Part shown: one piece after another, positions 1-20,534 of the stretch
Numbering within the stretch: position 1 is the stretch's first letter
How the letters are laid out: the number at the start of each line of letters is the position of its first letter
Source of the DNA: a virus
Taxonomy: Duplodnaviria > Heunggongvirae > Uroviricota > Caudoviricetes
Strand: one strand, 5' to 3'
Virus record (IMG/VR): IMGVR_UViG_2718218127_000002
Coordinates: 1 to 20,534 of that record
DNA length: 20,534 bases
Translations under genes and position numbers: made by a program
Notes under the pieces: model-generated
What the model was told of the DNA's origin: nothing
Database searches by the model: none
What the model saw: only the letters and a program-made list of their open reading frames with translations

Positions 1-258
1 ATGCAAACCGTTATTTTTGGTCGTTCGGGTTGCCCTTACTGTGTGCGTGCAAAAGATCTGGCTGAGAAATTGAGCAATGAACGCGATGATTTTCAGTATC
101 AGTATGTAGATATTCGTGCGGAAGGGATCACTAAAGAAGATCTACAACAAAAGGCAGGTAAACCCGTAGAAACCGTGCCGCAGATTTTTGTCGATCAGCA
201 ACATATCGGCGGCTATACCGATTTTGCTGCATGGGTGAAAGAAAATCTGGACGCCTGA
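1..258 (+). CDS. grxA: Glutaredoxin 1
   Basis: 85-aa ORF with CPYC active-site motif (GCPYCVRAKDLAEKL); translation matches my memory of E. coli GrxA essentially over its full length; ATG start, TGA stop. Confidence 0.93.
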   Translation: MQTVIFGRSGCPYCVRAKDLAEKLSNERDDFQYQYVDIRAEGITKEDLQQKAGKPVETVPQIFVDQQHIGGYTDFAAWVKENLDA

Positions 259-267
259 TCGTCTGAC

Positions 268-301
268 AAGCCCTCGCGTTGAGGGCTTTACTGATTTTTT
301 C
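268..301 (+). terminator. Putative rho-independent terminator downstream of grxA
   Basis: Inverted repeat aagccctc/gagggctt with 5-nt loop followed a few nt later by a T-run (ctgatttttt); overlaps the 3' end of the convergent ybjM. Confidence 0.5.
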
Positions 302-665
302 TGTGCTGTGGTTTAAACAAACTACTGATAAATAAGAAACACAGTGCCCCCAGCGCACACCAGAACACCGCGCTTAGTAACCATGCCAGCTCTTGCCAGA
401 ATGAGCGCGTCGGTGAAAAAAACAGCCGCATAATGAGCATCGAACAGGGTGCCGCCAGCATTGCGCCAAACAGAGGTTTCAGGACTTCTCTACGCTGTGA
501 AAAGAAGCTGGCGACTGCTCCAGGAAGAATGAAAAATAGCAAGCCGATTTCAGGATGCCCGGCAGCCCGAAAAGCGCCTTTCATGTGCGTCGCCAGAAAA
601 AGGCACACCACAATGAAGAGGACAAAACAGCAGATTGCCCCCGCCCAACGTTGTTTATGTTTCAC
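288..665 (-). CDS. ybjM: Inner membrane protein YbjM
   Basis: 125-aa strongly hydrophobic ORF (several predicted TM segments) between grxA and ybjL, matching the size and position of ybjM in the K-12 grxA-ybjM-ybjL neighbourhood (from memory). Confidence 0.8.
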   Translation of the reverse strand: MKHKQRWAGAICCFVLFIVVCLFLATHMKGAFRAAGHPEIGLLFFILPGAVASFFSQRREVLKPLFGAMLAAPCSMLIMRLFFSPTRSFWQELAWLLSAVFWCALGALCFLFISSLFKPQHRKNQ

Positions 666-934
666 TCGTTCCTCCTGACACTGCGTCTATCGAACACATT
701 TTTCGCCAGTGTGGCGTTCAGTAAGATAAAGCCGCTTCGCATTCCATGCTAATATAGGCCAACGCAATTCATATAGCCGTTGATACCTAATGTGATTACA
801 CTAGTAAAATATATTGTTACTTTACTATCGTTTAGGTGCGCTGAATGAATCTGCGCCCTGAATTCTGGTAAAAAACATTATCGTAAATTACCATTTCTTT
901 CAACAGCTTACTAGTAAACAAGAAGTTAGCCTCC

Positions 935-2620
935 GTGAATATAAACGTCGCCGAATTGTTAAATGGGAATTACATTCTGTTATTATTTGTGGTCCTCGCG
1001 CTTGGGCTATGTCTCGGAAAGTTACGACTTGGTTCGATCCAACTGGGTAATTCCATTGGCGTTTTAGTCGTATCGCTGTTATTAGGCCAACAACATTTCA
1101 GCATTAACACCGATGCGCTTAATCTTGGCTTTATGCTGTTTATTTTCTGCGTCGGGGTCGAAGCCGGACCGAACTTTTTTTCCATTTTTTTTCGCGATGG
1201 GAAAAATTACCTAATGTTAGCACTGGTGATGGTTGGCAGTGCGCTGGTGATCGCCTTAGGGTTAGGTAAGCTGTTTGGCTGGGATATTGGCCTGACGGCC
1301 GGTATGTTAGCAGGCTCTATGACGTCGACACCGGTTCTGGTCGGTGCTGGCGATACACTGCGTCATTCCGGCATGGAAAGCAGGCAGCTCTCACTGGCAC
1401 TGGATAATCTGAGCCTCGGGTATGCCTTAACCTATTTAATCGGTCTGGTGAGTTTGATTGTTGGTGCGCGTTACTTGCCGAAATTGCAGCATCAGGACTT
1501 ACAGACCAGCGCCCAGCAAATCGCCCGCGAACGTGGCCTGGACACTGATGCCAACCGTAAGGTTTATTTACCGGTGATCCGCGCCTATCGCGTCGGCCCG
1601 GAACTGGTGGCCTGGACCGACGGCAAAAATCTGCGTGAACTGGGTATTTATCGACAAACCGGCTGCTACATTGAACGTATTCGACGTAACGGGATTCTGG
1701 CAAATCCAGACGGTGATGCCGTGCTACAAATGGGCGATGAAATAGCGTTGGTAGGCTATCCCGACGCCCATGCCCGACTCGATCCCAGCTTCCGTAACGG
1801 TAAAGAAGTTTTCGATCGTGACCTTCTCGACATGCGTATCGTCACTGAAGAAGTGGTCGTTAAAAACCATAACGCTGTAGGTAAACGTCTCGCACAACTG
1901 AAGTTGACCGATCACGGTTGCTTCCTTAACCGCGTCATTCGTAGCCAGATTGAGATGCCGATAGATGACAACGTCGTGCTTAACAAAGGTGACGTTTTAC
2001 AAGTCAGCGGCGATGCCCGCCGCGTAAAAACCATCGCCGATCGCATCGGCTTTATCTCGATTCACAGCCAGGTCACTGACCTGCTGGCATTCTGCGCCTT
2101 CTTTGTTATTGGGCTGATGATCGGGATGATCACCTTCCAGTTCAGCACATTCAGTTTCGGCATGGGGAACGCTGCCGGGTTGTTATTCGCCGGAATTATG
2201 CTGGGCTTTATGCGTGCTAACCACCCGACCTTCGGTTACATTCCGCAGGGTGCATTAAGCATGGTGAAAGAGTTCGGCTTGATGGTGTTTATGGCAGGCG
2301 TTGGTCTGAGCGCCGGTAGCGGTATTAATAACGGCCTGGGCGCGATTGGCGGTCAGATGTTGATTGCCGGATTGATTGTCAGTCTGGTGCCCGTGGTTAT
2401 CTGTTTCTTGTTCGGTGCTTATGTATTGCGAATGAACCGCGCGCTGTTGTTCGGCGCAATGATGGGCGCACGTACCTGCGCGCCGGCAATGGAGATCATC
2501 AGTGATACAGCTCGCAGTAACATCCCGGCGCTGGGCTATGCGGGCACCTATGCAATCGCCAACGTCCTGCTGACGCTGGCAGGGACAATCATCGTCATGG
2601 TATGGCCAGGATTAGGATAA
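935..2620 (+). CDS. ybjL: Putative AAE-family transport protein YbjL
   Basis: 561-aa ORF with GTG start (gtg aat ata aac = M N I N); hydrophobic N- and C-terminal transporter halves flanking central soluble repeated domains; sequence and size match my memory of YbjL. Confidence 0.88.
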
Positions 2621-2732
2621 AACTGAAGTTGCCCTGAAAATGAAATTTTTTTGCACAACCGCAGAACTTTTCCGCAGGGCATCAGTCTTAATTAGTGCCA
2701 CTGCTTTTCTTTGATGTCCCCATTTTGTGGAG

Positions 2733-2777
2733 CCCATCAACCCCGCCATTTCGGTTCAAGGTTGATGGGTTTTTTGT
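2733..2777 (+). terminator. Putative rho-independent terminator downstream of ybjL
   Basis: cccatcaacc ... ggttgatggg inverted repeat followed by ttttttg. Confidence 0.5.
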
Positions 2778-2833
2778 TGCCTGAAATTTATACTGTTTAA
2801 AATCATGATGTTAGAAGCACTGTTTTTTAACGA

Positions 2834-2855
2834 TGGCGACAAAATGGCGGCAGCG
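2834..2855. repeat. Putative att core copy (ogr-proximal prophage/host junction)
   Basis: tggcgacaaaatggcggcagcg directly abutting the ogr stop codon; 21/22 identical to 20495-20516 (tggcgacaaagtggcggcagcg) inside the 3' end of int. Confidence 0.5.
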
Positions 2856-3074
2856 TCAAAGAGAGAGCGCCACCTGTCCTGATTTCATTGGATGCGGCTG
2901 AACCGGATTTGACTCTTTTGGCGTTGCAATCGAACGAACAAAAGTTTCATGGGTAACAAAAGTATGGCTGCAGTTAATGTTCTGGCACTGGTTGTAACGC
3001 TCTTTGGTCAATGAAGATACCTGAAAACTGCTGCGAGTATGGGCGGCACTTCCACACAGTGGGCAAATCATCAT
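2856..3074 (-). CDS. ogr: Ogr/Delta-family zinc-finger late-gene transcriptional activator
   Basis: 72 aa from ATG at 3074 with GGGAGA about 9 nt upstream; CPLCGSAAH...CQNINCSHTF matches the C2C2 zinc-finger pattern of P2 Ogr (CPLCQHAAH...CQNVNCSATF from memory). The longer 83-aa track ORF adds an N-terminal extension without an SD. Confidence 0.85.
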   Translation of the reverse strand: MMICPLCGSAAHTRSSFQVSSLTKERYNQCQNINCSHTFVTHETFVRSIATPKESNPVQPHPMKSGQVALSL

Positions 3075-3164
3075 TTTTCGAGTTCTCCCCATTTTTGCTA
3101 AATTCACAATAATGATACCGTATTATTCCATTTTGCAAACTTAAAAGCTCTCCATTGCGAAGAA

Positions 3165-4265
3165 TCATTCCATTTCGAAATCATCAATCCTCACTTCAAG
3201 CTCCAGACTGGTCGTAAAACCGTTATCCGGGCTGACGGTATGTGTCAGAGTCGTAATGGTCCATTCCGCATCATCTATCGGCTGTTTAAAGCCACTGACC
3301 TTCACGGGCATTTCCGTGTAGAGATCTGCCCGCCCTTCCGCCAGTTGTAGCGAGAATGACGCAACGCCGCGTTGCAGGCGTTCCCACTGCATTTTCGCCG
3401 CTCGTTCGGCGTTGCTCCGGTTGGCATAAGTGCGATTAAGTACCAGCACGTTTTCATCCGTACCCACCAGGTAATCGCCCTGCTTCGCTTCCGGCTCTTT
3501 CTTCTGCTTCTTAGTCCTGCGCTTACGCTTCACCGTGGTGCTTTCTTTCTTCGCGGGTTCGCGGGTATGCAACCAACTGGCAATTACGCCCGTATAGGCT
3601 CCGCGATCTGCCAGGGTAAAGCGGTGACTGTCGCCGTCCTTACGTGTGATAGTGATCACCGGTAGTGGTTTACCGCTGGCGCTTTTACCCTGTCCCTGCC
3701 GGATGAATAACAGATTGCCATTTTTCACCGACGCAATAGCACCGTACTGGCGCGCCAGCCGCATCAGAAAACTGCCGTCACTCTCATTGGTCTGGTCTAT
3801 ATGTTCCACGGGTTTATCTGACAGGTCTTTACCCAGTGCCATCTTCAGTTTGTGCCGCACAGCTATTTCCTTCACCACTTCCCCGACAGTGGTCTTGTGC
3901 CACGACTTTTCACGGCGGGTATTCAGCGTTTCCCGAAAATCAGCACTTCGCGCCCGGATAGTCAGGCGGTCCGGTGCGCCAGTGTGTTCAATCTCGTCCA
4001 CCGTGAATGCCCCTTTCGGGAAAAGCGGCTGCCCCTTCCAGCCCAGCGCCAGCGTAATGACCGCACCACGGCGCGGCAGCGCTATTTTTCCATCGGCGTC
4101 GTCCAGCTCCAGATCAAGCTGGTCCGCTTCAAAGCCCCGATTATCCGTCAGCGTCAGACTCATCAGGCGGTTATCCAGCACAGTGGTGATATCCCTGCCC
4201 TCAATACTGATGCTGAATGCGGGAGTTTTGTTGCCTTTGTTAAGCAGTTCAGAGCTGAAATTCAC
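3165..4265 (-). CDS. D: P2 gpD-like tail protein (late control gene D)
   Basis: 366-aa ORF immediately upstream of ogr and downstream of U, size and position as P2 D; GTG start directly after U stop; lysine-rich segment KRKRRTKKQKKEPE typical of this family. Confidence 0.8.
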   Translation of the reverse strand: MNFSSELLNKGNKTPAFSISIEGRDITTVLDNRLMSLTLTDNRGFEADQLDLELDDADGKIALPRRGAVITLALGWKGQPLFPKGAFTVDEIEHTGAPDRLTIRARSADFRETLNTRREKSWHKTTVGEVVKEIAVRHKLKMALGKDLSDKPVEHIDQTNESDGSFLMRLARQYGAIASVKNGNLLFIRQGQGKSASGKPLPVITITRKDGDSHRFTLADRGAYTGVIASWLHTREPAKKESTTVKRKRRTKKQKKEPEAKQGDYLVGTDENVLVLNRTYANRSNAERAAKMQWERLQRGVASFSLQLAEGRADLYTEMPVKVSGFKQPIDDAEWTITTLTHTVSPDNGFTTSLELEVRIDDFEME

Positions 4266-4747
4266 GACAGCAGCCCTCCCACCGTTTTACTGATATCGCT
4301 TAAGGCAGACGTTGCCGTGTCCTGCAGATTATTCAGTTGCGCACTGAGATCACCGAACATATCGGACAATGATTCATCCACCCTTTTGAGCGACAGGGTG
4401 AACTCAATCCGGCGCGGCATACCGTCGCGGAAAAACTCCGTTTTAGTCTGATTCAGTCCCTCAATCACATACATGCCATAAATCGTGCCGCTGCCTTCAA
4501 TCAGGGGCCATGCTTTCCCCTGTTCTGCCATCTGCTCCAGTGCCAGCAACGACAGCCTGCCACCTGTTATCTCCGGCATAAGAACACCGGAAAGCGTCAG
4601 CATGTCGTTGTCCGGTCCCAGAAACTGCGTGGACGGACGTCGGTTTACCCGGCTGTTTGCCGCATGTCGCCAGCTGCGTTGATACTGCAGCTCCTGATAC
4701 GGCACGGTGCGCAGCATAAACACGTACAATCCCAGCACCATCATCAT
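4262..4747 (-). CDS. U: P2 gpU-like tail protein
   Basis: 161-aa ORF between T and D, ATGA start/stop overlap with T; size and position as P2 U. Confidence 0.8.
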   Translation of the reverse strand: MMMVLGLYVFMLRTVPYQELQYQRSWRHAANSRVNRRPSTQFLGPDNDMLTLSGVLMPEITGGRLSLLALEQMAEQGKAWPLIEGSGTIYGMYVIEGLNQTKTEFFRDGMPRRIEFTLSLKRVDESLSDMFGDLSAQLNNLQDTATSALSDISKTVGGLLS

Positions 4748-7700
4748 GCGTCGTATCCCCCCTGATCGCTGTAGTTACTCCTGGCTTTTGCCTTCAGCCT
4801 GCGTTCACGTTCATCAAGCTGGCGGGCCACCTCCCGCGCAATATCCTGCGCACTTTGTCCTGGCTGCGTCTGAATGATGATCTGCATCGGTGCCTCAATC
4901 CGTTGAACGGGCGGCACAGTGGCTGCACGACTCACCATCGCTTCGCCGCCTTTCGCGGGAAGTGCCAAAGGGTGCAACGGTGGAAGCTCTGCAGGCGCGG
5001 CAGCAACGCCCATCATTCCGGCAACAACGGCAGCCAGTGCAGCTGTATTTCTCCGGCTGGTCACATTTGCCGGGCCGTTAACAATTTCCGGCCCGTTTTC
5101 ACCGACGATGCCAAACTGCCCGCGCGGGATATAGCCGCCGCTGTCATACATCCCCGCAAAGCCATATCCCCATGATGGAAAACCACCCGATGGCATCATC
5201 ACTTTACCGTCTGCATTCACCGTCGCAGGTTGCTGACGCGTCACGCTTTCCGGCAGTTTTGCCTTTGCGGCCTCTTTACTGACAATGCCGAGCTTCTCCA
5301 GCAACCAGGAAACGCCGGATTTCAGGGAGTCCAGCGGATGCATGACCATATTCAGCCCTTCCGCCAGTGCCTCCCCGAATCGCCGCCCCATTGCCGCTGC
5401 GCTCTGCAGTTCGGCAGAGGTCGACTTAACGGGCGTCAGCAGATCAGTAAACCAGCCCCACAGCGCCTGCACTTTGTCGCCAATCCACTGGAACACGGGC
5501 TTAAGCGGTTCGAACGCTGCACTGATGGGACCTGCCGCCGCTTTGAATCCTTCCACCACGCCACCGAGAAATGCGGTGATGGGTTGCCAGTATTTCCAGA
5601 CAACCAGCGCCACGCCCGCCAGTGCAGTAACCACAAGACCTATCGGACTGAGCAGAGCACCTAACAGACCAGATATGGCATACAGGGCAACGCGCAGCAT
5701 CGCCAGTGGACCAGATGCCAGTACTCGCAGCACCGTGCCTGCGGCGGCCAGTCCACCGCGCAGTACCGCCAGAGGATTCATAAACATCACAGCAACAGCA
5801 CGTAAACCGGATAATCCAGACCGCAAAAGTGCAACCGGCGCACCTGCTACAGTTTTCAGGACATTTCCCGTCAGTGATGCCGTGCGGCGCAAAGACGACA
5901 ACGGCGCAGTAAGTAAACCTGCGGCGTTGCCCGATGAAGCAAGCCCGCGTCGCAGCAGTGCCAGTGGTGCGCCAGCCAGCCAGGACAACGCGCTGCTGGT
6001 TCGAGTTACTGCTGCCGTAACGGAAGATAACGTTTTGATACCCAACACAGAGAATCCCAGACGGATCACTGCCAGCGGCCCCAGCACTGCAGCCAGCGCC
6101 ACCGCTAAGGTGCCGAGGCCGACGGTAACCGCAGCCACAACAGCCGATGCTTTCATCAGTGTGCCTGTCAGTTCCGGGTTAGCTTCCACCCAGCGGCGCA
6201 ACGCTCCCGTGATGCTTTTCACCGTGTACAGAATATCCATCAGCGGCTGGCGCAGCGTTTCGCCCAGGCTGCTGAAGGTGTTCTGCGCTCCGGTTTTGAC
6301 CAGCAACCACTGCGCAGAAAGTGAATCCTTGTTAATGTCGGATTCTTTCTGCATGGAGCCAAGCGCATCATTGCCCGCTGTCAGTTTTAACTGACGCTGC
6401 AGTTCCGGCAGGTTGTTTGCCAGTTTCGCCGCGTCATCGCCAAACTCTTTACCAAACAACATAGTCATGGCAGACAGGCGCTTGTCCTGCGGCAGCGCGT
6501 TTACCTTCTCCAGCACGCGCTGGATGGTTCCCATCGCATCCTTCGTCATCTGCTTTTCAATCACTTCAGGATTGAGTTTCAGCAGATTCATCCCTTCAAA
6601 GAAACTCTTGCTTTGCATGGTGGCAATGGACAATTCACGCACCATCGCGTTTGCTGCACTGGCTGCAACCTCTGGCGCAGCGCCCAGTGTCAGGAAGGTG
6701 GAACCCAGCGCCGCCGCTTTACGATAATCCAGACGGTCAGCCACACCGCCCAGACGTTGCATCACATCAATGATGTCTGCCCCTTTCGACATGGCGTTAT
6801 CATCCAGATAGTTCAGCGCATCACCGAGCTGTTCAATATTGCGGGTGGGGATTTTGTAGAGCTGGGCGATTTTCCCCAGACTTTCTGACAGTTCATCCGC
6901 TGGCAGCTCAAAGGCTGTTGCCGCCTTTGCTGCCGTACTGGCGAAGGCCAGCAGGTCACGTTTCTGATCTTCCCAGCTGTCGTCAGGGTTTGCGACGTTC
7001 ATGCGCGCACCACCTTCAACCAGTGCAGCGAAGTCCACCGCACCGTTTTCCATCGGCAACTGTTCGCTGGCAGCCTTGATGGCATCCTGCATTTCATAAA
7101 AACGTGCAGTGCGGTTGCCATTATCGTCACGCAGACCATTGACCTGCTTTGCCACACCTTTCATGGCATCTTCCATGCTGGTATAGCTTTTTACTGCCGC
7201 CATCACTGGCGCACCCATTGCCAGCCCTGCAGCCGTGGTGGTGGCTCCGGCACCTGCAATACGATCACGCACCTCCAGCGAACGGGCATAACTGGCACGC
7301 GCTGCATTCATCCTGCGCTGAGCTTCCCCCAGTCGCTTCAGCCGCGCCTCCTGTTTCGAAAGTTCCTGGTTATAACGTGATGTTTCACGGGCTAAACGGG
7401 CAGTTGCTCCCGCATCGTCTTTCGCAGAAATTCCCGCCCGGTACAGTTCAGCACGCACAAGCGCCGTCTGCTGCTGCAGCTTTTTCTGGCGTTCTTCCAG
7501 GCGCTGAACAGCCAGCCGTTGACGGCCCAGAGCAACAACCTGACGTTGCGAAGGCGGCCCCATCGCTCCCAGTTCCTGACTGAGCAAATTTGCACGCTGG
7601 CGGGCATAGTTCAGCCTGTCGCCTAATTTCTGATTTTCTGCCTGCAGCTTTCGGAAGCTGTCCAGACTGCTCCCGGCCTGATCAAGCTGCTTTATTGCAT

Positions 7701-7821
7701 CGCGGGATTTTTTGACAGCAGCAGCCAGTTCTCTTGAACTGGCCTGCGCAGATCGAAATGGGCGGGTGAGCTTGTCAACCGCATTAAGAATGACCTGCAG
7801 ACGCAGGTTGTTATCACTCAT
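4744..7821 (-). CDS. T: Tail tape-measure protein (P2 gpT-like)
   Basis: 1025-aa ORF; N-terminal coiled-coil-like region rich in Q/R/A/L, central hydrophobic Ala/Leu/Gly-rich repeat block, position upstream of U and D; ATG start at 7821. Confidence 0.85.
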   Translation of the reverse strand: MSDNNLRLQVILNAVDKLTRPFRSAQASSRELAAAVKKSRDAIKQLDQAGSSLDSFRKLQAENQKLGDRLNYARQRANLLSQELGAMGPPSQRQVVALGRQRLAVQRLEERQKKLQQQTALVRAELYRAGISAKDDAGATARLARETSRYNQELSKQEARLKRLGEAQRRMNAARASYARSLEVRDRIAGAGATTTAAGLAMGAPVMAAVKSYTSMEDAMKGVAKQVNGLRDDNGNRTARFYEMQDAIKAASEQLPMENGAVDFAALVEGGARMNVANPDDSWEDQKRDLLAFASTAAKAATAFELPADELSESLGKIAQLYKIPTRNIEQLGDALNYLDDNAMSKGADIIDVMQRLGGVADRLDYRKAAALGSTFLTLGAAPEVAASAANAMVRELSIATMQSKSFFEGMNLLKLNPEVIEKQMTKDAMGTIQRVLEKVNALPQDKRLSAMTMLFGKEFGDDAAKLANNLPELQRQLKLTAGNDALGSMQKESDINKDSLSAQWLLVKTGAQNTFSSLGETLRQPLMDILYTVKSITGALRRWVEANPELTGTLMKASAVVAAVTVGLGTLAVALAAVLGPLAVIRLGFSVLGIKTLSSVTAAVTRTSSALSWLAGAPLALLRRGLASSGNAAGLLTAPLSSLRRTASLTGNVLKTVAGAPVALLRSGLSGLRAVAVMFMNPLAVLRGGLAAAGTVLRVLASGPLAMLRVALYAISGLLGALLSPIGLVVTALAGVALVVWKYWQPITAFLGGVVEGFKAAAGPISAAFEPLKPVFQWIGDKVQALWGWFTDLLTPVKSTSAELQSAAAMGRRFGEALAEGLNMVMHPLDSLKSGVSWLLEKLGIVSKEAAKAKLPESVTRQQPATVNADGKVMMPSGGFPSWGYGFAGMYDSGGYIPRGQFGIVGENGPEIVNGPANVTSRRNTAALAAVVAGMMGVAAAPAELPPLHPLALPAKGGEAMVSRAATVPPVQRIEAPMQIIIQTQPGQSAQDIAREVARQLDERERRLKAKARSNYSDQGGYDA

Positions 7822-7879
7822 CGTTGGCCCCGCTTCTCTGAATCGCTTTATACCGCCATTCCAGCACTTCGGTCAGGCG

Positions 7880-8497
7880 TGCATGGTGGACAGCTGGGAA
7901 GTCTGGACCGACTTTCATGCACTGGCCCTGCGCCCGTTTGGCTGGCGCGAAGTATGGATCGGTTATGACCCCGCAAAAGGTACTCAGAACGGCGACAGTG
8001 CCGGATGCGTGGTGGTGGCACCGCCAGCCGTACCGGGCGGTAAATTCCGCATTCTTGAGCGTCACCAGTGGCGCGGGATGGACTTCCGCGCTCAGGCTGA
8101 CGCCATCAAAAAACTGACCGAACAGTACAACGTGACTTATATCGGTATCGACTCAACCGGCGTTGGTCACGGGGTTTACGAGAACGTGAAAGCATTCTTT
8201 CCTGCCGTCCGGGAGTTTGTCTACAACCCCAACGTTAAAAACGCCCTGGTGCTCAAGGCCTACGACATTATCAGCCACCGCCGTCTGGAGTTTGACGCCG
8301 GACACACCGACATTGCGCAGTCATTCATGGCAATCCGTCGCGCCACCACCGCCAGCGGCAACCGCCCGACCTATGAAGCCAGCCGCAGCGAAGAAGCCAG
8401 CCATGCCGATCTGGCCTGGGCAACAATGCACGCACTGTTTAACGAACCGCTGCAAGGCGAGTCCGCCAATACCAGCAATATTGTGGAGATTTTTTGA
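7880..8497 (+). pseudogene. P: 5'-truncated terminase large (ATPase/nuclease) subunit gene, P2 gpP-like, C-terminal nuclease domain only
   Basis: Open frame encodes only about 200-260 aa with RNaseH-like nuclease-domain acidic motifs (WIGYDPAKG, YIGIDSTGVG, SHADLAWA) and an ATGA overlap with the Q start, as in P2 P-Q; the N-terminal ATPase domain is absent and the frame runs into the divergent T gene start. The 5' boundary is approximate. Confidence 0.7.
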
Positions 8498-9522
8498 TGG
8501 GAAAGAGTAAGAAGAACCGCGCTGCGGCGACGAAACAGATCCAGCTTAAAAGTCAAACTACAGCCGAAGCATTCAGCTTCGGCGATCCCGTTCCTGTTCT
8601 GGACCGCCGAGAACTGCTGGACTATGTGGAATGCGTACAGACAGATCGCTGGTATGAGCCGCCAGTAAGCTTTGACGGACTGGCGCGCACCTTCCGCGCC
8701 GCCGTGCATCACAGTTCACCAATTGCGGTGAAATGCAACATTCTGACCAGTACCTACATCCCTCACCCGCTGCTCAGCCAGCAGGCTTTTTCACGTTTTG
8801 TGCAGGACTATCTGGTATTTGGTAACGCCTACCTGGAGAAACGCACGAACCGCTTCGGTGAAGTTATCGCCCTTGAGCCTGCTCTGGCAAAATACACCCG
8901 ACGCGGGTTAGACCTGGATACCTACTGGTTTGTGCAATACGGTATGACAACCCAGCCGTATCAGTTCACGAAAGGCAGCATTTTTCATCTGATGGAACCG
9001 GACATTAACCAGGAGATCTACGGCCTGCCCGGCTATCTTTCTGCCATTCCGTCCGCCCTGCTCAATGAGTCCGCCACGCTGTTCCGCCGCAAGTATTACA
9101 TTAACGGTAGTCATGCAGGCTTCATCATGTACATGACCGATGCTGCGCAGAACCAGGAGGACGTGAACAACCTCCGCAATGCAATGAAAAGTGCCAAAGG
9201 TCCGGGTAACTTCCGCAACCTGTTTATGTACTCGCCTAACGGCAAAAAGGACGGGCTTCAGATTATCCCGTTGTCAGAGGTGGCGGCGAAGGATGAGTTT
9301 TTGAATATCAAGAACGTGAGCCGCGATGACATGATGGCTGCGCACCGCGTGCCGCCGCAAATGATGGGGATTATGCCTAATAATGTTGGAGGGTTTGGGG
9401 ATGTGGAGAAGGCCGCAAATGTGTTTGTGCGCAATGAACTTTTGCCATTACAGAAACGCATGGAGGAGTTAAACCATTGGCTGGGTGAGAAAGTTATTGC
9501 ATTTTCATCCTATTGTTTATGA
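8497..9522 (+). CDS. Q: Portal protein (P2 gpQ-like)
   Basis: 341 aa from ATG at 8497 (GGAG 8 nt upstream, overlaps P stop); size and position match P2 Q downstream of P. Confidence 0.8.
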   Translation: MGKSKKNRAAATKQIQLKSQTTAEAFSFGDPVPVLDRRELLDYVECVQTDRWYEPPVSFDGLARTFRAAVHHSSPIAVKCNILTSTYIPHPLLSQQAFSRFVQDYLVFGNAYLEKRTNRFGEVIALEPALAKYTRRGLDLDTYWFVQYGMTTQPYQFTKGSIFHLMEPDINQEIYGLPGYLSAIPSALLNESATLFRRKYYINGSHAGFIMYMTDAAQNQEDVNNLRNAMKSAKGPGNFRNLFMYSPNGKKDGLQIIPLSEVAAKDEFLNIKNVSRDDMMAAHRVPPQMMGIMPNNVGGFGDVEKAANVFVRNELLPLQKRMEELNHWLGEKVIAFSSYCL

Positions 9523-9531
9523 GATATAAAT

Positions 9532-9573
9532 TGGTGGCCTTAATTATATAGCCACCATATTGCTTTTTATTTT
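9532..9573. terminator. Putative terminator between convergent Q and TIR gene
   Basis: tggtggc / gccacca inverted repeat with AT-rich loop followed by tattgctttttatttt on the + strand. Confidence 0.4.
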
Positions 9574-10379
9574 ACTCTAAAGGCATCATCGGCTTTATGT
9601 GGTATAGGAGCATAACGCTCGGTACTTACTCGATGTAGCACCGCAAATATATTCAAAGGTGAACCATCCTTTAACCTAAGAGAAACATACATTGGCATCG
9701 TTGGTGTTAACCCCCGATTTAGGCCAACAGTGGCACCACTTACTTTCATACCATTTTCTAAAGATGCATTTTCAATAAACCCCTGAGTGAATGTGCTTTC
9801 TCCATTGACCATAACAACAACATCATCATGCTTAATTGTATTATCCATAATCATCATAAAATCAGCAATTGGTTCTAAAAAATCCATTGCTGATAATTTC
9901 ACTATCTTACCCCCATCACCATCCTTAATATCATAGGAGAGGTTTGAATACTTCTCAGGATTAGGAATATACGTATTTTGTTGATTAATGACATCTATAA
10001 TTTGTCTTATTGCCACATCGATCCCATACGAATAAAGATCAATATATAGCGTTTGAGTAAGCAGAGCAGGCAAGGATATATTCTGGCAACGTATTGGTAT
10101 AAATTTACACTTCCCGGACGATGCCTTAATTAAAGCATTTTGCCATTCCATTTTTACCATGTTACTTGCCAAACTATTTTCTGTGACAAAAAAGAAAAAG
10201 AACGATACATTCTCCATTCCTAAATTCATCTTGTCAATAATACCCTCTCCGGGTTGGATAGACCAAGAATCGTAGAATACGTTATCACGCCCATAAACAT
10301 CTGCTAGTTTTTCCGCTATAACACTTACAAACCTTTTGTCACGGTGATTATGACTTAGAAAGATCATAGCATGCCCCAT
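9567..10379 (-). CDS. TIR-domain protein with uncharacterised C-terminal domain (candidate defence protein)
   Basis: N-terminal 140 aa show the bacterial TIR pattern: IFLSHNHRDKRFV (betaA/alphaA), NVFYDSWSIQPGEGI, VSFFFFFVTENSLASNMVKMEWQNAL (hydrophobic strand, then Ser-x5-Glu where the catalytic Glu is expected). Start is either ATG 10379 or ATG 10367. AT-rich relative to the phage backbone. Confidence 0.6.
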   Translation of the reverse strand: MGHAMIFLSHNHRDKRFVSVIAEKLADVYGRDNVFYDSWSIQPGEGIIDKMNLGMENVSFFFFFVTENSLASNMVKMEWQNALIKASSGKCKFIPIRCQNISLPALLTQTLYIDLYSYGIDVAIRQIIDVINQQNTYIPNPEKYSNLSYDIKDGDGGKIVKLSAMDFLEPIADFMMIMDNTIKHDDVVVMVNGESTFTQGFIENASLENGMKVSGATVGLNRGLTPTMPMYVSLRLKDGSPLNIFAVLHRVSTERYAPIPHKADDAFRVK

Positions 10380-10448
10380 TAGAAATTAATGTGTAAGATC
10401 TGCGTAGAGAGTCACCGACAGTGTACCAATAATAATCTTCTGCGCGCA

Positions 10449-10467
10449 ATCGTATCCCCGCCACGCC
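10449..10467 (-). other. cos-like cohesive-end sequence (putative packaging site remnant)
   Basis: Minus-strand sequence GGCGTGGCGGGGATACGAT; the first 13 nt are identical to the 19-nt cohesive end I recall for phage 186 (GGCGTGGCGGGGAAAGCAT; P2 GGCGAGGCGGGGAAAGCAC), 16/19 overall; lies in a GC-richer segment between two AT-rich genes. Confidence 0.45.
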
Positions 10468-10667
10468 TGCCCACTTTATGTAGTGGTTTTCATGCACCTG
10501 CATGACATAAGCAAAAGCACGCCAGTTCTGGCTGGCATCAGCGAAAACGATCGTCATACTATCATGCGATCTCATGCGCCATATGAAGTTTTCCTGACAC
10601 AGCCTTGGGTTGGGATAACACCTAACTCAGGAAGATTTTTTGTGTGTTTGTAACCCACACCTAGAGT

Positions 10668-11837
10668 TTACCAATCCATGTTTGCGGCATTATCCATCTC
10701 ACGAGTTAAGTAATTAACAAATAAGTCCATATTCCTTTCTGATTTCATCGCCTCCGCATAGGTTCCATTAGTTACGTAAGATAGTATTAAAGGACATCCA
10801 GATTCAATATAAATTTTTGCTGGGGACAGTTCTCCCTGCCACAAATTTTCAAGAAAATCGTTAATTAATTGCATTGCTTCAGGTGCCAAAAAATGCACAC
10901 CATTTCCAAACTTGAAACGTTCTTTATTTTCTCGATGAGGCAGCAATAGTGGCACAGCCCCTACACTTGAGTGAAATTCCAATGCTTGCCCATCCTTACC
11001 GAAGGCGCCATGGGCTACAAAATTACGCACCTGTTTTCTGAGTATAAGTAAACGATCATAGAACAATTTTAGACTGGAAGAGTTAATATCAATGGCTAAT
11101 TTGAATTTCTCCCCCCATTCTTTTCCAACTTTATCAGCCACATCATTCCCATTTTTTATCTCACCCTTCAAGATTGCAATAAGAATGAAAACATGCTCGG
11201 TCCAATTGAAAAATGACTCAATTGCAGACGTTGCTAACCACATAGCCTCTCTTCGGAGTTCAATTATCTTATTTGATTGTTCAAAAGTGGATTGTAACAG
11301 GCTGAAAAAATTATCAGACTTAAACTCACTATCAACTTCCAGTTTAGACTCTTGGCCAGCAGCAACTTCATCAAGCTTCTGTTTATATAGCTCTAAAAAA
11401 TAGCAAAACCTATCATAAAGAGAATTAGCATTGTTATTAACATTTAGATTTGAAGTCTTTGCTGCATTGTCTGCAAGCGAGTCAAAAAAATTCGTAGCAG
11501 CTTTAACCCCTGCGCAAATATGTCTCAAAACAGTTTTAGCTTGCTCTATATCATCATCACTCTTGATAAATATATCTAAACCAAGTTTACGATGTTCTAT
11601 AATTACGACAGTCCCATCAATCCGGACTGGGATAGAAAAAGAAATCTTCTCATCAACCCCACGATTTTTAAATTTCAGTAAATCTACCAAAAGAAAATAA
11701 ACGAGATAATACGGAGGTAATGAGTCTCCCAAACCCGAGCGCTTACCCCAAAAATATTCATCAAGCTCGGCAGACTCCATTGTCCCTATGACTCTTCGGA
11801 CGCGTTCTTCAACTTTAGCCAGATCCATTCCCCACAC
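10668..11837 (-). CDS. Hypothetical protein with HEPN-like R-N-x3-H motif (candidate abortive-infection/defence effector)
   Basis: 389-aa AT-rich ORF; motif RNFVAH at residues 271-276 (nt 11010-11027) fits the Rx4-6H HEPN signature with polar residue after Arg; no Walker A, SIR2 or other motif recognised by eye. Start is either GTG 11837 or ATG 11828. Confidence 0.45.
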   Translation of the reverse strand: MWGMDLAKVEERVRRVIGTMESAELDEYFWGKRSGLGDSLPPYYLVYFLLVDLLKFKNRGVDEKISFSIPVRIDGTVVIIEHRKLGLDIFIKSDDDIEQAKTVLRHICAGVKAATNFFDSLADNAAKTSNLNVNNNANSLYDRFCYFLELYKQKLDEVAAGQESKLEVDSEFKSDNFFSLLQSTFEQSNKIIELRREAMWLATSAIESFFNWTEHVFILIAILKGEIKNGNDVADKVGKEWGEKFKLAIDINSSSLKLFYDRLLILRKQVRNFVAHGAFGKDGQALEFHSSVGAVPLLLPHRENKERFKFGNGVHFLAPEAMQLINDFLENLWQGELSPAKIYIESGCPLILSYVTNGTYAEAMKSERNMDLFVNYLTREMDNAANMDW

Positions 11838-11998
11838 CGCCTTTCAATATCACTTAAGGTATTACAGCCAATGACATCGATTAAATACAGCGTAGATAAT
11901 AGGCAACTTGCTACTGTTTTCAAGGGCTTTCTGTTTCAATCCTTAGTTGACCTTGCTGACGCGAGAATCTAGTTCTCACGCCAGCAACGCCCCTGCTG

Positions 11999-12187
11999 CT
12001 AACCGAGAAGATCCATTACACGGTTATATTCATGGGCACGAATTTTCGCCATCAACTCATCAGTCAGCTCTGAAACCCACTGCAGAGCCAGCCCCTTCTC
12101 TTCATCACTACACTCACTAGCCGCTACAAGCTTAAGAAAAAAATCAATGCGCTGGAGCTTCAAAGACTCCAAAAAATAGTCCTGCAT
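11999..12187 (-). CDS. Small hypothetical protein (62 aa)
   Basis: ATG at 12187 preceded by a strong SD (taGGAGGaaaaATG); the longer 96-aa track ORF has no SD. Located immediately downstream of A, in the position of P2 orf91. Confidence 0.5.
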   Translation of the reverse strand: MQDYFLESLKLQRIDFFLKLVAASECSDEEKGLALQWVSELTDELMAKIRAHEYNRVMDLLG

Positions 12188-12340
12188 TTTTCCTCCTATG
12201 ACACCACAAGCAATACTGTATGCATAACCACTGTTTATATTTACAGTATATAATAATCTTACTGATGTAAAACGTTTTTTTACGTTCATCAGCCTGATAT
12301 GCCTGGTATTATTAAGAGCACGAATTGTTAATCCGCGTAA

Positions 12341-14755
12341 TTAATACAGGTTCCGCCACTTATCATCTTCCCACAAACGCTGGTTCCGATAGAAGATACG
12401 CAAGCCTGCTCCTGACGGAATACTGCCGCCGCGAAGGAGTAAATCGACCTCTTTCTCGCTGCCATCAAATCCTCTGGACTTCAGCTCATAGACGAGCTGC
12501 AGTCGCTGATGGTCTGTAATTCGCTGTTTGTAGTCTTTACGCCGTTTCGGTTTAACCAAGCGTAACCTTGCTGCCAGTTCCCGGCGCTCTTTTTTGCTCA
12601 TACTGTGCAGGTAATCGTGCAACTCCTTGTCATCCATGCGGGTAATGTCCGTTCTGGTGTCCCCATCAGCTGATTTATCTTTCTCCTGTTGGTTCAAATT
12701 TTCAGCAAGGGGACAGTTATTGCCACGAGTCCAAGGGGCGCAAGCGCCCTGGTCGGCTGCCGCCTCCTGAACATCAACGGCCTTACGAACCATTTTCCAC
12801 TTCACGGCATGAGTGCAGATCTTGCCCTCTGCAATAGGTGACCAGATGCCATAAATACGAATGCCGTGATCGCCATAGGCGGTCGGCTCTTCGTTGATTT
12901 CATAAGCGGTTCTGATGAGGTGATATTTGCGGGGAACCAGTACGCCGCCCTGCTTCATGATGTAGGTGGCAAAACAACCAGCATCAGCAGCAGCCAGGAT
13001 GGCATCAAGGCGTGGGTTATCCAGTACCGGCGCACCTGCTTTTTTGTCCCCCTGTTGCCTTGCCGCCTGACCAGCCAGCAATCGCAGTTCACGGTAAGCC
13101 TGACGCCCCGGAATGCCAAAGAAGCGGAATTGCTGAACACGATGCAGAGACGCCCAGGCATTAACGTATTCAGCATTATCACGCAGGGATTTCCCCGTTT
13201 CCTTGCTGATCTCGCCAGCCAGACCACGCCCGTCAATGTTCTTACTGATGTATTTCGCGATGTAGCTTGTTGGCGTTCCTTTGCGCGGGTTAATCAACTC
13301 AGACTTAAAGCGCGGCCCAGTGTTATTGCCCAGCTCCTCGCGGTCTTCACGGATGGCAAACTTACGCAGTAATGCAGTGATGGCACGGCGGTCTTTTTTG
13401 CGCATGAAACACAACAGGTGCCAGTGAACTGTGCCGTCATGATGCGGCTCAGCCACCCGCACGCCATACCAGCGCAACCCGGCTTTGTGCATCGCCTTAC
13501 GAAATGCAGCAAACATGCCGACCAGATAATCGCTGCTTTGTCTTACCGTCGCGTTTGTCCAGGTCGGGTTTGGTCTGCCGTTATTGAGCGTGGAATGGAA
13601 ACGTGACGGACAGGTGATGGTGTAGAAAACGGCGCAGTCACCGCGCATTTCCGCGATAAGCTCCAGACCTTTAACACAGGCCATCATCTCATTGCGGCGA
13701 TGCGCCGGGTTGCTGCTGCTGGCGTTTACCACATCCTCCATGTCCAGCGTGTCGCCGTCTTCGTTCACCAGTTCATGAGAACGGAAAAACTCCAGCGACT
13801 TACGGCGCTGCTCACGTTTATGCATCACGGCTTCATAGCTGACATAGGGAGATGCTTTTTTGCTGACCAGGCAGACAGCACGCAACTGCTCTTCCCGCCA
13901 TTCGCAACGCATCTTCCATAATTTCCGATACCACCAGTCGGCGCACAACATACGCGCCAGCGAACCCGGAATGAGTTCATAGGGCACGGGTTTACGGCGG
14001 TTTCTTTTCCGACGGAGTTGCTCAAACGCAGGAGGGATTACATCCAGACGCAGGGTTTCCGCTGCCACCTTTTCCCATGTCTTGCGGATTTCTTCTGGCT
14101 TAACGTCATCGGTGGCATACAAATCACCACAAGCTGCATCAAGGCACATGCTCATATGCGCGGCAACAAGGGTAGACAGGCGCTTCACCTGATCCTGACT
14201 CATTTCAGGCAGGATCAGCAGGCCGTCCAGCCCTTCATGGCTTGCCATAAAGCGAAAAGAAGTGGATAGCTGACTCTCGCGTACATGCTCCAGTCGTTCC
14301 AGACATGGCTTAATCGTCTCACGCAAATAGCGGGAATAAGCCTTTGGCCTGCCCAGGCTGCTGAAGTATTCAATACGTTGCATCAGCGGCTTGCTGATAT
14401 GGGAAGGCTGGGCGTTGACGTCCGCCAGAATGACCATATCCGGATTAAAACGCTGCTGCTCATGCGCCAGCTTTGCCCGACTAATGAGCTTATCCTGCTC
14501 GATTTCGCGCTGGACAGGATCACGGGATTCATTAAAGAAATAACGCTCCCAGACCTGATCACTCAGCGCCTCACGGCGCAGCTGTTCCTGCTCGTTATCG
14601 GCAGCGTACAGAGTGATCAGGTTTGAAAGCGCAGAAACCGGCGCAACTTCCGCCGGGTCCAGATAAGGGTTAATGGCCTTTTTCGGGCTGCTCCATGAGA
14701 ATGCTGCTGCGACCTCGTTAAAGCCGCTGCAGTTGTTCATATCAGCATGGCTCAT
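12341..14755 (-). CDS. A: Replication initiation endonuclease (P2 gpA-like rolling-circle initiator)
   Basis: 804-aa ORF with HUH-type motif (HWHLLCF) and downstream tyrosine motif ([12 protein letters not shown]) characteristic of P2 A-type nicking proteins; ATGA overlap with the upstream methyltransferase gene. Confidence 0.82.
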
Positions 14756-15609
14756 GCACGCACTCCGTACACGGCAGAACTATCCACGCCACGCGAAGGA
14801 TCAAATCCCACCCAGCAGCGCGGCCCGGAAACAGCGATGATTTCTGTTGCTGATTTACACTCGCCAGCTGCCACACCGATGCTGCGTTTTACCTTGATAT
14901 AGTGGTGAGTAAAATTGCGATACAGCGAACGAATCAGGGATGTGTCACTGTTAGAAACAATGACCGGATGTCCTTCAGATGATCGATGTTCAAGAACGGA
15001 TGCCAGGTGATACTGGTCATCTTCAGTGAAACCATCAGTGTGATAGCCGGAAAACGTACCGTCATAAGGCGGATCGCAATACACCACATCCCCCGCCTTC
15101 AACATCGCCAGCGTTTCATCAAAGCTGGCGCAGATAAACGTTGCCCGCTGGGCTTTTTCTGCAAATGCGCGAATTTCTTTTTCAGGGAAATACGGATTTT
15201 TATAATTCCCGTAGGGAATGTTGAAATGTCCGCTCTTGTTATAACGACATAACCCACGGTAACCGTGACGATTGAGATACAGGAAATATACTGCTTTCAT
15301 GAAATCAGTAATTTCAGATGAGTAATTAAACTCCTGCCTTATGTTGTAATAAGCCACCTCCCTGTTTGCTTCCTCAAATAAGACTCTGGCACGAGATATA
15401 AATGATTCGCAATCAGCGGCAATCTTTTTATAGAGGTTGATTAAATCAGGATTAATATCAGCAACCAGATAGCTGGGGTAATCCGTCGCCATCATCACAG
15501 CACAGGAACCCGCGAAAGGTTCAACCAGTCGCGGGCCAGCAGGAAGGTGTTTTTTCAGTTCGGACATAATGGCGGTTTTATTACCCGCCCATTTCAGGAT
15601 GGTGCTCAT
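14752..15609 (-). CDS. Dam-like DNA N6-adenine methyltransferase
   Basis: Motif I FAGSCAV and catalytic motif IV DPPY ([10 protein letters not shown]); start assigned to ATG 15609 with GGAGGTG SD ([11 protein letters not shown]), typical Dam N-terminus; stop overlaps the A start. Confidence 0.8.
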
Positions 15610-15833
15610 ACAGCACCTCCGTTGTAATGTTTGCCTTTCAGCTCTGCGATTTCCTGGCAGGTAATGCAAAGCTGCACTCCCGGAATGGCGCGGCGTCGTG
15701 CTGGCGGAATTGGCGCTTCACATTCAATACAAAGCACGCGAGACACGCCCGGTGTTTTGGCACGGGCAGCACGAATATGGCGCTGGCGTTCTTCTTCAAC
15801 GCGCTGCTGTACGAGATCCATTGCATCAGCCAT
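15606..15833 (-). CDS. TraR/DksA-family C4 zinc-finger protein
   Basis: 75 aa with CIECEAPIP...x17...CITCQ four-cysteine pattern; overlaps the methyltransferase start by 4 nt. Confidence 0.65.
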   Translation of the reverse strand: MADAMDLVQQRVEEERQRHIRAARAKTPGVSRVLCIECEAPIPPARRRAIPGVQLCITCQEIAELKGKHYNGGAV

Positions 15834-16066
15834 TAGTGGATCTCCTGCGCTTCGTTCTGGATTGCTTCAGCAGTTACACGCAGCAGTTCTGCCGCTTCGA
15901 CGTGGTTTAGCTGGCGGGATGTGATATGACACGCCAGGCTATCAAGGCGAGCTGCCATTGCTTCAGCCCTTGCCCGGCGTTCTTCCAGACGAGCCTCTGT
16001 CAGTAAAATATTAAGCCCTGCGTCATCCGGTCCGGTTTTAGTCGTGAGGATTTCAATATTACGCAT
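15833..16066 (-). CDS. Hypothetical small phage protein (77 aa)
   Basis: ORF in the B-A interval; ATG at 16066 with GGAGA SD (the track start two codons upstream is TTG). Confidence 0.5.
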   Translation of the reverse strand: MRNIEILTTKTGPDDAGLNILLTEARLEERRARAEAMAARLDSLACHITSRQLNHVEAAELLRVTAEAIQNEAQEIH

Positions 16067-16133
16067 AATCAATTCTCCTGAATTTAGATAAAGGGATGCC
16101 CGGCGGGTTTACGCCATTAATTTCATTAGTTGG

Positions 16134-16475
16134 TTAATTCGGCATGGTTAGCCGTCTGGGAAATAAGCTCACCACCGCACGAAAATGATTCATTGCTTTA
16201 ATCAGCTCCCGCTTTTCGTCAGTGGTCAGCTCATTAATGCTGATGCTATGACGTTCAGCTGGAATTTTTGCCATAAAGAATATAGCAGCCAGTGCCCGTT
16301 TATTTTGTTCATTATTGATATCCCGTGGATCACGCATATCTTTAATAAACCGCTCAAGCTCTGACTCAATATTCAAACCAAAAACTTTCGCCCTTAACTC
16401 CGCAATATGATTAAGTCCATTCAGGCGTTCACCGGGTCTTAATGGAACAGTCGCCGCAGCGCCTTCAATAGCCAT
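16134..16475 (-). CDS. Hypothetical phage protein (113 aa)
   Basis: ORF in the B-A interval; start assigned to the second ATG (16475), which has a GGGGGAA SD-like sequence. Confidence 0.45.
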   Translation of the reverse strand: MAIEGAAATVPLRPGERLNGLNHIAELRAKVFGLNIESELERFIKDMRDPRDINNEQNKRALAAIFFMAKIPAERHSISINELTTDEKRELIKAMNHFRAVVSLFPRRLTMPN

Positions 16476-16639
16476 TTGTTCCCCCATTTTTTCGTAGATA
16501 GTTCTGCCAGCAATTCATCTTGTGAACGGCACGGATGCCAGCGTTTACCATCCTCACCCATGATCCAGCCGTGACCGTAGTGCATTGCCGGACTTTGTTT
16601 TACCAGCAGCGATGCAAATGATGGTTCTTTCGTCAGCAT
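16439..16639 (-). CDS. Hypothetical small phage protein (66 aa)
   Basis: ATG at 16639 with GAGGTG SD; immediately downstream of the B-like gene. Confidence 0.45.
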   Translation of the reverse strand: MLTKEPSFASLLVKQSPAMHYGHGWIMGEDGKRWHPCRSQDELLAELSTKKWGNKWLLKALRRLFH

Positions 16640-16646
16640 AAGCACC

Positions 16647-17156
16647 TCACAGCAAACCGAATGAAGCACCGAGGCCAGTCACGGTATCAACTGCATTCGC
16701 CATCGCAGGATTAGCCTGTAAACGGGCCTGCAATGAAACAGCGGCCAGCGCCATCAGTCGTGTTACAGAGTTAATGCTGCTGATAGCATCACGACGACCT
16801 GCACTGGTTTTTACATCGCCAGATACCGCACCTGCAGCAACACGCCCGATCTCTGCGGTTGCACTCATGACGTAATGCGGTAGTTTCTCTTTTGCCACCT
16901 CATTAATCGGAACACATGGCAGACAATGAATCTGTGCCAGAAAACCATCTACCAGCGTTGAATCTTCAGTCAGATCGGTAAGCAACCAAATTTCTGGTGC
17001 GGTTAATAAATGAGGTTGAGCTGGGTTCAGTTTGTTCCGCAGAATCTGCACATTCATGCCTGCACGTTCTGCCAGTTGCACCAGATTGTGGCGCAGTGCG
17101 AATGCACGACAGGCTTCATCAAAATGTGGATGTTTGGAAACTTGGTAATCAAACAT
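16647..17156 (-). CDS. P2 gpB-like protein (replication gene B; assignment by position and size)
   Basis: 169 aa from ATG 17156 with GAGGTG SD (MFDYQVSK...); first gene downstream of cox as in P2. Confidence 0.5.
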
Positions 17157-17188
17157 GGTCGACACCTCTGATGTATCCCAAAATGGAA

Positions 17189-17410
17189 CTAGTTGAATAC
17201 AACATTGCAATCAGTAAGTGCATCAACGGTAAGAGCAGCAAGGTTGATCATTACCTTTTCTCTTTTCTTGTCTTTCCGAAGGCGATGCCGAGGGATGCGA
17301 CCGTCAGCCAGCATATCGTTAATTGTGTCGATTGAAAGACCAGTAAGTTCGCTATAACGCTCAATTGTGACATGTGGCGTATTCAGGGTTATTGAAATGT
17401 TAGGGGTCAT
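17189..17410 (-). CDS. cox: Cox-like excisionase/early regulator
   Basis: 73-aa basic protein divergent from the repressor gene; [28 protein letters not shown] resembles the DNA-binding region of phage Cox-family proteins; AGGAGA SD. Confidence 0.6.
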
Positions 17411-17498
17411 GATGCAACATCTCCTATTGGCTTGTGGTGAGTCAGTTTTAATCGTGGCTTTAACTTCACATTTCGGAGAATGGGATCACAAATCGGTT
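17411..17498. promoter_or_regulatory. Lysis/lysogeny switch region (divergent cox and repressor starts, presumed operators)
   Basis: Intergenic region between divergently oriented cox and repressor genes; contains the 10-bp sequence tcacatttcg (17466-17475) repeated at 17515-17524. Confidence 0.45.
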
Positions 17499-18434
17499 AT
17501 GTCAACACATGAAATCACATTTCGCCATGTGGACGAAAAAAAGAAATCCTTAATCATGCAGAATCGCGGAGGGCAATCGGTTATAGATCGGATACTGAAA
17601 GCCTATGGTTTTTCTTCCCGACAAGCATTCTGTAATCACCTAGGTATATCGCAAAGTACAATGGCGAACAGGTATGCCCGTGACACTTTCCCTGCTGATT
17701 GGGTTGTTATCTGTAGCATGGAGACTGGAGTGCCGGTCGAGTGGTTGGCATTTGGCACTGATACCGAGAAGGGAAGCATTACAAATAATGCAGAAAAAAG
17801 TCACAACAATTGTGACAGCAAGCATCAACATCTCAATAGAGAACAAGACATCCAAAATGAGAACTCTTTTACTATTAACCAAGGTGGAAAAGCAGCAATA
17901 GAGCGAATCGTTTTGGCTTATGGATTTAAGACAAGACAAGCTTTAGCTGATCATATTGGTGTATCAAAAAGTACATTAGCCAATCGTTACATGAGAGATA
18001 CCTTTCCTGCTGACTGGATTATTCAATGCTCACTGGAAACCGGTGCTTCATTAACATGGCTAACCACTGGTAACGGGGCAATGTTTGAAAAGCCTCGAAA
18101 CGATACTATCACTATCCCATATCATAAAATAATTGATGGATCTCTTGCTCAAGAAACCTTCTTGACTTTTGACTCTAAGTTGTTAGAAGGAACCTTTCTG
18201 CAACCTTTAGCAGTATTCATTGATGAGGAAATATATATTGTAGAATCAAAATTTAATGAAGTTACTGATGGCAAGTGGCTTGTGAATATTGAAGGGAAAA
18301 TAAGTATCAAAGATTTGACTCGCATACCCGTTGGTATGGTTAAAGTTGTAGGCACTAACGCAAGTTTTGAATGCTTACTTACTGACATTATCGTTTTGGC
18401 AAAATGTAAAAGAGTTTTTACTAAAAATGTATAA
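17499..18434 (+). CDS. Immunity repressor with tandemly duplicated CI-type (phage 186 CI-like) N-terminal DNA-binding domain
   Basis: Two about 63-aa internal repeats (residues encoded at 17568-17756 and 17883-18074) share the pattern GG-x-IxRI-AYGF-RQA-HxG-S-ST-ANRY-RDTFPADW-CS-ETG-WL; divergent from cox. The region upstream of ATG 17499 in the track ORF looks non-coding. Confidence 0.6.
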   Translation: MSTHEITFRHVDEKKKSLIMQNRGGQSVIDRILKAYGFSSRQAFCNHLGISQSTMANRYARDTFPADWVVICSMETGVPVEWLAFGTDTEKGSITNNAEKSHNNCDSKHQHLNREQDIQNENSFTINQGGKAAIERIVLAYGFKTRQALADHIGVSKSTLANRYMRDTFPADWIIQCSLETGASLTWLTTGNGAMFEKPRNDTITIPYHKIIDGSLAQETFLTFDSKLLEGTFLQPLAVFIDEEIYIVESKFNEVTDGKWLVNIEGKISIKDLTRIPVGMVKVVGTNASFECLLTDIIVLAKCKRVFTKNV

Positions 18435-18445
18435 AGAGAAACATC

Positions 18446-19390
18446 ATGACTGAACCAACCAATAAAGATAGCGAAATAAAAAAACACCTATTAGAATTTC
18501 TTGATTCACAGTCTGAAAATATAGCAAAACACTTCTACTCTCATATAAAAGACTTAATAGAAGCAGGAGAGCTTTCTGAAGCTCATAATAACCTAGCGCT
18601 AATTGAAAAATACATAACTAGGCCACCGATGGATGAAGAACCCAATATAAATGAAAATAAAGCCAATAAAAGAAAAAATGTAAAATCACTTGAACCTAAT
18701 AATTATGTAGAACATATAATACAATTAGAAGAACGAAACAGCATATTAACTCTACAGTTAGAGCATTATACTCAGGATCTTAATAGAAAAAACGCAATAA
18801 TCGAAAACAACGTAAAACAAATTAATTCATTGATTAGTGAAAATAAGGAACTCCGTAGCCAAGTACAGCAACAAAGAATCGATGATAAAATCCCCACCTA
18901 TGTTAACGATGTTAAATCAGATCTTGGTAGTGATGACAAACATTTTATATTGATGTCTATTATCTGGTCTATTGCAGGGGTATTTTTTGGCTTCCTTGCA
19001 GTAGTATCTGCTTTTTTTACATTATACATGAACTTAGATTTAAAAAATCTCACTAACCTTCAGTTAATATATATCTTCACGCGAGGATTAGTTGGAATCG
19101 CCATTCTTTCATGGCTATCATATATCTGCCTTAGTAACTCAAAAAAGTACACACATGAATCGATCAGGCGAAAAGATCGTCGACATGCTTTGATGTTTGG
19201 TCAAGTTTTTTTGCAGATATACGGTTCTACAGCAACTAAAGAGGATGCAATAGAAGTCTTTAAGGATTGGAATATTTCAGGTGACTCTGCATTTTCAGGT
19301 CAGACAGAGCAACCACCGAGTTTTGCGTCATTTTTGAATACAATCAAAGACAAAGTTAAAGTAACTGGAAGTGATAAAGAAACAGATTAA
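18446..19390 (+). CDS. Hypothetical coiled-coil protein with two predicted transmembrane helices
   Basis: 314-aa AT-rich ORF 11 nt downstream of the repressor gene; heptad-like N-terminal region and two hydrophobic stretches (ILMSIIWSIAGVFFGFLAVVSAFF and GLVGIAILSWLSYICL). Confidence 0.65.
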   Translation: MTEPTNKDSEIKKHLLEFLDSQSENIAKHFYSHIKDLIEAGELSEAHNNLALIEKYITRPPMDEEPNINENKANKRKNVKSLEPNNYVEHIIQLEERNSILTLQLEHYTQDLNRKNAIIENNVKQINSLISENKELRSQVQQQRIDDKIPTYVNDVKSDLGSDDKHFILMSIIWSIAGVFFGFLAVVSAFFTLYMNLDLKNLTNLQLIYIFTRGLVGIAILSWLSYICLSNSKKYTHESIRRKDRRHALMFGQVFLQIYGSTATKEDAIEVFKDWNISGDSAFSGQTEQPPSFASFLNTIKDKVKVTGSDKETD

Positions 19391-19456
19391 TCATGAACAT
19401 GTATGCTACTAAGTAAAAAATACATTGAATACTGTTTTTATATACAGTTAAATTTA

Positions 19457-19480
19457 GCCCTCTGATATGAGGGCATTTTT
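19457..19480 (+). terminator. Hairpin plus T-run immediately upstream of int (terminator or translational control element)
   Basis: gccctc-tgatat-gagggc stem-loop followed by attttttat; the 3' arm GAGGG is also the int Shine-Dalgarno. Confidence 0.5.
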
Positions 19481-19481
19481 T

Positions 19482-20534
19482 ATGGCAGTACGAAAACTCA
19501 CCACAGGAAAATGGCTTTGCGAATGTTACCCCGCCGGACGTAGCGGACGCCGTGTGCGTAAACAATTCGCCACCAAAGGCGAAGCACTGGCCTTCGAGCG
19601 ATACACCATGGGGGAAATAGAAGCAAAACCCTGGCTGGGCGAATCAGTGGATCGTCGGACACTGAAAGATATGGTTGAGCTATGGTTCAAATTACATGGC
19701 AAATCTCTTACTGCCGGACAGCATGTCTACAACAAGCTGCTGTTGATGGTTGACGCCTTGGGAAATCCCCTTGCAACTGATCTCACCTCAAAAATGTTTG
19801 CTCACTATCGAGATAAACGCCTGACAGGCGAGATCTACTTCAGCGAGAAATGGAAGAAAGGAGCAAGCCCGGTCACCATTAACCTGGAGCAAAGCTATCT
19901 AAGTAGTGTTTTTAGCGAACTATCCCGTTTGGGCGGATGGTCGTATCCGAACCCACTGGAGAACATGCGAAAATTCACCATCGCAGAAAAAGAGATGGCA
20001 TGGCTTACCCATGAGCAGATTGTTGAATTGCTGGCTGATTGCAAACGTCAGGACCCAATTCTGGCACTGGTAGTTAAGATATGCTTAAGCACAGGCGCAC
20101 GCTGGCGTGAAGCCGTAAATCTTACCCGCTCACAGGTGACCAAATACCGAATTACCTTTGTCAGAACGAAGGGGAAGAAAAACAGAAGCATCCCTATCAG
20201 TAAAGAGCTTTACGAAGAGATCATGGCGCTCGATGGGTTCAATTTCTTCACAGACTGCTATTTTCAATTTTTATCCGTGATGGAAAAAACGTCTATCGTG
20301 CTCCCTCGCGGTCAACTCACACACGTTCTGCGCCATACGTTTGCAGCGCACTTCATGATGTCGGGTGGAAACATTCTGGCCTTACAAAAAATTCTCGGAC
20401 ACCACGATATAAAAATGACTATGCGTTACGCACATCTGGCACCGGATCATCTGGAAACGGCGCTCCGTTTCAATCCTCTGGCAACGCTGCCAAGTGGCGA
20501 CAAAGTGGCGGCAGCGGTTGGCATTACCCCGTAA
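19482..20534 (+). CDS. int: Tyrosine integrase (P2 Int-like)
   Basis: 350 aa from ATG 19482 (MAVRKLTTGKW, like the P2 Int N-terminus MAIKKLDDGRY from memory); catalytic motifs TGARWRE, HVLRHTF and MRYAHL. Confidence 0.85.
   Translation: MAVRKLTTGKWLCECYPAGRSGRRVRKQFATKGEALAFERYTMGEIEAKPWLGESVDRRTLKDMVELWFKLHGKSLTAGQHVYNKLLLMVDALGNPLATDLTSKMFAHYRDKRLTGEIYFSEKWKKGASPVTINLEQSYLSSVFSELSRLGGWSYPNPLENMRKFTIAEKEMAWLTHEQIVELLADCKRQDPILALVVKICLSTGARWREAVNLTRSQVTKYRITFVRTKGKKNRSIPISKELYEEIMALDGFNFFTDCYFQFLSVMEKTSIVLPRGQLTHVLRHTFAAHFMMSGGNILALQKILGHHDIKMTMRYAHLAPDHLETALRFNPLATLPSGDKVAAAVGITP
20495..20516. repeat. Putative att core copy (int-proximal)
   Basis: tggcgacaaagtggcggcagcg, 21/22 identical to 2834-2855; lies within the last 13 codons of int. 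Confidence 0.45.

Follow-up and report, generated by a model that had tools for sequence, protein, structure and literature searches.

How does a 186/P2-like prophage come to have its tape-measure gene set beside the second half of its terminase gene, and why does the missing DNA begin at the base where it does? These questions are raised by a 20,534-nucleotide stretch of DNA (IMG/VR record IMGVR_UViG_2718218127_000002; hereafter the window). The window was compared with intact prophages, and its break position was searched for in complete Escherichia coli genomes, phage genomes, IMG/VR and JGI metagenomes.

Gene content and element boundaries

The window runs from the host genes grxA, ybjM and ybjL into the prophage and ends at the integrase stop codon, with a remaining prophage element of about 17.9 kb. 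Judged from its sequence, the element is a 186/P2-like prophage inserted at the rybB 3′ end, beside ybjL. The rybB sRNA gene lies at 2700–2778 on the plus strand (Rfam RF00110, 105 bits). Its last 14 nt, ATGGGTTTTTTGTT (2765–2778), are repeated beside int in the intact prophage of E. coli SOI121 and are thus assigned as the att core; the rybB 3′ end is the right-hand prophage boundary, attR. The attL of the window's own element falls just past the window edge.

On the minus strand follow ogr, the late-gene activator (2856–3074; Pfam Ogr_Delta; coordinates in agreement with the annotation of near-identical loci), gpD (3165–4265; 366 amino acids, as in intact prophages; Phage_GPD), gpU (4262–4747; 161 amino acids; Phage_P2_GpU) and the tape-measure protein gpT (4744–7821; 1025 amino acids; PhageMin_Tail), all of them full length. 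The remnant of the E+E′ tail-chaperone ORF, consisting of its last 19 codons and stop (7814–7875, minus strand), overlaps the T start. It is part of a minus-strand ORF (7814–8065) that ends in a Phage_P2_GpE match and is identical to intact gpE up to GGTCA. The 3′ part of terminase P, from codon ~382, occupies 7877–8497 on the plus strand (Terminase_6C, 3.7e-50). Its RNaseH-like nuclease domain is complete and is carried by a plus-strand ORF at 7712–8497; the first in-frame ATG is at 7883 and would give a product of 204 amino acids. The portal gene Q (8494–9522, plus strand; Phage_portal) is full length and of the same length class as in intact relatives. A cos-like cohesive-end sequence, GGCGTGGCGGGGATACGAT, is kept at 10449–10467 on the minus strand; it is similar to the P2 cos region, and we take it to be cos from that resemblance to P2/186. 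The replication endonuclease gpA (12341–14755, minus strand; 804 amino acids; Phage_GPA) is full length, and alignment to the annotated P2 nick site places an ori-like nick sequence about 2.0 kb into its gene. A CI-type repressor with two HTH stretches (17367–18434, plus strand; Phage_CI_repr and Phage_CI_C) and a full-length integrase (19467–20534, plus strand; Int_N and Phage_integrase) complete the set.

The P2/186-like (Peduoviridae) assignment was made from the conserved gene set and order (ogr-D-U-T … P-Q-cos … A … CI-int) and from the Pfam matches given above. The window is colinear with intact prophages at 94–100% identity. At most 79% of it is covered by any complete E. coli genome in the collection, because the cargo genes vary between strains. 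A domain search identified a TIR-domain protein among the encoded cargo, in keeping with the original prediction that defence-like cargo had been retained. The same prediction held that Q, T, U, D, ogr, A, CI and int were complete, and their lengths do equal those of intact relatives.

The deletion and its junction

The intact prophage at the same chromosomal site in E. coli SOI121 (L002) was used as the reference. The window lacks 15,394 bp of it (L002 4610 to 20003); the loss starts within the 3′ end of the E+E′ ORF, 52–54 nt upstream of T, and reaches codon ~382 of terminase P. This agrees with the internal loss of about 15 kb of morphogenetic and lysis genes that had been predicted. The lost block of SOI121 comprises the remaining part of E, then FII, FI, a Cin-like invertase, tail-fibre genes, I, J, W, V, S, R, lysC/B/A, lysozyme, holin, X, L, M, N and O, and it also takes codons 1 to ~381 of P. 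Gone with it are all genes for head, lysis, baseplate, fibre, sheath and tube. The position of the second P2 cargo hotspot (Z/fun), the loss of which had likewise been proposed, lies between G and FI inside the deleted block. The att site, int, CI, the replication genes, cos, Q and the cargo genes are kept.

Both flanks are 98–100% identical to the intact reference over kilobases, so the deletion is not due to chance. Alignment to SOI121 gives 97.8% identity up to window position 7884 and 99.4% again from 7874, and the first 400 nt of the right flank are 100% identical to SOI121 P from L002 20001. The left parent reads ...CACTTCGGTCA up to the crossover and GCGGCAT... beyond it, the right parent reads ...GAGCTGCA before and GGCGTGCATGG... 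after, and the window reads ...CACTTCGGTCAGGCGTGCATGG... across the joint. Read base by base, these sequences place the crossover inside the CAG trinucleotide common to both parental sites (7874–7876), which answers the original suggestion that the breakpoints be searched for microhomology against an intact prophage. The two parents explain every base between E′ and P′: no filler DNA, IS, transposase ORF or rearrangement was seen at the junction, as had been noted of IS elements and transposases beforehand. Relative to the intact relative at the same locus, the morphogenetic and lysis genes are absent and both flanks remain colinear, as in an internal deletion; the joint falls within the 1–5 nt of shared sequence, free of filler, recombinase site or mobile element, that characterizes a microhomology deletion. 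Taken by itself, the scar in the window is ordinary prophage decay, one clean deletion with a textbook microhomology joint.

Some details of the original prediction were refined. The divergent T start at 7821 on the minus strand is indeed followed by the nuclease half of P, with P homology from 7874 and Q at 8494–9522. T and P had been described as directly fused; the junction exists, but the two genes are not in contact, since 52–54 nt of the E+E′ ORF (7822–7873/5) lie between them. Removal in a single event is the parsimonious reading, given the clean joint, the lack of filler and the identical T in intact prophages. It cannot be proved, because the recurrent left breakpoint described below could also start successive deletions.

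The exact junction was seen only in assembly GCA_003300595.1, the apparent source of the window, with which it is 100% identical over 18.5 kb. It was not found in 5,426 complete E. coli genomes or in scans of IMG/VR and JGI metagenomes. Many intact prophages at the same locus encode an identical 1025-residue T protein. As the junction is absent elsewhere, T is identical to that of intact prophages and the right flank matches SOI121 at 100%, the deletion is, on sequence comparison, judged to be recent and lineage-specific. Whether other strains share it had been posed as a check: the exact junction is confined to the one assembly, but the left breakpoint is found in many strains. That this sharing is exact to the base was unforeseen.

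A recurrent left breakpoint

Nine left-anchored junction types end alike in ...CCATTCCAGCACTTCGGTCA and continue into nine different right ends, mapped here against SOI121 L002. Two of the right ends lie in FI (F829 at 5717 and FORC_082 at 5982) and three in P (TST3 at 19858, the window at 20003 and AST205 at 20283). The others lie in FII (EC581, 5132), lysB/C (EC71, 13914), O (H5 and also IMG/VR L127, 18291) and A (IMG/VR L126 and also MB19, 25202). A mirror junction was found in CP032237, which keeps ^GCGGCATAAC... and everything rightward, joined to the middle of D, with T and U lost. Of the approximately 24 E. coli records in which the site is disrupted, ten were identified: eight by reading the sequence itself, and H6 and TBE6 from matching hit patterns.

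The dinucleotide CA at 7874–7875 is common to the window, the eight other left-anchored types and the one right-anchored type, and the junctions jointly put the break immediately before or immediately after the A of GGTCAG. Ten junction types thus cross within the same 2–3 nt of a 33 kb genome. The loss on the side that is not retained ranges from 0.5 to 20.6 kb, and the retained side is intact to its last base. At every left-anchored partner site CA precedes the joined base, for which the chance expectation is 1 in 16 per site; these sites read TGCA, CTCA, GTCA, TGCA, GCCA, CCAgc, TTCAgc, CTCA and GTCA. The partner site of the right-anchored junction in CP032237 is TA rather than CA. The other anchored junctions share 1–5 nt at the crossover. 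Beyond CA, the partner sites are no more site-like than random CA positions (P = 0.13).

The recurrence of a single-base endpoint is statistically overwhelming and resembles nothing familiar to us for the P2/186 family. It makes random illegitimate recombination, in which the left end would be shared by chance or through selection for keeping T-U-D and a minimal upstream stretch, very improbable as the explanation. Within this prophage family, non-anchored deletions are common and have 0–11 nt of microhomology, and a weak promoter-like sequence (CTGACC-18 nt-TATAAA) that faces T starts exactly at the breakpoint. Ten crossovers within 2–3 nt are nevertheless hard to obtain in this way. Selection for function sets a boundary and not one base, a promoter scan calls no internal promoter at the breakpoint, and T is frameshifted in H5, F829 and MB19 and is therefore not being maintained.

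Independence and frequency

In the 1.5 kb left of the site, at least three diverged T alleles can be told apart, with ~93% identity between two groups and ~80% (ungapped) to the third; two of the three groups also hold a locus with an intact site. The right arms of the anchored deletions carry differing cargo genes. The strains with anchored deletions were obtained in Japan, Thailand, France, Korea, Cuba and China, from humans, pigs and poultry. Near-identical left arms are confined to the window, H5 and L126, whose deletions might conceivably have followed one another in related elements.

For the frequency estimate, a 331 nt query centred on the intact site was searched against the 5,426 complete E. 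coli genomes. Either flank was present in 1004 records, the left flank in 1000, the right flank in 984 and both flanks contiguously in 980, leaving approximately 20 records with the left flank alone and approximately four with the right flank alone. Two records were sampled among the incomplete matches low in the ranking, and each of them stopped at the site. The region is thus present in about one in five complete E. coli genomes, and ~2% of these have a left-anchored truncation. IMG/VR contains more than 120 intact sites and two left-anchored junctions; no right-anchored junction was found there, and the metagenome scans gave no anchored junction. The 9:1 excess of left-anchored types is partly a matter of ascertainment, since several searches began at the T side.

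The same junctions bear on the reliability of the window itself. An assembly artefact in the source genome would fit the restriction of the exact junction to GCA_003300595.1, but is scarcely credible when at least ten finished genomes, produced by different laboratories, have analogous junctions at this very base and the flanks line up with a real prophage at the chromosomal site expected for it.

The counts also bear on a former mobile element in E′, the aberrant excision of which took flanking DNA with it, whether an IS acted on by an excision enhancer or an element of a serine or tyrosine recombinase with a CA core. Such an element would account for the fixed end, the variable partners sharing a dinucleotide, its own absence and the occurrence of both left and right products. 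We consider it quite improbable: in E. coli the flanks are never separated by an insert, the count of records with both flanks being the count with both contiguous (980). All 71 phage genomes with the region (71/71) likewise give an uninterrupted, single-piece match, and IMG/VR has, apart from its intact sites, deletion junctions only. The TA partner of the right-anchored junction does not suit a CA core either.

Candidate agents at the break site

Among the candidates tested, no nuclease, nickase or recombinase acting on the site sequence was found. Int acting at a secondary att site was rejected, the att core being unrelated to the site sequence, and a search for an att-type repeat in AST205 gave none. 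Site-specific deletion by an integrase or invertase was set aside on the partner-site comparison given above; no gix- or cix-like half-sites were seen at the crossover when it was inspected by eye against consensus sequences. The break site does not resemble cos, which gives no support to terminase cleavage at a cos-like site, and a Chi/RecBCD endpoint was rejected because GCTGGTGG does not occur in the prophage on either strand. The potential for a hairpin or cruciform at the site was not significant (z = −1.8), and an inverted-repeat search returned nothing relevant to the site. No IS end abuts the junction, as an IS-adjacent deletion would need; the IS2 of VE-V10-F sits in the dam gene, away from the site. 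A homing-endonuclease target was rejected, as neither the E. coli genomes nor the phage records have an insert between the flanks; a nuclease encoded elsewhere may still act there. Consensus sequences for restriction sites and IS ends (type IIS/III sites, Tn5/IS10/IS911 ends, lox, dif and the Tn10 target GCTNAGC) were compared by eye, and none accounts for the cut position together with the right-anchored junction.

P2 replicates by means of an HUH nickase, gpA. A nick by gpA at a pseudo-origin, or a preferred stop or start of synthesis, followed by template switching or strand transfer, could link the break to replication. The break is on the ori-nick strand, where the site reads GCT^GACC against CTTG^GACTCG at the ori here and CTCG^GAGTCC in P2; that strand also reads ^GAGTC at one partner site and ^GACT at another, and terminal pairing over 2 nt suits primer realignment. 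In the P2 record the nick is at 29892 (GCGCCTCG^GAGTCC) and in the window the ori reads CCCTTG^GACTCG; the break site shares only ^GAC and a few flanking bases with the ori. The replication-linked reading is nonetheless rather unlikely. For gpA at a pseudo-origin, the similarity of the site to the ori extends to about 10 of 28 positions, which is near random, and there is no ori-like 14-mer at the site, none in gene A matching it with three or fewer mismatches. The junction inside gene A lies 1,300 nt into the gene and the nick at about 2,020 nt. By our reasoning, a nick met by a leftward fork would also leave a right-anchored end, which is the minority class.

CRISPR–Cas3 self-targeting was considered with a type I-E (ATG PAM) or type I-F (CC PAM) protospacer that starts immediately right of the break and extends into the DNA that is kept, from which Cas3 would degrade rightwards; the survivors would be those without PAM and seed. 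Suitable PAMs do lie 2–4 nt from the break, on the strand matching the observed direction of deletion. No array with a matching spacer was found in the 5,426 complete E. coli genomes in either register tested, however, the best repeat-spacer-repeat matches being at most 90% identical and in two pieces, and Cas3 deletions are not known to begin at a single base. We regard this explanation as exceedingly unlikely.

Proposed mechanism

The deletion in the window is probably explained by a recurrent, specific break in E′ followed by one-sided loss and microhomology joining. The strand break itself we infer from the anatomy of the junctions. It would fall at one position in E′, either GGTCA^GCGG or the neighbouring base on the left side, and would recur in this phage family. 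The left end would stay intact and the right end would be degraded over a variable distance, 15.4 kb in the window. The untouched 3′ terminus (...TCA-3′) could then pair with 2 nt or more on the partner end shortened by exonuclease, and the join would be sealed by alternative end-joining or copied across by template switching. The pattern of either no loss or kilobases of loss would reflect an exonuclease whose loading on an end is all or none, and deletions from D or T to P would be those in which both ends were degraded.

Cells losing holin, lysozyme and structural genes would be favoured by selection. Leftward erosion would have only about 5 kb of prophage to consume before host genes were reached, and would leave the lysis cassette in place. 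The excess of left-anchored deletions is plausibly due to this selection and to the short distance to host genes, and in part to the search bias noted above.

One candidate for the agent that makes the break is a sequence-specific nuclease or nickase from the host, a plasmid or a competing phage for which GGTCA^GCGG in E′ is the target; we put this forward tentatively, as possible rather than probable. If it is true, cutting of resident prophages at E′ repeatedly triggers the loss of lysis and structural genes, and domestication of prophages in the 186/P2-like family is directed rather than random.

Several known systems share parts of this anatomy. In lambda, b2-type deletions arise when Int acts between attP and secondary sites; these att-anchored deletions likewise have one common endpoint, a variable second one and very short crossover homology, but the endpoint here is not att and the partner sites share only CA. 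Rolling-circle replicons such as M13 and those with the pC194 origin reportedly undergo deletions anchored at the nick site, with one fixed end and little homology at the other, as here; the fixed end in the present case is 17–20 kb from the ori and dissimilar to it in sequence. Alternative end-joining in E. coli is said to use 1–5 nt of microhomology and to do without dedicated NHEJ proteins. It resembles the present junctions in its 1–5 nt joins and its large, asymmetric sequence loss, but covers the joining step only and not the constant phosphodiester at which the break occurs. The IS-excision enhancer (IEE) reportedly promotes deletions beside IS629, in which the element and adjacent DNA are removed with the insertion site as anchor; unlike that case, no IS is present at the site in ~1000 E. 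coli records or 71 phage genomes.

Relation to other defective P2-like prophages

The kind of element is a known one, a defective P2/186-like prophage, and the single-base recurrence of one endpoint is its unusual feature. The ogrK-D′ segment of E. coli K-12 is a P2 remnant. Defective P2-like prophages that keep defence hotspots have already been described (Rousset et al., 2022, PMC9122126; NAR 2026, PMC13586616). The latter study reports 'likely defective' P2-like elements with defence genes near-identical to the copies in intact phages, and its survey found 'no obvious pattern' in the core genes that were lost (PMC13586616). The window is like these prophages in having lost core genes with accessory and defence cargo intact; it differs in that one breakpoint recurs to the base across strains. 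By gene content it is a non-lytic, non-particle-forming remnant that still has integration, immunity and replication genes, cos and a TIR-domain cargo gene.

The decay of prophages is usually viewed as random deletion plus selection, whereas the break position here is exact, sequence-defined and recurrent. A specific fragile or cleaved site seems to drive decay in the P2/186-like phage family. If a specific enzyme cuts there, cells or competing elements would have a new route for disarming P2-like prophages with the defence cargo kept; even if the cause is structural, the site provides a ready assay of illegitimate recombination in natural populations.

Wider decay of the prophage family

Many deletions in the family run from D or T to P and span the E′ site (GF31, VE-V10-F and L252–L260); these would be the expected product of kilobase-scale resection from a break at that site. 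The hexamer TCAGCG, present at the site, recurs at P 19990, near two to five endpoints, and at D 656, which is 2 nt away from where the right-anchored junction has its partner breakpoint; the motif was picked post hoc, and the prophage has 21 copies of it on that strand. The 204-residue ORF that starts from the first ATG past the junction is present in 254 blocks of the protein collection. Right ends cluster within ~90 nt of P, at least partly as an artefact of selecting by the call of this ORF. In 24 contigs with the 204-residue ORF, at least nine different left partners were found, including D, T, FII, fibre genes and P itself.

Deletion endpoints in P and D

In the protein collection, 254 blocks contain the truncated-terminase ORF of 204 residues (window 7883-8497). 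The ORF was found beside at least nine different left partners (at prophage loci including L251-L260), and independent deletions ending within approximately 90 nt upstream of its ATG are therefore very common. In the coordinates of L002, the intact prophage at the same chromosomal site in E. coli SOI121, the endpoints in P cluster at 19933-19938 and 19979-19992, a clustering that is partly due to ascertainment, since the loci were picked through the call of the 204-residue ORF. Six independent deletion endpoints (L254, L255, L258, L260, L251 and EC581) fall in a stretch of approximately 500 nt inside gene D, in its 3' third (L002 225-709; window about 3490-3975). This cluster suggests that deletions preferentially end in this region too, or that the retention of ogr and attR sets the limit there. 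Some remnants, namely L249 (F829), L272 (FORC_082) and L273 (EC581), have lost internal DNA in two or three separate deletions, of which one has its anchor at the E' site, the recurrent left breakpoint GGTCA^GCGG in the E+E' ORF. Decay therefore takes several steps within the same element.

Sequence around the E' breakpoint

The E/E'-T overlap is a conserved block with sharp boundaries. The block spans L002 4455-4740 (window about 7720-7875 together with the deleted side) and in about 1000 E. coli prophages it is nearly invariant (92-100% identity); the T genes directly to its left diverge by up to approximately 20%. A promoter-like pair, CTGACC-18 nt-TATAAA, lies on the minus strand at window 7840-7876, facing T, and the breakpoint forms its upstream edge. 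A consensus promoter scan gave no call for this pair at the breakpoint. In strain AST205, in which the T side is kept up to the E' site and joined to P, the junction generates TTGACC at the pair.

The hexamer TCAGCG is present at L002 656, 4606 and 19990, the middle copy being window 7873-7878. Two of these copies coincide with the recurrent E' breakpoint and the P breakpoint cluster; in D, the breakpoint of the mirror-image, right-anchored junction (CP032237) is 2 nt away from the third. TCAGCG may be a recognition motif, a candidate chosen post hoc that has 21 copies on the same strand.

Cargo genes and attachment site

The cos site is flanked on either side by a cargo gene. Between Q and cos, a TIR-domain protein of 270 residues (TIR_2; window 9567-10379, minus strand) gave weak PADLOC matches (TIR-NLR, PDC-S66 and ThsB); its gene is common to the window and SOI121. 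Between cos and gene A, an ORF of 389 residues (window 10668-11837, minus strand) had no match in Pfam or PADLOC and is absent from SOI121. The CI repressor and a downstream ORF of 314 residues occupy window 17367-19390 (plus strand), including the region between CI and int. The repressor is of double length, a 355-residue ORF with two Phage_CI_repr HTH stretches. The CI-int interval is a third variable slot of the prophage: SOI121 carries a KAP P-loop NTPase where the window has the 314-residue ORF, for which no significant family match was found.

The prophage is integrated at the 3' end of the rybB sRNA gene (window 2700-2778). The rybB terminator ends with the att core, ATGGGTTTTTTGTT, and the phage therefore restores the 3' end of rybB.

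Follow-up and report, generated by a model that had tools for sequence, protein, structure and literature searches.

A TIR protein and a HEPN-family protein in the Q–A hotspot of a P2-type prophage as candidate independent single-gene abortive-infection systems

Introduction

Two adjacent genes in the Q–A hotspot of a 186/P2-type prophage, one for a 266-aa protein with a TIR domain and a C-terminal beta-sandwich and the other for a 386-aa HEPN-family protein, are best read as two independent single-gene abortive-infection candidates, one in each slot of the hotspot; we put the probability of this reading at about 0.6. The original prediction for this DNA had offered a choice between a TIR-signaling system with an RNase effector and two single-gene systems, and co-occurrence analysis favors the latter over the signaling pair. 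The independent reading is preferred because the two genes occur together rarely and in a single lineage, because each has other partners elsewhere, because a conserved spacer and a terminator-like hairpin lie between them, and because the sequence of the HEPN protein showed no signal-binding domain. Throughout, "the window" is the whole stretch of DNA that was analyzed, 20,534 nucleotides in length.

Layout of the locus

The cos-proximal Q–A hotspot of P2-like phages has been defined previously (PMC9122126). In the window, it is bounded by portal Q and replication gene A (Table 1), as originally predicted, and between these flanks lie two intact, AT-rich genes on the same (minus) strand, again as predicted, with a GC content of 0.35–0.43 over positions 9500–12500 compared with 0.51–0.59 on either side. 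The two genes are cargo of the P2-like Q–A (old/tin) hotspot both by their position between gpA and gpQ and by a content that varies among similar prophages. The lengths first proposed, 270 aa and 389 aa, correspond to the longest ORFs (9567–10379 and 10668–11837, both on the minus strand, the latter from a GTG), but the starts have had to be corrected. All homologues of the TIR protein start MIF[LIV]SHN, which places the start at M5, the RefSeq start, and gives 266 aa; for the HEPN-family protein, the start is the RefSeq ATG at 11828, which has an AAGGCGG box 8 nt upstream and gives 386 aa.

The hotspot consists of two cargo slots that hold one gene each, with a conserved spacer between them. 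The TIR gene fills the Q-proximal slot and the HEPN gene the A-proximal one, where slot comparison finds a DinI-like gene in most P2-like prophages. The spacer is present regardless of the cargo on either side, and more than 1000 E. coli genomes match it beside a DinI-like gene. The stem of the inter-slot hairpin, GCCCGCCAG/CTGGCGGGC, pairs perfectly in the NRZ99027 variant and close to perfectly in the remaining ones. The hairpin at 9533..9556 is probably a terminator shared by Q and the TIR gene; the scan did not call it because its loop is 12 nt long. The promoter ahead of the HEPN gene is a candidate only, since the number of such sites in the region is not above the shuffled expectation, and the promoter scan found no convincing promoter for the TIR gene.

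Table 1. Features of the Q–A hotspot and its flanks (positions in the window)
Feature	Position	Strand	Basis or remark
Portal Q	8494-9522		Phage_portal match
GGTGGC...GCCACC hairpin, then plus-strand T-run	9533..9556	.	Between convergent stops of Q and TIR gene; read from sequence
TIR-beta-sandwich gene, 266 aa	9567..10367	-	RefSeq WP_000576799.1
C-terminal all-beta domain (beta-sandwich), residues ~126-266 plus stop codon	9567..9992	-	
TIR domain, residues ~1-125	9993..10367	-	Pfam TIR_2
75-aa ORF, spurious-looking, overlaps inter-slot spacer	10348-10575		PHROG match phrog_28685
Inter-slot spacer of P2 hotspot, conserved, ~145 bp	10441..10585	.	Alignment of five hotspot variants
Terminator-like hairpin plus GCTTTTGC	10519..10538	-	Scan; downstream of HEPN gene, upstream of TIR gene
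HEPN-family gene, 386 aa	10668..11828	-	RefSeq WP_032248694.1
C-terminal region of HEPN protein, residues ~284-386 plus stop codon	10668..10979	-	
Predicted HEPN helical core, residues ~134-276	11001..11429	-	
N-terminal alpha/beta domain of HEPN protein, residues 1-130	11439..11828	-	
Sigma-70-like promoter candidate TTGAAA-16-TATTAT, 10/12	11896..11923	-	Scan; 68 nt upstream of HEPN gene start
62-aa P2-backbone ORF, conserved, beside gene A	11999..12187	-	WP_001154428.1, phrog_698; outside both cassettes
Replication protein A	12341-14755		Phage_GPA E=1e-127

Distribution of the two genes

Do the two genes travel together? Of 5,426 complete E. coli genomes, 9 have the TIR gene, 10 have the HEPN gene, and 3 have both; in other words, only 3 of the 16 genomes with either gene carry the pair, while the TIR gene lacks the HEPN gene in 6 of its 9 genomes and the HEPN gene lacks the TIR gene in 7 of its 10. 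Three co-occurrences exceed the roughly 0.1 estimated for random assortment among about 1,100 such hotspots. The DNA of the three co-carrying genomes is at least 99.9% identical, EA7 and 45E have the same terminase protein, and S43 and EA7 have the same portal protein; because of this near-identity and these shared proteins, we count the three as one prophage lineage. Elsewhere, the TIR gene is found with DUF4145 and DinI genes, with a REase fragment and an ASCH gene, or with a 111-aa ORF and DinI, and the HEPN gene with a 557-aa ORF or with a three-gene cluster.

The wider families give the same picture. None of 80 HEPN-family genome loci from many phyla has a TIR-family gene within 8 kb, and among 80 TIR-family metagenome loci, the HEPN family appears only in copies of the same E. 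coli locus. No neighbor gene is conserved in either family: no neighbor cluster is found in more than 5 of 77 HEPN-family loci or in more than 8 of 79 TIR-family loci. The sequenced phage records searched, 50,697 in all, contain no match to either protein.

The HEPN-family protein

The RNFVAH motif, which had been singled out as HEPN-type, spans R268–H273 (encoded at 11010–11027, minus strand), and its R268, N269, and H273 are invariant in 42 homologues of 42–67% identity. A family-conserved Rx4-6H motif with a polar residue after the arginine, together with a predicted helical bundle, places the 386-aa protein in the HEPN superfamily. Its N-terminal domain, for which structure comparison returned no convincing match, has invariant residues of its own (R30, P38, Y40, Y41, E60, K61, R80, and K81), and the C-terminus is a near-invariant ANMDW. 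The family comprises more than 1245 homologues, all of about 380–400 aa, and clustering at 50% identity (E<=1e-10) yields at least 755 groups from a wide range of bacterial phyla; the N- and C-terminal domains are kept in essentially all full-length relatives, and no Pfam domain is recorded for any of 120 listed homologues.

The protein matches no Pfam, NCBIfam, or PADLOC 2.0 model and has no meaningful PHROG match; its sole Pfam HEPN match, Csx1_HEPN, falls below threshold (E=0.051). Profiles of the named HEPN defense families (ApeA, AbiD/F, AbiU2, AbiV, Csm6/Csx1, RnlA/LsoA, MNT-HEPN, and the PD-T4/T7/Lambda systems) gave no at-threshold match. Additionally, Pfam and PADLOC profiles revealed no SLOG, Macro, CARF, SAVED, or SIR2 match in the sequence, and no solved ligand-sensor fold matched the model of the protein convincingly. 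A remote Csm6/Csx1 similarity was reported independently by DefensePredictor, which gives the protein a log-odds of 10.6 as a "predicted novel defense gene" (PMC13092281), and the protein is listed as a hotspot "hypothetical" in Table S5A of an earlier survey (PMC9122126). The description of the locus as undescribed holds only in part, since the 386-aa protein already stands in these two lists.

HepS, a solo HEPN abortive-infection protein of the Salmonella prophage Gifsy-1 that has no partner or antitoxin, cleaves tRNA anticodon loops after sensing tail-tip proteins (PMC13043305). The 386-aa protein is similar in being a single prophage-borne protein with a canonical Rx4-6H site, likewise lacking a partner or antitoxin, and, presumably, sensor and killer in one; however, HepS-family proteins are near HEPN-only with the motif at R100–H105, and the description of HepS, which specifies fewer than 250 aa and no extra domain, sets the protein here apart. 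With PrrC/RloC, other R-M-linked HEPN nucleases, and ApeA (PMC3710099), it shares the profile of an HEPN RNase candidate often found in or behind R-M operons and toxin genes, along with an abortive-infection logic. It is not a member of the PrrC/RloC group, as the N-terminal ABC-type ATPase (AAA_13) domain is absent and the R-M linkage of its homologues, while present, is not defining; it differs from ApeA and the Abi proteins in that it matches no HEPN_Apea, Abi, or PADLOC model and stands alone in the E. coli prophage hotspot. The 597-residue AbiA chain joins a HEPN domain to a polymerase of the Abi reverse-transcriptase type (PMC11077055); its C-terminal HEPN domain (PDB 8oz7) has 15% identity to the 386-aa protein, which has no polymerase.

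What the analysis shows is the structure of both genes, their domains and conserved catalytic-type residues, their modular and separate distribution, and their settings in mobile elements and defense islands; from these, we infer an anti-phage function for both proteins of the locus, together with their RNase and NADase activities, triggers, and oligomerization. The settings among defense and mobile-element genes, detailed below for each family, speak for the anti-phage function, as do the DefensePredictor score of the 386-aa protein and the precedents of HepS and SpbK. Modeled on HepS and ApeA, which are solo HEPN proteins, and on the anticodon nucleases PrrC and RloC, the 386-aa protein would most likely rest as an inactive oligomer until a phage cue, acting via its own accessory domains, switched it on; once active, it would cut RNA (tRNA or mRNA, most probably) in a metal-independent manner, and the ensuing stop in translation would abort the infection.

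The TIR-beta-sandwich protein

The predicted N-terminal TIR domain is recognized by TIR_2 (PF13676) with 81 bits against a cut-off of 28 (E=1.3e-22, residues 6–117 of the 270-aa ORF), a match that places it in the TIR superfamily. The putative catalytic Glu74 (MEWQNA, codon 10146–10148) is invariant in 47 family members, as are S5, D10, K11, F31-Y-D33, W35, and Q38-P-G40, and a HMMER alignment to Cat1 puts the E74 position inside the aligned TIR core. The protein thus has the conserved catalytic-type glutamate of NAD-cleaving TIRs, and we regard its activity as putative. Among solved sequences, Cat1 (E=2.8e-9), a TIR-TPR protein, AbTIR, and PdTIR come closest. Of these, Cat1, AbTIR, and PdTIR are NAD-consuming.

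The C-terminal beta-sandwich is presumed to be a sensor or binding module, a sensor role being a guess because the matches are only generic. It has no detectable relative outside the TIR-beta-sandwich family, whose ~945 homologues are all roughly 258–280 aa and carry TIR_2. The predicted absence of Thoeris-type features held up in a Pfam profile search, with no SIR2, SLOG, or Macro model matching the protein. PADLOC found nothing beyond the TIR domain, to which the matches of ThsB and TIR-NLR models are confined.

SpbK, from ICEBs1 of B. subtilis, is activated by binding of the portal protein and aborts infection through NAD+ depletion (PMC11984713, PMC12847820). The likeness is that of a single ~267-aa mobile-element protein with a TIR NADase and a small sensor domain, both putative here. 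The order of domains is reversed, however, with the sensor N-terminal and TIR C-terminal in SpbK and TIR N-terminal in the protein here; the sequence match is marginal and at the TIR level only (E=0.009); and the sensor here would be a beta-sandwich restricted to its own family. With its catalytic Glu, a non-TIR domain, and no conserved partner, the TIR gene has an SpbK-type architecture, which is a likeness of kind. Single-protein TIR systems that require their TIR active site and respond to portal or tail-fiber proteins have also been validated in E. coli in the TIR survey of Wang et al. [quoted passage not shown] As in those systems, only a short TIR domain is recognizable here, and the TIR protein could be one of these systems or a separate one.

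The TIR+2TM+1TM system of phage AC1 occupies the same P2 Q–A hotspot, and TIR-NLR an analogous P4 satellite hotspot (PMC9122126); the locus here differs from both in having no transmembrane partner, STAND NTPase, or TPR domain. Thoeris, too, is TIR-based defense, but the locus has no ThsA-type effector, and we do not assign it to Thoeris, given no SIR2/SLOG/Macro match, no conserved neighbor in 79 loci, and weak ThsB matches (E>=7e-4). The C-terminal part of Cat1 is a CARF domain, which recognizes a second messenger of type III CRISPR systems. The TIR protein shares with Cat1 (CRISPR-associated TIR 1, PDB 9mud; 263 aa) a similar size and the layout of an N-terminal TIR and a C-terminal sensor, the latter putative here; it differs in that its C-terminal domain is a beta-sandwich and it has no CRISPR context. 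On the model of SpbK and the single-protein E. coli TIR systems, the beta-sandwich of the 266-aa protein would most likely bind a phage protein, whereupon the TIR domains would cluster and hydrolyze NAD+, aborting the infection.

Alternative readings

Could the 386-aa protein instead be a back-up guard, silenced by a neighboring defense or toxin module and firing when a phage disables that module, as PrrC does with EcoprrI? In the P2 prophage, such a protein would act alone or be orphaned. We consider this unlikely, if worth weighing in view of the genomic contexts of the family. In 57 of 72 HEPN-family loci, the gene upstream has the same orientation, often overlapping or a few nt away, and it is typically an R-M or toxin component (hsdR, HsdS, Type ISP, Mrr, or YgjP-like; also RES, Fic, HipA, Abi_2, or AAA_13). 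For example, a family member lies 13 nt after hsdMSR in Klebsiella, another 1 nt after hipBA on a conjugative element, and a third, on a plasmid, after a type III R-M system and before an AAA-ATPase/helicase pair; neighbors overall include Type ISP R-M, HsdS, Mrr, RES, Fic, Abi_2, AAA_13, SIR2_2, UvrD, and DRT reverse transcriptases. R-M-operon-linked HEPN nucleases are a known theme (PMC3710099). However, the upstream partners are mutually unrelated, which makes a single interaction surface implausible, the E. coli gene has no R-M partner in its prophage hotspot, and the protein lacks the ABC-ATPase regulatory domain of PrrC and RloC.

That one or both genes are non-defense cargo, i.e. addiction or stress toxins or decaying genes hitch-hiking in the hotspot, strikes us as quite improbable. 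Both are candidates from sequence alone, the prophage in the window is defective, and about a quarter of P2 hotspots hold non-defense cargo such as partition systems (PMC9122126); yet both ORFs are intact and at least 99.5% conserved across unrelated strains, both families are large and full-length across phyla with invariant catalytic-type residues, and defense and mobile-element genes dominate the contexts of both, the neighbors of the TIR family including Vsr, methylases, HsdS, and antitoxins.

TIR virulence factors such as TcpC occur in E. coli. Their existence, along with the weak PADLOC matches to ThsB models (E=7e-4 to 0.04), is what speaks for the TIR protein being a Tcp-like TLR-interfering virulence factor or a ThsB-like signal generator with its effector elsewhere in the host, rather than a self-contained NADase, and we judge either very unlikely. 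The 79 TIR-family loci show no conserved neighbor or effector, and an effector encoded in trans would not move along with such small mobile cargo. The family occurs as a single gene between ead/DUF3850 genes and ninB in lambdoid prophages and on 8-kb Bacillus plasmids, as well as in free-living Bacteroidota and in marine metagenomes, settings in which subverting TLR signaling would be pointless. In addition, a sensor-like sandwich follows the N-terminal TIR domain.

The TIR family adjoins three HEPN-superfamily families: the 386-aa family, DUF4145, which is a HEPN family (PMC3710099), and Hypoth_Ymh. DUF4145 lies beside the TIR gene in four other E. coli prophages, on the opposite strand, and occurs without it in 25 of 29 genomes; the Hypoth_Ymh gene overlaps the start of the TIR-family gene by 4 nt in four loci of an uncultured lineage. 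Chance clustering in defense islands would explain these adjacencies, though unproven. We find it highly doubtful that the TIR family has a functional affinity for HEPN RNases, with an NAD-derived signal or contact licensing the neighboring nuclease; if true, the pathway would be Thoeris-like, but its RNase effectors would be interchangeable and have no known signal-binding domain.

Most remote is a single Thoeris-like system in which the TIR protein senses infection and an NAD-derived signal activates the 386-aa HEPN RNase: the genes are adjacent on one strand and together in three genomes, and the three HEPN neighbors of the TIR family and the invariant charged residues in the N-terminal domain of the 386-aa protein fit such a system, but each gene is commoner without the other, co-occurrence is zero in 160 loci outside the E. 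coli prophage lineage, DUF4145 is mostly found without the TIR gene and on the opposite strand, a terminator-like hairpin and conserved spacer separate the genes, SLOG, Macro, CARF, and SAVED profiles and solved ligand-sensor folds yielded no convincing match, and the closest solved TIRs include NAD-consuming effectors while ThsB models match weakly (E=7e-4).

Significance

Read as two independent single-gene candidates, the locus would not overturn current ideas, as candidate single-gene systems of both kinds are now common. It shows that the P2 hotspot has two slots with a spacer between them and how cassettes are swapped at the spacer. The TIR protein would be another compact TIR NADase with a sensor domain of its own, of use in comparisons of TIR triggering. 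If the 386-aa protein protects against phages, a widespread family would join the short list of self-sufficient HEPN immune nucleases, and its two uncharacterized accessory domains may reveal how infection can be sensed, or R-M and toxin modules guarded, by a new route.

A cargo hotspot with two slots

The interval between the portal gene Q and gene A is the cos-proximal hotspot that is the site of old and tin in P2 (PMC9122126). The original prediction that it holds two intact, AT-rich genes on the same strand agrees with ORF and GC analysis; both genes lie on the minus strand, and GC is 0.35-0.43 in the interval vs 0.51-0.59 outside. The ORFs proposed at that stage are real, but their lengths are not, since the most upstream starts had been taken and RefSeq, homologue alignments and a Shine-Dalgarno-like box point to shorter proteins (see the table).

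Between the two genes lies a core of ~145 bp that is kept in all variants of the hotspot, including the common DprA-PRTase/DinI prophages, whatever the flanking cargo; over 1000 P2-like hotspots of E. coli have it, with the DinI-side slot on one flank and the Q-side slot on the other. Because this core is conserved regardless of both neighbours, the hotspot has two slots: here the A-proximal slot 1 holds the HEPN gene in place of the usual DinI-like gene, and the Q-proximal slot 2 holds the TIR gene. The spacer looks like a recombination joint for cassette swapping. On the coding strand it has a terminator-like hairpin, and it folds somewhat better than shuffled sequences (z=-2.3). A 75-aa ORF considered as a third gene coincides with the conserved spacer, is unannotated in the S43 RefSeq entry and is probably not a gene; PHROG 28685 appears to consist of ORFs called across the spacer. 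Beside the same HEPN gene, the Q-side slot encodes a 557-aa protein without a Pfam match in strain 1283, and a three-gene cluster including a STAS-like protein in strain L725.

Positions of features in the window and in comparison loci (L-numbers, each with its own coordinates)
Feature	Sequence	Position	Strand	Details
ybjL-like host DNA	window	935-2620		adjoins RybB
RybB sRNA gene	window	2700-2778	+	full-length, 105 bits
gpE remnant joined to terminase C-terminal half	window	7712-8497 and 7814-8065		Terminase_6C only
Portal Q	window	8494-9522	+	
TIR gene	window	9567-10367	-	266 aa; start per RefSeq, homologue alignments
75-aa ORF	window	10348-10575	-	probably not a gene
Spacer core	window	10441-10585		~145 bp
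HEPN gene	window	10668-11828	-	386 aa; start per RefSeq, homologue alignments, Shine-Dalgarno-like box
Gene A	window	12341-14755	-	
D12-class methyltransferase gene	window	14752-15669	-	directly upstream of gene A
314-aa ORF	window	18446-19390	+	between cI and int
Q-side slot, 557-aa protein	L002	2234-3907		strain 1283
Q-side slot, three-gene cluster	L181	1256-3134		strain L725
HEPN homologue past hsdM-hsdS-hsdR	L005-L010	6001-7185		Klebsiella integrase island
HEPN homologue past hipBA	L015	6001-7155		conjugative element
HEPN homologue	L180	5989-7152		plasmid
TIR homologue	L179	6903-7706		Bacillus sp. DX3.1 plasmid
Hypoth_Ymh gene	L131	1243-2010		255 aa
Hypoth_Ymh gene	L133	591-1358		255 aa
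Hypoth_Ymh gene	L141	476-1243		255 aa
Hypoth_Ymh gene	L143	7237-8004		255 aa

Two genes or one system?

Does the pairing of a TIR gene with a HEPN gene reflect a signalling system, or is it an accident of two slots? Among 5,426 complete E. coli genomes, the TIR gene occurs in 9, the HEPN gene in 10 and both in 3. The three genomes with both genes (S43, EA7 and 45E) have DNA in common that is at least 99.9% identical, the terminase protein is identical in EA7 and 45E, and the portal protein is identical in S43 and EA7; thus, they represent one assembled lineage, not three events. In E. coli, the TIR gene always adjoins Q, with DUF4145 and DinI (4 genomes), an REase fragment with ASCH and DinI, or a 111-aa ORF with DinI as its other companions. 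The HEPN gene always adjoins the small ORF beside A, and is otherwise accompanied by the 557-aa ORF or the three-gene cluster; Table S5A of PMC9122126 gives one more arrangement. Outside E. coli the two families also keep apart: none of 80 HEPN-family loci from many phyla has a TIR-family gene within 8 kb, and neighbour clusters recur there in at most 5 of 77 loci; among 80 metagenome loci of the TIR family, HEPN-family members are present only in two copies of the same E. coli locus, and no neighbour cluster is shared by more than 8 of 79.

The co-occurrence counts, the spacer and the data from outside E. coli leave the signalling-pair model poorly supported, and the E. coli counts together with the 160 genome and metagenome loci led us to reject a TIR-HEPN two-gene system as the main reading. 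The suggestion that TIR signalling might activate an RNase effector therefore fares badly, and its stated alternative, two independent single-gene systems, is favoured by the separate distributions and the hairpin-bearing spacer. That the TIR and HEPN proteins form one signalling pair has a low probability, but it is not without points in its favour. The TIR family adjoins HEPN-superfamily genes of three families, namely the 386-aa family, DUF4145 (a HEPN family per PMC3710099) and Hypoth_Ymh, and in one uncultured lineage the Hypoth_Ymh gene overlaps the TIR start by 4 nt. On the other side, 25 of the 29 DUF4145-bearing genomes are without the TIR gene, and HEPN genes account for a few per cent of the neighbours found in islands of this type, so that chance is adequate to explain TIR-HEPN adjacency; for example, two HEPN_Apea genes and one or more Abi_2 genes are among the ~140 genes immediately next to the 386-aa family. 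The Hypoth_Ymh gene (HEPN family; assigned by Pfam scan at L131, L133 and L143, and from coordinates and clustering at L141) and its TIR-beta-sandwich neighbour look like a real two-gene operon.

The TIR protein

The 266-aa protein (WP_000576799.1) matches Pfam TIR_2 at 81 bits (E=1.3e-22). Matches to TIR-NLR, PDC-S66, ThsB and retron-TIR models of PADLOC and NCBIfam cover the TIR domain only and fall far under the family thresholds. Membership of Thoeris was rejected, as the effector is absent from the locus and the ThsB matches are weak, in keeping with the earlier statement that canonical Thoeris features are lacking. The ~945 homologues are essentially all ~258-280 aa with a common layout, and come from Enterobacteria, Vibrio, Burkholderia, Bacteroidota, Bacillus plasmids and marine metagenomes. 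Residue E74, in the motif MEWQNA, is among the invariant columns of the family alignment and by sequence lies where NAD-cleaving TIRs have their catalytic glutamate. The top-ranking PDB sequences in a profile search are Cat1, a TIR-TPR protein, AbTIR and PdTIR, and the match to SpbK is marginal. Could the C-terminal beta-sandwich be a sensor common to other effectors? We discarded this idea: its profile retrieves solely proteins with the same TIR fusion, in a word-seeded search that distant cases may escape.

Family members are found as lone cargo in lambdoid prophages, with ead/DUF3850 genes on one side and ninB on the other, and on 8-kb Bacillus plasmids; Vsr, methylase, HsdS and antitoxin genes lie near others. 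One RepL plasmid (8,793 bp) has seven genes in all, among them a full-length TIR-beta-sandwich homologue of 40% identity, which fits self-sufficient cargo. The TIR protein may coincide with an E. coli TIR cluster that has already been tested (TIR-V, TIR-VI or TIR-IX of Wang et al.). Among 50,697 sequenced phage records, neither the TIR gene nor the HEPN gene has a match.

The HEPN protein

The 386-aa protein (WP_032248694.1) has no usable family match in PADLOC, NCBIfam, PHROGs or Pfam, the sole Pfam, NCBIfam or PADLOC trace being Csx1_HEPN across the motif region (E=0.051). Its family is large, with more than 1245 matches in 90% clusters and, in an exhaustive search of 50% representatives, at least 1000 at E<=1e-3 and 755 at E<=1e-10; complete matches are nearly all 380-400 aa and align over their full length. 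R268, N269, H273 and G274 of RNFVAHG are invariant. The long helix preceding that motif contributes two more invariant residues, T210 and E211, flanked by the nearly invariant W209 and H212; ANMDW at the C-terminal end is nearly invariant. The AF2 model (pLDDT 88) divides the protein into an alpha/beta domain at the N-terminus (1-130), a long core of helices (134-276) and a C-terminal region of mixed structure. No sequence relatives of the family were found among solved structures, and Foldseek of the model against the PDB returned coiled-coil noise only. The family has an architecture of its own, widespread and unmodelled, within the known HEPN kind.

Its neighbourhoods suggest that members are often carried at the downstream end of other defence or toxin operons. 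For example, homologues lie 13 nt past hsdM-hsdS-hsdR, 1 nt past hipBA (with hipA adjacent), and between a type III R-M/DUF2384 unit and an AAA-ATPase/helicase pair, where the homologue overlaps the DUF2384 antitoxin-like gene. The upstream gene is co-oriented at 57 of 72 loci, frequently with overlap; close upstream genes encode HsdS, Type ISP R-M, Mrr, YgjP-like, RES, Fic, Abi_2, AAA_13 and UvrD proteins, and DRT reverse transcriptases, SIR2_2 and HEPN_Apea are among the other neighbours. In the literature, the two WP accessions occur in no main text, and in supplements only in the Rousset table and the DefensePredictor list, where WP_032248694.1 is a "predicted novel defense gene" (log-odds 10.6) outside that paper's tested systems. 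The HEPN family has thus already been flagged, by computation alone.

The prophage that carries the locus

The prophage is P2-family, of the 186 type, and E. coli S43 (NZ_CP010237.1) is 100% identical to the window across the locus region. Its genes run D, U, tape measure, gpE remnant, truncated terminase, portal Q, the locus and A, and then a Dam-type methylase, DUF5347, CII, CI, an unknown ORF and integrase. Past the tape-measure gene, the gpE remnant is joined to the terminase C-terminal half, in an ORF wrongly named an "oxidoreductase" pseudogene in RefSeq; the whole stretch that would run from the remainder of gpE to the 5' half of the terminase gene, with the head genes and remaining tail genes, is therefore missing, and the prophage is defective. 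The EA7 and 45E sister prophages retain the full terminase and scaffold genes. An Rfam scan of the whole window returned RybB only and nothing within the locus; the RybB gene lies immediately beyond the ogr/D end, which places the prophage insertion next to rybB. The D12-class N6-adenine methyltransferase, common in this prophage group, could serve self-protection or anti-restriction. The 314-aa ORF, in very AT-rich surroundings (GC 0.32-0.35), encodes a protein whose N-terminal half is coiled-coil and for which two or three membrane helices are predicted; it lacks a Pfam match and a meaningful relative among solved structures, its sole match at E<0.1 being a designed repeat protein with no single stretch passing alone. 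This ORF is a possible second moron or exclusion gene of the prophage.

Proposed function

From the defence and mobile contexts and from precedents, we propose that the TIR and HEPN genes are two independent abortive-infection effector-sensors, one a putative HEPN RNase and the other a putative TIR NADase, whose activities, triggers and protection we infer. Self-contained systems of both kinds have precedents: HepS, a solo HEPN protein, senses a tail-tip protein and cleaves tRNA (PMC13043305), and SpbK is a TIR NADase that the portal protein triggers (PMC11984713). Neither gene is of a new kind, and the locus is a reasonable target for the bench, albeit no surprise for specialists.

Follow-up and report, generated by a model that had tools for sequence, protein, structure and literature searches.

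Positions 10442-10593 of the analyzed DNA, a stretch of 20,534 nt from a virus record (hereafter the window), are very probably the cos site of a P2-like prophage of the Fels-2/186 type, a site that divides the gpA-gpQ hotspot into two bays, with the TIR gene in one bay and the HEPN-like gene in the other being separate cassettes. The site was identified as cos because the whole core is homologous to that of P2-type sites, and because of its position between A and Q and its orientation. The surrounding element is a P2-like (Peduoviridae) prophage next to ybjL and has the gene order of the integrated state. Its features, with the source of the assignment in brackets, are as follows.

935-2620, plus strand: host ybjL-like transporter gene (Pfam)
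3165-4265, minus strand: gpD gene (Pfam)
4262-4747, minus strand: gpU gene (Pfam)
4744-7821, minus strand: tape measure gene T (Pfam)
within ORF 7814-8065, minus strand: C-terminal remnant of gpE (Pfam)
7874-8497, plus strand: 3' fragment, from about codon 382, of the terminase large-subunit gene P (Terminase_6C only)
8497-9522, plus strand: portal gene Q, the backbone flank of the Q-side bay, convergent with the TIR gene (Pfam Phage_portal; RefSeq annotation, identical relatives)
9505-10441, minus strand: Q-side cargo bay, with the TIR gene and its 5' region (10368-10441)
9567-10379, minus strand: TIR_2 gene (Pfam TIR_2)
10380-10667: the stretch between the two cargo genes on which the earlier note focused
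10442-10593, minus strand: conserved cos block, a backbone island of about 150 bp (BLAST and column conservation)
10449-10467, minus strand: predicted 19-nt cohesive-end sequence (cosN equivalent), GGCGTGGCGGGGATACGAT (homology)
10519-10538, minus strand: terminator-like hairpin and T-run on the A-to-cos strand (consensus scan)
10594-11949, minus strand: A-side cargo bay, with the 389-aa gene, its 3' region and its upstream region
10668-11837, minus strand: 389-aa HEPN-like gene
11999-12187, minus strand: 62-aa backbone gene, the flank of the A-side bay (RefSeq WP_001154428 in L725 and EA7)
12341-14755, minus strand: replication gene A, transcribed towards cos (Pfam Phage_GPA, E 1.3e-127)
14752-15669, minus strand: Dam methylase gene (Pfam)
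16647-17210, minus strand: CII gene (Pfam)
17367-18434, plus strand: CI gene (Pfam)
19467 to the window end, plus strand: integrase gene (Pfam)

Between the CI repressor and integrase genes, a 314-aa ORF (18446-19390, plus strand) had no Pfam match. This position is occupied by different hypothetical genes in 45E and by an IS5-family insertion in EA7, and it may be a further site for accessory genes; minor hotspots close to the integrase have been mentioned (PMC13586616).

DNA homology to intact relatives starts at position 7874, which corresponds to nucleotide 1143 of P in strain 45E. At the 7873/7874 junction, the gpE C-terminal remnant abuts the last approximately 208 codons of P, and the tape-measure gene lies further left; the remnant and the start of homology together indicate a loss from within E to the middle of P. 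The genes for the tail sheath and tube, baseplate, fiber, lysis, capsid, and small terminase were deleted. The element therefore lacks a cognate terminase (gpM plus gpP), since gpM, gpN, gpO, and the ATPase half of gpP are missing, and it cannot cut its own cos or fill capsids; the orphaned cos could be used by a helper phage only. The remaining element of approximately 18 kb retains cos, A, CI/CII, and the integrase, and might be packaged by a helper phage. The cognate terminase is present in the intact relatives EA7, 45E, and SOI121, and the EA7 and 45E prophages have full P, Q, O, N, and M genes with a cos block identical to that of the window.

The plus-strand sequence atcgtatccccgccacgcc at 10449-10467 reads GGCGTGGCGGGGATACGAT on the minus strand. 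The record of phage 186 (NC_001317) carries GGCGTGGCGGGGAAAGCAT at positions 1-19, annotated as 'cos; cohesive end', and the cosL of P2 (NC_001895) is GGCGAGGCGGGGAAAGCAC. The window 19-mer was identical to the annotated 186 cos at 16 of 19 positions, including all of the first 13; bases 14, 16, and 17, i.e., three of the last six, differed. It shared 14 of 19 positions with P2 and P4 and 18 of 19 with the 'putative cos site' of SEN8, and it has the form of the 19-nt cohesive ends of the P2 family, GGCG(A/T)GGCGGGGA followed by six nucleotides. The earlier note had stated that the first 13 nt of this minus-strand 19-mer match the 186 cohesive end and that P2 departs from it at position 5; NC_001317 agrees exactly with the former statement and the cosL of NC_001895 with the latter.

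The 13-mer GGCGWGGCGGGGA matches the window exactly at one place only (10455-10467, minus strand), compared with a calculated chance expectation of about 6e-4 exact 13-mers in 2 x 20,534 positions. A search across the window for a second cos candidate revealed three other matches to the 13-mer, each with two mismatches, and none better; no rival with fewer than two mismatches in 13 thus lies elsewhere in the window, where the earlier note had allowed for a better candidate. Cos position 19 and the base after it (window positions 10448-10449) vary together: among the sequences listed, the pair was G-C in approximately 90% and T-T in 12 of 128, with G-T as the one exception, and T-T also occurs in 186.

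A BLAST search of 10300-10750 against 50,697 phage records showed that only 10441-10583 matched. The matches were to 79-87 Peduoviridae records at 84-89% identity, with E values down to 1e-46, and included Fels-2, SopEPhi, RE2010, SEN8, and many P2-like phages of Klebsiella, Yersinia, and E. coli. In the annotated examples, the block always lay between Q (or cargo adjoining Q) and DinI or A. The whole region could be aligned with the joined ends of P2, 186, and SEN8, which indicates common ancestry. Within the block, the core consists of TGCATGAAAACC-N-AAAGTGGGCA, followed by the 19-mer and then by TGCGCGC; with P4 added, the 63-nt core reads TGCAT(T/G)AAAACC-N-AAAG(C/T)GGGC(A/G), the 19-mer, and (T/C)GCGCGC. 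Over these 63 nt, the window was identical to SEN8 at 59 positions, to 186 at 52, to P2 at 47, and to P4 at 46, and P2 was identical to 186 at 51; the window therefore resembles 186 over the core as closely as does P2, these being two phages whose cohesive ends are annotated in their records. Of the positions invariant in P2, P4, and 186, the window retains 41/51. A '55-bp core' shared by P2-type cos sites is credited to Ziermann & Calendar 1990 in two papers (PMC5694545, PMC9594776), and the window core, as judged from its sequence, agrees with it.

The position and orientation of the site pointed in the same direction. The site lies between the region downstream of A and the 3' end of Q, the same layout as in 186 and P2, and the strand beginning with GGCG runs towards Q, with Q itself on the opposite strand, as in both phages. 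The ends of deposited records also fell at or near the predicted cut. SEN8 was sequenced from phage DNA (PMC5427200); its record opens with ggcgtggcggggatacgag, annotated as a 'putative cos site' on the basis of homology, and its last base aligns to window position 10468, immediately next to the predicted cut. For the 186-like phage Midge, the linear record as deposited both starts and stops inside the homologous 19-mer. The end of the Cartapus record also falls inside the block; it was dropped as evidence, since the start point of that record seems arbitrary. Together, the results support the identification of the 19-mer as the cos cohesive-end sequence of a P2-like prophage, with the probable cut positions placed by homology. 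Core, position, and orientation all agreed in the comparison with P2, 186, and their relatives by which the earlier note had proposed to check its cos reading, and that reading was supported.

Since the window prophage carries a deletion that runs from gene E into the middle of P, the site might alternatively be a decayed relic of cos in a dying prophage that can no longer be cut. Consistent with decay, most relatives have G rather than T at position 19 and C rather than T at position -7, as well as a different hairpin. However, the intact EA7 and 45E prophages share an identical 165-nt stretch with the window; 186 itself has T at position 19 followed by TGCGCGC, and also has T at -7; and T at both positions 19 and 20 was found in 12 of the 128 listed sequences, beside several different cargos. 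We consider it very unlikely that the site is a relic.

The extent of the cos block was determined from 126 unique sequences, mostly listed IMG/VR loci with the exact 18-mer, plus P2, 186, and SEN8. Column conservation was approximately 35% outside the block and rose to >80-90% inside, with steps at approximately 10593 and 10442. The island is therefore approximately 150 bp long and reaches approximately 8 bp from the 19-mer on the Q side and approximately 126 bp on the A side, an asymmetry read from the conservation profile; the block is conserved in more than 120 P2-like loci. A literature search for the minimal P2 cos region and the side that it requires returned the '55-bp core' statement only.

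The conserved block (10442-10593) has a GC content of 0.507, close to that of Q (0.516) and A (0.535), whereas the coding sequences of the TIR and 389-aa genes have GC contents of 0.365 and 0.378, respectively. The outer stretches have intermediate or low values, 0.355 for 10380-10441 and 0.446 for 10594-10667, and collinearity with relatives showed that the former travels with the TIR cassette and the latter with the 389-aa cassette. The GC-richer island of about 290 bp described in the earlier note is thus borne out in its GC contrast with the cargo genes, but its length had to be reduced to about half.

Three GCATG repeats were found in the block, at -110, -100, and -28 from the cut, compared with approximately 0.15 expected; these are candidate terminase-binding repeats. 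A hairpin followed by a T-run lies at -69 to -50 from the cut, inside the block. In most relatives, the hairpin is GGCCCGCCAGAACTGGCGGGCTTTT (-18.4 kcal/mol), and the window form carries two mismatches (-10.7 kcal/mol). The strong form, GGCCCGCCAGAACTGGCGGGCUUUU (-18.4 kcal/mol), was seen in L001-L003 and most listed IMG/VR loci, and the weakened form (-10.7 kcal/mol) is common to the window, EA7, and 45E. The stem is nearly invariant and for that reason offers no covariation support; the hairpin is a putative terminator, and a terminator may well coexist with cos in the block. An Rfam scan of 10250-10800 (E <= 1) returned zero RNA families.

The occupancy of the regions flanking cos was surveyed in at least 80 IMG/VR loci chosen for the exact 18-mer, a non-random sample with possible near-duplicates, so that the proportions given here are rough. 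Among the 55 listed loci in which the gap between cos and Q was measured, it was <=190 bp in six and >=547 bp in 49, with a median of approximately 1.7 kb and approximately 40 different lengths. On the A side (67 listed loci), the gap was 'empty' (167-221 bp) in 29 and >=469 bp in 38; the nearest backbone gene was the 62-aa gene in 17 of these and DinI in the rest. Both sides were measured in 44 listed loci, of which 23 had cargo on both sides, 17 on the Q side only, three on the A side only, and one on neither. The content of the gpA-gpQ region was highly variable, with 71 Q-side and 42 A-side states among 80 listed loci.

In P2 and 186, the distance from cos to the Q stop codon is 167-176 bp, not approximately 100 bp as the earlier note gave for P2, and the gap holds a terminator only. 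It is occupied by a 1.7-kb gene in Fels-2, a 1.15-kb Hypoth_Ymh gene in vB_EcoM-813R9, and two genes in SEN8. The earlier note had expected insertions between cos and Q to be unusual; this was not confirmed, since this position is occupied in those three phages and in 49 of the 55 listed loci. One paper calls the cosL-Q position a hotspot, citing Dodd & Egan 1996 and Nakayama 1999 (PMC5694545). Rousset et al. 2022 described the cos-proximal gpA-gpQ region as a defense hotspot with 1,650 arrangements in E. coli (PMC9122126), a description since confirmed (PMC13586616), and the 389-aa protein (WP_032248694) appears in their supplementary arrangement table beside three other hypothetical genes (PMC9122126). 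Cargo on both sides of cos is a normal and already described state of this lineage; the site is real but ordinary.

At the edges of the variable region, two further observations were made. Homology to prophages with other Q-side cargo stops 18 bp before the Q stop codon (9505-9522), and the last approximately six portal codons were therefore apparently swapped along with the cargo cassette. The DinI gene, which usually lies between the 62-aa gene and cos, is absent in the window (11950-12340), L725, EA7, and 45E; its place is filled by the 389-aa cassette, and dinI thus behaves as part of the variable A-side bay.

The RefSeq start of the TIR gene corresponds to position 10367. Its product has an N-terminal TIR_2 domain (Pfam, E 1.3e-22) and a C-terminal half without assignment; PADLOC and NCBIfam gave partial TIR-domain matches only, and the ThsB model matched at an E value of only 6.8e-4. 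The RefSeq start of the 389-aa gene corresponds to position 11828, with a promoter-like site upstream at 11923-11896. Searches of Pfam, PADLOC, and NCBIfam with the 389-aa ORF and a 96-aa ORF returned zero matches. The 389-aa family has at least 1,041 members across Proteobacteria, with no Pfam domain recorded for the members listed, and is widespread, its gene standing alone and keeping a constant length in many bacteria. An RNxxxH motif is invariant across the family, which is predicted to adopt a HEPN-like fold, and in the 389-aa protein the Rx4-6H motif lies within a predicted helical bundle, as in HEPN proteins. Residues 278-313 were predicted with a pLDDT below 50 yet contain the invariant residues H289, S290, G293, A294, and P296, which points to a functional loop that is conserved but not placed by the model. 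An equivalence with the 383-aa Hypoth_Ymh protein of 813R9, which lies on the other side of cos, was rejected, since BLASTP found no significant similarity (best E 0.054). Judging from the TIR_2 domain of one protein and the HEPN-like motif and fold of the other, both may have anti-phage activity.

Genome comparison showed that the two cargo genes seldom occur together. Among 5,426 complete E. coli genomes, the TIR gene was found in eight, always at >99% identity, and the 389-aa module in nine; only two (EA7 and 45E) of the 15 genomes with either gene carried both. The pair was also found at IMG/VR locus L106. Each gene was otherwise found, at >99% identity, with unrelated genes across cos: the TIR cassette lies opposite a 336-bp hypothetical gene in SOI121 and a DUF4145 gene in SCU-115, both on the other strand, and the 389-aa gene lies opposite three unrelated genes in L725, one of which has a STAS-like domain. 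The window is collinear with the TIR-only prophages SOI121 and SCU-115 from 7874 to 10583 or 10577 and with the 389-aa-only prophage L725 from 10441 onwards; in a prophage with different Q-side cargo, homology breaks at 9504 and returns at 10441. When the cargo DNA of 80 listed loci was clustered, six of the eight recurrent Q-side types were paired with at least two A-side states, and 10 of the 12 recurrent A-side types with at least two Q-side states. These multiple pairings across cos indicate that the two bays assort independently, and the TIR and HEPN-like genes are accordingly best regarded as separate single-gene defense-type cassettes rather than one system. Of the two origins offered by the earlier note, independent acquisition on either side of cos is favored by the rarity of co-occurrence and the other partners across cos, and an operon existing only in the lysogen is disfavored by the independent assortment and by the terminator-like hairpin between the genes.

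TIR-plus-effector pairs are a known theme of defense systems, Thoeris being one example, and this counts in favor of the alternative that the TIR and HEPN-like proteins form one system, with an operon in circular or integrated DNA read from the 389-aa gene through cos into the TIR gene. The two genes share the minus strand and are separated by 288 bp; a promoter scan revealed no convincing minus-strand sigma-70 promoter between cos and the TIR start (nine sites over 9450-12400, compared with 8.6 expected, a yield no better than chance); the hairpin between the genes is weaker in the window than in most relatives; and the same pair recurs in EA7, 45E, and L106. However, co-occurrence in only two of 15 genomes is not the joint inheritance of a Thoeris-like two-gene system, and each gene is found nearly unchanged beside unrelated genes. 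In SOI121 and SCU-115, the TIR gene must be expressed by itself, since its neighbor beyond cos lies on the opposite strand, and lone genes are common in the 389-aa family. A single two-gene system is therefore highly improbable. It is also scarcely probable that the two proteins, though independently inherited, cooperate once recombination at cos has joined their genes, an arrangement that would operate in circular or prophage DNA only, by read-through past the weakened hairpin.

Hardly any weight can be given to conservation of the block as a small protein gene or only as a terminator or regulatory spacer of the early operon: although a 75-aa ORF (10348-10575) spans the block, some records annotate a small CDS there (e.g., a 144-bp 'hypothetical protein' in MLG42), and the block contains a terminator-like hairpin, the ORF was rejected as a gene because it has no Pfam match and its frame is broken by a stop within the first 50 codons in 84 of the 124 relatives listed, cleavage at cos would split it in two, no gene is annotated there in P2 or 186, no Rfam family matches, and the best-conserved part is the 19-mer with its flanks, which are common to the satellite P4.

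Returning to the reading of the block as cos, we propose that in an intact relative the gpM-gpP terminase would recognize it mostly through the approximately 126 bp on the A side, i.e., through the GCATG repeats and the TGCATGAAAACC...AAAGYGGGCA core. The enzyme would nick the two strands 19 nt apart at GGCGTGGCGGGGATACGAT, at cut positions predicted from homology, to give the linear genome. Virion DNA would start, at its left (Q-side) end, with the 5' G at 10467, approximately 80 bp upstream of the TIR gene, and the right end would lie approximately 200 bp beyond the stop codon of the 389-aa gene. The two genes would accordingly be at opposite ends of the packaged genome, TIR at the left and the 389-aa gene at the right, as the earlier note had anticipated for a cos site. 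Being indispensable in cis, the cos block would persist as a fixed backbone island amid the gpA-gpQ hotspot and divide it into a Q-side bay (9505-10441) and an A-side bay (10594-11949). The contents of the bays would be swapped independently, most simply by homologous recombination, as the breakpoints suggest. The Q-side bay would be anchored by Q and the cos block, and the A-side bay by the cos block together with the 62-aa gene, DinI, or A. That the cos block is a general recombination anchor splitting the hotspot into two independent bays comes close to being shown, with the breakpoints pointing to the anchoring.

The identification fixes the packaging site, and hence the virion genome ends, for this type of E. 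coli prophage, and implies that each of the two AT-rich genes should be analyzed on its own, as a single-gene cargo cassette. In the Fels-2-type lineage, the bays start 8 bp (Q side) and approximately 126 bp (A side) from the cohesive end, and their contents reassort freely. Since the two bays are independent, 'systems' taken from whole gpA-gpQ arrangements may merge unrelated neighbors, and the two-bay layout is relevant to the prediction of multi-gene defense systems from gene neighborhoods at this locus. The cos finding itself does not challenge current understanding.

The cos sites of 186, P2, and P4, like that of the window, have a 19-nt GC-rich end beginning GGCG(A/T)GGCGGGGA and the shared core, and those of 186 and P2 likewise lie between A and the portal gene Q (W in 186) in the same orientation. 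The 186 19-mer ends in AAAGCAT, whereas that of the window ends in ATACGAT, with the differences at bases 14, 16, and 17. The gap between cos and Q in P2 and 186 (167-176 bp) is empty except for the tQ/tW terminator; in the window, it holds a 0.9-kb TIR cassette. SEN8, Fels-2, 813R9, and Yersinia MLG42 (Felsduovirus/Elveevirus types) are 84-89% identical to the window over the 143-bp block, and the first three also carry cargo genes between cos and Q; however, their cargo is different and unrelated, and positions 19 and 20 are G and C in the SEN8/Fels-2 type but T and T in the window.

Foreign genes beside cos have also been described outside this group. One paper cites accessory ORFs lying between cosL and the homologue of Q in phiRSY1, phiRSX, and phiCTX, and the retrons Ec67 and Ec86 as adjoining cos in 186-related prophages (PMC5694545). 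These cases resemble the window in that foreign genes sit immediately next to cos, on its Q side or its A side, and leave phage functions undisturbed; however, they differ from it in hosts and cargo. The gpA-gpQ defense hotspot, which includes old and tin in P2 (PMC9122126), is the same locus, with variable and often defensive content. That study treats gpA-gpQ as one hotspot, whereas in the lineage of the window, cos splits it into two independently assorting bays. The site is thus of a known kind at a known hotspot, and the sole, small addition is the two-bay architecture around an immovable cos block of approximately 150 bp.

Follow-up and report, generated by a model that had tools for sequence, protein, structure and literature searches.

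The protein encoded on the minus strand at 10668–11837 of the window (the whole stretch of 20,534 nucleotides analysed here, a P2-like prophage) is very probably a member of a hitherto unnamed family within the HEPN superfamily. The gene forms a low-GC, one-gene module that is exchanged independently and occupies the tin/old slot of the prophage, and it probably specifies a stand-alone abortive-infection-type anti-phage effector. The product, called below the 389-aa protein after its 389 codons, is catalogued and computationally flagged yet uncharacterised. DefensePredictor, an independent machine-learning study (Science 2026), lists it in Table S10 as WP_032248694.1, "predicted novel defense gene", with mean log-odds of 10.6; the accession was not found in the tables of tested systems of that study that were available, nor was any main-text mention of it found in the literature searched.

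Motif, fold and family

A sequence-only reading of the window had singled out the residues R-N-F-V-A-H as a possible HEPN RNase active site. Its coordinates, strand and uniqueness all check out. The plus strand at 11010–11027 reads ATGGGCTACAAAATTACG, the reverse complement of which (CGT AAT TTT GTA GCC CAT) is translated into R-N-F-V-A-H, and this is the single occurrence of Rx4-6H in the protein, at residues 271–276. The open reading frame exists as it had been read, but its start was probably placed slightly too far upstream: ATG 11828, giving 386 aa, is preceded by a Shine-Dalgarno-like GGGGA, homologs start at the equivalent MDL, and the identical RefSeq 'hypothetical protein' WP_032248694.1 is called at 386 aa. 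With this start the motif is therefore R268...H273 in RefSeq numbering, in which R271, H276 and E214 become R268, H273 and E211. The 389-codon numbering is used throughout this text.

10668–11837, minus strand: open reading frame of 389 codons, GTG start at 11837
11010–11027, minus strand: proposed HEPN Rx4H catalytic motif R271-N272-F-V-A-H276, then invariant G277 (from sequence, homologs and predicted helix 3)

As single-sequence evidence for HEPN, RNFVAH is weak. When the 389-aa protein was shuffled 20,000 times, any Rx4-6H was found in 62% of the shuffles, R[NDH]x3-5H in 13% and RNxxxH in 2%. That the motif is not mere chance follows from the conservation of R271, N272, H276 and G277 across homologs. 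R271, N272 and H276 were invariant in 36 diverse homologs, and these three residues, G277, E214 and H289 were 100% invariant in 195 unique full-length homologs, 37–99% identical to the query. Among 109 cluster representatives (50% identity) spanning the motif site, 103 showed the exact RNxxxHG. Only two representatives were without R or H (Ser for Arg in one, Arg for His in one fragment), while two kept R and H with N replaced by H or S. The Glu214 position was occupied by E in nearly all representatives and by D in two. A divergent subgroup (~185–200 bits) retained RNxxxHG at the equal position together with the C-terminal NMDW.

The family so defined is large, with >1,000 homolog clusters at 90% identity, every one unnamed. 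An exhaustive HMMER search gave 992 clusters at 50% identity with E up to 1e-3, 330 of these with E up to 1e-30. Members were found in genomes of Proteobacteria, Nitrospirota, Acidobacteriota, Bacteroidota, Chlorobi, Cyanobacteria, Chloroflexi and Saccharibacteria. Their architecture is nearly uniform (~380–400 aa), and a Pfam search of the few longer members revealed no recognisable fused domain. Five IMG/VR viral contigs encode relatives of the protein, two of them distant; tblastn against 50,697 GenBank phage records gave no match.

Two AlphaFold2 monomer models were examined, one of the whole protein (pLDDT 86, pTM 0.81) and one of residues 131–389 alone (pLDDT 81). They gave the following layout, in which the helices are those of the full model:

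11448–11837, minus strand: N-terminal alpha/beta domain, ~residues 1–130 (AlphaFold2, conservation)
10800–11435, minus strand: predicted HEPN domain, ~residues 135–346 (AlphaFold2 models)
Residues 137–170, minus strand: helix 1
Residues 174–223, minus strand: helix 2, carrying W-T-E214-H
11196–11198, minus strand: Glu214 of the WTEH motif in helix 2, candidate second conserved acidic residue of the HEPN active site
Residues 230–237 and 241–248, minus strand: helical insert of two short helices
Residues 254–278, minus strand: helix 3 (254–276 in the trimmed model), with RNFVAH at its end
10887–11003, minus strand: loop after the motif, residues 279–317 (conservation; pLDDT <50)
Residues 318–346, minus strand: helix 4, kinked
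Residues 347–389, minus strand: short C-terminal helices and tail
10671–10685, minus strand: C-terminal tail A-N-M-D-W, with N-M-D-[WF] kept even in the most divergent subgroup

According to Anantharaman et al. 2013, the HEPN Rx4-6H motif sits at the C-terminal end of the third helix, has a polar residue (N, D or H) after the Arg, and is accompanied by a conserved acidic residue in helix 2, near the motif; beta-hairpins follow the motif in Csx1. The predicted fold was compared with this description. RNFVAH carries Asn after the Arg, and both models show a helical bundle whose third long helix has RNFVAH at its C-terminal end, with a loop after it. The trimmed model has a matching topology, H276 being its final helical residue, and an insert lies between helices 2 and 3, as in the published HEPN definition. 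The trimmed domain is predicted as a four-helix up-down bundle and superposes on eight solved HEPN domains over 85–90% of the target at ~3 Å, four of them among the top six structure matches:

Rank 1: AbiA (8oz7), score 10.3, 117 residues, 2.9 Å, 15% identity
Rank 2: HI0074 (1jog), score 8.3, 119/135 residues
Rank 3: HEPN toxin (8xdj), score 8.2, 116/130 residues
Rank 6: HepN toxin SO_3166 (5yep), score 8.0, 120/133 residues
Rank 18: YutE (1ylm), score 7.5, 117/143 residues
Rank 33: HEPN toxin (7ae2), score 7.1, 125/141 residues
Rank 40: AF0298 (2hsb), score 7.1, 107/126 residues
Rank 58: TTHA0636 (1wwp), score 6.9, 108/119 residues

Foldseek with the full model against the PDB returned only coiled-coil noise (best E = 0.14). 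From the predicted models we are highly confident that residues ~135–346 adopt a HEPN fold carrying a HEPN motif. Structure prediction, on which the sequence-only reading had staked its proposal, thus supports RNFVAH as a HEPN-type motif inside a helical HEPN-like fold. The fold itself had been expected around residues 250–330; the AlphaFold2 models bear out its helical, HEPN-like character but extend it to ~135–346. The first 250 residues had been put forward as a possible sensor or regulatory part with no recognisable motif. The models reduce the non-HEPN N-terminal domain to ~130 residues, for which we found no known-family match either.

This N-terminal domain, a candidate sensor or regulatory domain, is predicted with confidence to contain a three-stranded antiparallel sheet. 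Its G60, E63, K64, R83, K84 and G86 are invariant, and searches of Pfam, PADLOC, NCBIfam and PHROGs gave no known-family match to it. On the other side of the motif, residues 279–317 are very conserved (F279, G280, K281, H289, S290 and G293-A-V-P296), yet they are modelled as a low-confidence beta-hairpin and loop.

The case for HEPN membership is built on the structure, its topology and the invariant residues; sequence statistics do not carry it. The 389-aa protein had no significant match to a curated HEPN sequence model and no above-threshold match in Pfam, PADLOC, NCBIfam or PHROGs, and a sequence-profile search of the PDB gave 0 matches at E up to 10. Pfam Csx1_HEPN reached E = 0.051 over residues 222–282; we dropped this match as stand-alone evidence, as it was seen in only 1 of 36 family members and random matches had similar E-values. 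PADLOC models matching any member came from five families, three of them Csx1/Csm6-type CARF-HEPN models: CARF_HEPN gave E = 7e-4 to 0.018 in 3 of 36 members, these three being related to one another, and Csx1 or Csx1/Csm6 matched 2 more. The three CARF_HEPN matches aligned residues ~153–279 with model positions 239–353 of 383, the HEPN part, and ended just past the motif. The repeated weak matches were all to Csx1/Csm6-type HEPN models and all terminated at the motif. For the identical protein, the remote-homology column of DefensePredictor gives Csm6/Csx1 with 56.4% probability and 3.6% coverage. By hhalign the family was compared with a single HEPN sequence, a DUF4145 protein and a profile of PF18736 (pEK499-p136 HEPN) built from 30 sequences. 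With PF18736 the RNxxAH motifs and the preceding ~55 residues were aligned in register, at P = 0.017 and a probability of merely 2.7%; with the DUF4145 protein an unrelated stretch was aligned.

An exchanged single gene beside cos

The gene lies in the interval between gpA and the portal gene, where GC is 34–44% as against 52–58% in the flanks. The relevant features are:

12341–14755: replication gene A (gpA), Phage_GPA E = 1e-127
11999–12289: small ORF upstream of the 389-aa gene, phrog_698, P2 backbone
11896–11923, minus strand: sigma-70-like promoter candidate (TTGAAA, 16 nt, TATTAT; 10/12), ~60–90 nt upstream of the start
10449–10467, minus strand: equivalent of the cos cohesive end, GGCGTGGCGGGGATACGAT, 47/61 identical to the circularised P2 cos junction, E 1e-9
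9567–10379, minus strand: TIR gene, neighbour of the 389-aa gene
8494–9522: portal gene

The promoter candidate at 11923–11896 is a consensus match only, and such sites were not enriched in the region relative to shuffles. We observed two alternative arrangements around a common 137-bp segment, 10441–10577. Without being annotated, this segment occurs in 622 of 5,426 E. coli genomes and also in 79 records of P2-like phages. Its alignment with phage P2 spans the circularised junction of cosR and cosL (47/61 identical, E = 1e-9), the annotated 19-nt cohesive end of P2, GGCGAGGCGGGGAAAGCAC, corresponding to GGCGTGGCGGGGATACGAT on the minus strand of the window at 10467–10449. With cos at 10449–10467, the 389-aa gene therefore falls on its gpA side, in the classical tin/old slot. 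This slot has its downstream limit at the cos site, which parts the 389-aa gene from the TIR gene; a terminator-like hairpin also lies between the two genes. The TIR gene itself occupies a slot between cos and the portal gene, where P2 holds just a terminator. Cargo on both sides of the cos element is also seen in SopE-phi.

The segment that travels with the 389-aa gene runs from 10441/10578 to 12010 and contains one ORF and the promoter-like site. Among 5,426 complete E. coli genomes the gene was found in 10, as 9 copies plus one more, 69% identical, that lies in a non-P2 region rich in IS elements; the TIR gene was found in 8, together with the 389-aa gene in two. Strains EA7 and 45E carry the TIR and 389-aa genes arranged as in the window. 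In seven genomes a 557-aa hypothetical protein replaces the TIR gene beside the 389-aa gene, and in other E. coli genomes a DUF4145 protein replaces the 389-aa gene beside the TIR gene. The position of cos between the two genes explains their independent assortment and disfavours a TIR-HEPN operon.

A variable, exchanged gene between gpA and cos is what characterises the P2 defence hotspot, and the earlier proposal that the gene sits in a phage defence hotspot thus holds good. Rousset 2022 describes the tin/old slot as a defence hotspot, and the P2-hotspot table of that study carries the identical protein, WP_032248694, as "hypothetical" with yet other neighbours. The slot, bounded in P2 by gpA/orf91 and cos, is part of the right end of P2-type genomes. 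Its P2 occupants, Old (an ATPase-nuclease) and Tin (which blocks T-even phages), are unrelated to the 389-aa protein; transcription differs as well, the 389-aa gene running toward cos and P2 old and tin away from it.

We also examined the neighbours of the family in 80 loci of other species. No conserved partner gene was found, with no neighbour family in >5 of the 80 loci; a TIR-like neighbour was seen in one locus and was weak. Nucleotidyltransferases were absent from the 25 commonest neighbour Pfam families, and cas genes were absent among the neighbours of family members. Immediate neighbours included GajB-like UvrD helicases, defence-associated reverse transcriptases (Drt8, UG17) and an MkoA-like helicase, besides RES, PemK, Fic, Mrr and Type ISP enzymes, resolvases and a TrwB coupling protein; ordinary metabolic genes were likewise present in some genomes. 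The lack of a recurring neighbour suggests that the 389-aa gene acts as a stand-alone unit.

Relationship to known HEPN systems

The HEPN domain of Lactococcus AbiA (8oz7) is the best structural match to the predicted domain of the 389-aa protein. AbiA is a 628-aa protein combining an RT-like polymerase, a helical domain and HEPN, and its motif has a 6-residue spacer (RNSNPVSH). The 389-aa protein, in contrast, has Rx4H spacing and no polymerase but an alpha/beta N-terminal domain of ~130 aa, and its conserved loop and tail are not known in AbiA. As residues 1–134 gave neither an RVT nor another Pfam match, the N-terminal RT-like polymerase that marks AbiA/Abi RT is missing.

With the HepT/HepN toxins (8xdj, 5yep, 7ae2) and HI0074, superposition extended over the whole domain (116–125 residues, 85–90% of the target, ~3 Å), and the toxins have the Rx4H RNase motif in common with the 389-aa protein. 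HepT/HepN are minimal proteins of ~130 aa neutralised by an adjacent MNT nucleotidyltransferase, whereas the 389-aa protein has extra N- and C-terminal parts and no conserved nucleotidyltransferase neighbour. The adjacent nucleotidyltransferase gene that defines HEPN-MNT toxin-antitoxin pairs is thus not among the 25 commonest neighbour Pfam families of the 80 loci.

The Csx1/Csm6 CARF-HEPN proteins are the sole families with repeated sub-threshold sequence matches, over the HEPN part and ending at RNxxAH, and a beta-hairpin after the motif is common to them and, as predicted, to the 389-aa protein. These matches are weak, however, and missing in most members, and the 389-aa protein is without a CARF domain or CRISPR association. 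Where Csx1/Csm6 are defined by an N-terminal CARF domain and type III CRISPR-Cas, we found a predicted three-stranded antiparallel sheet, no CARF match and no cas neighbours.

Single-protein HEPN abortive-infection systems (HepS, Tha, DS-11) are an active topic. HepS, of the Salmonella prophage Gifsy-1 (Nature 2026), is encoded by the prophage and made constitutively. As a single HEPN protein it combines the sensing of infection with the execution of abortive infection, and a phage tail-tip protein switches on its anticodon nuclease activity. It has <250 aa with the motif at R100-H105, and we saw no sequence relationship between it and the 389-aa protein. DS-11 is a validated single-protein HEPN system with a CBS sensor, in which defence depends on the HEPN R and H; here too, no sequence relationship to the 389-aa protein was seen. 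The HEPN systems validated with DefensePredictor, namely HEP2, HEP3/DS-29, ANEX/DS-28, DS-11 and GNAT/DS-33, were considered as possible identities of the 389-aa protein and rejected, being distinct proteins.

Proposed function and alternatives

By analogy with AbiA, HepT, Csm6/Csx1 and HepS, we infer RNase activity, toxicity and phage defence for the 389-aa protein. In such a scheme the protein would be made constitutively in the lysogen from its own promoter and kept inactive. The N-terminal domain of ~130 residues, possibly with the loop 279–317 and the NMDW tail, would sense an infection cue or lift autoinhibition. Two HEPN domains would then pair, and their R, N and H residues would form a metal-independent endoribonuclease site. 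This paired site may cut cellular and/or phage RNA, so that translation and phage growth would stop in a growth arrest of the host.

A role of the protein in defence is quite likely. It is suggested by the patchy distribution of the gene in E. coli, its low GC, the P2 hotspot, the viral contigs, the defence-gene neighbours and the DefensePredictor log-odds of 10.6. Most of these features also weigh against the alternative that the protein has a HEPN fold but is no anti-phage RNase, being instead a prophage-stabilising toxin-like addiction module, a regulator that binds RNA or nucleotides, or a nuclease acting on a different substrate. We consider this unlikely, though it has some foundation: Anantharaman et al. 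2013 include in the HEPN superfamily non-catalytic binders such as MtlR and the nucleotidyltransferase substrate-binding domains, some HEPN domains merely bind ligands, AbiA's own HEPN showed no obvious RNase requirement in the literature consulted, and members of the 389-aa family adjoin ordinary metabolic genes in some genomes. Loss of Rx4-6H is, however, typical of non-catalytic HEPN domains (Anantharaman et al. 2013), whereas R, N, H and the helix-2 Glu are invariant in this family. More improbable still would be a non-homologous helical protein in which RNFVAH had arisen by chance or as a family-specific feature. The motif is strictly invariant and exactly placed in the topology, helix 2 carries the acid, an insert separates helices 2 and 3, and the domain superposes on eight HEPN domains; with all of this coinciding, we give this reading very little credence.

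Other alternatives would give the protein a partner. As the toxin of a toxin-antitoxin pair it would need an antitoxin, a small protein or an RNA, that has gone unrecognised. ORFs upstream of homologs belong to unrelated families, none of them in >5 of 80 loci, with no nucleotidyltransferase among the common neighbour families; the sole small upstream ORF of the window (11999–12289, phrog_698) is P2 backbone that also occurs in prophages without the 389-aa gene, and the exchanged module holds one ORF only. Such a pair is thus improbable. The TIR gene might appear a better candidate, since in the window and in two E. coli genomes it adjoins the 389-aa gene and shares its strand, it lies near a different HEPN-clan protein, DUF4145, in other P2 prophages, and TIR-HEPN fusions appear in Table 1 of Anantharaman et al. 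2013. In a Thoeris-like two-gene system, a nucleotide signal made by the TIR protein (9567–10379) would bind the N-terminal domain and activate HEPN. Yet in complete E. coli genomes the 389-aa gene was found 9 times, the TIR gene 8 times and both together only twice, and among homologs of other species the TIR-like neighbour was the single weak case, with no conserved neighbour family. Moreover, the two genes are in separately exchanged segments, and because of cos between them, beside the intervening hairpin, the packaged DNA carries one gene at each end. Given their co-occurrence, the module boundaries and this cos site, we ruled out a TIR and HEPN two-gene system as an explanation, leaving it scarcely any probability.

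Within the preferred reading, that of a stand-alone effector, a more specific and tentative possibility is that the family, for which no relative has been described, is a mechanistically new type of self-contained HEPN immune sensor. The N-terminal domain, the loop after the motif (FGK...FHS..GAVP, with H289) and the NMD[W/F] tail would gate the RNase as a hitherto undescribed apparatus of trigger recognition and autoinhibition. It might involve a further histidine in catalysis, or the active site might be plugged by the C-terminal tail.

What had been a "hypothetical protein" now has a defined HEPN domain (~135–346), predicted catalytic residues R271, N272, H276 and E214, and a separable candidate sensor. 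Pfam, NCBIfam, PHROGs and PADLOC all lack a model of the family, so that present defence-annotation pipelines miss it; such a model could easily be built. If the prediction is true, it would add one more HEPN defence family and no new principle; if it is wrong, little is lost. A HEPN gene in the P2 hotspot would not surprise a specialist, and the value lies in a precise, testable annotation of a large missed family and in its unexplained N-terminal domain, loop and tail.

The cos site and the two cargo slots

Alignment of the window, a P2-like prophage, with the circularised P2 cosR|cosL junction located the packaging site (47/61 identical, E = 1e-9) between the two cargo genes, with the following features in the region:

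10439-10499, minus strand: cos packaging site, from alignment to the P2 cos junction; 19-nt core at 10449-10467
9567-10379, minus strand: 270-aa TIR protein (TIR_2 domain at the N-terminus, E = 1e-22)
10348-10575, minus strand: 75-aa ORF with a match to phrog_28685 over residues 1-46

The TIR gene and the gene of the 389-aa protein, which carries the predicted HEPN domain, lie on opposite sides of cos, which splits the 'island' into two distinct cargo slots, one per side. The 137 bp around cos are present in 622 of 5,426 E. coli genomes. This conserved region is overlaid by the 75-aa ORF, which spans the junction between modules; similar 'hypothetical proteins' of ~41-47 aa are annotated over the cos region in some phage and genome records. 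The ORF is probably a spurious call on conserved non-coding DNA.

The slot that holds the TIR gene, flanked by cos and the portal gene, is empty in P2. The TIR gene was counted in 8 complete E. coli genomes, and in most of these, judging from the part of the 8 contexts that was examined, a DUF4145 (HEPN-clan) protein is encoded across cos from it. The C-terminal half of the TIR protein, ~150 residues, is uncharacterised. By itself, the gene may make up a single-gene TIR defence system. Seven E. coli genomes carry, in the same slot and instead of the TIR gene, a gene for a 557-aa protein. This protein is seen as a 557-aa hypothetical protein in strain 1283 (WP_032248695.1, positions 2734-4407 of locus L082); no Pfam domain was found in WP_032248695.1, and its gene is another uncharacterised hotspot cargo gene.

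Conserved segments and a divergent relative of the 389-aa protein

Two segments of this protein stood out in addition to its RNFVAH motif:

10887-11003 (residues 279-317): loop directly after the HEPN motif, FGK...FHS..GAVP
10671-10685 (residues 385-389): extreme C-terminus, N-M-D-[W/F]

The loop is among the most conserved stretches of the protein, with H289 100% invariant, and despite this conservation it is predicted at pLDDT <50. The N-M-D-[W/F] terminus is kept even in the most divergent subgroup of the family. Both segments may have a role in oligomer-dependent catalysis or autoinhibition. A divergent family copy of 395 aa (69% nucleotide identity) was found in E. coli SY038 (locus L084, 5999-7186), at a site that belongs to no P2 prophage. 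The surroundings are rich in IS fragments; the copy adjoins decayed type VI secretion genes, and a 55-aa hypothetical ORF lies directly downstream.

Further cargo and the state of the prophage

Elsewhere in the window we noted:

18446-19390, plus strand: 314-aa ORF with hydrophobic stretches
7712-8497, plus strand: terminase ORF, C-terminal RNaseH-like domain only
4744-7821, minus strand: tape-measure gene

The 314-aa ORF, for which no Pfam match was obtained, lies between the integrase and a CI-type repressor (17367-18434, two Phage_CI_repr HTH matches). This ORF may be additional cargo for lysogenic conversion, located at a different variable position. Only 261 aa are encoded by the terminase ORF, compared with a gene of 1,767 nt in strain EA7; the ORF overlaps the tape-measure gene at the latter's 5′ end. 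Capsid and lysis genes, along with most of the tail genes, appear to have been deleted, so the prophage looks defective, with its cargo genes retained.

Follow-up and report, generated by a model that had tools for sequence, protein, structure and literature searches.

A chimeric 186-type CI repressor with two DNA-binding domains and possibly two operator specificities

What do two DNA-binding heads do on a repressor of a type that is modelled with one? The CI repressor of coliphage 186 is the textbook alternative to lambda CI, and the model of its wheel, a 14-mer formed by seven dimers, assumes one DNA-binding head per subunit. The 186 promoters pR and pL lie face-to-face, and sites known as FL and FR are located approximately 300 bp on either side of pR. 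Wheel assembly, three pR operators placed two turns apart, and the FL/FR sites are described for 186 CI (PMC3675496; bioRxiv 10.1101/2021.10.29.466366). Here we describe a cI gene encoding two HTH domains in a 20,534-nucleotide stretch of DNA from a 186-like E. coli prophage, the whole of which we call the window. In our view, the chances are about even that the product of this gene is a 186-type CI immunity repressor of chimeric origin and probably of dual specificity.

The cI gene is located on the plus strand at 17499..18434 and is predicted to encode a protein 311 aa long. It is part of an uninterrupted plus-strand open reading frame (17367..18434) in which no frameshift or internal stop was found, and this continuous frame gives no indication of two separate genes. 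Pfam matched PF07022 (Phage_CI_repr) to two stretches of the protein (E 3.9e-58) and PF16452 (Phage_CI_C) to aa 206-304 (E 1.6e-26). The original prediction that one polypeptide joins two 186 CI-type HTH domains to a C-terminal domain of about 100 aa was thus borne out, and the two Pfam hits that it expected place both repeats in a DNA-binding domain family. The protein begins with a leader (aa 1-23, 17499..17567) that, by alignment, is common to a class of single-domain repressors of about 207 aa; the DNA encoding it overlaps the -35 hexamer of pR and an operator repeat described below. This is followed by the first HTH domain, D1 (aa 24-87, 17568..17759 from our own HMM; recognition helix ISQSTMANRYAR), an inter-domain linker (aa 88-128, 17760..17882) that is hypervariable, predicted to be disordered, and unalignable among relatives, the second HTH domain, D2 (aa 129-192, 17883..18074 from the same HMM; recognition helix VSKSTLANRYMR), and a C-terminal oligomerisation domain (CTD) of the 186 CI type (aa 206-311, 18114..18431). 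The canonical 186 CI layout has a single HTH in approximately 190 aa; two HTH domains in 311 aa depart from it and make this CI a variant architecture of the 186-type repressor. No match to PF00717 (peptidase S24) was found in CI with Pfam, so the CTD is not of the self-cleaving LexA or lambda CI type. A model of the CTD superposed on the CTD of 186 CI (2FKD; TM 0.93, rmsd 1.5 A with Foldseek) and resembled LexA CTDs only remotely in structure (E 2e-6).

Comparison of start codons leaves it uncertain whether translation begins at 17499 or at 17556. The ATG at 17499 is the conserved 'MST' start in both parental single-domain classes, and PGAP places the start at the ATG at 17556 to give a protein of 292 aa (WP_001680871.1). 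Among the relatives, one has no upstream ATG and another has no downstream ATG. The GC content is 0.48 in D1, 0.41 in D2, 0.35 in the linker, and 0.34 in the CTD, compared with 0.486 in the whole window. The gene is therefore AT-rich as predicted, with values down to 0.34, but this is a gradient inside the gene rather than a uniform property.

The two HTH domains had been proposed to result from an internal duplication. D1 and D2 are identical at 37 of 64 residues (58%). The nucleotide-level alignment also gave 58% identity, with only 33% at third codon positions, indicating that synonymous sites are saturated and that the split between the domains is old. D1 is 81% identical to the N-terminal domains of the single-domain repressors P0091 and P0119 of the 207-aa class, and D2 shares 89% identity with the N-terminal domain of P0040, which belongs to a second single-domain class of about 198 aa. 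In all 47 two-domain proteins compared, D1 is nearer to the 207 class and D2 is nearer to the 198 class than they are to each other. The leader 'MSTxxITxRH..IMQN' is the N-terminus of the 207 class, and the residues directly before D2 correspond to the N-terminal leader of a formerly separate 198-class gene. As a single block, D2 and the CTD are 61-67% identical to the ~198-aa proteins P0040, P0044, and P0051, and they align to residues 10-186 of 186 CI (2FJR; E 2.2e-28 with phmmer). Taken by itself, the CTD has only 30-44% identity to the particular 207- and 198-class loci compared. Because each domain is closer to single-domain repressors than to its partner, the comparison indicates that cI is a fusion of two lineages or the product of a cassette insertion, and not a recent duplication within the gene. 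In a neighbor-joining (NJ) tree of 64 residues, some single-domain sequences of the 207 class fall within the D1 domains, and a tree of this size cannot prove which way evolution ran.

The genes around cI are arranged as in 186-type loci, with int and cI in one orientation and apl, cII, and fil divergent from them. On the minus strand, 17189..17410 encodes a 73-aa apl/cox-like excisionase and repressor (phrog_575, Cox-like excisionase and repressor; E 7e-31) and 16647..17156 (PGAP coordinates) encodes the 186-type lysogeny activator cII (PF06892, E 4.4e-42). The P2 C/cox context that had been assumed was therefore not upheld. P2 C (99 aa; PMC2995052), which serves as immunity repressor in a related phage group, also binds direct repeats, but it consists of one small domain that neither PF07022 nor PF16452 matches, and P2-group phages have no cII or fil. 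The locus in the window is not of this type, having both of these genes and a 311-aa repressor that matches both Pfam families.

The switch region between apl and cI is made up of two halves. The apl-proximal half (17411..17463) is 90-96% identical to 198-class loci and cannot be aligned to the 207 class; it presumably holds pL and the Apl sites, although a consensus promoter scan for pL gave no match. By comparison with loci of both classes, the cI-proximal half (17464..17498) is of 207-class origin. Together with the leader, it is 77-82% identical to 207-class loci over about 100 nt and has no alignment to the 198 class. The Apl protein of the window is 88-89% identical to 198-class Apl and 25% identical to 207-class Apl. 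The proposal that an immunity module had been swapped in was correct to the extent that recombination has made the locus a mosaic whose 3' part is AT-rich, but the junctions lie inside the switch (approximately 17463/17464) and inside cI rather than at the ends of an entire immunity module. The 207-aa class (for example P0091) is thus the apparent parent that supplied D1, the leader, pR, and the repeats described next, and the 198-aa class (for example P0040) is the apparent parent for D2, apl, and the switch half next to apl. Both parents are found in enterobacterial 186-like prophages and, unlike the window CI, each has one HTH and one operator type.

The lytic promoter pR is predicted at 17477..17505 on the minus strand, with a -35 of TTGACA (17505-17500), a 17-bp spacer, and a -10 at 17482-17477. 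The -10 is TATTCT in all relatives and CATTCT in the window. A promoter scan gave a 10/12 match for pR in a related locus (L001) and no match in the window. The G at 17482 is private to the window and was found in 0 of 112 E. coli genomes with the same switch. This T-to-C change may mean that the copy of the switch in the window is impaired.

Three exact matches to TCACAWWWCG, which we predict to be operator repeats, occur in the 20.5-kb window, all on the plus strand at pR. Repeat 1 (TCACATTTCG, 17466..17475) lies over the -10/+1 region, repeat 2 (TCACAAATCG, 17486..17495) lies in the spacer 20 bp from repeat 1, and repeat 3 (again TCACATTTCG, 17515..17524) lies upstream of the -35 and inside codons 6-9 of cI. 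The repeats are direct, not inverted, with spacings of 20 and 29 bp. A search of the window for distal operators found no exact match outside pR, and matches with one mismatch were at chance level (7 found, 8.95 expected). The DNA of repeat 3 stays conserved where adjacent codons vary, and pS is 0.43 in the leader compared with about 0.7 in the rest of cI, which points to constraint at the DNA level. Loci with a 207-type recognition helix had at least two upstream TCACAWWWCG sites in 30 of 32 cases, compared with 4 of 98 others (Fisher p 8e-23), a pairing that reflects co-inheritance among related, non-independent loci and, like the palindrome pairing below, uses motifs defined on the same loci. 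The repeats occur at offsets of -102, -82, and -53 from the start of the domain, and these offsets are identical in two-domain and in single-domain 207-class loci. The direct repeats had been thought to fit one polypeptide contacting two half-sites. Since single-domain 207-class phages carry the same three repeats at identical positions, no second domain is needed to account for them. An inverted repeat, TTGTGA-N8-TCACAA, is present in the pR repeats of one relative (L099) and is poor in the window.

The lineage of D2 has a different operator, a 16-bp palindrome (GTNCCCAAWTGGGNAC) that is the putative specificity of D2, and the pR fragment of the 198 class contains the palindromic operator sequence GTTCCCAATTGGGAAC. 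A palindrome upstream accompanied a 198-type recognition helix in 8 of 10 loci, compared with 4 of 116 others (p 1e-8). The switch in the window is without this main 198-class operator at pR. We scanned 45 two-domain loci with a matrix built from single-domain 198-class operators alone. In 20 of these loci, the best match of the whole ~5.5-kb locus fell in the ~120-nt linker DNA, nearly always 34 nt before D2. At this position many relatives carry GTTCCCAATTGAGAYC, and one (L132) carries a perfect GTCCCCAATTGGGAAC that scores 24.7 bits. In the window, the same position is occupied by CATCCAAAATGAGAAC (17849..17864, plus strand; 34 nt before D2), a predicted decayed relic whose score of 5.0 bits does not reach the chance maximum of 10.8. 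Thus, an ancestral palindrome within the linker-coding DNA appears to survive in about half of the relatives and to have decayed in the others and in the window. No significant D2-type palindrome was found in the 20.5-kb window, where the best match was 7.5 bits at 20486 against a mean chance maximum of 10.8. This match, and those of 5.0 bits at 17174 and 17849, were considered as FL/FR-like sites and were rejected because they score below the chance maximum. Distal operators like those of 186 were therefore not found in the window, and the candidate distal site occurs only in the linker DNA of relatives.

We examined whether both domains have been maintained. pN/pS is 0.12 in D1, 0.19 in D2, and 0.79 in the linker; D1 and D2 are both under strong purifying selection. 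Across 46 proteins, the recognition-helix residues of both domains are invariant or nearly so, and in D2 the residues S156, S158, T159, R163, and Y164 are invariant. Conservation of this kind indicates that both HTH domains are functional. Structure prediction with AlphaFold2 gave no fixed arrangement of D1 and D2, which does not favor the idea of one polypeptide contacting two half-sites; pLDDT was 75-89 in D1 and below 50 over residues 89-125, a 37-residue disordered linker, and the pTM was 0.37. In every two-domain lineage the linker is 25-45 aa long.

The same module, with at least 80% of a 2.4-kb query covered, was found in 115 of 5426 complete E. coli genomes, and the CI of Klebsiella phage ST11-OXA245phi3.1 is 98% identical to the window protein. 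Two-domain repressors occur elsewhere. Among 121 protein clusters surveyed, 48 have this architecture, with identities as low as about 43%, and phage PSP3 and Klebsiella phages have it as well; in a scan of contigs with one genome per species nearly all loci were single-domain, the two-domain loci coming from the viral collection. We found no description of a tandem PF07022 or two-HTH 186-type repressor in the literature, in which coverage of subscription journals was partial. The two-headed layout is thus common in the family and apparently undescribed. Some relatives have other arrangements. In L124, a two-domain cI lies downstream of the phage's own single-domain cI in a locus without any TCACAWWWCG, and this arrangement supports the plausibility of a trans-acting role. 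L149 has an HTH-HTH open reading frame without a CTD that overlaps a normal cI, and a distant two-HTH relative, P0252, carries an S24 domain.

Comparison with the parental loci shows an origin in which a cassette from a 207-aa-class phage, containing pR, the three TCACAWWWCG repeats, the cI start, and D1, would have been placed before the almost complete cI of a 198-aa-class phage whose own apl and adjoining switch half were retained. Such a fusion would encode D1, a flexible linker of about 40 aa, D2, and a 186-type oligomerisation domain. We predict that, like that of 186 CI, the CTD drives assembly into dimers and higher oligomers, and that D1 domains bind the three repeats over pR (17466-17524), turning off apl-cII and the lytic operon so that lysogeny is maintained. 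D2 would retain its parental specificity for the 16-bp palindrome, and dual operator specificity is most likely the function of the two heads. Where it survives, in about half of the relatives, the linker-DNA site, approximately 350 bp from pR, could serve for looping from a distance, as FL/FR do in 186. In the window, since this site has decayed, D2 may act mainly in trans by repressing the pR of superinfecting 198-class phages, and we conjecture that this provides immunity to two phage groups. More tentatively, 186-like phages may expand or change their immunity by stacking heteroimmune HTH heads on one oligomerising repressor. This would yield a 186-type wheel with two specificities that silences its own pR, loops to the linker-DNA operator where this survives, and confers immunity to a second phage group; L124 and L149 would represent other stages, and the PSP3-like and S24-type lineages would be convergent.

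Other roles for the second domain were considered. The protein could be a single-chain pseudo-dimer in which the two domains of a chain contact adjoining half-sites of each operator and so take the place of a dimer of HTH domains. Two intact HTH domains in one chain, direct repeats at pR that an asymmetric two-domain reader could explain, and linkers that are long enough in every two-domain lineage are in keeping with this. There is also a precedent in a mycobacteriophage immunity repressor (PMC9283540) that is reported likewise to have two DNA-contacting domains in one chain but is a monomer of unrelated sequence that reads one asymmetric site with domains of different folds; the window CI, by contrast, has two paralogous HTH domains, an oligomerisation domain, and two putative operator types. 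However, phages with a one-HTH CI have these repeats at unchanged offsets, and the parent lineage of D2 uses a different operator that is palindromic. In addition, no contact between D1 and D2 is predicted across the long, hypervariable, disordered linker, and the oligomerising CTD has been kept, making a pseudo-dimer unlikely. We also doubt, somewhat less strongly, that D2 lacks specific DNA binding and is kept for CTD folding, dimerisation, or spacing, or as a dock for a Tum-like antirepressor, with D1 binding all operators. The lack of a significant D2-type operator in the window, the decay of the relic in about half of the relatives, and the fact that D2 and the CTD are an original contiguous unit aligning to 186 CI would agree with such a role. 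But the five invariant residues of the D2 helix and a pN/pS of 0.19 are more conservation than a scaffold role alone predicts, and elsewhere the relic operator is well preserved or, in L132, even perfect.

It is very improbable that the two-domain gene is an annotation artefact or in decay, that is, adjacent or overlapping repressor genes or a recombination pseudogene. The split arrangement in L149 and the private mutation in the -10 of the window pR could be taken in this way. Against it, the frame is uninterrupted, the module recurs at high coverage in the 115 E. coli genomes, the layout is kept under purifying selection across the 48 clusters, and it is found in isolated phages including PSP3. 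At the level of the family this reading is already refuted.

Returning to dual specificity on a 186-type repressor, the window CI resembles coliphage 186 CI (2FJR, 2FKD) in its PF07022 HTH and the fold of its PF16452 CTD, and the locus resembles that of 186 in gene order and in having several predicted operators over pR, two of them with a phasing of about 20 bp. The differences are that 186 CI is 192 aa long with one HTH, whereas the window CI has two HTH domains of different lineages joined by a disordered linker of about 40 aa, and that the window operators are direct TCACAWWWCG repeats. By analogy, a wheel of two-headed CI would show 28 HTH domains instead of 14. This natural and widespread two-headed form thus raises the question of how 28 heads are accommodated on a 14-mer, if a wheel forms at all. 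It also raises the questions of whether one repressor can read two operator codes and confer immunity to two phage groups, and of how the exchange of cassettes that pair an operator with its cognate head gives rise to new immunity types.

Salmonella phage PSP3, an isolated 186-like phage of the genus Eganvirus, encodes a CI (AAN08403.1, 286 aa) with two PF07022 domains and PF16452 at the same gene position. It belongs to another lineage, with D1 and D2 52% identical and a 26-aa linker. A relative of it, P0134, is 64.5% identical to PSP3 CI and 31.8% identical to the CI of Klebsiella phage ST11-VIM1phi8.4, a close relative of the window CI. A search for an analogous intragenic operator found no clear repeat family shared between the PSP3 switch and its linker DNA. 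The literature found credits PSP3 CI only with 'a longer C-terminal domain' (PMC3448106), and the two-headed proteins are all annotated simply as 'phage repressor protein CI'. Whole-protein identity will therefore mislead when it is used to predict the immunity groups of P2/186-like prophages from E. coli and Klebsiella. Some of the E. coli copies contain an ISKox3 insertion, which lies between an ORF of unknown function and int, outside cI, and is thus irrelevant to the repressor.

The ORF that contains cI is open without interruption over 17367..18434 on the + strand, and from an in-frame ATG at 17499 it encodes a protein 311 aa long. Pfam matched Phage_CI_repr (PF07022, E 3.9e-58) to two stretches of this protein and Phage_CI_C (PF16452, E 1.6e-26) to aa 206-304. 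This bears out the original prediction of two helix-turn-helix (HTH) domains of the CI repressor family in one polypeptide and argues against two genes separated by a frameshift. With limits set by an HMM made from the two copies, the first domain (D1) spans aa 24-87 (nt 17568-17759, + strand) and the second (D2) aa 129-192 (nt 17883-18074, + strand). D2 and the C-terminal oligomerisation domain (CTD) align with 186 CI (2FJR residues 10-186, E 2.2e-28). An AlphaFold2 model, with 46 two-domain homologues as input, has three well-folded domains (pTM 0.37; pLDDT below 50 for residues 89-125), and its CTD superposes on that of 186 CI (2FKD; TM 0.93, rmsd 1.5 A). These comparisons establish the architecture and the tether: as modelled, the protein is beads on a string, flexible between its two heads.

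A survey of other prophage repressors found two HTH domains in 48 of 121 proteins (the best 120 clusters at 90% identity plus the window CI). These were 290-330 aa long, 43-98% identical to the window CI, and came from Escherichia, Klebsiella, Enterobacter, Citrobacter, Salmonella, Kosakonia and Edwardsiella. Relatives in Klebsiella phages include ST11-OXA245phi3.1 (98%) and 4LV2017 (52.7%), and at least 80% of a 2.4-kb query for the exact module was covered in 115 of 5426 complete E. coli genomes. The family of the HTH domain is small as a whole, with 182 clusters at 50% identity in an exhaustive one-domain search; two stretches matched in 28 of the best 150 of these, distant lineages included. 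Linkers were 25-45 aa in all lineages. Identity between D1 and D2 was 30-52% in a PSP3-like group, 54-70% in the group of P0209, P0255 and P0262, and 70-73% in P0251 and P0252. The last two, distant relatives that carry two PF07022 domains and a Peptidase_S24 (LexA-like) C-terminus, look from their sequences like self-cleaving repressors with a true tandem duplication. CI of the isolated Salmonella phage PSP3 (L163 1501-2361, AY135486) also consists of two PF07022 domains and PF16452 but belongs to another lineage than the window CI; the literature describes it merely as having a "longer C-terminal domain" (PMC3448106). Our literature search found no account of tandem HTH domains in the PF07022 repressor family. 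Thus, the two-headed CI is real and widespread, a variant of the 186 CI kind rather than a new kind of system, and its layout is common yet overlooked, apparently undescribed as such.

Internal duplication of the domain had been proposed as the origin of the two heads. D1 and D2 are identical at 37 of 64 residues (58%), and their DNA is 58% identical overall and 33% at third codon positions, with the same codon in only 11 of the 37 shared residues, so the split between them is old. The single HTH of a class of repressors of ~207 aa (P0091, P0119) matches D1 at 81% identity, and the one in a ~198-aa class (P0040) matches D2 at 89%, a pattern repeated in 47 of 47 two-domain proteins compared, which argues against duplication. 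At its N-terminus the protein has the 207-class leader "MSTxxITxRH...IMQNxGGQ", and the residues just before D2, "NENSFTINQGG", correspond to the 198-class N-terminus "MSTSKYPNEIKINPNQGG". GC content declines along the gene (D1 0.48, D2 0.41, linker 0.35, CTD 0.34). The switch between apl and cI is likewise composite. Window Apl shares 88-89% identity with its 198-class counterpart and 25% with that of the 207 class, and the 53 nt on the apl side (17411-17463) match the 198 class at 90-96% identity; from 17464, the cI-side switch and leader are 77-82% identical to the 207 class over ~100 nt and gave no alignment to the 198 class. Comparison thus demonstrates a chimeric origin of protein and switch, and fusion is well supported by these sequences. 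The simplest history would be a cassette exchange, in which a 198-class cI lost its pR region and its first four codons to a block made up of pR, the operators, the cI start, D1 and the linker. In a second two-domain group (L129, L132-L144) D1 comes from another clade, which suggests further independent fusions.

The PGAP start of cI is the ATG at 17556 (292 aa). Both parental classes conserve an "MST" start at the position of ATG 17499, the only start available in the 198 class. Both appear usable, since the upstream ATG is lost in L126 and the downstream one in L004. ATGTCAA at the start of cI reads TTGACAT on the other strand, containing the -35 hexamer of the predicted lytic promoter pR, which explains the conserved "MS[TN]" N-terminus. 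The overlap (window 17499-17505, homologous positions in L003-L162) is shared by 207-class, 198-class and two-domain loci. As the hexamer lies in the start and synonymous divergence is reduced over the first 23 codons (pS 0.43 vs ~0.7 elsewhere), conservation of the leader in part reflects constraint on the DNA.

Just three sites in the 20.5-kb window match TCACAWWWCG perfectly, at 17466, 17486 and 17515 and each on the + strand. They flank and overlap a predicted - strand promoter, TTGACA-17-TATTCT in relatives (window 17505-17477), at the position expected by analogy of pR in a 186-type switch, where three operators lie over pR (PMC3675496). At 17482 the window has G, in contrast to the A of the IMG/VR copies and of all 112 complete E. 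coli genomes that carry this switch; the change turns the predicted -10 from TATTCT to CATTCT, and a promoter scan then misses pR. A sequencing error could account for the G, as could a promoter-down mutation that keeps the prophage locked in the lysogenic state. A terminator-like hairpin, TTTCGTCCACATGGCGAAA with a T-rich tail (17520-17538, - strand), overlaps the third repeat just upstream of the pR -35, with the same match in L001.

The original prediction had D1 and D2 of one chain acting as a pseudo-dimer that reads paired half-sites in these direct repeats. This is disfavoured because single-headed 207-class relatives use the same pR repeats, at the same offsets from the domain start (-102, -82 and -53) as in two-domain loci. 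Among 130 non-identical loci, at least two upstream TCACAWWWCG sites accompanied a 207-type recognition helix in the promoter-proximal domain in 30 of 32 loci vs 4 of 98 otherwise (Fisher p 8e-23, which overstates independence as the loci are mutually related). The 198-class operator is a 16-bp palindrome, GTNCCCAAWTGGGNAC, just downstream of the pR -10, with a second, weaker copy inside the "YPNEI" codons; it lay upstream in 8 of 10 loci with a 198-type helix vs 4 of 116 otherwise (p 1e-8). Across these loci, then, each head is co-inherited with one operator type. Both heads are kept by purifying selection: in 18 diverse genes of the window's group, with pS near saturation (0.68-0.77) except in the leader, pN/pS was 0.12 in D1 and 0.19 in D2, compared with 0.79 in the linker, 0.79 in the hinge and 0.61 in the CTD. 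Recognition-helix residues were invariant or nearly so in both (46 proteins).

We therefore favour separate specificities only as a reasoned hypothesis, to which we give about an even chance. D1 would bind the three pR repeats and maintain lysogeny, D2 would keep its palindrome specificity, and the CTD would oligomerise as in 186. As the 198-class gene was retained in the fusion from roughly codon 5 onward, its second, putative operator site now lies in linker-coding DNA, 34 nt before D2. A weight matrix trained on single-domain 198-class palindromes only placed the best match of the whole ~5.5-kb locus inside this ~120-nt stretch in 20 of 45 non-identical two-domain loci, including GTTCCCAATTGAGACC in L003 (17.4 bits) and a perfect GTCCCCAATTGGGAAC in L132 (24.7 bits); the linker around it is unalignable. 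In the window it reads CATCCAAAATGAGAAC (17849-17864) and scores 5.0 bits, below the chance maximum of 10.8, and the matrix found no significant 198-type site anywhere in the window. Where the site survives, D2 could tie it to pR, like looping to the distal FL and FR operators of 186. Where it has decayed, as in the window, D2 would most plausibly serve to repress incoming 198-class phages in trans and so confer double immunity. A trans role is made plausible by L124 (1875-3424; also L125 and L131), where a single-domain cI (191 aa) lies by the switch and an extra two-domain cI (307 aa) 50 bp downstream, with no TCACAWWWCG in the whole L124 locus. Another stage would be L149 (2360-3516), in which an HTH-linker-HTH frame (198 aa) that has no CTD overlaps a normal single-domain cI (187 aa) via ATGA, giving three HTH domains in the immunity operon.

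The neighbourhood of cI is 186-like, not P2-like, with int, an ORF of unknown function and cI on the + strand. The - strand carries a Cox/Apl-like gene (phrog_575), cII (PF06892) and fil, as well as dam and genes for a TraR/DksA protein and a replication endonuclease; the prophage adjoins rcdA/ybjJ. The ORF between cI and int (314 aa, 18446-19390, + strand) is very AT-rich (GC ~0.30), matches phrog_2628 (unknown function) and gave no match in PADLOC. The same slot holds candidate defence genes in other loci, a PDC-S20/KAP-NTPase-like protein in L124 and PDC-M11A in L149, and has the look of a hotspot for variable cargo. ISKox3, of the ISL3 family, is inserted between the ORF and int (L164 2612-3832) in some of the prophage copies, those of E. 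coli WCHEC020031 and 7 other listed genomes, leaving cI intact.

What the first reader, a model, noticed from the sequence alone, without database searches (positions are those of the whole stretch)
18446..19390. Lysogeny-operon membrane protein between repressor and integrase: candidate superinfection-exclusion or abortive-infection gene
P2 has no gene between C and int. Here a 314-aa AT-rich ORF follows the repressor by 11 nt and is followed by a hairpin terminator before int. It has an N-terminal coiled-coil-like region (about residues 80-140), two predicted TM helices (encoded about 18941-19135) and a C-terminal soluble tail. Genes co-transcribed with the repressor in lysogens are classic locations for exclusion or defence functions, and I do not recognise it as a known family.
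Basis: inference. Interest (0 to 1): 0.6.

Follow-up and report, generated by a model that had tools for sequence, protein, structure and literature searches.

The report
Prophage membrane protein, likely anti-phage cargo
A gene wedged between the repressor and integrase of a 186-like prophage encodes an uncharacterised inner-membrane protein; its conserved two-helix membrane module is fused to immune domains in other bacteria, so it is a good but untested candidate for a phage-defence gene.

Summary
A 314-aa ORF (18446-19390, GC 0.33) starts 11 nt after a 186-type CI repressor and ends before a hairpin and int. It has a helical N-domain, a long coiled coil, a 2-TM hairpin and a cytosolic tail.

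It matches no Pfam, NCBIfam, PADLOC or PDB family. Its only match is PHROG 2628, of unknown function.

Three comparative lines favour a defence cargo gene:
- **Same slot, validated system.** Sister phages with about 98% identical Int carry PD-lambda-1/SNIPE, a validated membrane-bound defence nuclease, at this position.
- **Conserved half is a swappable module.** Residues 136-292 comprise a pre-TM helix, 2 TM helices and the motif ES..DR.HA..FG...WN. In distant relatives this module is fused to TIR and EAD11 conflict-system domains. The N-terminal half is hypervariable (about 20% against 83% identity).
- **Survival in dead prophages.** Intact copies remain in decayed prophages whose CI and int are fragments.

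My best reading is a lysogen-expressed, sensor-coupled membrane effector of the abortive-infection type, resembling SLATT in architecture but not detectably homologous to it. Classic periplasmic superinfection exclusion is less likely, because the periplasmic loop is only about 9 residues.

Nothing here is experimentally shown. I rate it a new variant of a known kind, of moderate interest.

The parts
17556..18434 (+). 186-type CI repressor (292 aa by RefSeq start; two Phage_CI_repr HTH domains + Phage_CI_C). It is the first gene of the presumed lysogenic (pL) transcript.
   Evidence: Pfam 4.6e-58 and 2.1e-26. RefSeq annotation of the 100% identical E. coli copy.
18435..18445 (+). 11-nt CI-to-X spacer (AAGAGAAACATC) with a weak purine-rich RBS. 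No terminator or promoter signal.
   Evidence: Sequence. Scan. The same ~11-15 nt spacing is seen in homologous loci L009, L012 and L020.
18446..19390 (+). Gene X: 314-aa inner-membrane protein. The whole ORF matches PHROG 2628 (unknown function).
18446..18619 (+). Residues 1-58: small three-helix N-terminal domain, hypervariable among homologues (mean pairwise identity 20%). Proposed sensor or partner-binding part.
   Evidence: AF2 helices 6-21, 28-39 and 43-58. Divergence. No similarity to EAD11 (hhalign probability 8%).
18626..18688 (+). Residues 61-81: disordered, K/N/E-rich linker.
   Evidence: pLDDT <50. 14% mean identity.
18692..18943 (+). Residues 83-166: coiled-coil helix continuous with TM1. 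Variable up to about residue 135. Residues 136-166 form the conserved pre-TM helix (L136, Q142, I145, D146, Y152, V153, V156, D164 invariant in close homologues).
18944..19138 (+). Residues 167-231: TM hairpin (TM1 167-195, ~9-residue periplasmic loop, TM2 205-231 with conserved basic R213 and W223). The predicted topology is N-in/C-in.
   Evidence: Hydropathy, and a K/R-rich stretch after TM2. AF2. Conservation.
19139..19321 (+). Residues 232-292: most conserved part (83% mean identity). Cytosolic juxtamembrane helices carry the family signature Y.HES[IL][KR]..DR.HA[IL].FG..[FY]L..YG ... F..WN[IM]...SAF.
   Evidence: Shared with the Sinorhizobium TIR-fusion protein.
19322..19387 (+). Residues 293-314: variable, low-confidence C-terminal tail.
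19431..19448 (+). LexA-box-like palindrome ACTGTTTTTATATACAGT inside a possible TTGAAT-17-TTAAAT promoter. It lies in the conserved int leader and marks the right-hand edge of the cargo.
   Evidence: 2 matches in the window against 0.01 expected. The CTGT-N8-ACAG core is kept in E. coli, Klebsiella and Dickeya relatives. The function is inferred.
19457..19481 (+). Terminator-like hairpin (6-bp stem, 5 GC) plus T-run, ending at the int ATG. The 3' arm GAGGG is the probable int Shine-Dalgarno sequence.
19482..20534 (+). Tyrosine integrase (350 aa).
   Evidence: Pfam Int_N + Phage_integrase. RefSeq annotation.

Best explanation
Gene X is an accessory ('moron') gene carried in the immunity region of a 186-like prophage.

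**Expression (inferred).** It is most likely transcribed with the CI repressor from the lysogenic promoter. That transcript would end at the hairpin in front of int.

**Protein.** The product sits in the inner membrane as a helical hairpin with both ends in the cytoplasm.
- The conserved half is residues 136-292: a pre-TM helix, 2 TM helices and a cytosolic ES..DR.HA..FG...WN motif. It behaves as an effector-type module. The same module is attached to TIR or EAD11 domains in other bacteria.
- The hypervariable N-terminal helical and coiled-coil half would sense a phage cue and/or drive oligomerisation.

**Proposed mechanism (inferred, not shown).** On infection by another phage the protein oligomerises through its coiled coil. 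The TM hairpins then permeabilise or depolarise the inner membrane, aborting the infection before progeny are made.

Functionally it resembles SLATT-type and other 2TM effectors of signalling-based immunity. It also resembles repressor-linked exclusion genes such as lambda rexB.
For: **Shown here**
- ORF, spacing, topology and fold elements.
- No promoter-like or terminator-like site between CI and X. There is a terminator-like hairpin after X.
- The slot is a swappable cargo site. KP12 and vB_EcoM-813R9 have Apl 100%, CII 94-99% and Int 98% identical to the window. They carry a 558-aa PD-lambda-1 homologue there (PADLOC E 7e-120; DUF4041 + T5orf172). Phage 4LV2017 carries yet another gene there.
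- PD-lambda-1/SNIPE is an experimentally validated inner-membrane defence nuclease (PMC13190303).
- Homologues at 37-63% identity occupy the same CI-X-int position in E. coli, Klebsiella, Dickeya, Dryocola, Brenneria and Yersinia.
- Mean pairwise identity is 20-22% in the N-terminal half and 83% in residues 232-292.
- Among 129 distant members, 18 match TIR_2, 6 match TIR, 8 match EAD11 and 6 match MgtE_N, all N-terminal to the module. The pairwise match to a Sinorhizobium TIR protein has E 1e-14 and covers TM1 to the WN motif. That gene lies next to a nucleotidyltransferase-patatin pair.
- EADs are by definition fused to effector or signalling domains of conflict systems (PMC7159879).
- X is intact where CI and int are reduced to fragments, in Enterobacter L018/L019 and Pectobacterium L016. 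The E. coli and window prophages are themselves deletion remnants.
- The family occurs in 153 of 5426 complete E. coli genomes. The SNIPE allele occurs in 165.

**From established knowledge**
- Genes co-transcribed with prophage repressors (lambda rexAB, sieB) commonly exclude other phages.
Against: - There is no experimental or transcriptomic evidence of expression or phenotype.
- No match to any PADLOC model above noise.
- The AF2 model has only moderate confidence (pLDDT 75, pTM 0.40).
- Many distant members are solitary genes in ordinary neighbourhoods rather than in defence islands.
- Pore formation is inferred from architecture and analogy alone. In the TIR fusions the membrane part could be an anchor rather than the effector.
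Confidence: 0.5

Rival explanations
1. Superinfection exclusion at the entry step. X sits in the inner membrane at or near phage injection sites. It blocks genome translocation, or recruits something that does, without killing the cell. The hypervariable N-half would bind a host channel or phage ejection protein from the cytoplasmic side.
For: - Inner-membrane location and lysogenic-operon position.
- The allelic cargo SNIPE acts during genome injection, and its variable regions bind host or phage proteins.
- Hypervariable N-half.
Against: - Only about 9 residues are periplasmic, so there is little surface to meet tape-measure or ejection proteins outside the cytoplasm.
- The conserved module recurs with TIR and EAD11 domains, which are typical of signalling or suicide effectors rather than entry blocks.
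- Relatives occur outside prophages.
Confidence: 0.17
2. Part of the phage's own lysogeny circuitry. X would be a membrane-anchored partner of CI, for example sensing envelope state to tune repressor activity, induction or excision. It would not be an anti-phage gene.
For: - Constant position about 11 nt after CI in many relatives.
- Against E. coli locus L012, nucleotide homology stops inside CI (17751) and resumes at X residue ~138 (18857). The CI C-part and the X N-half therefore diverge as one block.
Against: - Sister phages with near-identical Apl, CII and Int lack X and carry unrelated cargo instead.
- X persists intact where CI is a 67-aa fragment.
- Homologous modules occur in non-phage contexts and fused to TIR or EAD11.
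Confidence: 0.1
3. A lysogenic-conversion gene that benefits the host in a way unrelated to phages. Examples would be envelope stress tolerance, modulation of cell division or membrane organisation, or antagonism of other bacteria.
For: - AT-rich accessory gene kept in grounded prophages of successful clinical E. coli lineages.
- Coiled-coil plus membrane architecture. Some database names are 'ZapB' and 'intermediate filament family protein'.
- Weak PADLOC hits to the coiled-coil/TM part of dynamin-like LeoBC.
Against: - Those names and hits rest on coiled-coil composition.
- The domain partners of the module (TIR, EAD11) and the slot's other cargo (SNIPE) point to immunity.
Confidence: 0.15
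4. A trans-acting effector that needs a separate sensor or signal generator. The conserved cytosolic motif would receive a small-molecule signal or a partner, rather than X sensing phage by itself.
For: - TIR domains are fused to the module in 24 of 129 relatives, and EAD11 (a recruitment adaptor) in 8.
- Invariant polar residues E238, R245, H247 and N276 sit next to the membrane.
- The window's own gpA-portal hotspot encodes a TIR_2 protein at 9567-10379.
Against: - The 100% identical X in E. coli WCHEC020031 is paired with a different hotspot content (P-loop NTPase and HsdR-N protein, no TIR).
- X homologues are single cargo genes in the slot.
- X's N-domain shows no similarity to EAD11.
Confidence: 0.08

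Closest known systems
SLATT domains (SMODS- and SLOG-associating 2TM effector; Pfam SLATT_1 to SLATT_6; Burroughs et al. 2015, as cited in PMC7159879)
   Same: - A two-helix membrane hairpin with a short loop and a conserved cytosolic extension.
- Occurs as a swappable module joined to TIR and other conflict-system domains.
- Predicted pore-forming suicide effector.
- Three SLATT proteins appear among weak BFVD structure matches.
   Different: - No member of 129 scanned reaches E<=1e-3 on any SLATT model, and the query has no SLATT hit even at E<=1.
- The BFVD matches are not significant (E 0.2-0.8).
- The signature ES..DR.HA..FG...WN and the long coiled coil leading into TM1 are specific to this family.
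- Here it is a single cargo gene in a prophage immunity region, not next to a nucleotide cyclase.
SNIPE / PD-lambda-1 (Vassallo et al. 2022; PMC13190303)
   Same: - Occupies the identical cI-int slot in sister 186-like prophages.
- Single-gene, inner-membrane-anchored, with the bulk of the protein in the cytoplasm.
- Has variable regions thought to set target range.
- Similar prevalence in E. coli (165 against 153 of 5426 genomes).
   Different: - No sequence relationship.
- X has no DUF4041 and no GIY-YIG/T5orf172 nuclease, nor any other enzymatic domain.
- Its TM segment is an internal hairpin rather than an N-terminal anchor.
Lambda RexA/RexB and other repressor-linked exclusion genes (sieB, P22 sieA)
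   Same: - Expressed (here: presumably) with the repressor in the lysogen.
- Membrane protein proposed to collapse membrane potential or exclude incoming phage.
   Different: - RexB has four TM helices and needs RexA.
- No PADLOC Rex, Pif or Abi model matches X.
- X is a single gene with a large cytoplasmic coiled-coil domain.
Membrane effectors of signalling-based immunity (CBASS, Pycsar and type II Thoeris TM effectors; PADLOC 'TIR-TM')
   Same: Short TM modules coupled to TIR or nucleotide-sensing domains. 24 of 129 relatives carry an N-terminal TIR, and one matches the PADLOC TIR-TM model.
   Different: - X itself has no TIR or nucleotide-binding domain and no adjacent cyclase.
- The PADLOC hits lie on the TIR parts, not on the shared membrane module.
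Eleos LeoBC/LeoC (bacterial dynamin-like defence proteins)
   Same: Long helices flanking a membrane hairpin. There are weak PADLOC hits: LeoC E 0.011 for X, and LeoBC down to 3e-8 in 16 of 129 relatives.
   Different: - No GTPase domain.
- The hits cover the coiled coil plus TM1 only, not the conserved signature, and have low bit scores typical of compositional matches.

Membership tests
PHROG 2628 (phage protein family of unknown function) | Full-length match to the family profile | tested here: met
   E 3.8e-215, 714 bits, residues 1-314 on profile 1-314. The family carries no functional annotation.
SLATT (Pfam SLATT_1 to SLATT_6, SLATT_fungal) | Significant match to a SLATT profile | tested here: not met
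   No SLATT family listed for X at E<=1. None for the Sinorhizobium TIR fusion at E<=1. None among the 18 families hit by any of 129 members at E<=1e-3.
SLATT (Pfam SLATT_1 to SLATT_6, SLATT_fungal) | Two TM helices with a short connecting loop plus a conserved cytosolic helix | tested here: met
   TM1 167-195, loop ~196-204, TM2 205-231, conserved helices 232-282.
SLATT (Pfam SLATT_1 to SLATT_6, SLATT_fungal) | Association with nucleotide-signal generators or sensors (SMODS, SLOG, TIR) | tested here: inconclusive
   TIR fusions in 24 of 129 relatives. One relative lies beside a nucleotidyltransferase-patatin pair. There is no SMODS or SLOG next to X or its close homologues.
SLATT (Pfam SLATT_1 to SLATT_6, SLATT_fungal) | Fold similarity to SLATT models | tested here: inconclusive
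   BFVD Foldseek lists three SLATT proteins at E 0.21-0.78, TM-score 0.19-0.47. This is not significant. The AFDB library was unavailable.
PD-lambda-1 / SNIPE | DUF4041 domain plus GIY-YIG (T5orf172) nuclease behind a membrane anchor | tested here: not met
   X has none of these. The KP12 protein in the same slot has all of them.
Lambda Rex / known Abi and Sie proteins in PADLOC | Match to any PADLOC model of a known or candidate defence protein | tested here: not met
   Only LeoC at E 0.011, 13.8 bits, on the coiled coil.
Eleos LeoBC (dynamin-like) | Dynamin-type GTPase domain | tested here: not met
   No GTPase or P-loop family in Pfam for X or for the 129 relatives.
Holins | Small TM protein in a lysis cassette next to an endolysin | tested here: not met
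   X is 314 aa with a 166-residue cytoplasmic N-part, and it lies between CI and int. The only holin signal is a sub-threshold Phage_holin_3_6 hit (E 0.0043) on the Sinorhizobium relative.
Cargo of a P2/186-like prophage defence hotspot | Variable content at a fixed position between conserved core genes, with known defence systems among the alternatives | tested here: met
   X, PD-lambda-1/SNIPE and an unrelated 349-aa gene alternate between CI and int in phages with 97-98% identical Int. [quoted passage not shown]
Cargo of a P2/186-like prophage defence hotspot | Anti-phage phenotype | not testable with these tools
   Needs plating assays. No paper in the library mentions the protein accession or the PHROG.

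The most novel reading that the evidence does not exclude
X may found an unnamed, widespread family of sensor-gated 2TM membrane effectors (419 clusters at 50% identity), analogous to SLATT but independent of it.

In 186-like prophages its hypervariable N-terminal half diversifies as one recombination block with the specificity-determining part of the CI repressor. On this reading the protein recognises components of heteroimmune relatives, or of other phages, in an immunity-type-specific way. Repressor immunity and membrane-based suicide defence would then be coupled in a single exchangeable cassette.
Probability: 0.12. Interest if true: 0.7.

Novelty: new variant of a known kind. Interest (0 to 1): 0.5.

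Why it matters
**If X is a defence gene**
- It adds a compact single-gene membrane effector family to the prophage-encoded immune repertoire of E. coli, Klebsiella and other Enterobacterales.
- The family is invisible to PADLOC, Pfam and NCBIfam, and it is carried by clinically important lineages.

**What the module offers**
- Its conserved part is shared with TIR- and EAD11-fused proteins across bacteria.
- One tractable E. coli gene could therefore reveal how a whole class of 2TM effectors is gated.

**What the locus shows**
- The cI-int position of 186-like phages is a genuine cargo slot allelic with SNIPE.
- The immunity region and its cargo are exchanged together.

**If X is not a defence gene**
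- It is an ordinary lysogenic-conversion gene of unknown role.

Tried and rejected
**Family libraries.** Pfam, NCBIfam and PADLOC scans of X gave only sub-threshold hits on coiled-coil or hydrophobic stretches: DUF996, DUF2207_C, LeoC, fulvocin-related.

**Phage records.** tblastn against 50,697 phage records found no copy of X. The related Klebsiella prophage records are cut exactly at the end of CI.

**Solved structures by sequence.** The full-length profile returned coiled-coil noise only. A module-only profile (A4) returned nothing below E 0.27.

**Structure comparison.**
- Foldseek against PDB gave no E<0.1.
- BFVD gave a best hit of 7.6e-3 to an uncharacterised protein.
- AFDB50 was unavailable.

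**X N-domain as an EAD11-like adaptor.** hhalign probability 8%; rejected.

**X working with the TIR protein of the same window.** Not supported. An identical X co-occurs with a different hotspot content, and there is no similarity between the window TIR protein and the TIR-fusion relatives beyond the TIR fold.

**Database names.** 'ZapB', 'intermediate filament' and 'Crescentin rod' are coiled-coil artefacts.

**Neighbourhoods of distant relatives.** Mostly solitary genes or short contigs with little context signal.

**Species-representative genome scan.** It returned only 8 loci, too few for statistics on CI/X co-variation.

**Second word-indexed search, with the module profile.** 44 hits, all 'hypothetical'.

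**Literature.** Nothing found for the accession or the PHROG.
Full report
**1. The observation**

The ORF is real and sits where stated: 18446..19390 on the + strand, ATG start, 314 aa. The preceding ORF stops at 18434, leaving 11 nt. GC is 0.328 for the ORF and 0.291 for its first half. By comparison, GC is 0.388 for CI, 0.489 for int and 0.486 for the window.

Hydropathy gives two TM segments, residues 167-195 and 205-231. They are joined by a loop of about nine residues and followed by a K/R-rich stretch (SKKYTHESIRRKDRRH). With no signal peptide, this predicts both termini in the cytoplasm.

I built an AlphaFold2 model from a 71-sequence alignment (pLDDT 75, pTM 0.40). It shows:
- three short helices (6-58);
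- a disordered linker (61-81);
- one uninterrupted helix 83-194 that carries the coiled coil straight into TM1;
- a second long helix 204-259 (TM2 and its cytosolic continuation);
- helices 265-282 and 293-307.

Profile hits to PDB over positions 80-150 are all coiled coils. A terminator-like hairpin (19457-19474, 6-bp stem with 5 GC pairs) followed by a T-run ends at the int ATG at 19482.

- The repressor is a 186-type CI with two Phage_CI_repr domains and Phage_CI_C, and Apl/Cox-like and CII (CP76) genes diverge from it. The element is 186-like rather than P2-like in its immunity region.
- The hairpin belongs to the conserved int leader, not to the inserted gene.

**2. Not a known family, but a real and sizeable one**

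- Pfam, NCBIfam and PADLOC give nothing above threshold.
- PHROG 2628, of unknown function, matches end to end.
- The identical or near-identical gene (>=95% nucleotide identity) is in 115 of 5426 complete E. coli genomes, always chromosomal and always annotated 'hypothetical protein'.
- No INPHARED phage record contains it. The related Klebsiella prophage records are cut at the end of CI.
- A word-indexed search found 160 homologues, all in Enterobacterales and none with a meaningful name.
- A full HMM search of 1.84 billion cluster representatives found 419 clusters at E<=1e-3 and 237 at E<=1e-10.
- No paper in the library mentions the accession or the PHROG.

**3. The protein has two halves with very different evolution**

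Mean pairwise identity among 71 close homologues:

| Region (residues) | Mean pairwise identity |
|---|---|
| 1-60 | 20% |
| Linker 61-82 | 14% |
| Coiled coil 83-135 | 22% |
| Pre-TM helix 136-166 | 61% |
| TM1 167-195 | 47% |
| Loop + TM2 196-231 | 61% |
| 232-292 | 83% |
| Tail 293-314 | 28% |

The signature after TM2 is Y.HES[IL][KR]..DR.HA[IL].FG..[FY]L..YG ... F..WN[IM]...SAF. In a 129-sequence alignment of distant members, G252, F272 and W275 are invariant. E238, R245, H247, A248, F251, G260 and N276 are at least 90% conserved. A basic residue (R213 here, K in most others) is kept near the outer end of TM2.

**4. The conserved half is a module that travels with immune domains**

A tblastn hit on a Sinorhizobium plasmid is a 310-aa protein with an N-terminal TIR_2 domain. 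The same TM1-TM2-signature module follows it (BLASTP E 1e-14 over X residues 173-284). The gene lies beside a nucleotidyltransferase and a patatin-like phospholipase.

Scanning 129 distant members against Pfam gave these N-terminal domains:

| Domain | Members |
|---|---|
| TIR_2 | 18 |
| TIR | 6 |
| EAD11 | 8 |
| MgtE_N | 6 |
| HNH, DUF4062, CAP12-PCTIR TIR | 1 each |

Effector-associated domains were defined by Kaur et al. as adaptors present on a core sensor and on separately encoded effector or signalling domains (PMC7159879). An EAD11-module fusion therefore marks the module as an effector-type component.

**5. The genomic slot**

- **Sister phages.** Klebsiella phage KP12 and Escherichia phage vB_EcoM-813R9 have Apl 100%, CII 94-99% and Int 98% identical to the window, but CI only 51% identical. 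Between CI and int they carry a 558-aa protein with DUF4041 and T5orf172 that matches PADLOC PD-lambda-1 at E 7e-120.
- **What PD-lambda-1 is.** It is now called SNIPE, an experimentally characterised inner-membrane nuclease that cuts phage DNA during injection (PMC13190303).
- **A third cargo.** Phage 4LV2017 carries a third, unrelated gene there.
- **Boundary of the cargo.** Nucleotide homology with these phages resumes at 19399-19422, just after the X stop codon.
- **X homologues in the same slot.** Homologues at 37-63% identity occupy the same position, with the same short spacing after CI. They occur in prophages of E. coli, Klebsiella michiganensis, Dickeya, Dryocola, Brenneria, Yersinia and an unclassified Enterobacteriaceae isolate.
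- **Published context.** A 2026 survey lists the interval between integrase and primase as a minor defence hotspot of P2-like phages, with 8% of systems (PMC13586616). The two earlier hotspot papers did not note it.
- **Prevalence.** In E. coli, X-family alleles (153 genomes) and the SNIPE allele (165 genomes) are about equally common.

**6. Retention after prophage decay**

- In Enterobacter the gene is intact while CI is a 67-aa fragment and int is a 136-221-aa fragment.
- In Pectobacterium only a 49-residue CI remnant and a 45-residue int remnant flank it, with a KAP NTPase gene inserted nearby.
- The E. coli copy lies in a prophage with pseudogenised D and terminase genes.
- The window's own element lacks capsid and baseplate genes.

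Survival of an intact ORF in grounded prophages indicates selection on the host side.

**7. Transcription**

No promoter-like or terminator-like site lies between CI and X. Promoter-like matches in the region are fewer than in shuffled sequence. Co-transcription with CI is therefore the simplest reading, but it is inferred.

Downstream, the conserved int leader contains a LexA-box-like palindrome ACTGTTTTTATATACAGT (19431-19448). There are two such sites in the window against 0.01 expected by chance. The palindrome sits in a possible TTGAAT-17-TTAAAT promoter, followed by the hairpin whose 3' arm GAGGG is the likely int ribosome-binding site. This suggests that X is the last gene of the lysogenic transcript and that int has its own SOS-responsive control. 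That too is inference.

**8. Mechanism**

- Shown: the anatomy, the conservation pattern, the domain partners and the slot.
- Inferred: X is a lysogen-expressed, single-gene membrane effector.
- On this model, the variable cytoplasmic N-half senses an infection cue and/or bundles subunits through the coiled coil. The conserved hairpin and juxtamembrane motif then execute membrane permeabilisation, giving abortive infection.
- I put about 0.5 on an anti-phage role of this general kind, and roughly 0.35 on the pore or depolarisation mechanism specifically.

Rivals:
- **Exclusion at entry.** Plausible given SNIPE next door, but the nine-residue periplasmic loop argues against a classic periplasmic block.
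- **A role in the phage's own lysogeny circuit.** Supported only by the tight linkage to CI and by one observation: against E. coli locus L012, nucleotide homology stops inside CI at 17751 and resumes at X residue ~138. It is contradicted by sister phages that lack X.
- **A phage-unrelated host benefit.**
- **A trans-activated effector.** The window does encode a TIR protein in its gpA-portal hotspot. However, an identical X is found with a different hotspot content.

**9. Novelty and verdict**

The kind of thing is known: prophage cargo in a defence slot, and a 2TM effector-like module. The family itself is unnamed, undetected by current defence-finding resources and uncharacterised. I rate it a new variant of a known kind, with interest about 0.5. 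It is a solid, directly testable candidate rather than a surprise.

Noticed in passing
window 19431-19481: The conserved int leader has three elements in a row. First, a LexA-box-like palindrome ACTGTTTTTATATACAGT inside a possible TTGAAT-17-TTAAAT promoter. Second, a GC hairpin whose 3' arm (GAGGG) is the probable int Shine-Dalgarno. Third, T6 and the int ATG. The CTGT-N8-ACAG core is kept in the E. coli, Klebsiella and Dickeya relatives. This suggests SOS-controlled int expression and a structure that both stops read-through and masks the int RBS.
   Followed up: partly
window 11999-12289 (-) and 12230-12247: A second LexA-box-like site, ACTGTTTATATTTACAGT, lies at the 5' end of a 96-aa ORF next to gpA. 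The ORF is conserved (80-95% aa) in 66 phage records, where it is unannotated or 'hypothetical'. By position and SOS box it may be the Tum-like antirepressor of this 186-like group.
   Followed up: partly
window 9567-11837 (-): The classical gpA-portal hotspot (GC 0.39) carries two genes. One is a 270-aa TIR_2-domain protein (9567-10379; Pfam 1.3e-22, with weak PADLOC TIR-NLR and ThsB hits). The other is a 389-aa protein (10668-11837) with no Pfam, PADLOC or phage match. This may be an uncharacterised two-gene TIR defence system.
   Followed up: partly
window 2900-9522: The prophage is a deletion remnant. gpD, gpU and the tape-measure gene (3165-7821, - strand) abut a terminase C-terminal fragment and a portal gene (7712-9522, + strand). 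Capsid, baseplate and fibre genes are missing. ybjL (935-2620) flanks it. The E. coli WCHEC020031 copy is a different deletion variant.
   Followed up: partly
window 17556-18434: The CI repressor has two tandem Phage_CI_repr helix-turn-helix domains before the CI C-terminal domain (292 aa). Related prophages have one-HTH versions (187-199 aa) or two-HTH versions (312 aa).
   Followed up: no
window 17752-18856 compared with L012: Between two E. coli prophages, nucleotide homology (92.6%) stops inside CI at 17751 and resumes (85%) at 18857, which is X residue ~138. The divergent block therefore comprises the C-terminal part of CI plus the N-terminal half of X. The conserved X module may serve as the right-hand recombination arm of the immunity cassette.
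   Followed up: partly
L001 7066-8286 (E. coli WCHEC020031), equivalent to window 19438-19443: An ISKox3 (ISL3-family) element is inserted between X and int, inside the LexA-box-like palindrome. It separates int from its leader in that strain.
   Followed up: no
L008 2268-3317 (Klebsiella phage 4LV2017): A third alternative cargo gene occupies the cI-int slot. It is a 349-aa hypothetical protein with no Pfam or PADLOC match, and is another untested defence candidate.
   Followed up: no
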